DNA of 44,990 nt, from the UHGV virus genome UHGV-0386548. One strand, 5' to 3'. Position 1 is the stretch's first letter, and every line of letters begins with the position of its first letter. The translations under genes were made by a program, and so were the position numbers. Source of the stretch: a virus. Shown piece by piece: positions 1 through 44,990 of this stretch. A model generated the notes under the pieces. The model did not search any database. It was given only the letters and a program-made list of their open reading frames with translations, and was not told the origin of the DNA.

Positions 1-51
1 ATCCCTCCGTTTCCGTACTATACCGTTGATATGACGGGCTTTCGAGAGAGT

Positions 52-71
52 AAGTGTCAAATAAGTGTCAA
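52..71. repeat. Direct repeat AAGTGTCAAATAAGTGTCAA (two GTGTCAA units 10 bp apart), the same motif as at 44881-44899; candidate integrase arm-type binding site
   Basis: Seen directly: GTGTCAAATAnGTGTCAA near both window ends, next to int. A related ACGTGTCTAAC lies at ~132-142. Confidence 0.4.
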
Positions 72-1117
72 GAGAATATTTCTCTGACACGTTGGCCTTG
101 CTCTTTTTTATGTTCTTCTAATAAATGTGAATACGTGTCTAACGTTTGTGATATAGTAGCGTGACCTAAACGTTTACTTATATACTCGATTGGTATTCCT
201 TTAGATAGTAAGTAAGATGTGTGCGTATGTCTGAGTGAATAGGGAGTTATATTATTATCGTTTAATCCTATCACTTCTTTAGCTTTTCTAAATGCTTTAC
301 TTACTGATGTATGACTAACCGAGAATAACTTGCCATCAATTCTACGCGGCATTTTAGCTAATTTTGAATTTATGTGCATGATATCTTTTGAATTAACTTC
401 TACATCACGTTTTGAATTCTTTGTTTTCGTTCCAGGCAAATGAATTATGCCATTCGCTTTGTTTAGATCTTTGTAAGTCATATTGATGACATCGCTATAT
501 CTTGCGCCAGTAATGCCTAATAGATATAGCAAAACATAACTTTCTTCATCTCTTTTCTTGAAATAATCTAGCAAGTTTAAATAGTCTTTTATCGTAATAA
601 ACTTAAATTTCTCATCTTTAGCTTTTTCAGTCCCTTTGATATTTACATTATAAGTAGGGTCTTTCTTCAAATAGCCATCGTATAACGCGTCTCTAATACA
701 TCTAGCAAGACAACCGTGAACTTTTCTTACTGTTTCATCAGTGTGACCTTGTGCGTATTGATTTAAAAACTTTTGATACTCACTACGTGTGATATTTTTA
801 ACTAACATATTTTCTCCGAAATACTCACTGAATAATTTAATCGATCTTTCATACCAGTAGAATTGTTTGCTAGATAACTGTTTCTTGTTCTTAATTTTTA
901 TCCAGTCATCGTAGTAGTCAATGAATTTTTTATTATCTTCAATGTTGTTGCCATCTTCTAAATCTCTAATAAATTGTTGTGCTGCGTTTGTAGCCTCAGC
1001 TTTTGTTTTAAATCCAGATTTACGTTTTTTGCCAGATTTCAAACTAGGGTGTTTAACATCATATTGCCATGATGAGCTTTTCTTATTTTTGCGTTTGGTT
1101 ACTGTAAATGTTGCCAT
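68..1117 (-). CDS. int: Tyrosine-type site-specific integrase (phage integrase)
   Basis: 349 aa. The C-terminal catalytic region has R...HTHTSYLL...GHATISQTLDTYSHL (R-H-R-Y tyrosine recombinase signature). It sits at the genome terminus, divergent from the rest of the genome. Confidence 0.93.
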   Translation of the reverse strand: MATFTVTKRKNKKSSSWQYDVKHPSLKSGKKRKSGFKTKAEATNAAQQFIRDLEDGNNIEDNKKFIDYYDDWIKIKNKKQLSSKQFYWYERSIKLFSEYFGENMLVKNITRSEYQKFLNQYAQGHTDETVRKVHGCLARCIRDALYDGYLKKDPTYNVNIKGTEKAKDEKFKFITIKDYLNLLDYFKKRDEESYVLLYLLGITGARYSDVINMTYKDLNKANGIIHLPGTKTKNSKRDVEVNSKDIMHINSKLAKMPRRIDGKLFSVSHTSVSKAFRKAKEVIGLNDNNITPYSLRHTHTSYLLSKGIPIEYISKRLGHATISQTLDTYSHLLEEHKKEQGQRVREIFS

Positions 1118-1140
1118 TTTCTGTGTTCCTCCTTAAAAAG

Positions 1141-1171
1141 GTAAAAAATAATAAGGGTAGGCGAGCTACCC
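1141..1171 (-). terminator. Rho-independent terminator for the minus-strand lipoprotein/cI transcript (GGGTAG-GCGAG-CTACCC)
   Basis: Perfect 6-bp GC-rich stem at 1155-1160 / 1166-1171. On the minus strand it is followed by the U-rich TTATTATTTTTTAC. It lies between the lipoprotein stop (1178) and the int start (1117). Confidence 0.6.
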
Positions 1172-1177
1172 GTAAAA

Positions 1178-1759
1178 TTATTCTGCTGGTGTATTTTGAA
1201 CTTCTTGTTGTCGTTTAGCCCAACTGTCGTAACCTTCATTTTTTCCTACCCAACCTGGACCACCTACATGTGCGTTTGGATTGTTCCAAACCTTTTCGCT
1301 TGCTTTACGAGCCTCCTCATACTCTGAACGTCCATATCCCATTTGTGACTCATCGTGTGTGGTAGGTTTTGTTCTATTCCATTCATCGATTTCAGCTTGC
1401 GACATATAACCGTTATTATTTTGTGGTTGTTGGTTATCGCTTTGTTGAGTGGTTTGCTTGCCTTGTATGCGTTCATTGTTTCCATTATTGCTTTGTGATT
1501 TACCATTATCGTTTTTAGATGTGCTTTCTGATTCGTTGTTAGTAGTGTCATCACTATTGTTTTTTGATTCAGATTGTTTCTCGTCTTTAGAATCAACTTT
1601 CTTATCATCTGATTTTTTATCTTTCTTTGGATCGTTAGATTTCTTATCTGATTTACTTTCCGACTTCTTATTATCATCCTTATTTGGTTTGTGTTCGTCT
1701 TGACCACATGCACCTAACACTAATAAACTTGCAAATATTAAAAATAGGACCTTTTTCAT
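1178..1759 (-). CDS. Prophage lipoprotein: signal peptide with lipobox LLVLGAC, long K/D/S/N-rich disordered linker, ~70-aa C-terminal domain
   Basis: N-terminus MKKVLFLIFASLLVLGACGQ (lipobox). Low-complexity region DKKSNDPKKDKKSDDKK. RBS AAAGGGGAAATGTAAA ATG. Same strand as cI. Confidence 0.7.
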   Translation of the reverse strand: MKKVLFLIFASLLVLGACGQDEHKPNKDDNKKSESKSDKKSNDPKKDKKSDDKKVDSKDEKQSESKNNSDDTTNNESESTSKNDNGKSQSNNGNNERIQGKQTTQQSDNQQPQNNNGYMSQAEIDEWNRTKPTTHDESQMGYGRSEYEEARKASEKVWNNPNAHVGGPGWVGKNEGYDSWAKRQQEVQNTPAE

Positions 1760-1782
1760 TTTACATTTCCCCTTTGTTATAT

Positions 1783-2346
1783 TTAATTGTTAGCTATATC
1801 ATCTGCAGCTGAATAATCTACAGTTTTTAATTTACTGACATCTATTTTCTTGTTGCCAAGTTTTTTACCTTCTGTTCCTTTAGTAGCTTTAAGTGTCACT
1901 TGCTTATCATTTTCTAATTCATAAGTGATAATACCTTTAGCAGTTTTACCTTTTTTAATTACATCGCCGTTATGTTTATCCCATTCTTCAAATTTACCAG
2001 TGTTTGGAGTAGGACCGACTTCAAGTTTACTTTCGGTGTTCTCACTATCTTGAACAGCCTCCATTGACGCTATCCATACATTCATTGGCGTTATTTGTTC
2101 GTTTCCATCTTTACTTTTAACTTCATATTTAAAGGCTAATAATTTCTTTCCGTTATCTAAATCTTTATCGTTTACCAAAAAAGTATCTTTTATTTTTAAA
2201 ACGGCTTGATCAAGGACTAAAGTATCGTTAGTGAACTGCACTTTATTTTCATCAACGGAAGTTGATTTTTTTGAGTTGTTATTGTTGTTACTACATGCCA
2301 CTAAAACTAAAAAACAAGATAATAAAATAAATAAAACTTTTTTCAT
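1783..2346 (-). CDS. Prophage lipoprotein (lipobox LVLVAC) with a beta-rich mature domain; paralogous leader to the upstream lipoprotein
   Basis: N-terminus MKKVLFILLSCFLVLVACSNNNN. The RBS plus first ~8 codons are near-identical to those of 1178..1759 (AGGrGAAATGTArA ATG AAA AAr GTy yTA TTT). It lies directly downstream of cI on the same strand. Confidence 0.7.
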   Translation of the reverse strand: MKKVLFILLSCFLVLVACSNNNNNSKKSTSVDENKVQFTNDTLVLDQAVLKIKDTFLVNDKDLDNGKKLLAFKYEVKSKDGNEQITPMNVWIASMEAVQDSENTESKLEVGPTPNTGKFEEWDKHNGDVIKKGKTAKGIITYELENDKQVTLKATKGTEGKKLGNKKIDVSKLKTVDYSAADDIANN

Positions 2347-2397
2347 TCTACATTTCTCCTTTAAATTAATTTATATTAAAGCGCCACTAGGACGCTA

Positions 2398-3036
2398 TTA
2401 ATCGAACTTTTGATAGTTATATATAACTTTACCGATAACTTCTATTTCGTTAGTATTTTCAATGTCATATGTATTTGTTTTGAATTCATCAAAATAGCTA
2501 ACTGGTTCTAAATGTAATTTGGTTTCCGTAAGTCTTACACGTTTTACTGTATATTCTCCACCTAATCGTAAAACTAAAATATCATTACTGTTTAATTTAT
2601 AATCTTGATTAATTCTATAGTCATGTACGATTATATACGAACCATTAGCAAGTATTTTATTCATGCTATCGCCGTTAACTTGTAAAGCTATACATTCGCT
2701 AGGTTTGCGACCACTGAAAACAAAAGATGGCGCTTTGAGAGTCTTATTATCAACCGTCATTTCTTCAAAGTTACCAGCAGAAACTTTACCATAATAAGGA
2801 ATATCAATTTCGTTATCGATTTCTGGGATTGTAGCTTCTTCGATTTCTCCTAATAGATATCCTTTTGAAACATGAAACAAACTAGAAATTTTCTCAATCA
2901 TACCCATTCTAGGTTCGTTTTTGCCGTTTTCCCACATTCTAATAGTACCTTCGGAAACATCTAATTTTTTTGCCATTTCAACTTTTGATAATCTATTGTT
3001 CAGTCTAATTTCTTTGATGGAATGTTTGAAAGCCAT
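2398..3036 (-). CDS. cI: cI-like prophage repressor, N-terminal XRE HTH plus C-terminal S24 (LexA-like) autopeptidase domain
   Basis: HTH LSKVEMAKKLDVSEGTIRMWENGKNEP. C-terminal VNGDSM (Ser nucleophile) and TVKRV (Lys) typical of S24 self-cleaving repressors. Divergent from cro. Confidence 0.92.
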   Translation of the reverse strand: MAFKHSIKEIRLNNRLSKVEMAKKLDVSEGTIRMWENGKNEPRMGMIEKISSLFHVSKGYLLGEIEEATIPEIDNEIDIPYYGKVSAGNFEEMTVDNKTLKAPSFVFSGRKPSECIALQVNGDSMNKILANGSYIIVHDYRINQDYKLNSNDILVLRLGGEYTVKRVRLTETKLHLEPVSYFDEFKTNTYDIENTNEIEVIGKVIYNYQKFD

Positions 3037-3078
3037 TTTAATTACCTTCCTTATATATATGATGTTTTGACACTTATT

Positions 3079-3106
3079 ATTATACTATGAAAAATCGTAA
3101 TTGCAA
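3079..3106 (-). promoter_or_regulatory. Putative sigma-A promoter for cI (minus strand): -35 TTGCAA (3101-3106), 16-nt spacer, -10 TATAAT (reverse complement of 3079-3084)
   Basis: Read directly from the sequence. TTGCAA is self-complementary, so the cI and cro -35 hexamers are the same word. Flanked by TCGTA/TACGA repeats. Confidence 0.55.
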
Positions 3107-3146
3107 CATCTAAAATACGATTTATTAAATTAAAGTTACGCATTTT

Positions 3147-3198
3147 TTAAAATAAATTACGAAAAATACTTGCAATCGTATTTATAATTCGATATACT
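3147..3198 (+). promoter_or_regulatory. Putative cro promoter (-35 TTGCAA 3170-3175, 17-nt spacer, -10 TATACT 3193-3198), overlapped by the inverted repeat TTACGA-N(13-15)-TCGTA (candidate operator)
   Basis: Near-consensus hexamers with 17-bp spacing upstream of the cro RBS AAGGAGG. TACGA/TCGTA half-sites at 3095-3099, 3116-3120, 3148-3152 and 3176-3180. Confidence 0.55.
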
Positions 3199-3228
3199 CT
3201 AATCAGAGCTTAACAAGGAGGTAAAAAA

Positions 3229-3489
3229 ATGAATCACATAAAACAAAACTTGAAGTTAGATGAATGGCGAAAAAGAAAAGGTTATACTCAATCATCTTTC
3301 GCTTATAAATTAGGAATTTCTCCATCAACTTATAACATTTGGGAGAATAATCCAGAAATCATCAAACCTAAAGACGCATTTAAAATTGCAAAAGTTTTAG
3401 AAGTCTCTATCGACGAGATTATTTTTTTAAAAGATGAATCGTATTTTAAATACGTTTTAGTCGAAGAAAAACAACACCAAACAATTTAA
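3229..3489 (+). CDS. cro: Cro-like XRE-family HTH regulator
   Basis: 86 aa. HTH YTQSSFAYKLGISPSTYNIWENN. It is the first gene of the rightward early operon, divergent from cI. Confidence 0.85.
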   Translation: MNHIKQNLKLDEWRKRKGYTQSSFAYKLGISPSTYNIWENNPEIIKPKDAFKIAKVLEVSIDEIIFLKDESYFKYVLVEEKQHQTI

Positions 3490-3504
3490 TAAGGAGGAAA
3501 TCAA

Positions 3505-4218
3505 ATGCGAGATTTACAAGTATTTAATTTCGAAGAATTACCAGTAAGAACATTAACAGTAAACGAGGAACCATGTTTTGTAGGGAAAGATGTTGCAGAC
3601 ATTTTAGGTTACAAAAGAACGGCAGACGCAATCAGAGAACATGTTGATGCTGAAGATAAAGGGGTCGGTAAAATACAGACACCTGGAGGAATGCAAAATG
3701 TAACGCTAATAAATGAATCAGGATTATATAGTTTAATCTTCTCATCAAAATTAGAATCAGCTAAACGTTTCAAACGTTGGGTGACATCAGAAGTTTTACC
3801 GACTTTAAGAAAGACTGGAACTTACCAAGTGCCAAGCGATCCAATGCAAGCACTCAAGTTGATGTTTAAAGCGACGGAACAAACTAAAGAAGAAATTGCG
3901 ACAGTGAAAGCAGATGTTATCGATTTGAAAGAAAACCAAAAGTTAGACACAGGAGATTACAACTTATTGTCTAGAACGATTAATCAACGAGTTGCTCACA
4001 TTCAAAAGATACATGCAATAACAAATCAAAAACAACGCAGTGAATTATTCCGAGACATCAATTCAGAAGTCAAAAAGATGACAGGCGCAACATCAAGAAC
4101 AAATGTAAGACAAAAACACTTTGATGATGTTTTATCAATGGTTGCTAACTGGTTCCCGTCACAAGCGACATTATACAAAATAAAGCAACTAGAAATGGAC
4201 TTTGAAAACGAAGTATAA
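3505..4218 (+). CDS. ant: Phage antirepressor (Bro-N N-terminal domain plus KilA-C/Ant-like C-terminus)
   Basis: N-terminus MRDLQVFNFEELPVRTLTVNEEPCFVGKDVADILGY matches the Bro-N fold pattern. It sits immediately after cro. Confidence 0.82.
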   Translation: MRDLQVFNFEELPVRTLTVNEEPCFVGKDVADILGYKRTADAIREHVDAEDKGVGKIQTPGGMQNVTLINESGLYSLIFSSKLESAKRFKRWVTSEVLPTLRKTGTYQVPSDPMQALKLMFKATEQTKEEIATVKADVIDLKENQKLDTGDYNLLSRTINQRVAHIQKIHAITNQKQRSELFRDINSEVKKMTGATSRTNVRQKHFDDVLSMVANWFPSQATLYKIKQLEMDFENEV

Positions 4219-4221
4219 GGA

Positions 4222-4440
4222 GTGATAGCAATGGAATACATTGGGTTCGCAGACGCCAAAGAATTCGTAAAAGTAAGTGGCATTTCTAAAAATGATTTAG
4301 AAAAGCACGTTTATAGCAACAAAGAATTTCAAGAACAATGTATGTACCGATTTGGTAAGAATCATAAACGTTACATCAAGATTAGACCAGCAATTGACTT
4401 TATAGAACAAAATTTAATGATGTCAGAAACGGCACTTTAG
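4222..4440 (+). CDS. Small hypothetical early protein; weak resemblance to Xis/Tn916-Xis-like small DNA-binding proteins
   Basis: 72 aa with a basic C-terminal half (KRYIKIRPAIDFIEQNL). RBS AAGGAGTG. Assignment is speculative. Confidence 0.45.
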   Translation: MIAMEYIGFADAKEFVKVSGISKNDLEKHVYSNKEFQEQCMYRFGKNHKRYIKIRPAIDFIEQNLMMSETAL

Positions 4441-4455
4441 AGGAGGCCAAACAAA

Positions 4456-4605
4456 ATGAACAAGCTACAACTCATTAAAATAGCACTCCTAACAGCGCTT
4501 TTGGTAGAGGAAGTTAGGAATGCTATGGGAAATGAAACGATCGAATTAATCACTAAAAAAGTTAATCAAGCAAACGCCGATAACGCGGAAAAGCACTTAT
4601 TCTAG
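4456..4605 (+). CDS. Small ORF (49 aa) with a strong RBS, absent from the ORF track because it is under 60 aa
   Basis: AGGAGG at 4441-4446, 9 nt upstream of ATG 4456. Translates MNKLQLIKIALLTALLVEEVRNAMGNETIELITKK... It fills an otherwise empty gap. Confidence 0.35.
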   Translation: MNKLQLIKIALLTALLVEEVRNAMGNETIELITKKVNQANADNAEKHLF

Positions 4606-4670
4606 CAGCAAGATGAAACAGTTTCTTGAGGATAATTTCAAAAACATATTTGGATAGGAAGGTGTAAAAG

Positions 4671-4847
4671 ATGAAATATCTATTAAGTTATATGACGATG
4701 TTCATCGCAATGATTATCACATTACTTTTAGGAGGTGGTTTCTTTACGGTAATAGCATTTTCAATGTTAACACTTATTTTTAGCACATTCTTTTGGGAAC
4801 AGTGGTTGAAAGTAATAAAAAAGACTGAAAGACGCGCCAACGCCTAA
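4671..4847 (+). CDS. Small hydrophobic membrane peptide (58 aa, two predicted TM helices)
   Basis: ATG 4671 preceded by GGAAGGTG. Translates MKYLLSYMTMFIAMIITLLLGGGFFTVIAFSMLTLIFSTFFWEQWLKVIKKTERRANA. Confidence 0.45.
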   Translation: MKYLLSYMTMFIAMIITLLLGGGFFTVIAFSMLTLIFSTFFWEQWLKVIKKTERRANA

Positions 4848-4908
4848 CAGTCAGAATTTAATCAAAATATACAACTTAATTTAATCAAAATATACGGAGG
4901 TAGTCAAT

Positions 4909-5160
4909 ATGAAACATAAACTTTTAAAAATAGCCAATGATTTAAATAAATTAATTTTGCATAGTGATAAAGAAGTGAAAGCAGAATTTCAAAAATATTA
5001 TGAGGGGGAAGTTGGTATCACCTTTTGGCACTACTCTAAAAAATATGAAAGTAACTGTAATCATCTAAGTTTCTACGAATTTCACACAGATGAAGAATTA
5101 CAAAAATATTTTGAATTAGCAAAAGAAGTTATTGCAGGGGAGTGTTTTATTGATGAGTAA
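4909..5160 (+). CDS. Hypothetical early protein
   Basis: 83 aa. RBS GGAGG upstream. The next gene's start overlaps its stop. Confidence 0.55.
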   Translation: MKHKLLKIANDLNKLILHSDKEVKAEFQKYYEGEVGITFWHYSKKYESNCNHLSFYEFHTDEELQKYFELAKEVIAGECFIDE

Positions 5161-5638
5161 TTTATTCGAATTAAAAGATAGTTACCAACAAGTTTACGAC
5201 CTTATTGCAGAACAAGAAGACGAACAAATTTTAAAAGACACTTTATCAAGTATTAATGACGCTATCGAAGATAAAGCAGATGGATATGTAGCAGTCATTA
5301 AGTCTTTAGAAGCAGATAACAATGCTATAGACGAAGAAATAAAACGATTAAGACAACGTAAAACTTCTAACCAAAACGGTGTCAAACGTTTAAAAGAAAG
5401 TTTACAGGAAGTCATGGAACAAACTGGAAAAGAGAAGTTCAAAACTGCGCTTAATTCGTACAGCATTGCTAACAACCCACCTAGCTTAGATGTCACAGAT
5501 GAAAGTTTAATACCTAAACAATATTACGTCGAACAAGAACCTAAGCTAGATAAAAAAGAGTTGTTGAAAGCTGTTAAAGGTGGTTTAGAACTCAAAGGAG
5601 TAGAACTAAAACAAAATAGAAGTTTGAGGGTGAGATAA
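5154..5638 (+). CDS. Coiled-coil early protein, Siphovirus Gp157-like (often precedes the recombinase)
   Basis: Likely start MSNLFELKD at 5154 (ATG overlapping the previous stop). Acidic and coiled-coil. Position immediately upstream of the Sak4-like gene. Confidence 0.5.
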
Positions 5639-6415
5639 ATGGCAGAAGAAAAACAAGAACAGGATATCCTAACTCAACTTGGAGTAAAAGACATCAGCAA
5701 GCAAAATGCTAATAAATTTTACAAATTTGCCATATACGGAAAATTCGGTACAGGTAAAACAACTTTTTTAACTAAAGACAATAACGCACTTGTGCTCGAC
5801 ATTAATGAAGACGGAACAACAGTTACAGAAGATGGCGCAGTAGTACAAATAAAAAACTACAAACACTTTGCTTATGTAATAAAAATGTTGCCTCAAGTAA
5901 TTGAGAAGCTAAGAGAAAACGGAAAGCAAATAGATGTAGTAGTGATTGAAACAATACAGAAACTGCGCGATATCACTATTGACGACATCATGAATGGTAA
6001 GACTAAGAAACCGACATTTAATGATTGGGGAGAATGTGCTACACGTATTGTTCATATGTATAGATATGTCTCTAAGTTACAAGAACAATATCAATTCCAT
6101 TTAGCGATAAGTGGTCATGAAGGTATCAACAAAGATAAAGACGATGAAGGCAGCACGATTAATCCCACTATCACGATTGAGGCACAAGATCAAATAAGAA
6201 AAGCAGTTGTAAGTCAATCAGATGTTTTAGCAAGAATGACAATTGAAGAGCATGAGGAGAACGGACAAAAGTCATATGAGTATGTGCTTAACGCTGAACC
6301 CTCTAATTTATTTGAAACCAAAATAAGACATGCAAGCAATATAACAATTAACAATAAGAAATTTGTAAACCCTAGCATTACGGACGTAGTACAAGCAATC
6401 AGAAATGGAAATTAA
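5639..6415 (+). CDS. sak4: RecA-fold ATPase, Sak4-like single-strand annealing/recombination protein
   Basis: Walker A YGKFGTGKTT. Size ~258 aa. Followed by an SSB-like gene, as in Sak4-ssb pairs of staphylococcal phages. Confidence 0.72.
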   Translation: MAEEKQEQDILTQLGVKDISKQNANKFYKFAIYGKFGTGKTTFLTKDNNALVLDINEDGTTVTEDGAVVQIKNYKHFAYVIKMLPQVIEKLRENGKQIDVVVIETIQKLRDITIDDIMNGKTKKPTFNDWGECATRIVHMYRYVSKLQEQYQFHLAISGHEGINKDKDDEGSTINPTITIEAQDQIRKAVVSQSDVLARMTIEEHEENGQKSYEYVLNAEPSNLFETKIRHASNITINNKKFVNPSITDVVQAIRNGN

Positions 6416-6443
6416 AAATAACTAATAAGGACGGTATAAAATT

Positions 6444-6998
6444 ATGAAGATTACAGGACAAGCGCAACACACTAAAGAAACTAATCAAGAGGCATTTATG
6501 AAAGGCGGAGACTTCTTAGGAGCAGGAGAATTCACAGTTAAAGTAAAAGATGTTGAATTTAATGACAAAGAAGGAAGATATTTCACTATCGTATTTGAAA
6601 ATAACGAAGGTAAACAATACAAACACAATCAATTTGTACCACCATTCCAACAAGACTTCCAAGAAAGACAATATATCGAATTATTAAGTAGACTAGGAAT
6701 TCAACTTAATTTGCCTGATTTAACTTTCGATACAGACAGATTAATTAACAAAATGGGAACAATCGTACTTAAAAATAAGTTTAACGAAGATCAAGGAAAG
6801 TATTTCGTCAGATTATCTTTTGTAAAAGTTTGGAACAAAGGTGACGAAATCGTAAATAAACCCGAACCTAAAACTGATGAAATGAAACAACGTGAGCAAC
6901 AAGCCAACGGACAGCAAACGCCAATGACAAAACAAGATAACCCGTTTGCAAATGCTAATGGACCGATTGATATTAGTAATGATGACTTACCTTTCTAG
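6444..6998 (+). CDS. ssb: Phage single-strand DNA-binding protein (non-canonical N-terminus, canonical acidic C-terminal tail ...NDDLPF)
   Basis: The C-terminal DDLPF protein-interaction tip is characteristic of bacterial and phage SSBs. A Gln/Pro-rich linker precedes it. Confidence 0.68.
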   Translation: MKITGQAQHTKETNQEAFMKGGDFLGAGEFTVKVKDVEFNDKEGRYFTIVFENNEGKQYKHNQFVPPFQQDFQERQYIELLSRLGIQLNLPDLTFDTDRLINKMGTIVLKNKFNEDQGKYFVRLSFVKVWNKGDEIVNKPEPKTDEMKQREQQANGQQTPMTKQDNPFANANGPIDISNDDLPF

Positions 6999-7009
6999 GA
7001 AGTGATTAA

Positions 7010-7696
7010 ATGCAACACATTACAAGATACCAGCGAGATAACGACGGTACTTATTCCGTCGTTGCGACTGGTGTTGAATTAGAACAAAGTCATATTGACT
7101 TATTAGAAAATGGTTACTCACTCATTGCAGAAGTTGAAGTACCTGATAACAAAAAATTATCAATAGAACAACGTAAAAAGATTTTTGCATTATGTAGAGA
7201 TATTGAGTTGCACTGGGGAGAACCTGTGGAATCGCTAAGGAAAAGGTTTCAATCAGAACTCGAAATTATGAACGGTTACGATGAAATAAGTTTACGTGAC
7301 TGTTCAATGAGAGTGGCAAGAGAATTGATAGAACTGATTATCGCTTTTATGTTCCATCATCAAATACCAATGAGAGTAGAAACAAGTAAGTTATTAAGTG
7401 GGGACAAATCAATGTTGTATTGGGCAACGGTCAATCGAAACTGTGTACTATGCGGGGAATCAAATGCCGACCTTGCACATCACTACGCAATAGGTCGTGG
7501 TGCTAACCGTAAGAAGATGCAGCATTACGATTATGAAGTGTTGGCTTTATGCAGATTCCACCACCAAGAACAGCACAACATAGGCGTTAAGTCTTTTGAC
7601 GAAAAATATATCTTACAAGATAGCTGGATAAAAGTTGATGATCGTTTAAACGCTATGTTGAAAGGAGTTAAAAATGAATTCGAGAGTAATAACTAA
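7010..7696 (+). CDS. Zinc-finger HNH-like nuclease-fold protein (possible Rap/NinG-type recombination nuclease)
   Basis: C-terminal motif CVLCGESNADLAHHYAIGRG...LALCRFHHQEQH (C-x2-C...HH...C...HH). Located in the recombination module. Confidence 0.45.
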   Translation: MQHITRYQRDNDGTYSVVATGVELEQSHIDLLENGYSLIAEVEVPDNKKLSIEQRKKIFALCRDIELHWGEPVESLRKRFQSELEIMNGYDEISLRDCSMRVARELIELIIAFMFHHQIPMRVETSKLLSGDKSMLYWATVNRNCVLCGESNADLAHHYAIGRGANRKKMQHYDYEVLALCRFHHQEQHNIGVKSFDEKYILQDSWIKVDDRLNAMLKGVKNEFESNN

Positions 7697-7904
7697 AGAA
7701 AACAAGAAAGAAATAGCTCATAGAATCAAGCAAATAAGATTACAAAGAGATTTTGATATAAACGAATTCGCTTCAATCTTATATGTTTCTCCTTTCTGTA
7801 TAAAACAATGGGAAGAAGGCAAAAGAATTCCCAATCTTGAGAAAATAAAATTGATAGCATTCGTTTTCAAGACAACACCTGAATGGCTATTGTACGGGGA
7901 GTGA
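7674..7904 (+). CDS. XRE-family HTH transcriptional regulator
   Basis: IKQIRLQRDFDINEFASILYVSPFCIKQWEEGKRIPNLEKI is a helix-turn-helix. Confidence 0.7.
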   Translation: MNSRVITKENKKEIAHRIKQIRLQRDFDINEFASILYVSPFCIKQWEEGKRIPNLEKIKLIAFVFKTTPEWLLYGE

Positions 7905-7909
7905 GAAAG

Positions 7910-8683
7910 ATGGTTAAATCGATATTTTTACAAGATGGAGAAGAAATTTTCGTAGATGATGAAGATTACGAAAGAGTGAATCAACATACTTGGTATAAGT
8001 TTTACACCGGTAATACAAGACATATAAAAAAAGGTGATAAGAAAACGACATCATTAGCTAATTTTTTAGTTGAAGGTAGCACTCAAAAAGAAAAAAATAA
8101 TTATTTTACTAAAGATAATTTGGTGGACTTAAGATATGCCAATAGATACCAAAGAGCAAGAGGACAAAGCGTTTCGAAATATAAAGGCGTGAATTTCAAC
8201 AAAAAAGACCGGAAATGGTGGGCTCAAATATATGTAGATGGTAAGACTAAGCTTTTAGGTAGGTTTTCGAACGAAGATGATGCAGCTTTAGCTTACAATC
8301 GCGGCGTTGATGAATATTTTAACAGTGATGGATATAAAAATAAGATTGGTTATGACAATCGAGTCCCTAGTAGAACGTATCGCACTTTTGACGGTCAAAA
8401 AACAAAACATAAGGGCAAAACAGGATACAAAGGAGTTACTTACAGTTCAAAAAAATTAAACTATTTAAGTAGAATTTCATATAAACTCAACCGTTATCAA
8501 ATAATGTATAGCAAAAGTAAAGAACAATCTGCATTAGTATATAACAAATGTGCTTTATATCTATATGGTGATGACGCGATCCTAAACGATGTACCTATGA
8601 CAGATGAACTCAAAGAATTCATTTCTAACTGGGAGATACCAGACAAAATTAAAGCACTGAAAGAAGGTGCTGATAATGAATAA
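7910..8683 (+). CDS. AP2-domain DNA-binding protein (two AP2-like repeats)
   Basis: YKGVNFNKKDRKWWAQIYVDGKTKLLGRFSNEDDAALAYNRGVDEYF and a second YKGVTYSS...YLSRISY repeat resemble the AP2/ERF fold often linked to phage HNH homing nucleases. Probable start MVKSIF at 7910. Confidence 0.55.
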   Translation: MVKSIFLQDGEEIFVDDEDYERVNQHTWYKFYTGNTRHIKKGDKKTTSLANFLVEGSTQKEKNNYFTKDNLVDLRYANRYQRARGQSVSKYKGVNFNKKDRKWWAQIYVDGKTKLLGRFSNEDDAALAYNRGVDEYFNSDGYKNKIGYDNRVPSRTYRTFDGQKTKHKGKTGYKGVTYSSKKLNYLSRISYKLNRYQIMYSKSKEQSALVYNKCALYLYGDDAILNDVPMTDELKEFISNWEIPDKIKALKEGADNE

Positions 8684-9455
8684 TAGAGATTATATTTCAT
8701 CAATTATTACTCAATTCAGTGGTCAAAATAACATTATTCCTATACCTACTATCTATATAAGAATCACTGAGGATTACCCAAGCGCAGCGTTATTAAATCA
8801 AATGATTTATTGGTCAGATAGAACAAGTAGAAAAGACGGTTATTTTTATAAATCTTACAACGAATGGTACGAAGAGTTGCATTTAACCGAATATCAAGTA
8901 AGACGCGCAACCAAAAAACTTAAGTCATTTGGTTTCGTCGATACAGCTCTAAAAAAAGCTAATGGTGCACCTACTTTGCATTATAAAGTCGATACTAAAG
9001 AAGTTTCAGAATGGATTCTTAAGAAACTTCAGAATGGAAACTTAAGAAACTCAAGAATGGATAGTGAAGAAACTCAAGAATCTTTAACAGAGATTACTAC
9101 AAAGACTACTACAGAGATTACTAACAATAATATATTGTCTCCTTCGTCGACTGTGTATCCTTACAAAGATGTAATTGACTACCTTAACCAACAAACAGGT
9201 AAGAATTACAAGTCTACTACTAAGAAGAATCAAACAGTCATACGAGCAAGAACCGATGAGGGCTTTTCACTAGATGACTTTAAAAGAGTTATAGACAACA
9301 AAGTTGCCGAGTGGAAAGGCACAAACATGGAGAAGTACCTAAGACCTGAAACATTATTTGGTACTAAATTTGAGGGTTACCTCAACCAAGAATTACAACC
9401 TAGTGGCATGGATCAGTTAGAACGTATGAAGTACGACGAGAGTTATTGGGACTAG
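8667..9455 (+). CDS. Replication initiator / replisome organiser (DnaD-like winged helix plus Phg_2220_C-like C-terminal domain); contains the iteron array
   Basis: The C-terminal VYPYKDVIDYLNQQTGKNYK...VIRARTDEGFSLDDFKRVIDNK matches the phage replisome-organiser C-terminal domain pattern. Upstream of a DnaC-like loader. The alternative start MNNRDY at 8676 is in the same frame. Confidence 0.68.
   Translation: MLIMNNRDYISSIITQFSGQNNIIPIPTIYIRITEDYPSAALLNQMIYWSDRTSRKDGYFYKSYNEWYEELHLTEYQVRRATKKLKSFGFVDTALKKANGAPTLHYKVDTKEVSEWILKKLQNGNLRNSRMDSEETQESLTEITTKTTTEITNNNILSPSSTVYPYKDVIDYLNQQTGKNYKSTTKKNQTVIRARTDEGFSLDDFKRVIDNKVAEWKGTNMEKYLRPETLFGTKFEGYLNQELQPSGMDQLERMKYDESYWD
9005..9082 (+). repeat. 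3.4 tandem copies of a 23-bp iteron (TTCAGAATGGAwwCTTAAGAAAC), putative phage origin inside the initiator gene; second short repeat set AGAkTACTAC at ~9098-9130
   Basis: Seen directly: 9005-9027, 9028-9050 (20/23 identical), 9051-9073 (degenerate), partial 9074-9082. Ori iterons inside rep genes are common in lambdoid and Staph phages. Confidence 0.6.
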
Positions 9456-9467
9456 GAGTGATTATAA

Positions 9468-10238
9468 ATGCAATCAATGGAAAGTTTAGCTAGAAATATC
9501 AAACCTAGTAAAAATATCGTAGAAGAACAACATAACCTTAAATGTAGTAAATGTGGGAACACATACGACTATTATAAGTTTAGTAACGGGCATGAATTTA
9601 GACATGGTTGTGACTGTTCAATGATACAAGCTGGTAAAGAAGCAGAGAAGAAACGCAAGCAAAAATATATAAATAATATCTTCAATCAATCTACTGTAAA
9701 CGGTTCGCTAAGAGATGCAACAGTAAATAATTACAAACCTCAGAACGAAAAGCAAATATACGCCAAAAAAACAGCCATAGAGTACGTTAAAACATTCTCG
9801 GTAGATAAACCTAAGTCTTTAATCTTACAAGGCTCATATGGTACCGGAAAAAGCCATATAGCGTATGCCATAGCTAAAGCAATTAAAAACGAAGGATATT
9901 CAGTCGCTTTTATGCACATTCCAATGTTGATGGAGCGCATCAAAGCGACATATAACAAGAATGCTGCAGAAACAACAGATGAACTTGTACAACTACTAAG
10001 TAACATAGATTTACTAGTACTTGATGATATAGGTGTAGAGAACACTGAACACACATTAAATAAACTATTCAGCATTGTAGATAACAGAGTTGGAAAGAAT
10101 AACATCTTCACTACAAATTTTAGTGATAAAGAACTTAATCAAAACATGAATTGGCAACGGATCAATTCAAGAATGAAACATAACGCTAGAACCGTAAAGG
10201 TACTAGGCGATGACTACAGGGAGCGTGACGCATGGTAA
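9468..10238 (+). CDS. DnaC/IstB-like helicase loader ATPase with N-terminal zinc-binding motif
   Basis: Walker A LQGSYGTGKSHIAYAIA. Walker B LLVLDDIG. N-terminal CSKCGN...HGCDC. Confidence 0.85.
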   Translation: MQSMESLARNIKPSKNIVEEQHNLKCSKCGNTYDYYKFSNGHEFRHGCDCSMIQAGKEAEKKRKQKYINNIFNQSTVNGSLRDATVNNYKPQNEKQIYAKKTAIEYVKTFSVDKPKSLILQGSYGTGKSHIAYAIAKAIKNEGYSVAFMHIPMLMERIKATYNKNAAETTDELVQLLSNIDLLVLDDIGVENTEHTLNKLFSIVDNRVGKNNIFTTNFSDKELNQNMNWQRINSRMKHNARTVKVLGDDYRERDAW

Positions 10239-10393
10239 CGAAAGAGAATGTTATGCAAATACTTGAGTGTTCCGATGTGTATGCTCAAAAAATGATTGAT
10301 TGGTGCAGTGGGAATCAAGCTGCACTCATCAAGTTAATTAATGCCAAGTTAGAAGAAAAAGGCAACAGACAGGCAATAACGGAGGTGTCCTAA
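10232..10393 (+). CDS. Small hypothetical ORF (53 aa) overlapping the previous stop (ATGGTAA)
   Basis: An open frame fills the 10239-10392 gap. Alternative ATG at 10253. Confidence 0.35.
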   Translation: MVTKENVMQILECSDVYAQKMIDWCSGNQAALIKLINAKLEEKGNRQAITEVS

Positions 10394-10617
10394 TGGCAAT
10401 TTTGGAAAAGTATTATCTTTATAGACCTGACGGAACAGAAGAAATAAAAGTAGAGAAACGCGAGACTAATTTGAACATCGTTAAATCACTCACAGGCGCT
10501 CATTTTGGAGAAGAAAGTAAAAAGATGACTGATAGTGAATTGAAACGTTTTAAGGGCGTATACGAACTTCTATATGAAGAAGAACTAGGTTTACAAGCAA
10601 CGATATTCGATATGTAG
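10393..10617 (+). CDS. Hypothetical early protein
   Basis: 74 aa. RBS GGAGGTG. Overlap-coupled start. Confidence 0.5.
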   Translation: MAILEKYYLYRPDGTEEIKVEKRETNLNIVKSLTGAHFGEESKKMTDSELKRFKGVYELLYEEELGLQATIFDM

Positions 10618-10627
10618 GAGTGACGAC

Positions 10628-11038
10628 GTGAGTAAATACAATTCTAAAAAAGTTGAATATAAAGGTGTCGTGTTCGATAGCAAAATTGAATGCGACTACT
10701 ACCAATATTTAGAACGTAACTTAGGCAAGGAATATGATCATATCGAATTACAACCTAGATATGAGTTGATACCTAAGTTTGATAACCAACGTAAAACAGA
10801 ATATATAGCTGACTTTGCATTATGGAAAGATAGCAAGCTGCTTGAAGTCATAGACGTCAAGGGAATGCCGACAGAAGTAGCAAAATTGAAAGCTAAGATT
10901 TTCAGATATCAAAACAGAGAAGTACCACTCACATGGATATGTAAGGCACCTAAGTACACAGGTCAAGAGTGGATAACGTATGAAGAACTAACTAAGGCAC
11001 GCAGGAAGCGTAAGAAGGAGAAGATGAAGAATGGATAA
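10628..11038 (+). CDS. PD-(D/E)XK-like nuclease-fold protein (DUF1064-like; possible resolvase/RecU-like)
   Basis: Motif ...EYIADF(D)...LLEVIDVKG fits a D...E-x-K restriction-endonuclease-fold active site. The N-terminal YKGVVFDSKIECDYYQYLE is typical of the family. Confidence 0.5.
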   Translation: MSKYNSKKVEYKGVVFDSKIECDYYQYLERNLGKEYDHIELQPRYELIPKFDNQRKTEYIADFALWKDSKLLEVIDVKGMPTEVAKLKAKIFRYQNREVPLTWICKAPKYTGQEWITYEELTKARRKRKKEKMKNG

Positions 11039-11390
11039 CATTTGGAAAGAGTTTGCAAAAGAATATATGCCAGAAGATAAGTTCGAAAGAGTATGCAAAG
11101 AAATTAAAAATTCAAAACAAGTAGTAGAGGTTAATCATGAATTTTCTTTAAACAGTTTACTTAATGGCGTTTACAACAAAGAAGATAGAAAAGTAGGAAT
11201 GAGAATAACAAGTGGTTGTCAAAATGCTTTTGACGTTTGTTACAAAAATAAAAAAATGATTATTAATGAAGAAGAATTCGGAAGAATCGAATTAATGTTC
11301 GACAACAAACTCAGTATTGAAAATTTTATTGAAACTGCACAATTCTTATTGAAAGCATATGACGAAATTACGAAAGAGAGTGATGAGTGA
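11031..11390 (+). CDS. Hypothetical early protein
   Basis: 119 aa. Translationally coupled. Confidence 0.5.
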   Translation: MDNIWKEFAKEYMPEDKFERVCKEIKNSKQVVEVNHEFSLNSLLNGVYNKEDRKVGMRITSGCQNAFDVCYKNKKMIINEEEFGRIELMFDNKLSIENFIETAQFLLKAYDEITKESDE

Positions 11391-11582
11391 ATGGTTAACA
11401 GAGAAGAAACAACTACAGTCGAAGCAACAATGAAAGTTAGATGTAAGTATCCAGTTTGGGTAAACAATCAAATTACTGCAAGTGATGAAAAGGAACGTAT
11501 TTTAGATTTAATCAGTAACAACCCTGACAAAGAATTGATGAATGAAGATTTTGAACTAGTTGAATTAATAGAGGTGGAGTAA
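11391..11582 (+). CDS. Hypothetical small protein
   Basis: 63 aa. ATGA overlap with the upstream gene. Confidence 0.45.
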   Translation: MVNREETTTVEATMKVRCKYPVWVNNQITASDEKERILDLISNNPDKELMNEDFELVELIEVE

Positions 11583-11996
11583 ATGGAATTAGCAAAGAAT
11601 AGAACGATTGAATTTAAAAATAATAGATTATATTACGTTGTAAAAACTGAAGAACAGAAACACTTATTGCCAGTTGAAGATGTACACGAAGCTGAATATA
11701 CAGGGACACCATGGAAACTTATTGTAAGACGTATTAAGTATTCTGGTTATAGTCCTGAAGAAGCTTTATTTGAAGAATACAACGAGCAAGATACAGAAGC
11801 AAAAGAGAGAAAACGACTATCTCAATTAGAACATGAGGACAGAATGAGGTTAGTTAGATTAGAACGACAAAAAGAAATTAATCTAAGACGAAAGAAACCT
11901 CACTTGTTCGAAGTGCCTCAAGTACACCCTCGTAGTGAATGGTGTAATTACCTTATGGAAAATGACATCTTTCTTAGAAAGGTGGTTAGATCATGA
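11583..11996 (+). CDS. Hypothetical early protein
   Basis: 137 aa. Basic and coiled-coil in the middle. Confidence 0.5.
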   Translation: MELAKNRTIEFKNNRLYYVVKTEEQKHLLPVEDVHEAEYTGTPWKLIVRRIKYSGYSPEEALFEEYNEQDTEAKERKRLSQLEHEDRMRLVRLERQKEINLRRKKPHLFEVPQVHPRSEWCNYLMENDIFLRKVVRS

Positions 11997-12427
11997 GTAT
12001 TGGAGATTTAAGTGTAGGAGAATATATAAAATTTTCTGATAGAAACAACAAGCAAAGGTATGGGCAAGTATTGAACGTATATCAAGATGTATTTTATTTA
12101 AAATACGTCGCAGTAGTAAAAGTTGATGGTATTGGCACTATTAAAATAGACGATAACTATGACTTTATCAGTGTACCTAGACCAACTAGTAAAGAAGTAG
12201 AAAAGACGTTAGATGACAAGGTTAACCACCCAACGCATTACACGTATGGAGATATAGAAGTTATAGACTTCATAGAGCAGGTCACTAAAGATTATAAACC
12301 AGAGTTAGCATTTGCAATTGGTAACGCAATTAAGTATATCAGTCGAGCTAATCGTAAGAACGGAAAAGAAGATTTAGACAAGGCGCGTTGGTATCTAAAC
12401 AGAGCATTTGAGAAGTGGGAGGGTTAG
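11993..12427 (+). CDS. Hypothetical conserved phage protein
   Basis: 144 aa. Overlap-coupled. Confidence 0.5.
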   Translation: MSIGDLSVGEYIKFSDRNNKQRYGQVLNVYQDVFYLKYVAVVKVDGIGTIKIDDNYDFISVPRPTSKEVEKTLDDKVNHPTHYTYGDIEVIDFIEQVTKDYKPELAFAIGNAIKYISRANRKNGKEDLDKARWYLNRAFEKWEG

Positions 12428-12708
12428 AGATGATTAAATGCAGATTAAAAGAATTAATGAAAGTATATGAAGTTAATCAAACGGAATTATCTGATGCAAC
12501 CGGTATAAGTAGACCAACTATCCTATCACTTATCAAAAATGAAGCGAAGGGAATTAAATTCGATACTTTAGATAAAATTTGCAAGCATTTCAACGTGAAC
12601 ATCAATGACTTTTTAGTATCAGATGAAGAAATTGATAAAACTACTAATCAGAAATTAGACGAATTAATAGATATTGCTAGAAGTTTAAAAATGCATGAGG
12701 AGGACTAA
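12415..12708 (+). CDS. XRE/Cro-CI family HTH regulator
   Basis: LKELMKVYEVNQTELSDATGISRPTILSLIKNEAKGIKFDTLDKICKHFNVNINDF. Confidence 0.7.
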   Translation: MGGLEMIKCRLKELMKVYEVNQTELSDATGISRPTILSLIKNEAKGIKFDTLDKICKHFNVNINDFLVSDEEIDKTTNQKLDELIDIARSLKMHEED

Positions 12709-12710
12709 CT

Positions 12711-13391
12711 ATGGTGTATATGTACGAGCCATTTAGCCACACAGTGACTAAGACAGATCTATCTCATTTGCACAACATTACAGGTATTCCACTAAACACA
12801 CTGTGGTACCAAAAGGAACGTGGAACATATAACGATAAGTTGAAGTGTTTCTTCACCGACACAATGCCAAGAGTGAATAAGAAACAGGAGTTTAACGAAA
12901 GAGTTGTAGCAAAAGATGAAATTTGGAAGTACAGCGAGAAGTACGATCTATACGTAAGTAACTTAGGCAGAATGAAAAGACCTGATGGAAGATACAAGTT
13001 TGCGAATGGATGTAATGGTATTTCCACAGTTATTTATAAAAATAAGAAGTATCGTGCAGCAGATATTGTATATGAAACGTTTATCGGTAATTTGAGAAAT
13101 GGATTACATGCGTACCCTAAGGACAGTAGGTATAACAATCTTATGGCAGATAACCTATTTCAATCTACATTACAGAAATATAGAGTGTATCGCAGAAATA
13201 AAGGCGTATCTAAGCCAGTATATCTTGTCGATAACAACAACCAAATTGTTGAAGAATTCGCAAGTACAGTAGAAGCTCAAAAATTATTATTCATAGACAG
13301 ACGAAACATTGCTAGAAAGTGCAACCGTAAACATGTAAGTGACGGATTGATGTATATGTGGGCAGACGAATACGAGAAGATGAACGCATGA
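12711..13391 (+). CDS. NUMOD4-motif / homing-endonuclease-associated DNA-binding protein (no clear catalytic motif)
   Basis: IWKYSEKYDLYVSNLGRMKRPDGRYK resembles the NUMOD4 motif. The C-terminal EEFASTVEAQKLLFIDRRNIARKC resembles the NUMOD1/IENR HTH found in GIY-YIG/HNH homing enzymes. Confidence 0.45.
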   Translation: MVYMYEPFSHTVTKTDLSHLHNITGIPLNTLWYQKERGTYNDKLKCFFTDTMPRVNKKQEFNERVVAKDEIWKYSEKYDLYVSNLGRMKRPDGRYKFANGCNGISTVIYKNKKYRAADIVYETFIGNLRNGLHAYPKDSRYNNLMADNLFQSTLQKYRVYRRNKGVSKPVYLVDNNNQIVEEFASTVEAQKLLFIDRRNIARKCNRKHVSDGLMYMWADEYEKMNA

Positions 13392-13573
13392 TACTATCCG
13401 ACACAATCAACCAAAGATATAGATACAACACACAAGGTAAGACACCTACAGAGATACAGCAGGAGTTACGACAGATAGGTGTTAAAGGCTTTGTGGTTAA
13501 GGTAGCAGGAAACAGAGTGACGATGAAAGTTAGTGAGAACGATATTAAAAAGAACAGGGAGTGTTTGAGATGA
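13388..13573 (+). CDS. Hypothetical small protein
   Basis: Likely start MILSDT at 13388 (ATGA overlap). Confidence 0.4.
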   Translation: MILSDTINQRYRYNTQGKTPTEIQQELRQIGVKGFVVKVAGNRVTMKVSENDIKKNRECLR

Positions 13574-13938
13574 TACCTAAATTTAGAGTTTGGGATAAAA
13601 CTAATAAAGAAATGCTCGAGTGGGAAGAATTAGATTTTACAAAAGAACGTGGCGAAGATGAAATAACTATATTTGAACCAACAGGACAATTTGCACATCC
13701 TATATTTTTCTATGACGCTATGCAATCAACAGGCTTGAAAGATAATGATGGTATCGAGTTTTATGAAAAAGATATTGTTAGAAATATTGATAGTGAAGAA
13801 TTAGGTGTAGTTGAGTATGACGAAGGTCAATTTCGTGTGAGTTATAACGGTGTGTCAGAACAATTGTGGGAAATTGATAAAGATTTACAAATCATCGGCA
13901 ACATCTATGAAAAACCAGAGTTATTGGAGGATAACTAA
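13561..13938 (+). CDS. Hypothetical early protein
   Basis: 125 aa, acidic. Confidence 0.5.
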   Translation: MFEMIPKFRVWDKTNKEMLEWEELDFTKERGEDEITIFEPTGQFAHPIFFYDAMQSTGLKDNDGIEFYEKDIVRNIDSEELGVVEYDEGQFRVSYNGVSEQLWEIDKDLQIIGNIYEKPELLEDN

Positions 13939-14283
13939 TTGGACATCAACAACTTATACACCTACAAAGCAACATGCACCAATGTAGTTGACGGGGATAC
14001 TTTGGATATCTTACTGGACTGTGGCTTTGATACCTATGCTAAACGTCGCGTACGTTTGCTAGGTGTCGATACGCCAGAGAGAGGACAAGAGAATTATAAA
14101 GAAGCAACAGCATTAACTAGATCATGTGTAGAAAATAAAGATATATACGTTCAGACATACAAGAGCGATGTGTTCGGTAGATACCTAGCTAATGTATGGT
14201 ACGAGGATGGTAAATATTGCTTAAACGATGAGTTAAGAAATGCAGGATTATTGAAAGAGAATTCTAAATGGAATGAGGGATAG
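13939..14283 (+). CDS. Staphylococcal-nuclease (SNase/thermonuclease)-like small nuclease
   Basis: VDGDTLDI...VRLLGVDTPE...FGRYLANVWYEDGKYCLNDELRNAGLLK parallels SNase IDGDTVKL...FRLLLVDTPE...[26 protein letters not shown]. The catalytic Asp/Thr/Glu/Arg equivalents are present. Confidence 0.75.
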   Translation: MDINNLYTYKATCTNVVDGDTLDILLDCGFDTYAKRRVRLLGVDTPERGQENYKEATALTRSCVENKDIYVQTYKSDVFGRYLANVWYEDGKYCLNDELRNAGLLKENSKWNEG

Positions 14284-14286
14284 AGA

Positions 14287-14601
14287 ATGGCAGAAGTTAA
14301 GTTATCTATTGAAGAGTATCACAATGTTGTTAAGAATTTGAATACTTTAATAAAAAAGCTCTATGAGACGACAAAGAAATGTAAAGATTATAAACGTCAA
14401 CGTGATGAACTCATCAATGATATGGCAGAAACGAAAAGAAAAGCAGAGGCGTTTGATGAGATAGTGAAAGTTTTAGCTAGTATCTCAAAAGAGATAGTGG
14501 AGTATCCAGGCGATAATGATAAACAAAAAGAGGTGATCTACAAAAGATGGGATGAATTATTTGGACCCATGAAAATACTGGATGTCGACCATGAAGGATA
14601 A
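14287..14601 (+). CDS. Hypothetical coiled-coil protein
   Basis: 104 aa. Confidence 0.5.
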   Translation: MAEVKLSIEEYHNVVKNLNTLIKKLYETTKKCKDYKRQRDELINDMAETKRKAEAFDEIVKVLASISKEIVEYPGDNDKQKEVIYKRWDELFGPMKILDVDHEG

Positions 14602-14824
14602 CAAGTGGACAACGCTAAAAGACGAATTGACACAAAAGTATATTGAACTTCATGGCAAAAGCAATAATATTCCAAATAATATACCAATTGCTGAGATAGC
14701 GAATATATTAGTTGGTAAGAGAGTTGTAAAACAACAATTACAACGCATGGACGAACTCGACGGAACGCATGAGTTTCAAAATTTATTAAGTGATTTGGAG
14801 CGTGGTAGTGATGAAGAAATATAG
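14591..14824 (+). CDS. Hypothetical protein
   Basis: Likely start MKDNKW at 14591. Confidence 0.45.
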   Translation: MKDNKWTTLKDELTQKYIELHGKSNNIPNNIPIAEIANILVGKRVVKQQLQRMDELDGTHEFQNLLSDLERGSDEEI

Positions 14825-15002
14825 AGTGATGTTTGAAACATTTATTCATCCAGCCTTTTTCTTTCATCCATGCTATATAGTCGAAGCAAATAGTGTTGTA
14901 GAAGCTAAAGAAAAGGGGCAAGAAGCATTTAATAGCCACCCTAACAATGTGAAGTTACAAAGAGAAATTGTAGAAGTTCAAGAAATCGAGGAGGAAAAAT
15001 AA
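14811..15002 (+). CDS. Hypothetical small protein
   Basis: Likely start MKKYRVMF at 14811, coupled to dut. Confidence 0.4.
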   Translation: MKKYRVMFETFIHPAFFFHPCYIVEANSVVEAKEKGQEAFNSHPNNVKLQREIVEVQEIEEEK

Positions 15003-15506
15003 ATGACTAACACATTAGAAATTAAATTATTATCAGAAAACGCGACTATGCCGAAGAGAGATAGATTAGATGCTGGGTACGATATATATTCAGCAGAAAC
15101 AATAATACTTGAGCCACAGGAGAAAGCAGTAATTAAAACAGATGTAGCAGTAAATATTCCAGAGGGGTATGTAGGGCTATTAACGTCAAGAAGTGGTGTA
15201 AGTAGCAAGACACATTTAGTGATTGAGACTGGCAAAATTGATGCAGGCTTTCAGGGTAATCTAGGGATTAATATTAAGAATGATTGCCAATATTATCACA
15301 AAGAAGATAATTATTACAAAGATATTAAAGGAGATATTAATTACTCAGATGTACGTTTTGATTTGGGCGCTTATAAAATCAACAAAGGCGACAAACTAGC
15401 TCAACTGGTCATCGTACCTATTTGGACGCCAGAGTTAAAAGAAGTAGAGGAGTTTAGCAGTGAGTCAGAGAGAGGGACAGACGGATTTGGATCAACAGGA
15501 TTCTAA
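15003..15506 (+). CDS. dut: Trimeric dUTPase with a species-variable insertion (motif VI)
   Basis: Conserved dUTPase motifs AGYDIYS, GLLTSRSG, IDAGFQG and the C-terminal RGTDGFGSTG, plus an ~35-aa insert (NIKNDCQYYHKEDNYYKDIKGDINYSDV) typical of staphylococcal phage Duts. Confidence 0.92.
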   Translation: MTNTLEIKLLSENATMPKRDRLDAGYDIYSAETIILEPQEKAVIKTDVAVNIPEGYVGLLTSRSGVSSKTHLVIETGKIDAGFQGNLGINIKNDCQYYHKEDNYYKDIKGDINYSDVRFDLGAYKINKGDKLAQLVIVPIWTPELKEVEEFSSESERGTDGFGSTGF

Positions 15507-15554
15507 AGACATAGTAGCAGAGATTAAAAGAATATTAGGTAAGGAGTGAGCAGG

Positions 15555-15725
15555 TTGATTAAACGAATATTAAAGATTTGGTTTACTATCGCTATGTATG
15601 AGTTAGGTAAATGGATTGGTAGAGAAGTGTATTATAAGTTAACTGCAAATGATGAGGTGGAAGTGCCTAAGGACTTCGACGAGAATGACCACGCTCATTT
15701 AAACGGCATATACGGAGGTTATTAA
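15555..15725 (+). CDS. Small ORF (56 aa, TTG start)
   Basis: RBS AAGGAGTG 6 nt upstream of TTG. Confidence 0.3.
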   Translation: MIKRILKIWFTIAMYELGKWIGREVYYKLTANDEVEVPKDFDENDHAHLNGIYGGY

Positions 15726-15728
15726 ATA

Positions 15729-15929
15729 TTGGGTGAAATTATATATATGATTACAATTATAACATTGTCTATAGTCTTTGTTTTAATGGAGATATTTATA
15801 ATATATCTTTTTGTTGAAGGAATTAAATACAAGGAATATGTAACGATTGGGTTTTCCGTTACCATGTTTTTACTTTCTATCTTGCTATTTTTACACTTTT
15901 TATATTTTGGGATTTTAGGAGGTTATTAA
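15729..15929 (+). CDS. Small hydrophobic membrane protein (2 TM)
   Basis: 66 aa, almost entirely hydrophobic (ITIITLSIVFVLMEIFIIYLFV...). Confidence 0.45.
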   Translation: MGEIIYMITIITLSIVFVLMEIFIIYLFVEGIKYKEYVTIGFSVTMFLLSILLFLHFLYFGILGGY

Positions 15930-15930
15930 T

Positions 15931-16329
15931 GTGATTTGGATAAGTTTTTCATCGGTAATAATTGTGTTAGTACTGTGTATTTTTGCTATATATAAGTGGA
16001 TTAAAGCAGAGAAAAGAGTTAATGAGTTACAGGAAGATAAACATGGATTGCAATTAGATAAGTTACATTTAGAAAGAGAGGTATCTTGGTTGAAAAATAA
16101 GGATAATAAAAACAACATAGGCAAATACGTGGTTGAGTTAAAAAAAGGAGTATATTTAGTGAAAAAATATATAGGTAGTTATGGAAACACATGCATAATC
16201 ACTGACAATGTATTTGAAGCTTTATCTTACGACGATTTATATTCAGCTAAAGAAGATGCATGTAGTTTTAACGGACGTGTACTAGAACACAAACCTAATT
16301 TAGAGGTGGTCAAACAATGTGGGGCGTAA
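15931..16329 (+). CDS. Membrane-anchored hypothetical protein (N-terminal TM, GTG start)
   Basis: RBS AGGAGG at 15917-15922. N-terminal IWISFSSVIIVLVLCIFAIY. Confidence 0.5.
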   Translation: MIWISFSSVIIVLVLCIFAIYKWIKAEKRVNELQEDKHGLQLDKLHLEREVSWLKNKDNKNNIGKYVVELKKGVYLVKKYIGSYGNTCIITDNVFEALSYDDLYSAKEDACSFNGRVLEHKPNLEVVKQCGA

Positions 16330-16460
16330 TAGCAATCATTATATTAGTTTTACTACTATTTGGCTCTATACTTGAACAGAATGATCTAAAACATCAGTTA
16401 GAAGTGAAAGAGTATGAAATTGAAGTGTTAAGAGATAAGTTGGAGAATGGAGGGTAAGCA
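16317..16460 (+). CDS. Small membrane peptide (47 aa)
   Basis: MWGVIAIIILVLLLFGSILEQ..., overlapping the neighbouring genes. Confidence 0.35.
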
Positions 16461-16879
16461 TGGGATTAAGAAAATCAACGCAACGCTATTTAGAAAGTGA
16501 ATTAAGCAATTATAGGCATATAGATAAAGATATCCAACGTGTGAGAGAAGAAGTGTTGAACCCTTGGCAACCCACTGACACTAATATTGGTGGAGATAGA
16601 GTGCATAGTAACGTTAGTGTCACGGAGATAAAAGCAACGCGTGTAGTGAATGATAGACGTTTATCTCAGTTAGCTAGAATGAAGTCTGCTATAGATATTG
16701 TATATCAAACAAGTAGTAAAGAGAGTCAACAGCTCATGGATATATATTACTTTAAAAAGCCGAGAACATTAAACCTTACTGGTGTTGCTCAAGAAATATG
16801 TGTGAGTAAATCAACAGCTTATGAGTTAAGGAAAGAAATACTTATTAGATTGGCAGATGAGTTAGGTATTATGCATTAG
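16460..16879 (+). CDS. rinA: RinA-family late-gene transcriptional activator
   Basis: 139 aa, positioned before the packaging module. The NPWQPTDTNIGGDRVHSN segment matches the staphylococcal RinA pattern. Confidence 0.8.
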   Translation: MGLRKSTQRYLESELSNYRHIDKDIQRVREEVLNPWQPTDTNIGGDRVHSNVSVTEIKATRVVNDRRLSQLARMKSAIDIVYQTSSKESQQLMDIYYFKKPRTLNLTGVAQEICVSKSTAYELRKEILIRLADELGIMH

Positions 16880-16889
16880 GAGTGAGGAT

Positions 16890-17156
16890 ATGAAAGCTAT
16901 AGAGATTTTAGAAGCAATATCAACAAAAATAAAAGAAGGAGAATATGTAGGCAATATTGGTATTATTGTTCAAATAAAAGATGATGAAATGTTAGAAGAA
17001 GGGAAGAAAGCTAAAAGTATTTTAGAAGCATTCGCCGAAAGAGTAGAATTAAAAGTAGTAAAAGCTGGTAAATATCAATTATCGCAATTTCCAAACAACG
17101 ACTATCCAGTTTTTCGATTAACTGCTGGACCGTTTGGAAAAAGTCTGGAAAAATAA
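16890..17156 (+). CDS. Hypothetical protein inserted between rinA and terS
   Basis: 88 aa. No recognisable motif. Confidence 0.5.
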   Translation: MKAIEILEAISTKIKEGEYVGNIGIIVQIKDDEMLEEGKKAKSILEAFAERVELKVVKAGKYQLSQFPNNDYPVFRLTAGPFGKSLEK

Positions 17157-17300
17157 CGTCACTAACGCTGTTATTATGATAGTGTAAGTTATTAAACGAC
17201 TTACCTCATGTAAACCTTTCTATTTTTATTCCTTTCAAATGATCGAACATAATTTTTCTCCTATGAACCTATCCGATAGAAAAGTCGGGTAGGTTATTAT

Positions 17301-17328
17301 TTGCAATTTTTGTATTTTTTTATACAAT
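17301..17328 (+). promoter_or_regulatory. Putative sigma-A promoter for the small-gene insertion (-35 TTGCAA 17301-17306, 16-nt spacer, -10 TACAAT 17323-17328)
   Basis: Read from the sequence in an AT-rich 210-bp intergenic gap. RBS GGAGG at 17353-17357. Confidence 0.5.
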
Positions 17329-17365
17329 TAATTGTGTAATATTTAAAATCAATGGAGGATTAAAA

Positions 17366-17575
17366 ATGGAAAAAAACAAAGAATTTATTGTTAAAATGAC
17401 TGATATATCAGGAAATATTAACAGCGTTACAATTTATGGTACATCAAAGGGATCTATAATTAATACAATTAATGATAAACTCAACGAACTAAGAGATACA
17501 GAAAGATTTATTCGTATCGCAGAAAATAATTTTTTTAATTTAAACAATATAGTATCGATAGAAGTTGTAGATTAA
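17366..17575 (+). CDS. Stand-alone small gene (69 aa) with its own promoter and terminator; moron-like insertion of unknown function
   Basis: Translates MEKNKEFIVKMTDISGNINSVTIYGTSKGSIINTINDKLNELRDTERFIRIAENNFFNLNNIVSIEVVD. Flanked by the promoter and the 17582-17604 terminator. Confidence 0.55.
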   Translation: MEKNKEFIVKMTDISGNINSVTIYGTSKGSIINTINDKLNELRDTERFIRIAENNFFNLNNIVSIEVVD

Positions 17576-17581
17576 TAAAAT

Positions 17582-17604
17582 CGCCCAAATAGGGCGTTTT
17601 TTTA
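17582..17604 (+). terminator. Rho-independent terminator (CGCCC-AAATA-GGGCG + T7)
   Basis: Perfect 5-bp GC stem followed by TTTTTTT, immediately after the small-gene stop. Confidence 0.7.
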
Positions 17605-17649
17605 TGTAGAAAAATAAAGCTATTAGCGTGAGAGTTGGTGATATATGAG

Positions 17650-18036
17650 ATGACAAAAATGCAAAATAATGCAACATTTGGCGCGTATTTAGAGTTAACT
17701 AAGAAACAGCAAGAATATATACGCCTCAAAAACGAAACGGATTTGAATGAAGGTGAAATCGCTTCTGAAATTGATGTAAACCGTTCTACTATCTCGCGAT
17801 GGAAAAACAACGATAAATTTAGAGAAGGTTTCAAAGGCTATCAAGTAGAATATTTATCTAATCAAGTACCTAAAGCACTACAAACAATGATTAACTTGTT
17901 AGATGCTAAGAGTGAATTGGTTAGGTTTCAAGCGTCTAAGGATATATTAGACCGTTCAGGTTATACTCCAGTAGATAAACAAGAATTAGAATTAACTACC
18001 CCTACAATTATTAACAACATTCCATTAGAGGATTAA
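17650..18036 (+). CDS. terS: Terminase small subunit
   Basis: HTH GEIASEIDVNRSTISRWKNN. ~130 aa, immediately upstream of TerL. The ORF track extends to 17635 (TTG); ATG 17650 (MTKMQNN) is more likely. Confidence 0.8.
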   Translation: MTKMQNNATFGAYLELTKKQQEYIRLKNETDLNEGEIASEIDVNRSTISRWKNNDKFREGFKGYQVEYLSNQVPKALQTMINLLDAKSELVRFQASKDILDRSGYTPVDKQELELTTPTIINNIPLED

Positions 18037-18038
18037 CT

Positions 18039-19325
18039 ATGGAAGTACAGTTAGATAAAATCGTTGGTGGAGGATATAACCAATTTTTTAATAACAAAAA
18101 CTTTTACAGAGTTGTGAAAGGTTCAAGGGGTAGTAAAAAATCTAAGACGACTGCAATTAATTTTATTTATAGAATTATGGAGTATAACTGGGCAAACTTA
18201 CTTGTTGTCAGACGTTTTAGTAATACTAACAAGCAATCGACATATACCGATTTGCGTTGGGCTACAAATAGACTGGGAGTCAAACACTTATTTAAATTCA
18301 ATGATAGTTTACCAGAGATAACGTATAAACCCACTGGCCAAAAAATATTATTTAGAGGTCTTGATGACCCTTTGAAAATAACATCTATAACAGTAGAAAA
18401 TGGCATACTTTGTTGGGCTTGGTTTGAAGAAGCCTATCAGATAGAAACGTTCGATAAATTTAGTACTGTTGTCGAATCTATACGTGGTTCTATTGATGAT
18501 TCTGAATTTTTTAAACAGATAACGGTCACATTCAACCCCTGGAGTGAGAGACATTGGCTTAAACCTACATTCTTTGACGAAGATACTAAGTTGAACAACA
18601 CATTTTCATATACAACAACCTATCGAGTAAATGAATGGCTTGATGAGGTCGATATTGCGCGTTATGAGGATTTGTACAGAACAAACCCAAGGCGTGCAAG
18701 AATTGTTTGTGATGGAGATTGGGGTGTAGCAGAAGGGCTGGTGTTTGAGAATTTCGAGGTTAAGGAGTTTGACTGGGTTAAAAAGTTGAAAGAAAAGCAA
18801 GTTGTAGCTCATGGCAGTGACTTTGGGTTCACTCAAGATCCTACAACACTTATTAGTACTATCGTTGACTTAAAGAATAAAGAGTTATGGATATACGATG
18901 AGCATTATCAAAGAGGCATGCTGACCGATGAGATATATCAAATGTATCTTGATAAAGGACTGAAAAACGCAAAGATAATTGCAGATAGTGCAGAGAAGCG
19001 ATTGATAACAGAGATTAAACGTAAAGGCATTTCTAATCTCAAACCATCTATTAAAGGTCAAGGTTCTATCATGCAAGGTGTTCAATTTATACAAGGTTTC
19101 AAAATATATGTACATCCAACATGTGAACATACGATAGAAGAATTAAACACTTATACATTCGACCAAGACAAAGACGGTAACTGGTTAAATAAACCAATAG
19201 ATGCAAATAACCATTTAATGGATGCATTGAGATATAGCTTAGAAGAATTCCATTTCCCTAGAAATAACAGAACGAATGTCAATATTAAGAAGAATATTAG
19301 CCGAGCAAAGGCGATGGGCTTATAA
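18039..19325 (+). CDS. terL: Terminase large subunit (Terminase_3/PBSX-type ATPase-nuclease)
   Basis: N-terminal Walker A-like KGSRGSKKSKTT. 428 aa. Acidic nuclease-domain residues toward the C-terminus. Position. Confidence 0.9.
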   Translation: MEVQLDKIVGGGYNQFFNNKNFYRVVKGSRGSKKSKTTAINFIYRIMEYNWANLLVVRRFSNTNKQSTYTDLRWATNRLGVKHLFKFNDSLPEITYKPTGQKILFRGLDDPLKITSITVENGILCWAWFEEAYQIETFDKFSTVVESIRGSIDDSEFFKQITVTFNPWSERHWLKPTFFDEDTKLNNTFSYTTTYRVNEWLDEVDIARYEDLYRTNPRRARIVCDGDWGVAEGLVFENFEVKEFDWVKKLKEKQVVAHGSDFGFTQDPTTLISTIVDLKNKELWIYDEHYQRGMLTDEIYQMYLDKGLKNAKIIADSAEKRLITEIKRKGISNLKPSIKGQGSIMQGVQFIQGFKIYVHPTCEHTIEELNTYTFDQDKDGNWLNKPIDANNHLMDALRYSLEEFHFPRNNRTNVNIKKNISRAKAMGL

Positions 19326-19337
19326 AGGAGGTAACAC

Positions 19338-20870
19338 ATGGCACACGTAAACAATTTCGAAAGAGATATTGAACGACGACAAATGCGTGATGAAATATAC
19401 AGACGTGACGCAGTTGAAACTTACAAATACGATGGTACAACACAAGACTTGTTAGATAATCCTAACGACATCAGCGACTTTATTCGTCATCATTTAGAAG
19501 CACAAGTGCCTAGACTTCAAATGCTAGATGATTATTATCAGGGTTTGAACTTTAACATCATGCGAAACAAAAGGCGTAGAGAAAAGCACTTAGCAGATAA
19601 TAGAGCTGCTCATGACTTCGCTTCTTACATTACAGACTTTATTAACGGTTACTGCTTCGGTCATGCCATACAAGTACAATCAGAAGGCAATATGACACAA
19701 GATAAAATAGATCAGTTGCATGCAATAAACGACATTGATAGTCACAATCGTTCACTGGGGTTAGATTTATCTATATTTGGCCGTGCTTATGAATACATCA
19801 TACGTAATCAACAAGATGAAGTTAGAATTTATAAATCAGACCCACGTAATACATTCGTTATATACGATACTACCATTGAGAAAAATAGTATTATGGCTGT
19901 TAGATATTGGAAAGTATCGACAGAAGATAGTGTCGAGATGACTGAGGTAGAAAGCAATATCTACTATGTTGATGTAATTACTGATAATGCAACATATTTC
20001 TTTGTGGCGAACAGTGTTACTAACTTAGAGTTATCAGAGCGTAAACCTCCTGAAGCGCATTCATTTGGCAAAGTAACTATTACAGAGTTTAGCAATAATG
20101 AAAAGCGACGCGGAGACTTTGAAAAGGTCATACCACTTATTGACTTATATGATGAGGCGCAGTCAGATACAGCTAACTATATGAGTGATTTAAATGACGC
20201 AATGCTACTCATCAAAGGCAACGTTGACCTGAATGAAGAAGTAGCGACACTGCAAAAAGAGGCTAATGTGTTCCATCTAGCACCTCCTGAATATACAACG
20301 GTAGATGATAAAGTAACGGAAGGTAATGTAGACGCTCAATACATCTATAAACAATATGATGTAAGTGGCGTTGAATCGTATAAAACAAGAATTGCTAAAG
20401 ACATTCACACACTCACTAACACACCAGATATGACTGATGAAAACTTTGGAGGTCAACAATCTGGAGAAGCCATGAAATATAAGCTATTTGGTTTAGAACA
20501 ACGTACAGCGATTAAAGAAGGTCTATTTCGAAAAGGCTTAGTTAGACGTTACAAGTTAGTTGGAGAAATTATGAGTATCAATAGAGAAATAGATAAGGAC
20601 AACCTTAGAGACTTGATATTCACATTCACAAGAAACTTGCCTAAGTCACTGACAGAAGAAATGCAAATGTACATCAATTCTGGTGGAGAAATCAGTCAGA
20701 AAACATTAATGTCTCTTGTTTCTTTCATAGACAATCCTAAAGATGAAGTTGAACGTATCAGAAAAGAACAAGAAGAAAAGATAAAACATTCTGATGAGTT
20801 GATGTTCAATGATCTAACTGATAACCCACCATCGGAAGAAGATGACGAAACACCTTACAATAAGGGGTGA
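19338..20870 (+). CDS. Portal protein (SPP1 gp6-like)
   Basis: 510 aa, immediately after TerL. Acidic C-terminus. Confidence 0.88.
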   Translation: MAHVNNFERDIERRQMRDEIYRRDAVETYKYDGTTQDLLDNPNDISDFIRHHLEAQVPRLQMLDDYYQGLNFNIMRNKRRREKHLADNRAAHDFASYITDFINGYCFGHAIQVQSEGNMTQDKIDQLHAINDIDSHNRSLGLDLSIFGRAYEYIIRNQQDEVRIYKSDPRNTFVIYDTTIEKNSIMAVRYWKVSTEDSVEMTEVESNIYYVDVITDNATYFFVANSVTNLELSERKPPEAHSFGKVTITEFSNNEKRRGDFEKVIPLIDLYDEAQSDTANYMSDLNDAMLLIKGNVDLNEEVATLQKEANVFHLAPPEYTTVDDKVTEGNVDAQYIYKQYDVSGVESYKTRIAKDIHTLTNTPDMTDENFGGQQSGEAMKYKLFGLEQRTAIKEGLFRKGLVRRYKLVGEIMSINREIDKDNLRDLIFTFTRNLPKSLTEEMQMYINSGGEISQKTLMSLVSFIDNPKDEVERIRKEQEEKIKHSDELMFNDLTDNPPSEEDDETPYNKG

Positions 20871-20876
20871 TAATAC

Positions 20877-21827
20877 ATGACTTATTGGGACAATAGAGCG
20901 AAAGAAATCATCAAAGATGAAACACTAAGTGATAAAGAAATGTCGCTCGAGATAGAACGTATTATCAACAACATGATTAATGATATTGAGAATGAGATAT
21001 CTAAGTTCTACGCTCGATATGCAGACAGCGAAGGCATTAGTATTTCAGAAGCTAAAAAGAAAATTGATAACTTCGATGTTCAATCTTTCGCTAATAAAGC
21101 TAGAAAATATGTACAAGATAACGACTTTAGTGAAAGAGCAAATAGAGAACTAAAAAGATATAATACTGCGATGTACGTAAACAGGGAAAAGCTACTAAAA
21201 GCGCAGCTAGGATTAATCGTAACGTATTCATATGCACAGATAGAGCAATCAATGTACAACTATATGGAAAGTGCTTATTATCGCTCGTTAAAACAACAGG
21301 CAGGCATATTAGGTGAAACGTTACATGTATCATTAAACGATGTTAAAACGATCGTTACTGCACCTTTCCAAAACTCTAATTGGTCTCGTAGACTATGGCG
21401 TGATATGAAAGTAGTTAGACACCATGTTGAAAAAGCGACAAGTCAAGTATTACTAAGAGGTCGCCATCCTTACGAATTCGTAAAAGAATTTAGAAAAGAA
21501 ACTGGCAATAGTACGTATGAGATAAGACGTTTACTCACAACGGAAACAGCTAGAGTACAAACATTAGCTGCAAAGCGTCATATGTTAGAACAACATGGAC
21601 CTGACGCAGAATATGAATATCACGCTAAGATGGATAGTAAGACAACAAAGACGTGCAGAGGATTAAACAAAAAAGTTTTCAAAGTTAAAGATATGCAACC
21701 TGGCGTAAACGCTCCGCCGATGCATCCTTTTTGTCGGAGTGCTGTCGCACCACACATCAATCCTGATTGGCGTGATAAGTTCTTTGAAGAGCGCGAAGGA
21801 AGATATTTCGGAGGCGTTGTTAAATAA
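20877..21827 (+). CDS. Minor head / head-morphogenesis protein (Mu gpF / SPP1 gp7-like)
   Basis: 316 aa following portal. Conserved order in staphylococcal siphoviruses. Confidence 0.78.
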   Translation: MTYWDNRAKEIIKDETLSDKEMSLEIERIINNMINDIENEISKFYARYADSEGISISEAKKKIDNFDVQSFANKARKYVQDNDFSERANRELKRYNTAMYVNREKLLKAQLGLIVTYSYAQIEQSMYNYMESAYYRSLKQQAGILGETLHVSLNDVKTIVTAPFQNSNWSRRLWRDMKVVRHHVEKATSQVLLRGRHPYEFVKEFRKETGNSTYEIRRLLTTETARVQTLAAKRHMLEQHGPDAEYEYHAKMDSKTTKTCRGLNKKVFKVKDMQPGVNAPPMHPFCRSAVAPHINPDWRDKFFEEREGRYFGGVVK

Positions 21828-21846
21828 TTAAAAGGAGGTGTTGTAA

Positions 21847-22392
21847 ATGCCAGATGATAATAATCTTACAAATACACCGCCAGTTACTAATGAAGGTGTA
21901 GCAGAAGAAATTGTTGATAATTCTGTAGGGGATTATGAAGATGCTGATTGGGAAGAAGAAGAAGTGCTAGACACTGATTTCAGTGATGAAGAAGATAGCA
22001 TGTATGAAGATGATTTCATGGAAGATGACGACGAATTTGAAGAAGATGAAAACTGGGAAGAAGAGTACGACTTTTCTGATGACTTTGATCAAGAGGATTT
22101 AGATTTCTTAGAGGGGCTAGGCGGTCCTGAAGAAGCATTAGAAGATGAGTACGAAGAAGATTACGAAACAGAAGAAGGCCTATATGACGTCACTGAACTT
22201 GATGGTGATACAATCGATGAGTATGACAAGTACGATGAAAGTTACTTGCAAGATAGATTAGATGATGTGTATGACGAATACAATCAGATATTTAATAAAG
22301 AGCCATCAGATATCATCAAAGATAGTATGACAACTCAAGAGAAGATAGACAAAATTGTTGATGCAATTCAAGAGGGTGGAAACGGTGTGTAA
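21847..22392 (+). CDS. Hyper-acidic head-module protein (about half Asp/Glu, rich in Tyr/Phe/Trp)
   Basis: Sequence such as EDADWEEEEVLDTDFSDEEDSMYEDDFMEDDDEFEEDENWEEEYDFSDDFDQEDLDF... RBS AAGGAGGTG. Confidence 0.6.
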   Translation: MPDDNNLTNTPPVTNEGVAEEIVDNSVGDYEDADWEEEEVLDTDFSDEEDSMYEDDFMEDDDEFEEDENWEEEYDFSDDFDQEDLDFLEGLGGPEEALEDEYEEDYETEEGLYDVTELDGDTIDEYDKYDESYLQDRLDDVYDEYNQIFNKEPSDIIKDSMTTQEKIDKIVDAIQEGGNGV

Positions 22393-22531
22393 TGAACGTA
22401 TCGCTAAAGCTCTCGAAGGCATTCAATATGAATTGAAAAGATTGAATGACTCGAACCCTAGTAACCAAGCACAAGTGAAGCAGAAAGAGCCTGAGAAGAA
22501 AGAGTTTAAACCTAAAAATTTTATTTAGAGG

Positions 22532-22732
22532 GTGTTAGCTGAAATGGCTATAGAAGTATACGAATTAAAGACAGTAAGTTCATATCCAGGTTACGAAACA
22601 GTTAAAAGTTATAGATTAAGTGAAGGTAGTAGAGAACATCTAGATTTATTATCTAGAAACAAAAGAGATATACCAGTGATTCAAAAAACTAATGTTACTA
22701 CTGATGAATATGGATTTTCATATTTAAAATAA
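22532..22732 (+). CDS. Hypothetical small protein
   Basis: 66 aa. RBS GAGGGTG. Confidence 0.45.
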   Translation: MLAEMAIEVYELKTVSSYPGYETVKSYRLSEGSREHLDLLSRNKRDIPVIQKTNVTTDEYGFSYLK

Positions 22733-22902
22733 TATTTTGACCTAAGCAAGTCATTAAACTGCTAATAACATAATCAACTGGATTAATACAATGTAATAAA
22801 CATAAACATCAGCACACTTTATTGGGCTTAACCGCACTATAATGGGTGCTTTTTTTATGCGTAAAATCATTCGTGTTAAGACTGTTTGAAAGGACGATAT
22901 AA

Positions 22903-23514
22903 ATGAATGAAATTAAACGATTAAAGCTAAATTTACAGCATTTCGCTGAAGATAATCCAAATGATCCTGAAGGAAAAGATAAACAAAGTGGAAATGACCA
23001 AGGCGATGATGACAAAAAATTTTTTGAATTAACTCAAAGTGAGTTAGATAGTCAAAAACACAAGGCTGTAAATAAAGCATTAGCAAATCAAGAGAAAAAA
23101 TTCGAACAAAGGTTAAAAGAAGCTGTTGAAAATGCACGTTCTGAAGCTGAAAGCTACGCTAAGTTAACTGAAAAAGAGAAGAAAGACAAAGAAATTGAGA
23201 AACGCGAACAAGCCTTAGCTGAAAAGGAAAAAGAATTTAAATTGCGTGAACTCAAAGCTGATGTAGAAAGTGACTTAAAAGAAAAAGGTCTACCTACTTC
23301 GTTTGCACAGTCTTTAATTCATTTGGAAGATAACGAACAAATTAATGATGTCGTTAATTCGATTAAAGAAGATTTCGACAAAGCTGTACAAGAGCAAGTT
23401 AAAGAAGCTACACGTCAATCAACACCTTACGGACAAGGTAGTGACGTATCTTCTAAAAAAGAAACATCTAAAAGTTTTGCAGAAATAGCAAGACAAAATA
23501 GAATAATTCAATAA
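22903..23514 (+). CDS. Capsid scaffolding protein
   Basis: The N-terminal KRLKLNLQHFAE motif is shared with Staph-phage scaffold proteins. Highly charged coiled-coil, immediately upstream of the major capsid gene. Confidence 0.8.
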   Translation: MNEIKRLKLNLQHFAEDNPNDPEGKDKQSGNDQGDDDKKFFELTQSELDSQKHKAVNKALANQEKKFEQRLKEAVENARSEAESYAKLTEKEKKDKEIEKREQALAEKEKEFKLRELKADVESDLKEKGLPTSFAQSLIHLEDNEQINDVVNSIKEDFDKAVQEQVKEATRQSTPYGQGSDVSSKKETSKSFAEIARQNRIIQ

Positions 23515-23530
23515 ATTGGAGGCATTTTAA

Positions 23531-24460
23531 ATGGTAAAAGTAAACCCACAAACATTCAATCCAGATAATGTAATGATGCATGAGCACAAAGAAGGGGAAT
23601 TGTTAAACGATTTCAACGAGCCTATTCTTTTAGATGTATTGCAAAACTCTAAAATCATGCAATTAGGTAAATACCAAGATATGGGCGGAAAGTCAGAGAA
23701 AAAGTTCACTTACTGGGCAGATAAACCAGGCGCTTACTGGGTAGGAGAAGGTCAAAAAATCCAAACTTCTAAACCTAGCTTACTTGAGGCGTCTATGCGT
23801 TCTCATAAATTAGGTGTTATCATCGTTGCTTCTCGTGAATACTTAAACTACACTTACTCTCGTTTCTTCGAAGCAATGAAACCTCAAATCGCTGAACAGT
23901 TCTATAAAAAGTTTGACGAAGCAGGTTTATTAAATGTAGATAACCCATTCAAACAATCAGTAGAACAATCAGCTACTGCAGCTAACAATGTAGTAAAAGG
24001 TGATATCACTTTAAAAAATATCTTAGCTTTAGAGGACACTTTATTAGAAGATGATGTTGAAGCTAACGCTTTCTTATCTAAAACACAAAATCGCACTGCG
24101 TTACGTGGAGTTCGTGATGAAGATACTAAAGAAAGCTATTATGACCGTGCTAACAACACACTAGACGGACTTCCAGTTGTTGACCTTAAATCAGACCAAT
24201 TTAAAAAAGGTGACTTATACGCTGGAGACTTCAACAAAGTGTTTTATGGCATTCCTTACAACATGTCTTACAAAATTTCAGAAGATGGTCAATTATCAAC
24301 AGTACAAAATGCTGACGGTTCACCAGTAAACTTATTCGAACAAGAATTAATCGCTTTACGTGTAACTATGGACGTTGCGTTCCATATTGCAGATGATAAA
24401 GCATTTGCTAAATTAACAGCTGGTTCTGGTTCAACTGGTGGAAATACTGAAACCGTATAA
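23531..24460 (+). CDS. Major capsid protein (HK97 fold)
   Basis: [24 protein letters not shown]...KIMQLGKY...[20 protein letters not shown]...[29 protein letters not shown] closely parallels the 80alpha-type MCP. Confidence 0.93.
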
Positions 24461-24481
24461 TTAATCGAGGAGGTTTAACTT

Positions 24482-24751
24482 ATGGCTTATTCTTATAAAG
24501 TTGTACGCGACTTCATTAATAAAGAAGATCAGAAAGAATATAAAGTAGGAAACGAGTTCCCTACTGATATTACTTCTAAGCGTATTGATGAATTATTTCA
24601 TAAGCAAAACGTATATAACAAGCAATACATCGCTTTAGATGTAGATGCTAAAGCAACAAAAGCTGAATTGTTGGAGATAGCTGAAAAACATAATGTAGAT
24701 GTATCAAAAGACGATACGAAAGCGGTAATTCTTAAAAAGTTGGAGGGATAA
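24482..24751 (+). CDS. Hypothetical head-module protein (Rho_N/SAP-like C-terminal helix)
   Basis: 89 aa; KATKAELLEIAEKHNVDVSKDDTKAVILKKL. Confidence 0.5.
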   Translation: MAYSYKVVRDFINKEDQKEYKVGNEFPTDITSKRIDELFHKQNVYNKQYIALDVDAKATKAELLEIAEKHNVDVSKDDTKAVILKKLEG

Positions 24752-24752
24752 C

Positions 24753-25082
24753 ATGGCAGTATTAGAAAATGTCAAAAAGTTACTCTCTATCAATGATGAT
24801 AAGCAAGATGAACTACTCGAAATAATCATAAACAATACAGAAAAGCGTTTGATTAGTTTGCTTCCTGTCGATATAGAAGAAGTTCCGGAACGATTGGAAT
24901 ACATTATCGAAGAAGTATCAGTCAAACGCTTTAATCGTGTTGGCGCTGAAGGTATGACACAAGAAAGTGTTGATGGTCGTTCAAATACATTCCAAAACAA
25001 TGATTTTGACGAATATTTGGATGTCATTAACGCTTTGTTTCCTAAAAATACAAGTAAACGTGGCAGAGGTGTATTTTATTGA
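24753..25082 (+). CDS. Head-tail connector (gp6-like)
   Basis: Size and position after MCP. Conserved synteny. Confidence 0.6.
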   Translation: MAVLENVKKLLSINDDKQDELLEIIINNTEKRLISLLPVDIEEVPERLEYIIEEVSVKRFNRVGAEGMTQESVDGRSNTFQNNDFDEYLDVINALFPKNTSKRGRGVFY

Positions 25083-25381
25083 GATACAATAAGCGCGTTT
25101 CATTTTCTAAGGAAACAAAAGGCAGTTACAACCCTAAAACAAGTAAGTACGATGTTAAGGAGAAAGTTTTTGATATAGTCCCTTGTAACATTTCTCCTTT
25201 GTCCCCGCAGCGTACAAGCCTAGAATATGGAGACGTAACAAAGCAAATCAACGTCATTCGTTTAAATGGTTACTTTGAGCCACAAGTTACACATGCTTAT
25301 ATCAAAGGTGTAAAACACATTATTACTAAACGTATCGATTATGAACATGACACTGTATTCTACGTTGAGGAGGTTAGTTGA
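25079..25381 (+). CDS. Head closure / head-tail adaptor protein
   Basis: Synteny; 100 aa. Confidence 0.5.
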   Translation: MRYNKRVSFSKETKGSYNPKTSKYDVKEKVFDIVPCNISPLSPQRTSLEYGDVTKQINVIRLNGYFEPQVTHAYIKGVKHIITKRIDYEHDTVFYVEEVS

Positions 25382-25743
25382 TGGCTAATGATATTGACGC
25401 TCTAATCAGCAGACTAGAGTACATGCACGACAACATCGATGACGATGTAGATGAAGTTCTAAAAAATAACGCTGGAGAATTTGCTAGAGATACTGTTGTA
25501 AGTGCTAAGTCAGTTATGAACAAAGGTTACTGGACAGGAAACTTAGCGCGTATGATTAGAGATACTAAAGAAGGCAACATGAAGTACGCTGTGACCTCTA
25601 ACGCTGGCTATAGTGGATTTTTAGAATACGGTACACGCTACATGGCTCCTGAAACGTTTATGTTCCCTGTTTATGAAAGATATACAAGGAAAGTCAGAGA
25701 GGACCTCGAGAGATTAATAAACGGTAAAACGGGGGGCATGTAA
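25378..25743 (+). CDS. Tail-component protein (HK97 gp10-like)
   Basis: Synteny; 121 aa. Confidence 0.5.
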   Translation: MMANDIDALISRLEYMHDNIDDDVDEVLKNNAGEFARDTVVSAKSVMNKGYWTGNLARMIRDTKEGNMKYAVTSNAGYSGFLEYGTRYMAPETFMFPVYERYTRKVREDLERLINGKTGGM

Positions 25744-26132
25744 TGAAACAATCAGCTAAACTTCAACTATTCAACTACTTATATGAAAAATTTAGTGAAA
25801 TTGGTGTCCCTGTAATTGAAACTAAAGAACTTAACCAAGAGCTTGAATATCCTTTTATTGCTATTCAAACAACTACAGATAGCATGAACGTGTTAACTTT
25901 TGACAGTTTTGGCGGTAATCCTACTGCTACCGTTCATTTGTGGGGGTTGGATATTGATAAGAGTGCTAATGACAATTTGCTGATGCAAGTTCAAAACATT
26001 ATGTTAGATGATATCGAGCTTGAAGGTTTCAGCTTATTCAATCCGCAGTTAGACATCAATGAATCTGTTGAAATTGAAGATAATCAAGCATTATCGCATG
26101 TAACTATAAATATCGAGTATACAAGTCATTAA
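25743..26132 (+). CDS. Tail completion protein
   Basis: Synteny; 129 aa, immediately upstream of the major tail gene. Confidence 0.5.
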   Translation: MKQSAKLQLFNYLYEKFSEIGVPVIETKELNQELEYPFIAIQTTTDSMNVLTFDSFGGNPTATVHLWGLDIDKSANDNLLMQVQNIMLDDIELEGFSLFNPQLDINESVEIEDNQALSHVTINIEYTSH

Positions 26133-26175
26133 AGGGCTTGTATTTTTTTATATACTTTTTAGGAGGGTAAAACCT

Positions 26176-26730
26176 ATGGCAATTAAACAAGGTACTGATG
26201 AATTAGTCTTAATCCGTAAAGCCGGAGACCGTAAAGATGCAAATAAAGTAATGTGGGTAACAGAATTAGAACGTGAAACTGAAAAAGACAGAGATACAGA
26301 AGCTACTGTAGATGGTCCTGTTAACTCTGGAGGTACATTAGAGTCAACAGTTACGATTAACTGCTACATGAACCAAGACGACACGTTATGTGATGAAATT
26401 GAAGATGCTACCGAAGAAGATACTCCTTATGAATTATGGGTTATCAATAAAAAAGTTAAAAACAAAGATGGAAAATATAAAGCAGAATATCGTCAAGGAT
26501 ACTGGAATAGTATTGACCGTACTAACGACGCTGAAGATATCGCAGAATTTGAAACTGAATTTGGTGTATATCTTAGAAAAGTTCGTGGTTGGGCAACATT
26601 ACCAGAACAAATCGAGAAAAACAAAGCTGCTTATGGCTTCCACGATACTGTTGCTGCAGATCCAGCTGACGATGGTCTTGTGTCAGAAATCCCACAACCT
26701 AACGAACCAAGCACAGCAGAAACTGTATAA
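26176..26730 (+). CDS. Major tail protein
   Basis: 184 aa. Strong RBS AGGAGGGT. Followed by a terminator, the usual arrangement for high expression before the chaperone genes. Confidence 0.75.
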   Translation: MAIKQGTDELVLIRKAGDRKDANKVMWVTELERETEKDRDTEATVDGPVNSGGTLESTVTINCYMNQDDTLCDEIEDATEEDTPYELWVINKKVKNKDGKYKAEYRQGYWNSIDRTNDAEDIAEFETEFGVYLRKVRGWATLPEQIEKNKAAYGFHDTVAADPADDGLVSEIPQPNEPSTAETV

Positions 26731-26734
26731 TATC

Positions 26735-26756
26735 GAGGGCTAGATGCCCTCTTTTT
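26735..26756 (+). terminator. Rho-independent terminator (GAGGGC-TAGAT-GCCCTC + TTTTT)
   Basis: Perfect 6-bp stem plus T-run directly after the major tail gene. Confidence 0.65.
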
Positions 26757-26792
26757 CTTTTTGACTAAATTTAAAGTGAGGTTATTAATAAT

Positions 26793-27152
26793 ATGGAAAT
26801 CAAATTTAACGGTAAAACAATTGAACTATCATTCGGATTAAAGTTTTTAAACATCATTGATAAAGAAATGGGCATGGAAGCAGAACAAGTTAACTTTGGT
26901 AAAGGTACAGAAATGTTGGTACCTGCACTAGAAAGCCACAGTGTAGTAGATGTCGCTAAAGTTATTAAAGCTGCAACTGCACAAGAAAAAGGAGCACCTA
27001 AAACTGAAGAAGATTTAGAAGCTGTTGTTGAAGATGTTATTGAAAATACAGGACTTGAAGAATTTTGTAACGAAGTCATCGAGGAACTGGGAAAGCGTGT
27101 TTTAACCCAAAACCTCGTTCCGAAAAAATACAAAAAGAACAGCAAGAAGTAG
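26793..27152 (+). CDS. Tail assembly chaperone (gpG-like)
   Basis: Position between the major tail and tape-measure genes. The downstream ORF lies in the -1 frame and overlaps it. Confidence 0.65.
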   Translation: MEIKFNGKTIELSFGLKFLNIIDKEMGMEAEQVNFGKGTEMLVPALESHSVVDVAKVIKAATAQEKGAPKTEEDLEAVVEDVIENTGLEEFCNEVIEELGKRVLTQNLVPKKYKKNSKK

Positions 27153-27541
27153 ACGAAGAAGAAATATTAACGTTTGATCGTATAGTTATCTTGTGTATGA
27201 GCAAACTAAAAATTTATGACTTAGATGTTATTGAACAAATGACACTTAGAGAATTCAATTATCGTATGTATGCACTAGAGTATGAGCAACTAGATAAAGA
27301 TATGGATATGTACAAACTCGCTTTTGCTATTAGAGACGCAGCTGCAGAGAAGAAGAAACGTGGTGGTAAAAAAGGCGAGACAGAATATCGTTTCAAAAGT
27401 GCAGACGATATCATGCATTATCAAGAGAACATTAAACGATTAGACAGAGGCGAACCTGTGAAGTTCGCTTCTGAAAGCAAATTTGAGGAGAATATGCCTC
27501 CTAAAAATTTACTTCAACAAATTGCAGAACTTAATAAATAA
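27071..27541 (+). CDS. gpT-like extension reading frame (-1 relative to the chaperone); likely expressed as a G-T fusion by programmed -1 frameshifting
   Basis: The -1 frame is open from 27071 to 27541 and overlaps the chaperone's 3' end by ~80 nt. An A6 run at 27123-27128 (CCG AAA AAA TAC) and AAAAAG at 27132-27137 are candidate slippery sites. Confidence 0.5.
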   Translation, partial: RSHRGTGKACFNPKPRSEKIQKEQQEVDEEEILTFDRIVILCMSKLKIYDLDVIEQMTLREFNYRMYALEYEQLDKDMDMYKLAFAIRDAAAEKKKRGGKKGETEYRFKSADDIMHYQENIKRLDRGEPVKFASESKFEENMPPKNLLQQIAELNK

Positions 27542-27555
27542 GGAGGTGGGAACAC

Positions 27556-30500
27556 GTGGCAGAAGCTAACTATAGTATAAAAGCGACGATTGAAGCTAAC
27601 GCAAAAAAGTTCAAAAGTGCTATACAAGCAGCTAAAAACACAGCAGAGCGTTTTAAAGGTACTATGGATAAAATCAAAGATAATGAAATTGATGCAGATG
27701 CATCAGGTGTAACTAGCGCAGTAAACAAAGCTAAAAAAGAAATAGAATCATTTAATAACACTCGTGCAGAAGCTGACCTTGATATAGATATTGACGAAGT
27801 TAAAAGCAAAGTACAAATAGCTGAAGAATATGTACGCAAATTCGATGCTTACAGAGGCGACGCAGAGTTAGACGCTAATGTAGCAAGCGCGAAAGCTAAT
27901 ATTGAAGAAGCACAAGCATATTTAGAACGTTTCGACGGATCAAATGCTAATGCACATGCTGATGTTGACGCAAGAAGAGCTATATCAACGTTATCTAAGC
28001 TACAGATTGATTTAGATATGTTTGACGGAAATTCTTATAGTGCTCATTTAGATGCAGACGCAACTAAAGCACGTGTCGCTATAGCAGAAGCTAAAAAGTC
28101 GCTTAATAGCTTTGCGAGACAAAAAGCAAAAGCTACAGTCGAAGTTAACGAAGGCGCTGCTGTATCTAAGATTTTAGCCCTTAAAGCAATGTTACGTTCA
28201 ATTCCTAACCGAATACACACTAGGATAGATGTTGATTCAGATAAAGCGCAAGGCGCATTTAGAGCAATGGTAGCTGGTATTGATAGTTCTATGAACTCAT
28301 GGAACGCTTTAGCTACACGTATCAGAACAATTGGTACCGTAATTTCTAACATGATAAAGGGTTCTTTAATTTCCAATATAACGTTGGTAGTTCCTATCAT
28401 TGCTTCGATGGTTCCTGCATTATTTGCTGTTCTTAACGCTATCGGGGTTGTAGCTGGTGGAGCTGCAGGATTAGCAGCTGCATTTGGTGTTGCTGCAGGT
28501 GGAGTTATGGGATTTGGAGTTATGGCTGCAAGTGCTATTAAAATGCTTAACGATGGAACTCTACAAGCTACAGCTGAAACGAAAAAGTACGAAAGCGCCT
28601 TACAAGGTGTTCAAGATGCTTGGCAAGGTATTATAGAGAAAAATCAAAGTCAAATATTTAACACAATGGCTAATGGTTTAAACATGATTAAAGTGGCATT
28701 ATCAGGTTTGTCTCCTTTCATTAGCGGCGTGTCAAAAGGAATGGAACAAGCGAGTGCTAAAATGCTTGATTGGGCTAAAAACTCTCAAGTAGCACAACAG
28801 TTTTTCGAAATGATGGGTACAACAGGTGTAAGAATATTCAACAACATGCTAAGTGCAGCAGGTAATTTTGGTAGTGGTGTAGTAAGTGTTCTCACACAAC
28901 TAGCGCCACTCGCAGATTGGGCTGCAGCTGGATTTAAACGAATGGGACAAGCTTTTAATTCTTGGGCGCAGTCATCGGCTGGACAAGAAGCTATTAGATC
29001 CTTTGTTGAATATACTAAACAGAACTTACCGTTAATCGGACAAATATTTGGAAATACCTTCAAGGGTATTTTTAACCTTATGAAAGCATTCGCGCCGAAT
29101 ACACACTCTATATTAGAATCTCTAGCGCAAATGTCTGAAAAATTCGCATCATGGAGTGCTACAGTAGCACAATCAGATGGATTTAAGAAATTTATGGATT
29201 ATATCAACACGAATGGCCCTAAATTAATATCTCTACTAGGTAATATAATCCAAATCATTATAAATGTTGGTACTGCAATGGCACCACTAGCTGCAGCAGT
29301 TTTAGATGTTGCTATTGCGATTACAGATTTTATTGCTAAATTAACTGAAGCACATCCTGCTATTGGAATGTTATTGGGATTAATTGCTACATTAGCCGGT
29401 GTATTCATGACACTAGGTCCACCTATTTTAGGAGTTATAGACTTTATAGGAACATTTATCAAAGTGTTTACAGGTGCCGGAACAGTTATAGAAGCATTAA
29501 TGTCTGTAGCTTCGGCATTGGCTCCAGTATTTGAAGCTATTGGTGTTGCTATTGCAGCGATAGATGCACCAATACTATTAATCATAGCAGGAGTAGCAGC
29601 ATTAATAGCTATATTCGTTGCTTTATGGAACTCATCATCAGTATTACGTAATGCCTTAATAGGTGCGTGGAATGCCATTAAAAGTGCTGTTGGAGCAGCG
29701 ATACAAGCAGTTATTGGCTTCTTAGGAGATTTATTATCTCAAGCGCAATCCATTATGGGACCCCTTGTACCTATATTTAAAAATGCTTGGGATACAATCG
29801 TGCAAATTGTTGAAACAGCAGTTAAGTTAATCTCTCCAATTGTTTCGCAAGGTTTCCAAGCATTAGTTGCTGTTGTAAGTACGGTTTGGACTGTAATATC
29901 TACAGTTATTAAAGTTGCTTTTGATGTGATCATTGGAATTATTACTGTAGCTTTACAGATACTTAGTGGCGACTGGTCGGGTGCTTGGCAAACAATATTA
30001 AAAGTTGGGCAAACAATTTGGCAAAACATTGTTTCTGCAGCTCAAGCTATATGGGATATTTGGAGTAAATATCTACAACAAACTTGGCAAAATGCAGTCA
30101 ACTTCTTTAGTACAATATTTGGCGCATTAGTTGGTATTGCAACTTCAATTTGGAATTCAATTGTTAATGCTATTATTTCTGTAGTTACCGGCTTAGGTAC
30201 ATTCCTTGCTAACATATGGAACGGAATTGTTACTTTAGCGCAAATACAATGGTCAATATTAGTTACAGTTGCACAGACGGTTTGGACAGCCATTGTCACA
30301 GTAATAACTACAATAATTTCAACTTTAGTTACAATTGTTACTACGGTTTGGACTGCAATTGTTACAGTTACACAAACTATTTGGACAGTTCTTGTTACTA
30401 TTGCTCAAACAATTTGGACTGCGATTTCAACTATTATTATGACTATTGTTAATATCATCGTTACTATCGTTACAACAGCTTGGACAACGATTTCTACTGT

Positions 30501-31353
30501 AACATCTACTATATTTGGTGTTATTTCTACCATAGCATCTACTATATGGAATGCTATCAAAGGAGTTATACAAGGTGTAGTTACAATTATCGTTGGTATC
30601 GTCAGTGGAAGTTGGGCTAGATTAAGCGCTATTACAAGTTCTATTATGACTTCAATTTCTTCTTTAATAAATTCTTTATGGAATTTAATTAAAAGTACAA
30701 TTATAAACGCTGTAATGGGTGCTGTTCATGCAGCAGTAAGCGGATTTATGAATATGCTTAGTTCTATAGGTTCAGCTATGCGCGGTATTGTTAACGCAGT
30801 CATTAATGGTATGCGTAATGTTGTGAATAATGTTAGAAATGGTGTGACTAATGCAGTGAATGCTGTCAAAAACTTTGTAGGACAATTCGCTAGTGCCGGA
30901 ATGGATTTAATGCGTGGTTTAGTTGATGGAATAAAACGTGGTATTTCATGGGTGGTTAATGCGGCTAAGAATGTAGCACAAAGTGCAGTAAATGCAGCGA
31001 AAAGCGTCTTGGGTATTCATTCACCATCAAGAGTATTTAAAGAAATTGGTGGATATACAATGCAAGGTTTCGGAATTGGTATAAACAACGAAGGAAGAAA
31101 TGTTGTTTCCGGAATGGGATCTATGGCTAAGTCTATAACAGATGCTTTCAACCCTCAACTTAATGTACCTAATATACAAAGAGACATCAAAAATGCTAGT
31201 GCATCAGCCAATGCACAAGTTACACATACTCATGAATATAAAACAAACCCATCAAAACGTTTTGTAACTGTAAAAATGGATATTAACAACGACGCTTTAA
31301 CTTATATTGTCAACGGACAAAATGCAGATAGAGATGCAACATTCACATTCTAG
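27556..31353 (+). CDS. Tail tape measure protein (1265 aa)
   Basis: GTG start after GGAGGTGG. Coiled-coil N-terminus, a hydrophobic central segment, then 11-aa Trp-periodic repeats (WTAIVTV...). Confidence 0.93.
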   Translation: MAEANYSIKATIEANAKKFKSAIQAAKNTAERFKGTMDKIKDNEIDADASGVTSAVNKAKKEIESFNNTRAEADLDIDIDEVKSKVQIAEEYVRKFDAYRGDAELDANVASAKANIEEAQAYLERFDGSNANAHADVDARRAISTLSKLQIDLDMFDGNSYSAHLDADATKARVAIAEAKKSLNSFARQKAKATVEVNEGAAVSKILALKAMLRSIPNRIHTRIDVDSDKAQGAFRAMVAGIDSSMNSWNALATRIRTIGTVISNMIKGSLISNITLVVPIIASMVPALFAVLNAIGVVAGGAAGLAAAFGVAAGGVMGFGVMAASAIKMLNDGTLQATAETKKYESALQGVQDAWQGIIEKNQSQIFNTMANGLNMIKVALSGLSPFISGVSKGMEQASAKMLDWAKNSQVAQQFFEMMGTTGVRIFNNMLSAAGNFGSGVVSVLTQLAPLADWAAAGFKRMGQAFNSWAQSSAGQEAIRSFVEYTKQNLPLIGQIFGNTFKGIFNLMKAFAPNTHSILESLAQMSEKFASWSATVAQSDGFKKFMDYINTNGPKLISLLGNIIQIIINVGTAMAPLAAAVLDVAIAITDFIAKLTEAHPAIGMLLGLIATLAGVFMTLGPPILGVIDFIGTFIKVFTGAGTVIEALMSVASALAPVFEAIGVAIAAIDAPILLIIAGVAALIAIFVALWNSSSVLRNALIGAWNAIKSAVGAAIQAVIGFLGDLLSQAQSIMGPLVPIFKNAWDTIVQIVETAVKLISPIVSQGFQALVAVVSTVWTVISTVIKVAFDVIIGIITVALQILSGDWSGAWQTILKVGQTIWQNIVSAAQAIWDIWSKYLQQTWQNAVNFFSTIFGALVGIATSIWNSIVNAIISVVTGLGTFLANIWNGIVTLAQIQWSILVTVAQTVWTAIVTVITTIISTLVTIVTTVWTAIVTVTQTIWTVLVTIAQTIWTAISTIIMTIVNIIVTIVTTAWTTISTVTSTIFGVISTIASTIWNAIKGVIQGVVTIIVGIVSGSWARLSAITSSIMTSISSLINSLWNLIKSTIINAVMGAVHAAVSGFMNMLSSIGSAMRGIVNAVINGMRNVVNNVRNGVTNAVNAVKNFVGQFASAGMDLMRGLVDGIKRGISWVVNAAKNVAQSAVNAAKSVLGIHSPSRVFKEIGGYTMQGFGIGINNEGRNVVSGMGSMAKSITDAFNPQLNVPNIQRDIKNASASANAQVTHTHEYKTNPSKRFVTVKMDINNDALTYIVNGQNADRDATFTF
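29780..30700 (+). repeat. Degenerate 33-bp (11-aa, W-x10) periodic repeats within the tape measure gene
   Basis: Seen directly, e.g. ACGGTTTGGACAGCCATTGTCACAGTA / ACGGTTTGGACTGCAATTGTTACAGTT / ACAATTTGGACTGCGATTTCAACT. Confidence 0.5.
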
Positions 31354-31364
31354 GAGGTCAGGCA

Positions 31365-32321
31365 ATGGATTTAGAAATTAAACAAAAAGATGGAAATAAA
31401 TATAAGTTGTCTGACTTCGGTTTTCGAGTGAAAGATATTGTCATCGAAAGTCCGGAGATTGAAGATAACTACGAAACAAAAGAAAATACAAGCGGTCGTA
31501 TGTTACTTAGCAGTCAGTATCGTAAAAGAAAAATTACGGTACCCTGCTATGTAGTTAGTACGAAACTTAATGATATACCAAGATTAAGAGATAAATTTTA
31601 TGATTTGACTGTTAACACCGAACCTGTTTGGATAAGAGAACTTAGATACGCAGAAGAACATAACTATAAATTTTTGCAACCTACTGAAGAAGATTATCAA
31701 TCATATGACAAATACGGTTATCCAATATTTCATCATAATATGATGAATGATAATTTTTACACTAGTGGTAAACAGTATCAGGTTAAATGCTCATCGGTTA
31801 TAACTCCAGAAAACAAGGGCAAAGTTATTAATTTCGATCTAGTCTTTGAAACGATTGAGATACCATTTGCCGAAAGTATAGGAACTTCATTGGACTTAGA
31901 AAACAAGCCTAATAAAGCGCTGTGGTCTAATGACATGCTAGTTCCGTTTGACGAAGAAAGTGACAAGAGAACTTATACTTTTACTAACTGTTGGAATAAT
32001 AGTGTTTATTATCACGGAAATGTTCCTAATAATGAGTTTAAACTTTATAAAAAAGTAACAATCGTTCTAGGTAAAAGCGTAAGTAGTAAAGAAAACTTTC
32101 AGTTTACATTAGGGAAATCGGATTATATGAAAATTAGCAACATAAACCTTAAAAAAGGCGACAAAATTGTATATGATGGCGTTCAAACATGGCGTAATGG
32201 CACCCCAATCAATCATCGTTGTTCTAATGCACAACCTAAGTTTTATCCTGGTTGGAATGACTTTAGTTTTAACCAACAAATCAAATCTGTAACGTTCGAT
32301 ATGAAATTTTATTATAAGTAG
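31365..32321 (+). CDS. Distal tail protein (Dit)
   Basis: 318 aa, immediately after TMP. Conserved siphovirus synteny. Confidence 0.7.
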   Translation: MDLEIKQKDGNKYKLSDFGFRVKDIVIESPEIEDNYETKENTSGRMLLSSQYRKRKITVPCYVVSTKLNDIPRLRDKFYDLTVNTEPVWIRELRYAEEHNYKFLQPTEEDYQSYDKYGYPIFHHNMMNDNFYTSGKQYQVKCSSVITPENKGKVINFDLVFETIEIPFAESIGTSLDLENKPNKALWSNDMLVPFDEESDKRTYTFTNCWNNSVYYHGNVPNNEFKLYKKVTIVLGKSVSSKENFQFTLGKSDYMKISNINLKKGDKIVYDGVQTWRNGTPINHRCSNAQPKFYPGWNDFSFNQQIKSVTFDMKFYYK

Positions 32322-32332
32322 GTGGTTATTAA

Positions 32333-33793
32333 ATGCCAGTATTATTTAGCCCGATAAGAGGTATAGGAGAGCCAGTCTATGTTACTACAACTACCACATC
32401 TAAATTAGGTTCTGAAACAGTTGTACAGTGTAAATTACTTGAAGATAAATATAACTATAACGTTATACGTGGGATTGATAAGCGTTGGTCGTTAACACAA
32501 CTTACTGGACCTAACGACAAAAGAGAATATGTTGCTTATATAATCGATAGAAAAACTCACGGTAGAAATCAAGAAGTTACTGTAACACTTAGAGAAAAGC
32601 CAATAGATATCATTAAGAGAAAAAGAGTATATGACAAAATAGACGGGCCACATAAACCACCAGACTTTTTTGAGAAAATATTCAAAGGTACTGGTCTTAA
32701 ATACAAAGTGCCTAGTAATTTATTTGTATCTGAAATTAAAGACTCTGGCGAGGGAGAAAGCGTCGAAGATTTACTAAAAAAAGGTTTAGAGGCATGGGAC
32801 TTAGAATTTGATATACATCATGATTACAAAACAAACACATATACTTTTGAATTTACGCCATATTTAGAAAAAAGAGCAACTTATCATATAGATGATGAAA
32901 TTAACGCAAATAATATGAAATTAGAAGAAGATAGTGGTCAAATGTATACCTATGTTAAAGGGTACGGTTCATATACAGACGAAGAAGGCTTAGATGGTGC
33001 AGGTCTTATAGTAGAATTTGAACATCCTAATATGAAAGATTACGGACGTTTTGATGCACCACCAGTTAAAGATGGTTCTATTACTGATCCAGATATTATG
33101 CGTGCTAGATTACAATCAGTTATTAATTCATCTATAAAGCGCTCTTTAACTTTAGACTTTATAGCATTGCGAAATCATTATCCTAATGCCGTTCCGAGAG
33201 TTGCAGATATTGTTAAAGTTAAACATTCAATATTAGGTATCAATGAATTCATGAGAATTGTCGAAGTCAAAACCATTAGAGATGCAGAAAACAATATAGT
33301 GAAACAAGATGTGACATTAGGCGACTTCAATAGACACAATCGCTACTTAGAGCGTATTAGTCAAGCAGCACAAGTAGTAGGAGGTTTAGGTGGCGGTTTT
33401 GCAAATTCATATCGTACCACATACGCCAAAGCTAATGCTGCTATCACTTCTACACGAAAGTCTATTGACTCTAATAAAGCATTACACGGCAATGAGAATG
33501 GAATTAGAGCAATTGTAGAAAAAGATCACATACTCGAATATAACAGGAACGGAAAATTCCGAGTGTCTCATGACCGAGGTAAAACATGGCAGGTCATTGC
33601 GAGTGCTAAAAGTGGATTTAATAAGTATGTGATACCTAAAGCAACTGATAAAGTATCTGGCTTAATGAGTAATAGTGATAAAAAGAAAGTAGATAGACTC
33701 CATTACAATCGACTTAAAATGCAAGGCGAAAACGGCAAATATTATAACATTACGATAGATAAAGACGGAAAACTACAAGTTAAGGAGGCGTAG
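32333..33793 (+). CDS. Tail-associated (Tal-like) baseplate hub protein
   Basis: 486 aa, following Dit. Synteny-based. Confidence 0.55.
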   Translation: MPVLFSPIRGIGEPVYVTTTTTSKLGSETVVQCKLLEDKYNYNVIRGIDKRWSLTQLTGPNDKREYVAYIIDRKTHGRNQEVTVTLREKPIDIIKRKRVYDKIDGPHKPPDFFEKIFKGTGLKYKVPSNLFVSEIKDSGEGESVEDLLKKGLEAWDLEFDIHHDYKTNTYTFEFTPYLEKRATYHIDDEINANNMKLEEDSGQMYTYVKGYGSYTDEEGLDGAGLIVEFEHPNMKDYGRFDAPPVKDGSITDPDIMRARLQSVINSSIKRSLTLDFIALRNHYPNAVPRVADIVKVKHSILGINEFMRIVEVKTIRDAENNIVKQDVTLGDFNRHNRYLERISQAAQVVGGLGGGFANSYRTTYAKANAAITSTRKSIDSNKALHGNENGIRAIVEKDHILEYNRNGKFRVSHDRGKTWQVIASAKSGFNKYVIPKATDKVSGLMSNSDKKKVDRLHYNRLKMQGENGKYYNITIDKDGKLQVKEA

Positions 33794-33795
33794 CA

Positions 33796-35682
33796 ATGCG
33801 TAAAACAATATATACCAAGCTAGATACTTTATTTAGTTCACGGTATGTGAGAGAAAATGAGCTAAACTACATTGCTATACGAGACATGCTAACTAATATT
33901 GAAGAAATATTAGTAAAGCATGGTAAAACCGAAAAGCAAGCTCATAACGCTGAACAAATTGTATATAGATTGCCTACTGGTCCTAATGTTACTGTAGGAC
34001 AAGAATTAGGATATCAAAGTAAACGTATTAGAAATTTAGTATTAGGAACAATTGGTAATGGTCTACAAGAAGTGAGAGACAGTCGTACATCAATTGACGC
34101 TCAAAACTTCCCTATACTTTCAGAAAGATTAAGACATGACTTTACTAGAATAGACGAAAAAATAGACAAAGAACTAAATGTGGCTGATGACGCTACTTAT
34201 CTATTTACTCCTCCATTTATTGCTAGTGCAGAACAAGGTGTTAATGAAACACCTAATAATAACGATCCCGATGACAATAGAAAAGTGTTTTATGACAAAT
34301 TTGTTGACAACAAGTATGTTACGAAAAAATATGTAGGTAAAGACCAAAGTAACAAGTACAATGTTTATGCTTATGATTTCAAACCTCAAAACTATACAAA
34401 AACTTTACTCATCACATCATGTATACACGGGAATGAATACAGTGCATTTTATGCTTTAAGTCGCTTTATGGATTTAGTTGTCAACGAATGGAACAAGTAT
34501 TCTCAACTCGCTTATATACGTAAAAACGTGCGTATTGTCATGGTTCCTATCGTAAATCCATGGGGGTTTGCTAATCAAGAACGTGAAAATGTAAATAATG
34601 TCGATTTAAACCGTAATTTTGATTACTATTGGTCAAATGGTAGTGGTACACGTTCCACTGGTAAAAACTATAAAGGTTCAAAATCTTTTAGCGAGAGAGA
34701 AAGTAGAAACATGAAAGCGTTAGTAGAAGGCTTAGGAGATATTACAGCTCACGTCGATTGTCATAACATCATTTCTCAAGTGAGTGACTATTGTTTATTC
34801 TATCCACGTTTTGCAAATCAACCTAACAATGTGATGACTGAGATGCTTTCAGAAATGTCAGATCATGGAGATTATGTAACTTGGGGTTCAAGCACCTTAG
34901 CCTCATTTAGTAACTGGGTAGGTATTAAGCATGGTACAACTTCTTTCTTGCCTGAAGTGTACGAAGGTAGAGCTGGAAAACCTAGAGGCGCTCAAGAGAT
35001 GTGGCGTTCAGTTTATTACTTAGGAAATATCATCTCCAAATTATCAAAACTAGACACTAACAAAGAAGGTAGAATTGCAAATCAACCTATTGTTAAGTCT
35101 TTAGTTTATAGTAGTAGATTTGATAAAAAAGATACTAAACCTTTTTCACTTATCGCTAAAAAAGATTATCAACGTATGTTAATGACACAACAACGTTTCC
35201 AAGTTACAGCTAATGGTTTCGTAGAGTTAAATGGTTCTATTACTGTAGAAGTTGATAGAGATACAACGATAGCTGTAGCACCTTATGTAGTACAAAACTA
35301 TCACCCGTACAGCGGTAATGGAAAAAGTAGAAAACGTCACTTATACAGAGTGAGAATGCCAGTTAAAAAAGGTTGGCATACTATTCCGCTGCATGCAATC
35401 GCTCCTGTTCAATATTCAACAACGAGTCCAGACAACGTACACAGATCAAACGAAGTTATGGGTGTTGTTGATATATTAAGAACTAAAGGCGTTGCAAAAG
35501 TTAGAAACTTAATTATCAACCTTACTTTTACACCTTCGCATTCACACACAGCAGTTCAAATTCTTAAATCTGGTGGGTATGGTAACCAAAAAGAGAAAAC
35601 ATTCCATCAAGTTTATCCTAATAAACCGAGCGCATATACTAAGACAAACAAAATTATTCATAAAACTAAAAAGAAAAAATAA
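33796..35682 (+). CDS. Tail/baseplate protein carrying an M14 zinc-carboxypeptidase-like domain
   Basis: KTLLITSCIHGNEYSAF (HxxE zinc motif), IVNPWG and VDLNRNFDYYW (M14 NP-G and D-L-N-R-N-F signatures), then a later HVDCHN...LFYPRF. Confidence 0.6.
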   Translation: MRKTIYTKLDTLFSSRYVRENELNYIAIRDMLTNIEEILVKHGKTEKQAHNAEQIVYRLPTGPNVTVGQELGYQSKRIRNLVLGTIGNGLQEVRDSRTSIDAQNFPILSERLRHDFTRIDEKIDKELNVADDATYLFTPPFIASAEQGVNETPNNNDPDDNRKVFYDKFVDNKYVTKKYVGKDQSNKYNVYAYDFKPQNYTKTLLITSCIHGNEYSAFYALSRFMDLVVNEWNKYSQLAYIRKNVRIVMVPIVNPWGFANQERENVNNVDLNRNFDYYWSNGSGTRSTGKNYKGSKSFSERESRNMKALVEGLGDITAHVDCHNIISQVSDYCLFYPRFANQPNNVMTEMLSEMSDHGDYVTWGSSTLASFSNWVGIKHGTTSFLPEVYEGRAGKPRGAQEMWRSVYYLGNIISKLSKLDTNKEGRIANQPIVKSLVYSSRFDKKDTKPFSLIAKKDYQRMLMTQQRFQVTANGFVELNGSITVEVDRDTTIAVAPYVVQNYHPYSGNGKSRKRHLYRVRMPVKKGWHTIPLHAIAPVQYSTTSPDNVHRSNEVMGVVDILRTKGVAKVRNLIINLTFTPSHSHTAVQILKSGGYGNQKEKTFHQVYPNKPSAYTKTNKIIHKTKKKK

Positions 35683-35694
35683 GGAGGCTTCATA

Positions 35695-36882
35695 ATGGAC
35701 GGATTTTATAAAGAAGCTAGAATTACTACTGTTGATGAACCTTACTTAAAGTCAATATCTGATGAAGGTATTGGCTTTTATAATATGGATATAAATACTG
35801 CGGTATTAACTTTTCAAGTGCGTAGAGAAATAAACGGGGAAAGTTATCCCCTAGAGATTAGCGAAGCTAACACTGAGATAACAGCTTATTTTGTTTCCGA
35901 TAACGGTTCTTCAACCGGAAGGGTTAAAGTTGAATATGTTAATCCTATGAAAGGCATTATACGTTTAACTTTAGACAGTAATTTCCTGAAGGCTTCTACT
36001 GACACTCATGTGACTGGTCAAATTTATATCAAAGCAGTTGGTCGTAAAGATACAGTTGTACTTAACGAGTTTCGCTTTTACGTAAAAGATGCATTAATTA
36101 ACCAAATAGATGCTGATATTAAAATCAGATATATTAGAGAGATTGACGATCTTGTTGATTTAGTGAAAGACAGAATTGATACTGTATCAAAAGAATTAGA
36201 AAACGTTCAAAATGCTGAAGAAGAATTCATGAATTTTGTAAATACTCAAAAGTCAGAATTTGTTAAACAAGTTAAAGATTTGCGGGAACAAATGGAAGGT
36301 TTCGCAAAACAAACCGAAACAGAGTTAACAGACTATCTAAATAATATTAACGATAAAATTTTAGAGGTCAACGAACGACTAAATTCGGCAACTGAAGGAG
36401 TTATAACAGAGGAAAACTTAGACGAGCACCTTATCAACTACGCTAAAAAAGATGAAGTTAATCAGCAGTTATCTAAGAAGGCAAACGAAGATGAATTTAA
36501 GACACTTTCTGATGGTTTAGATGAATTAATACAAAACAAAGTTAATGAAGCTATAAAGAGTGCCACAGGTCAATTATCAGCACTTACAGAAGCCGAAGGT
36601 TTTGCTATTAGGTTAGATAATGTTGATTTATCTACTATGAGCAAAATTGATAAAACTGGTTTTTACTACCTTTACAACCCTACAAATTCTCCTGATCCTG
36701 ATAATCAAAGCGGTTACGCTATTGTGATATCACGAAGCGAAACATACAAAAAAGTGTTGTTCATGCCATATAACAGACACAGAATATATTCTCGCAACAT
36801 GATGGGTGAAACGACAAGATGGGGTTCTTGGTACGATGCTACTAAAGGAGTAGTAATACCTGGTTCAGACCCTGTTGTATAG
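35695..36882 (+). CDS. Baseplate/fibre protein with a central coiled-coil (BppU-like N-terminus)
   Basis: 395 aa. N-terminal beta-rich region, a long coiled-coil (residues ~150-300), C-terminal head domain. Confidence 0.5.
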   Translation: MDGFYKEARITTVDEPYLKSISDEGIGFYNMDINTAVLTFQVRREINGESYPLEISEANTEITAYFVSDNGSSTGRVKVEYVNPMKGIIRLTLDSNFLKASTDTHVTGQIYIKAVGRKDTVVLNEFRFYVKDALINQIDADIKIRYIREIDDLVDLVKDRIDTVSKELENVQNAEEEFMNFVNTQKSEFVKQVKDLREQMEGFAKQTETELTDYLNNINDKILEVNERLNSATEGVITEENLDEHLINYAKKDEVNQQLSKKANEDEFKTLSDGLDELIQNKVNEAIKSATGQLSALTEAEGFAIRLDNVDLSTMSKIDKTGFYYLYNPTNSPDPDNQSGYAIVISRSETYKKVLFMPYNRHRIYSRNMMGETTRWGSWYDATKGVVIPGSDPVV

Positions 36883-37318
36883 GAGGTATTTTATAATGAA
36901 AAATAATTCAATCACTTACTCATTATCATTTTTGATGATTTTAGGATTTGGAGCATTGATGTTTGAACGTGGTTTTTTCTGGACAAGAGAACAGGCGTCA
37001 ATCATTAGAGATAGTGATTTCTATTTAGCTTTACATCATATAATGCCTATTTGGATATGGGGAGTCCTTGCGATGATTTTTAGTGCTTTTATTATAATTG
37101 CCCCATTCTTTTTACCTACACAAAAGTTAAATAATACTTTCAACTATCTTATTTGTATTGGGGGTTGGGGTAATGCTTGCTTTTACTTTTTAATGACATC
37201 CGCTAGTATGTTTCATGCTATTAATTGGCTTTCTCCTTTGCAATTCTCTACCTTTACAATGATCTGTGGCATTTTAGGGTTCTACGGAGGTGTAGAAATT
37301 GTCTCAAGAAGAAGATAA
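36875..37318 (+). CDS. Polytopic membrane protein (4 TM) within the tail module
   Basis: 147 aa with four hydrophobic helices. Confidence 0.5.
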   Translation: MYRRYFIMKNNSITYSLSFLMILGFGALMFERGFFWTREQASIIRDSDFYLALHHIMPIWIWGVLAMIFSAFIIIAPFFLPTQKLNNTFNYLICIGGWGNACFYFLMTSASMFHAINWLSPLQFSTFTMICGILGFYGGVEIVSRRR

Positions 37319-37697
37319 ATATGTATTACGTACAGAATGGATAAAGAATACAGGTAAAATTTATGAAAAAATCAACGAAAATGATAGAAAACACATTGAG
37401 GCATACAGCACACTAGATAAAAGGCTCGAAAAACAAACAGGATTACAAGAAAAGCAGTTTGAGTCGCAAGAACGATTAGAAAAACATTTAGAAAAAATTA
37501 GTGGTGTGATAGAAAAAGTGGGAAATGAATTCACTGACGTAAAGTACACAGTTAAATCTCACGAAGCGCAATTAGAAAATATAAATAAGTCGATTTCTGA
37601 TAAACAAAAAGGAAATGTTCAAGTAGTAGTAGCGTTAATTAGTGGTGGTTGCGCTATTATTGCAGCTGCTTTCGGTTTAGCCTCCGTACTATTTTAA
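37299..37697 (+). CDS. XhlA-like protein: coiled-coil N-terminus plus single C-terminal TM helix
   Basis: C-terminal VVVALISGGCAIIAAAFGLASVLF. Architecture resembles PBSX XhlA haemolysin-like lysis accessory proteins. Confidence 0.45.
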   Translation: MSQEEDKYVLRTEWIKNTGKIYEKINENDRKHIEAYSTLDKRLEKQTGLQEKQFESQERLEKHLEKISGVIEKVGNEFTDVKYTVKSHEAQLENINKSISDKQKGNVQVVVALISGGCAIIAAAFGLASVLF

Positions 37698-37729
37698 GCT
37701 GACACTTTAGTGTTGGCTTTTTATTTTTA
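37698..37729 (+). terminator. Putative terminator (GCTGACAC-TTTA-GTGTTGGC + T-rich run); shares the 16-mer GTTGGCTTTTTATTTT with 42933-42948
   Basis: Imperfect 8-bp stem followed by TTTTTATTTTT. Confidence 0.5.
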
Positions 37730-37749
37730 CAAAGAAAGTAGGTGTGTAA

Positions 37750-39630
37750 ATGGCTATACTACCTAAAAGCGGAAAACCAACAGCCTCGCAAGTTGTAAAT
37801 TGGGCTAAATGGATGGCTAAAAACCATAAAGGGGTAGATATTGACGGAAGATATGGTTTCCAATGTTGGGATTTGCCTAACTATATATTCCAACGTTATT
37901 GGCATTTCAGAACGTGGGGCAATGCCAACGCTATGGCTAACCGTAGTCAATATCCAAATAGGTCATGGAAAATCTATAGAAATACATCTAGTTTCATTCC
38001 TAAGCCTGGAGATATAGCTGTATGGACATATGGTTGGGCTGGACATACTGCAATAGTTGTTGGCCCTAGTGACAAAAAGACCTTTCGTTGTGTGGATCAA
38101 AATTGGTACCATTCAAACCAATGGAGTGGTTCGAGAGCAGCGTTTGTTAATCATAACTACAACGGTAATGGCGGAAACATTTATTTTGTTAGACCTCCTT
38201 ATAAAGCTGAGAAAAACCCTCCTAAACCAAGCGGCGGTTCTGACACTTCAAGCACCACAACAACAGATAATAATAAAACAGTAACCATTAAGAAGAAACA
38301 AACACATATCAATTTCACTATAGATGATGGTGAACCAACTTATCCTGAATTTATCCGACACGATATTGTTCAAGGTAAAGATAGAGGTCATAACCCTAAG
38401 AAAGTGACTATAAGAAACGCAAATACAATGTGTTCAGTTCTTGATCTATACTTTGATAGAGAAAAATATCTTACTGATAAAGAATATCCTCACTATTTCG
38501 TAGATAGAAACCATATATGGCAGCCTAGATTAGAAATGTACGAAGTACCTAGTCACCCTGATAATATCGTTATTGAAGTGTGTCAAGATTTATCAGCAAG
38601 TAAAGATGATTTTATCGTCAACGAGATACACACAATGCTACAAGCAGTGTTCAGAATGAAATATCAAGGTATACCAGTTAAGCCATCTTCTATTGAAGTT
38701 GACACATCTAATATTTGGCGAAGCGTATACGAGCATGGAGATTGGGATATATCACTCAATGGATTGCCGCCTAAGAAAAACATAGACAAAACAATCAATG
38801 GATTACTCTATCTATATAAAAACAGTAAGAAGTTACTTTCTGAAATTCCTAAAGATAAAGTTAAGACTAAAACTATTAAAGTTACAGTTCCAGCATCTAG
38901 TGTTAATAAGAATACAACTACAACGACAAACAAAAAAGGAAGCAAAGAGCCTACTGTGGTTGTTTCAAGAAGTGCTTATTCATTCAAGAGAGCGGTAGCT
39001 ATCCAAATGACTAAATCCCCTCAAATAAACTACGGTAACGGGTGGTATGGTGCAAGTTACTCGGCAACACTTAACGCTATGAATTCACTTAAGATTTGGA
39101 ATAGTAAAACTCAAAAATATCAAATGCTCAATCTTGGTAAATATCAAGGCGTATCAGTTTCAGCACTTAATAAGATATTGCGTGGTAAAGGGTCTCTATC
39201 CGGGCAAGGTAAAGCAGTTGCTTATGCTTGTAAGAAGTATAACCTTAATGAAATATACTTAATTGCACATGCCTTCCTTGAGAGTGGTTATGGTACATCT
39301 TACTTCTCAAGTGGTCGTGCTGGTGTTTATAACTACTTCGGTATAGGTGCATATGACTACAACCCTAATTATGCAATTACTTACGCTAGAAATAGAGGGT
39401 GGACTACTCCTGCTAAAGGTATTATTGGAGGTGCTAAATTTGTAAGACAAGGTTATATCAGCAAAGGCCAAAATACACTTTATCGTATGCGATGGAACCC
39501 TAGACATCCAGGTAATCATCAATATGCAACTGATGTACGCTGGGCACAAGTTCAAGCGACAACTATCAAAAATCTATATGACAAAATCGGTATAAAAGGT
39601 GTCTATTTCATTAGAGATAGATATAAATAG
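37750..39630 (+). CDS. Virion-associated peptidoglycan hydrolase (N-terminal CHAP peptidase plus C-terminal GH73/LYZ2 glucosaminidase)
   Basis: CHAP Cys in GFQCWDLPNY and His in GHTAIVVG. C-terminal glucosaminidase region ...IAHAFLESGYG...YNYFGIGAYD. Confidence 0.88.
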   Translation: MAILPKSGKPTASQVVNWAKWMAKNHKGVDIDGRYGFQCWDLPNYIFQRYWHFRTWGNANAMANRSQYPNRSWKIYRNTSSFIPKPGDIAVWTYGWAGHTAIVVGPSDKKTFRCVDQNWYHSNQWSGSRAAFVNHNYNGNGGNIYFVRPPYKAEKNPPKPSGGSDTSSTTTTDNNKTVTIKKKQTHINFTIDDGEPTYPEFIRHDIVQGKDRGHNPKKVTIRNANTMCSVLDLYFDREKYLTDKEYPHYFVDRNHIWQPRLEMYEVPSHPDNIVIEVCQDLSASKDDFIVNEIHTMLQAVFRMKYQGIPVKPSSIEVDTSNIWRSVYEHGDWDISLNGLPPKKNIDKTINGLLYLYKNSKKLLSEIPKDKVKTKTIKVTVPASSVNKNTTTTTNKKGSKEPTVVVSRSAYSFKRAVAIQMTKSPQINYGNGWYGASYSATLNAMNSLKIWNSKTQKYQMLNLGKYQGVSVSALNKILRGKGSLSGQGKAVAYACKKYNLNEIYLIAHAFLESGYGTSYFSSGRAGVYNYFGIGAYDYNPNYAITYARNRGWTTPAKGIIGGAKFVRQGYISKGQNTLYRMRWNPRHPGNHQYATDVRWAQVQATTIKNLYDKIGIKGVYFIRDRYK

Positions 39631-39682
39631 GGATAAGGCTGACAGCTCTTATCCCTAAATTTATTATTGGAGAGGTGTTTTT

Positions 39683-41341
39683 ATGGAAACGTACAAAACC
39701 GGTACAGTTAATACTATCATCAATGAAAATGGCGTTGATTTAGGCAGTATAAACGTTAATCTGTACACAATGGATAACAAGACATCTGTTATTGATATCC
39801 ATGTTAAGAAAAAGAACATTATTAATGAAAATCAAGAATACATCTCCGTGAATTTCAATCAGACGAAATTCGAACCTGTATTACATGTTTTTGCACAAGA
39901 TGGTTCTATATTCACTAATGAGCCATTAGAAATAGTTAAAGCTGAAGAAGGCTTTGTAAGATATATTATTCCTGAATATATCACTAAACATGTAGGGCAA
40001 ATGCAATGTAAATTATTCTTAGAAAATCCTGAAAATAACGATAGCACACATGTTGCTAACTTTTATTTTACTGTTAACGACAGCGGTATAACTAAAAGCG
40101 TAGGAAAAGAAATACGTGTGGAATTACTAGATGATATCGTAGAAAAAGTAATGAAAGACAATGTAGATATCTTCAAAGGACCTAAAGGAGATACTGGAGA
40201 ACAAGGTCCAGCAGGACAAGACGGTAAAGATGGTAAAAATGGCATTAATGGTATCGATGGTATAAATGGTAATCCAGGTCCTCAAGGTCCACCAGGACGA
40301 GATGGAAAAGATGGAGTTGACGGACAAGATGGTTCAGACGGAAAGTCATTTGACTTTGAAAGTCTTACAGAAGAACAAAAAGCTGAAATTACACCTAAAC
40401 TACCTGACTTTAGTAATTGGCAGCAATATCAATTTACAAATACTGACGGAACTAGAAAATGGCTTGGCACTTTGGCTCAACCTATAGAAACACTTGAACC
40501 TGGATTATATGAATGTTCTATACCAAGCGACTATAAATCTGTAAATGCCCCTGCTGATCCAAATGGTGCGGGGTATATTGCTGAAATAAATGTTACAAAT
40601 GGTCAGAGTGGAAGAAAGCATATTATTCTTATCCAAAATTATCAAAATTATATTTGGTCTAAAACAATTCACACAGACGGTAACGACAGGGGCTGGATTG
40701 TTCTTAACCCACAAAGTCAAAAATACAGACTGACAAACGATGATGGGACTAACTTTTTTGAAGGATATACAACAATAAATTTAAACAATGAAGATGAAAT
40801 TAAAAAGATACCTTCAGGAATACGTTATATAAGCAGAACGACTGGTTTACCAACTGACGTAAGTTCTACCAATGGTTGGCTTTTTAAATTAGTTCGTTCA
40901 GACTCTCAACTATCTACAATATATTTCCAACCTTATAATTCTAGTCAATTATTACAAAGAGTAACTTATAACGGTTTGTCAGAATGGCGTTATATAAATC
41001 AAGCGTCTACAGATACAGGTTGGGTTACTTTGCCTTTAGTTAATGGCGCGACACCAGATGTATATAGCGACACTTATTTGCCAGTTTCTTATAGAGTTAG
41101 AAAAACAGGAGATAATAAAACAGTTCAAATCATAGGTAATATCAAAAAGTTATCAACTGGCTTAGTGTTCGCTCAACTGCCTTCTAACATCACACCAGTC
41201 AGAAATATCGAATATAAATTAAATCAAAGAATAGGAACAAGCAGTGCGCTAGCATATTTGGCAAGTGATGGAACAATGAAAGTTGTAGGTGCTGTTGAAG
41301 CAGATAGTACTTATATGATTAATGTCACATACATGGTTTAG
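39683..41341 (+). CDS. Tail fibre with a collagen-like Gly-X-Y repeat region
   Basis: GPKGDTGEQGPAGQDGKDGKNGINGIDGINGNPGPQGPPGRDGKDGVDGQDGSDG (about 18 uninterrupted G-X-Y triplets, nt ~40178-40346) followed by a beta-rich C-terminal domain. Confidence 0.85.
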   Translation: METYKTGTVNTIINENGVDLGSINVNLYTMDNKTSVIDIHVKKKNIINENQEYISVNFNQTKFEPVLHVFAQDGSIFTNEPLEIVKAEEGFVRYIIPEYITKHVGQMQCKLFLENPENNDSTHVANFYFTVNDSGITKSVGKEIRVELLDDIVEKVMKDNVDIFKGPKGDTGEQGPAGQDGKDGKNGINGIDGINGNPGPQGPPGRDGKDGVDGQDGSDGKSFDFESLTEEQKAEITPKLPDFSNWQQYQFTNTDGTRKWLGTLAQPIETLEPGLYECSIPSDYKSVNAPADPNGAGYIAEINVTNGQSGRKHIILIQNYQNYIWSKTIHTDGNDRGWIVLNPQSQKYRLTNDDGTNFFEGYTTINLNNEDEIKKIPSGIRYISRTTGLPTDVSSTNGWLFKLVRSDSQLSTIYFQPYNSSQLLQRVTYNGLSEWRYINQASTDTGWVTLPLVNGATPDVYSDTYLPVSYRVRKTGDNKTVQIIGNIKKLSTGLVFAQLPSNITPVRNIEYKLNQRIGTSSALAYLASDGTMKVVGAVEADSTYMINVTYMV

Positions 41342-41352
41342 GAGGACGAAAA

Positions 41353-41688
41353 ATGATACAAATCTTTAGAAAAAGAGATGGTAAACCATTTCTTATAGAT
41401 GAAAATAAAGAAGGTTACGACAAAGATTTATATACAGATATTATGCCACCAAGCAATTTATATTTGCCGGTTAAATTTGAAGGTGGCGAATGGGTTGGTA
41501 CACCATATGAGGAATGGAAAAAACAACAAATTGAAGAACCACCCAAGAAAGACGATGAAACTCACAAGGACCAAATAATAGCTGATTTATCACTCGAATT
41601 ATTAAAAACGCAAGAAGAATTAAAAGATGTTCGTAAGGATATATCAGATTTAACCATTCAATTGTTAGGAGGAACTACTAATGCATGA
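41353..41688 (+). CDS. Hypothetical tail-fibre-associated protein (XkdW-like position)
   Basis: 111 aa, coiled-coil C-terminus, upstream of the XkdX-like ORF. Confidence 0.45.
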   Translation: MIQIFRKRDGKPFLIDENKEGYDKDLYTDIMPPSNLYLPVKFEGGEWVGTPYEEWKKQQIEEPPKKDDETHKDQIIADLSLELLKTQEELKDVRKDISDLTIQLLGGTTNA

Positions 41689-41827
41689 TATCGGAGTTAA
41701 ATATTATAAAATGGGATATTACACAAACGAACAGTTTGCTTTATTTGTTAAAAGAGGATTTGTAACGCCAGAAGAATATTTCGGATTAACTGGTGTTGAA
41801 TATGATCCAAAAAATGCACATGCATAA
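41681..41827 (+). CDS. XkdX-family small phage protein (48 aa)
   Basis: MHDIGVKYYKMGYYTNEQFALFVKRGFVTPEEYFGLTGVEY matches the XkdX pattern (YxxGxxTxEQ...G.IT.EEY..ITG). Absent from the ORF track because it is under 60 aa. Confidence 0.6.
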   Translation: MHDIGVKYYKMGYYTNEQFALFVKRGFVTPEEYFGLTGVEYDPKNAHA

Positions 41828-41834
41828 CTAATTC

Positions 41835-41860
41835 ACCGGACTTTTTAGTCCGGTTTTTTA
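41835..41860 (+). terminator. Rho-independent terminator (ACCGGACT-TTTT-AGTCCGGT + T6)
   Basis: Perfect 8-bp stem plus TTTTTT. Confidence 0.75.
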
Positions 41861-41873
41861 TTGGAGGTAAAAC

Positions 41874-42383
41874 ATGCTAATAAATGTACTTAATTTAAAT
41901 GACTCACAAGACGGCAATCGCATTAAACAAGGTGACCTATCACATATGCGCTATATCTTATCTGACACTAACAACGATGATTTAAAACTTGACGGATTAT
42001 CTGCAAAAGTATTCCTCGCTGATAGTACAGGTGTTAAATATATCTACGATACTACAGTTAGGAAATATGACAATTCCTATGTGTGCGATGTTGTAATCAA
42101 TCAGATTATCCCTGCAAACACGTATTCGTTAGAAATATGGGTGGATAACAAGTATGTATTCCCGTCTGACAATAAAGCAAAAATTCAAGTGACAGAGAGT
42201 GTGATTGGTAGACAATTGATCAATACACAAAACCATGACTTATGGCAAGAAATGATTGAATATGGTGTAAAAAATGGATTAATTAAGAATCAAACTGAAA
42301 GCGAAGAAAATTTTGTCATTGGAGAAAACGCACCGACTGACACAACTAAAATTTGGATTGACACTACTGGAGGTAATGAATAA
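41874..42383 (+). CDS. Hypothetical protein (beta-rich) between the tail fibre and lysis modules
   Basis: 169 aa. RBS GGAGGT. Confidence 0.5.
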   Translation: MLINVLNLNDSQDGNRIKQGDLSHMRYILSDTNNDDLKLDGLSAKVFLADSTGVKYIYDTTVRKYDNSYVCDVVINQIIPANTYSLEIWVDNKYVFPSDNKAKIQVTESVIGRQLINTQNHDLWQEMIEYGVKNGLIKNQTESEENFVIGENAPTDTTKIWIDTTGGNE

Positions 42384-42913
42384 TGAAAGCTATACCTAAA
42401 ATTTTCGACAAAGAAAAAGGACAATGGATTGAATTAATGGCTAAACCTATAGCAGATGAAGTAGTTAAAATTATGAAAGAAGATTGGCTATCTAATAAAA
42501 AGACGATTGATTACTGGTTATTAAGTTATAAAGAACAAAGTATGGGAGAGCCTGTTCAAATTGCTATATTTACAGATGGGAACGAAGTAGATGGAACATT
42601 AAAAAGTGACTTAGAGTGGATGTTTAATGGTTATGTATCTGAATTACAAAATAAAAAACTCTTTAATCTACAAGATTTTCTAAACTATTGTTACAGCACT
42701 AAAACAGAGTTGCCTAAACAATTTAAAGTAAGTGCTACTGTAAATTTTGACGAAGTAGATGAGCCTGTTGAAATACAGGAAATAAATAGCATTACTGCAA
42801 ATGTTAATGTTTTAGGTATATTAGATGAAACTTCCAAAGGCTCTATAGAGGTTAAATACATCTATAACGACCACCCTATCGAAGATAAAAAGTTAATAAA
42901 AAAAAATAAATAA
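42383..42913 (+). CDS. Hypothetical protein
   Basis: 176 aa, translationally coupled (ATGA) to the upstream gene. Confidence 0.5.
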   Translation: MKAIPKIFDKEKGQWIELMAKPIADEVVKIMKEDWLSNKKTIDYWLLSYKEQSMGEPVQIAIFTDGNEVDGTLKSDLEWMFNGYVSELQNKKLFNLQDFLNYCYSTKTELPKQFKVSATVNFDEVDEPVEIQEINSITANVNVLGILDETSKGSIEVKYIYNDHPIEDKKLIKKNK

Positions 42914-42919
42914 ACTCAA

Positions 42920-42948
42920 GTCAACGCTTTGCGTTGGCTTTTTATTTT
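42920..42948 (+). terminator. Putative terminator (GTCAACGC-TTT-GCGTTGGC + TTTTTATTTT)
   Basis: 7/8-bp stem plus T-run. Near-duplicate of the 37698-37729 terminator. Confidence 0.55.
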
Positions 42949-42969
42949 AACTAAAAGGAGCATAAATAA

Positions 42970-43266
42970 ATGAAAGCAAAAGTAATAACTAGATATGCGG
43001 TATTAGTTTTAGCATTAATCAATCAGTTTTTAGCAAACAAAGGTATTAGTCCGATTCCAGTAGATGAAGAAACAATTTCGTCTATCATCTTAACTGTCAT
43101 CGCTTTATATACAACGTATAAAGACAATCCAACTACGAAAGAAGGGCGTTGGGCTAATCAAAAACTTAAAAAGTACAAAGCAGAAAAGAAATATCGTAAC
43201 GCAACAGGTCAAGCACCAGTTACAAACGAAAACGTAGAACCTACGAATTTAGACGAATTAGGGTAG
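42970..43266 (+). CDS. Holin (two TM helices, charged C-terminus)
   Basis: 98 aa. TM1 ITRYAVLVLALINQFLA, TM2 ISSIILTVIALYTTY, a basic C-terminal tail. Immediately upstream of the endolysin. Confidence 0.85.
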   Translation: MKAKVITRYAVLVLALINQFLANKGISPIPVDEETISSIILTVIALYTTYKDNPTTKEGRWANQKLKKYKAEKKYRNATGQAPVTNENVEPTNLDELG

Positions 43267-44739
43267 GTGGCACATATGTTAATGACTAAATCTCAAGCGG
43301 AAAAATGGCTTGATAATTCAGAAGGTAAACAATATAACTTTGACAATTATGCAGGTTTTCAGTGTTACGATTACGCAAATGCATTTTTTAATGCAGTCAC
43401 AGGTGCTAGATTAACAGGTTTATATGCGAAAAACATACCATTTGATAATGAAAAGGTAATAAGCAAATATGCAAAAGTGATTAAAAACTATGATTCTTTC
43501 TTACCTCGAAAAACTGATATAGCAGTGTTTAACGGTGGCTATGGCGGTGGTGCTGGTCACGTTGCACCAGTAACGCGAGCAACACTCACACAATTTGAAG
43601 TGTTAGAGCAAAATTGGAACGGACAAGGTTGGACAAATGGTGTAGCATCTCCGGGCTGGGGTCCCGAAAGAGTAACAAGACGTTGGCACTATTATGATGA
43701 TCCTATGTACTTTATTCGATTTGAATTCCCAAGTAATATCAATGCAGGTAAGAAAGCAAAAAAAATTATCAAGAACGCAGTATCTAAAAATGAGAAAGCA
43801 AAAGCTAAAATTAAACCTAAGAAAATTATGATTGTTGCAGGCCACGGATATAGTGATCCAGGAGCGGTTGGAAATGGTACAAACGAACGCGATTTCATTC
43901 GTAAAAACATCACACCTCATGTTGCGAGTTATTTACGACAATCAGGCCACGAAGTAGCTTTATATGGTGGTACTAAACAGTCGCAAGATATGTATCAAGA
44001 TACTGCTTACGGTCAGAATGTAGGTAATAGGTCAGATTACGGTATGTATTGGGTTAAAAAACAAAAATACGATATTATAGCAGAATTCCATTTGGACGCA
44101 GCAGGTGCGTCTGCGTCGGGCGGTCATGTTATCATCTCTAGTGCGTTCAGTGCAGATAGAATTGATAAAGACATACAAAAAGTGATTAAAGATAATGTAG
44201 GTCAGATCAGAGACATCACACCAAGAAACGACTTACTAAACGCTAATGTTTCGGCAGAAATCAACATGAATTATCGTTTAACTGAATTAGGTTTTATCAC
44301 TAACAAAGCTGATATGGATTGGATTAAGAAAAATAGTAAAAAGTATGCTAAGTTGATAGCTGGAGCGATTCACGGTAAGCCTATCGGTGGTGTGGTCGCT
44401 AGTAGTAAGAAACCTAAATCGAAAGATGAAAAGAAACCAGTTGTACCAAATGGTTATGTGTTAGATAAGAATGGTATACCTTACAAAAAAGAGAGTGGCA
44501 AATATACAGTTACGACTGTTAAAGGTAATAACGTAAGAACATCATACAATACGACTGCAACAATTACAGGTGTATTACCGAATGGCACATCTATTATCTA
44601 TGACGGTGCTTATTGCATAAATGGTTATCGTTGGATAACTTATATTGCGAATAACGGTAAACGTCGTTATATAGCAACAGGCGAAGTAGATAAAGACGGC
44701 AAACGTTTAAATAGTTTTGGTAAATTTAGTGCAGTTTGA
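43267..44739 (+). CDS. Endolysin: CHAP endopeptidase + Amidase_3 (N-acetylmuramoyl-L-alanine amidase) + C-terminal SH3b cell-wall-binding domain
   Basis: CHAP Cys (GFQCYDYANAFF) and His (AGHVAPV). Central MIVAGHGYSDPGAVGNGTNERDF...AEFHLDA matches Amidase_3. The C-terminal YTVTTVKGNNVRTSYNTTATITGVLPNG...GYRWITY matches SH3b. Confidence 0.95.
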   Translation: MAHMLMTKSQAEKWLDNSEGKQYNFDNYAGFQCYDYANAFFNAVTGARLTGLYAKNIPFDNEKVISKYAKVIKNYDSFLPRKTDIAVFNGGYGGGAGHVAPVTRATLTQFEVLEQNWNGQGWTNGVASPGWGPERVTRRWHYYDDPMYFIRFEFPSNINAGKKAKKIIKNAVSKNEKAKAKIKPKKIMIVAGHGYSDPGAVGNGTNERDFIRKNITPHVASYLRQSGHEVALYGGTKQSQDMYQDTAYGQNVGNRSDYGMYWVKKQKYDIIAEFHLDAAGASASGGHVIISSAFSADRIDKDIQKVIKDNVGQIRDITPRNDLLNANVSAEINMNYRLTELGFITNKADMDWIKKNSKKYAKLIAGAIHGKPIGGVVASSKKPKSKDEKKPVVPNGYVLDKNGIPYKKESGKYTVTTVKGNNVRTSYNTTATITGVLPNGTSIIYDGAYCINGYRWITYIANNGKRRYIATGEVDKDGKRLNSFGKFSAV

Positions 44740-44768
44740 TATAATTAAATTACCACGTCATTATACAA

Positions 44769-44800
44769 GGGTAGTCGCTATGGCTACCCTATTTTTTATT
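44769..44800 (+). terminator. Rho-independent terminator (GGGTAG-TCGCTATG-GCTACCC + TATTTTTTATT); same stem word as the 1155-1171 terminator
   Basis: Perfect 6-bp stem plus T-run ~30 nt after the endolysin stop. Confidence 0.75.
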
Positions 44801-44845
44801 GTATAATAATCTTTGTCCCTAATTTCAAACTAATACTATATTCTA

Positions 44846-44876
44846 AACCACGTTCTTATGAGCGTGGTTTTTTGTG
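44846..44876 (+). terminator. Second hairpin plus T-run (AACCACG-TTCTTATGAG-CGTGGTT + TTTTT)
   Basis: 7-bp stem and T6, seen directly. Could be a bidirectional terminator at the genome end. Confidence 0.55.
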
Positions 44877-44880
44877 TACA

Positions 44881-44899
44881 CGTGTCAAATACGTGTCAA
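44881..44899. repeat. Direct repeat CGTGTCAAATACGTGTCAA, matching the 52-71 motif; candidate integrase arm-type site near attP
   Basis: Seen directly. Followed by TATTTAG-containing short repeats at 44921-44978. Confidence 0.4.
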
Positions 44900-44990
44900 A
44901 ATAGTTATAATCTTTTAGTTCTATTTAGAAAATAAATCTTTGAAAACACTGTACTTATGGCTATTTAGTTTTATTTAGACATTTATTTTT

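Follow-up and report, generated by a model that had tools for sequence, protein, structure and literature searches.

A temperate siphovirus of coagulase-negative staphylococci, of the phi11/80alpha type, whose complete genome makes up the window analyzed here (the whole stretch of 44,990 nucleotides), encodes directly after its MuF-like minor head protein a 181-amino acid (aa) protein of extreme acidity, which sequence comparisons indicate to be an old, conserved two-helix domain extended by a new, lineage-specific acidic module. We tentatively propose that the protein acts as a tethered polyanion, competing with nucleic acid on a basic partner, which would most plausibly be the MuF protein itself.

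The window contains lysogeny and early genes (encoding an integrase, CI/Cro-like regulators, an anti-repressor, Mu Gam-like and Sak4-like proteins, an SSB, replication proteins and a dUTPase) as well as a gene for a RinA-like late activator. The hyper-acidic gene is located among head genes, in the terminase-portal-MuF late cluster, where the major capsid protein gene comes next after the scaffold gene. The features surrounding it are:

18039-19325: terminase large subunit, in the late cluster
19338..20870, + strand: SPP1-type portal (PF05133, 1.5e-109)
20877..21827, + strand: MuF/SPP1 gp7-like minor head protein, 316 aa, pI 9.3 (PF04233, 8.7e-16; TIGR01641, 1.2e-28)
21831..21840, + strand: strong Shine-Dalgarno sequence AAAGGAGGTG of the canonical Gram-positive kind, 6 nt 5' of the ATG, read off the sequence
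21847..22392, + strand: gene for the 181-aa hyper-acidic protein (phrog_35793), TAA stop included
22385..22528, + strand: overlapping small gene with a GTG start, 47 aa, pI 9.25 (phrog_12256; ORF call and profile match)
22532..22732, + strand: 66-aa ORF matching no family, found in a subset of relatives only, coding status uncertain
22834..22859, + strand: terminator-like hairpin and T-run 5' of the scaffold gene (consensus scan only)
22903..23514, + strand: scaffolding protein (DUF4355/gp46-like; PF14265, 7e-19; phrog_172, 5e-44)

A preliminary description of this DNA had placed the hyper-acidic gene between the MuF-like protein and the scaffold; it does follow MuF directly, but two small ORFs and the terminator-like hairpin intervene before the scaffold gene. 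Rfam detected no RNA element in the window. The closest relatives among named phages, IME1323_01, IME1318_01 and StB12, belong to the Azeredovirinae, have S. caprae, S. haemolyticus and S. hominis as their hosts, and show 72-79% DNA identity to the window over the head genes.

The + strand ORF at 21847-22392 had been described with exactly the right location and length (181 aa), and it is a genuine gene under selection, not an artefact of GA-rich sequence. Since an in-frame TAA stands directly 5' of its ATG in the sequence, the hyper-acidic protein is made separately from MuF, whose gene lies upstream; a read-through or frameshift fusion to MuF is ruled out by this stop codon together with the gene's own Shine-Dalgarno sequence. 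The acidity of the product is far above chance: the whole protein contains 38 D and 37 E (75 residues, 41%), 6 K/R and no H, for a net charge of -69, together with 20 aromatic residues (F/W/Y, 11%), and among the window's + strand ORFs of 80 aa or more, the runner-up in acidity has 25% D/E. Acidic residues are concentrated in aa 28-127, which are 55% D/E and 15% aromatic, contain no K/R/H, and carry a net charge per residue of -0.55. The estimate that about half of the residues are Asp or Glu thus describes this core (the string quoted in support of it, EEYDFSDDFDQEDLDFLEG, corresponds to aa 72-90), but not the protein as a whole. The first basic residue is K128, aa 1-127 being free of K, R and H, and trypsin consequently yields no peptide from that entire region; hyper-acidic proteins also show anomalous staining and migration.

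The same protein, 84-100% identical, is encoded in 59 IMG/VR loci and in an S. pettenkoferi prophage, and the gene is also carried by S. epidermidis and S. capitis prophages, where its NCBI label is ‘hypothetical protein’. Across 42 distinct versions the length varies only from 179 to 182 aa, and the start codon, either ATG or TTG among relatives, does not change position; a single 147-aa variant carries an in-frame deletion within an otherwise intact head module. Selection was estimated by the Nei-Gojobori method from 45 distinct nucleotide versions, giving a dN/dS of 0.087 for the whole gene (MuF 0.07, capsid 0.05 and scaffold 0.39, from a smaller common set of loci) and markedly different values along its length:

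21847..21927, + strand: aa 1-27, T/N/P-rich leader, 22% acidic, least constrained (dN/dS 0.30; mean pairwise identity 0.84; predicted coil)
21928..22227, + strand: aa 28-127, polyanionic core, predicted disordered from composition and AlphaFold2 (dN/dS 0.106; pS 0.39)
22228..22389, + strand: aa 128-181, conserved two-helix domain, phrog_14482, assigned by profile match and homologues (dN/dS 0.012)
21828..22235, boundaries approximate, + strand: insertion of ~400 nt relative to short-form relatives, from junction DNA alignment

Constraint on the acidic tract extends beyond its charge. Among the 42 distinct proteins, 69 of the 100 core columns are invariant, as are 18 of the 20 aromatic residues, whose spacing is more even than in shuffled sequences (P about 0.035). 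Nor is the tract a homopolymer-like slippage product, since its pure acid runs never exceed 5 residues and the protein aligns to itself no better than shuffled sequences do (score 55 versus a shuffle mean of 52.8 +/- 7.5, that is, no internal repeats above shuffle level); an origin by internal repetition or slippage accordingly finds no support. The protein is thus both physically extreme and clearly selected.

Two further readings, that the gene is a nearly neutral low-complexity expansion or that it encodes an immunity protein for a MuF-borne toxin, are together highly improbable. Weak 18-nt and 12-nt repeats detected by TRF in the DNA would fit neutral expansion, but the low dN/dS of the core at a pS of 0.39, its invariant columns and the lack of significant repeats at the protein level all speak against it. 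An immunity function would be in keeping with the proposal that small ORFs after long MuF toxins are immunity genes (PMC5576092); the MuF of the window, however, is the short 316-aa form, which ends right after the MuF domain and bears no toxin extension, and the gene for the two-helix domain follows short and long MuF proteins alike. The long, toxin-bearing upstream MuF that defines the immunity class (PMC5576092) is therefore absent here.

Comparisons with relatives show how the protein was put together. The phrog_35793 profile covers nearly its full length (aa 3-181, 1.2e-106), whereas that of phrog_14482 (50 positions) matches aa 134-177 only (2e-17); both families are labelled ‘unknown function’. 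Stand-alone homologues of aa 128-181, 50-52 aa in length, occupy the same genomic position, after MuF, in StB12 (gp46, YP_009130725), StB27, IME1323_01 (ARM67863) and several viral contigs. Those of the three named phages are true homologues, with 38-50% identity and invariant V, D, E, Q, P, D, M, T, K and Q positions, but lack the acidic insertion. In these short forms the small gene begins either overlapping the stop codon of MuF or immediately next to it, and alignment of the junction DNA with IME1323_01 and with two short-form loci whose MuF is about 90% identical reveals a clean insertion that brings in the acidic tract along with a Shine-Dalgarno sequence and a start codon of its own. 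When 1.84 billion representative proteins were scanned exhaustively with HMMER, no homologue of the acidic module (the N-terminal ~127 aa) emerged outside its own clade, the matches consisting of fragments of the hyper-acidic protein, short homologues of the two-helix domain and one TPR-repeat protein.

That TPR-repeat protein, 677 aa long, has nine matches to the two-helix domain; we did not accept it as a homologue, taking it instead as a hint that the domain may adopt a TPR-like helix-turn-helix. Two other candidates were set aside: one in which the two-helix domain seemed to be fused to the next gene, an artefact of an error-ridden long-read assembly, and a chimera with sigma-70 region 4, encoded on a contig of 503 nt. 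Neither single-sequence nor profile searches turned up a Pfam or PDB relative of the two-helix domain, and hhalign showed it to be unrelated to the neighboring small-protein family, so that paralogy within this part of the operon was rejected. Among 50,697 phage records, megablast with the MuF-to-scaffold region and tblastn with the whole protein gave 0 matches; relatives in these records emerged only from distant-mode blastn and from tblastn with the C-terminal 50 aa, and all were short-form. Word-indexed protein searches returned only near-identical proteins and fragments. The hyper-acidic gene is a clear natural example of a new, selected and apparently disordered module grafted onto a small, conserved phage gene.

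The preliminary description had likened the protein to DNA mimics and had called for a structure prediction that might reveal B-DNA-like charge spacing. We ran AlphaFold2 twice, with the single sequence and with a shallow alignment of 11 sequences, and neither model gives a fold (mean pLDDT 55.7; pTM 0.15/0.18). The acidic core has a pLDDT of about 50-59, and low AlphaFold2 confidence is no more than a proxy for disorder. Save for a short helix of 8-9 residues at 82-89/90, the models show coil up to residue 120 in the first run and 130 in the second, with other secondary structure starting no earlier than residue 122 and residue 131, respectively; C-terminal helices are modelled at 131-149 and 163-176. 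Foldseek found nothing among the BFVD viral models at E<=0.001. Together, the models and the composition predict that aa 28-127 form a swollen, disordered polyelectrolyte rather than a rigid, B-DNA-like array of carboxylates. By a rough calculation, 55 charges per 100 residues of extended chain would correspond to about one charge per 6.5 angstroms, nearer to single-stranded DNA (ssDNA) than to B-DNA. A merely disordered assembly chaperone had been named as the outcome that would tell against a DNA mimic; the predicted disorder does lean that way, yet it is compatible with a flexible decoy delivered by injection.

Known acidic mimics were compared directly. T7 Ocr (gp0.3) and ArdA are, like the protein described here, strongly acidic proteins of phages or mobile elements that contain aromatic residues, and the same logic of competition with DNA has been proposed. 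Ocr, however, is 29% D/E and 9% K/R/H and has a hydrophobic core, forming a rigid dimer that mimics bent B-DNA; here there is no homology and no predicted fold, the core has roughly double the charge density, and expression is presumably late instead of early. The charge density had been placed within the range of DNA mimics such as Ocr, and in fact lies above the Ocr range. BLASTP against T7 Ocr found nothing, no match was obtained to Pfam-A (at E<=0.1) or NCBIfam, a PDB sequence search gave only a chance match to malate dehydrogenase (E 0.68), PADLOC reported nothing meaningful, and the scaffold families (DUF4355/80alpha gp46) gave no profile match. The protein belongs to none of the Ocr/ArdA, scaffold and MuF-immunity families, and the suggestion of an Ocr/ArdA-type mimic has to be dropped.

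The closest known analogue is instead aa 56-122 of SPO1 Gp44, an experimentally disordered tract in a Bacillus phage protein that has been described as a ‘flexible DNA mimic’ (PMC8208478), although the likeness is one of composition only. When the compositions were re-measured, the SPO1 tract was found to be 57% D/E, compared with 55% here, with no K/R/H in either; both tracts belong to Firmicutes phages and are joined to a small folded domain, disorder being predicted in the present case. The two proteins lack sequence similarity (best BLASTP E about 1.4) and differ in aromatic content (4% in Gp44, 15% here). Gp44, moreover, serves in early host takeover, has its DNA-binding domain at the N-terminus and targets RNA polymerase (RNAP), whereas the gene in the window is a late head-module gene with an unrelated, C-terminal two-helix domain. 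The broader DNA-mimic idea thus survives to the extent that a disordered acidic tract can mimic DNA (PMC8208478). As judged from sequence, a flexible, acidic, nucleic-acid-mimic-like tract would here be found in a new architecture and genomic context, known only among phages of coagulase-negative staphylococci.

As originally proposed, the protein would be packaged and co-injected, and would then neutralise restriction or other DNA-sensing defences at the start of infection by acting as a decoy for DNA; MuF or the portal could be its carrier. We consider this unlikely. It is in line with the extreme polyanionic character of the protein, with its accessory, patchy distribution, and with the position of the gene next to that of an ejected protein, MuF (PMC7290940), and more generally among head genes, as expected of packaged or ejected internal proteins such as the T4 Ips, 80alpha gp44 and P1 Dar. 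The flexible acidic mimic of SPO1 provides one precedent (PMC8208478), and the T4 proteins Ip1-3, packaged, co-injected and directed against restriction, provide another (PMC12373910), although the T4 proteins possess an N-terminal capsid-targeting leader and act on GmrSD, and neither such a leader nor homology was found here. Packaging would add little charge, 12 copies amounting by our estimate to about 830 charges versus about 90,000 in the genome, and packaging would be required for an anti-restriction role in view of the position of the gene in the late operon. On the other hand, Ocr homology and Pfam matches, including any to anti-restriction families, are lacking, no rigid fold is predicted, ssDNA-like charge spacing is poorly suited to type I enzymes, which clamp B-DNA, and a polyanion bound to MuF would rival MuF's own binding to DNA ends after injection.

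A more specific version, in which the two-helix domain anchors the protein to MuF or the portal within the virion and the protein, once ejected with the DNA, serves as a disordered, ssDNA-like polyanionic decoy against staphylococcal nucleases or DNA-sensing defences, strikes us as decidedly unlikely. If such a decoy were nevertheless at work, it would be the first DNA-mimic anti-defence protein of a temperate siphovirus to be injected, and also the first to be disordered, and it would have arisen by insertion of a new acidic module into an existing small head-module gene.

The protein might alternatively remain unpackaged, acting late in the cytoplasm to soak up a nucleic-acid-binding protein of the host or of a satellite, for which candidate targets include an Abi or type III CRISPR nuclease effector, a nucleoid protein, RNA polymerase or SSB-type OB folds; this, too, seems to us rather unlikely. 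The composition is nearly identical to that of the RNAP-binding tract of SPO1 Gp44 (PMC8208478), the conserved and evenly spaced aromatic residues would presumably suit ssDNA-binding clefts, and the gene is an accessory one in a variable slot. The phage, however, needs host RNAP for its own late genes, its early region already holds a Mu Gam-like end-protection gene, and the conserved two-helix domain, together with the tight linkage to MuF in the short forms, points to a phage partner. Should the protein be delivered, or act on host proteins, a disordered decoy that imitates DNA or ssDNA by charge only would join the anti-defence repertoire of S. epidermidis and S. capitis phages. In these two species, restriction and type III CRISPR systems limit horizontal transfer.

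The variability of the slot emerged from a survey of 80 loci gathered through the MuF protein, in which the space between MuF and scaffold behaves as a cassette slot for up to three small-gene families:

First family: a phi11-like protein of 59-66 aa
Second family: the two-helix-domain protein, in a 50-76-aa form or the 181-aa form
Third family: a nearly universal protein of 47-58 aa, represented in the window by 22385..22528

The gene for the two-helix domain is absent from phi11 and from six surveyed loci whose MuF is about 70-73% identical, which indicates that MuF does not need it; 80alpha likewise has no homologue of the hyper-acidic gene. Presence, absence or length of the two-helix-domain gene does not co-vary with the C-termini of the MuF proteins. 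Because the gene is missing or short in close relatives, it is accessory rather than a core component of assembly. The literature searched contained no description of a function for the small genes of the slot, the ‘gp45’ of the RinA paper being the T4 sliding clamp. The survey marks the MuF-scaffold junction as a hotspot for small accessory genes inside a structural operon.

These results bear on whether the protein could be a component of the capsid, either filling the interior in the manner of a scaffold until expelled by incoming DNA, or forming an acidic ‘brush’ on the outside, anchored by the two-helix domain, that makes heads less prone to stick to anionic cell-wall polymers. An acidic composition and displacement by DNA are typical of scaffolds, and both the position in the head module and the nearly invariant length would agree with such a role. 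A bona fide scaffold gene is already present at 22903-23514, however, close relatives assemble with a 50-aa form or without the gene altogether, and the 147-aa deletion variant occurs in an intact head module; moreover, we know of no decoration protein for 80alpha-type capsids. A capsid role is, in our view, very unlikely.

To our knowledge, the loading of proteins of the widespread MuF/SPP1-gp7 family into procapsids is an unexplained step, and it is at this step that we would tentatively place the hyper-acidic protein, as a tethered polyanion. Under this proposal the two-helix domain would anchor the protein on a head-module partner, leaving the tail as a flexible, nucleic-acid-like polyanion able to take up basic DNA-binding surfaces in competition with DNA. 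Basic proteins are encoded on either side of the gene, and the adjacent MuF/gp44-type protein would be the likeliest client. During procapsid assembly, the acidic protein would keep this client off replicating DNA, or pass it to the portal, and would thereby aid the loading of MuF into procapsids, acting as an enhancer and not as an essential assembly factor. Weighing against this proposal are the relatives whose MuF does without the two-helix-domain gene, the lack of co-variation between that gene and the MuF C-termini, and the variable accessory slot itself, since such slots are no less typical of genes for host interaction or counter-defence than of assembly helpers. What holds of the original claim for a polyanion in the head module is that the protein is an extreme polyanion, that its gene lies right after MuF, and that this gene is an optional one, as would fit a host-interaction role.

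A precedent within the same operon comes from 80alpha, in which an acidic tail recruits a basic minor head protein that binds DNA ends and belongs to the same MuF family (PMC7290940, PMC12889711). The counterpart of MuF in that phage is the ejection protein gp44, which binds DNA non-specifically, has affinity for blunt ends and leaves together with the genome on ejection (PMC7290940), and incorporation of gp44 requires portal residues 488-511, the last 24 (PMC12889711). The 80alpha arrangement differs in that the acidic element belongs to the portal, 80alpha and phi11 having no homologue of the hyper-acidic gene. If MuF/gp44-type proteins are indeed a site at which the tail described here competes with DNA, this would explain how a non-specific DNA-end binder can stay free for loading into procapsids that do not yet contain DNA. 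The portal encoded in the window also has an acidic C-terminal tail, its last 24 aa comprising 8 D/E and 1 K/R, and 11 of the 24 residues in the phi11 homologue of the 80alpha portal tail are D/E.

Small accessory genes cluster between the MuF gene (encoding the SPP1 gp7-like minor head protein) and the scaffold gene, both at 21828-22902 of the window and in the other loci compared here (L001-L004, L065-L136). Three families make up the content of this hotspot, in combinations that differ by locus, and the head genes on either side are conserved throughout.

Protein families of the MuF-to-scaffold hotspot
59-66 aa: phi11-like protein
50-76 or 181 aa: two-helix-domain protein
47-58 aa: nearly universal protein

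Downstream of the gene for the acidic protein, the window carries two further small ORFs in this interval.

Small ORFs following the acidic gene
22385-22528, + strand: 47-aa basic protein (phrog_12256), GTG start
22532-22732, + strand: 66-aa ORF, possibly coding

The 47-aa gene begins inside the acidic gene and shares its last 8 nt. In hhalign (probability 49%), the N-terminal helix motif of the 47-aa product (IAxxLxxIxxELxxxN) bears a weak likeness to the 59-aa family of phi11-like proteins, whose phi11 homologue (L004, 3366-3551) is unannotated in the phi11 record. The 66-aa ORF had no match in PHROG, Pfam, NCBIfam or PADLOC; it is found in few related contigs (L066, L068, L069, L101 and L130), and most carry other sequence at this position.

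Two apparent fusions were rejected as artefacts. One, a fusion of the two-helix domain with the gene that follows it in L139 (ENA ERZ1330249 tig00000039), is false and stems from a long-read assembly in which the portal gene is also broken into 4 pieces; the other, the protein record P0006, comes from a contig of 503 nt and is a chimera of the acidic N-terminus and a sigma-70 region 4.

Phage StB12 encodes a long MuF of 501 aa (L003, 2967-4472), which has been classed as a ‘MuF toxin’ (PMC5576092). Its C-terminal extension is basic, N/K/P-rich and of low complexity, ends in a hydrophobic helix, and contains no obvious enzyme domain. The extension lies at the same junction as the acidic insertion of the window, and the two are opposite in charge.

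Two candidate regulatory signals, each recognised by consensus match only, lie shortly 5′ of the scaffold gene.

Candidate signals upstream of the scaffold gene
22765-22792: promoter-like site
22834-22859, + strand: terminator-like hairpin, GCACTATAATGGGTGC, with T-run

Their presence hints that expression of the packaging, portal and MuF genes may differ in level from that of the scaffold and capsid genes. The N-terminus of the scaffold protein (22903-22950, + strand) reads MNEIKRLKLNLQHFAEDNP; its LNLQ(F/H)FA motif, which is absent from the capsid protein of the window, resembles the host Prp protease cleavage site of the 80alpha scaffold and capsid proteins.

Several genes of the early and replication region were also annotated.

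Early and replication region features
5132-5638, + strand: Mu Gam-like DNA-end-protection gene (phrog_253, 2e-60)
7010-7696: ORF with a weakly HNH-like C-terminus
7883-8683, + strand: HNH endonuclease-family gene
11583-11996, + strand: ORF matching phrog_201
12711-13391, + strand: HNH endonuclease-family gene

Although phrog_201 bears the family label ‘Panton-Valentine leukocidin’, it is filed under DNA/RNA metabolism, and the label is almost certainly a propagated mis-annotation rather than the sign of a toxin gene. The Mu Gam-like gene adjoins genes for a Sak4-like annealase and an SSB; with it, the phage is already equipped with an early end-protection function, apart from MuF.
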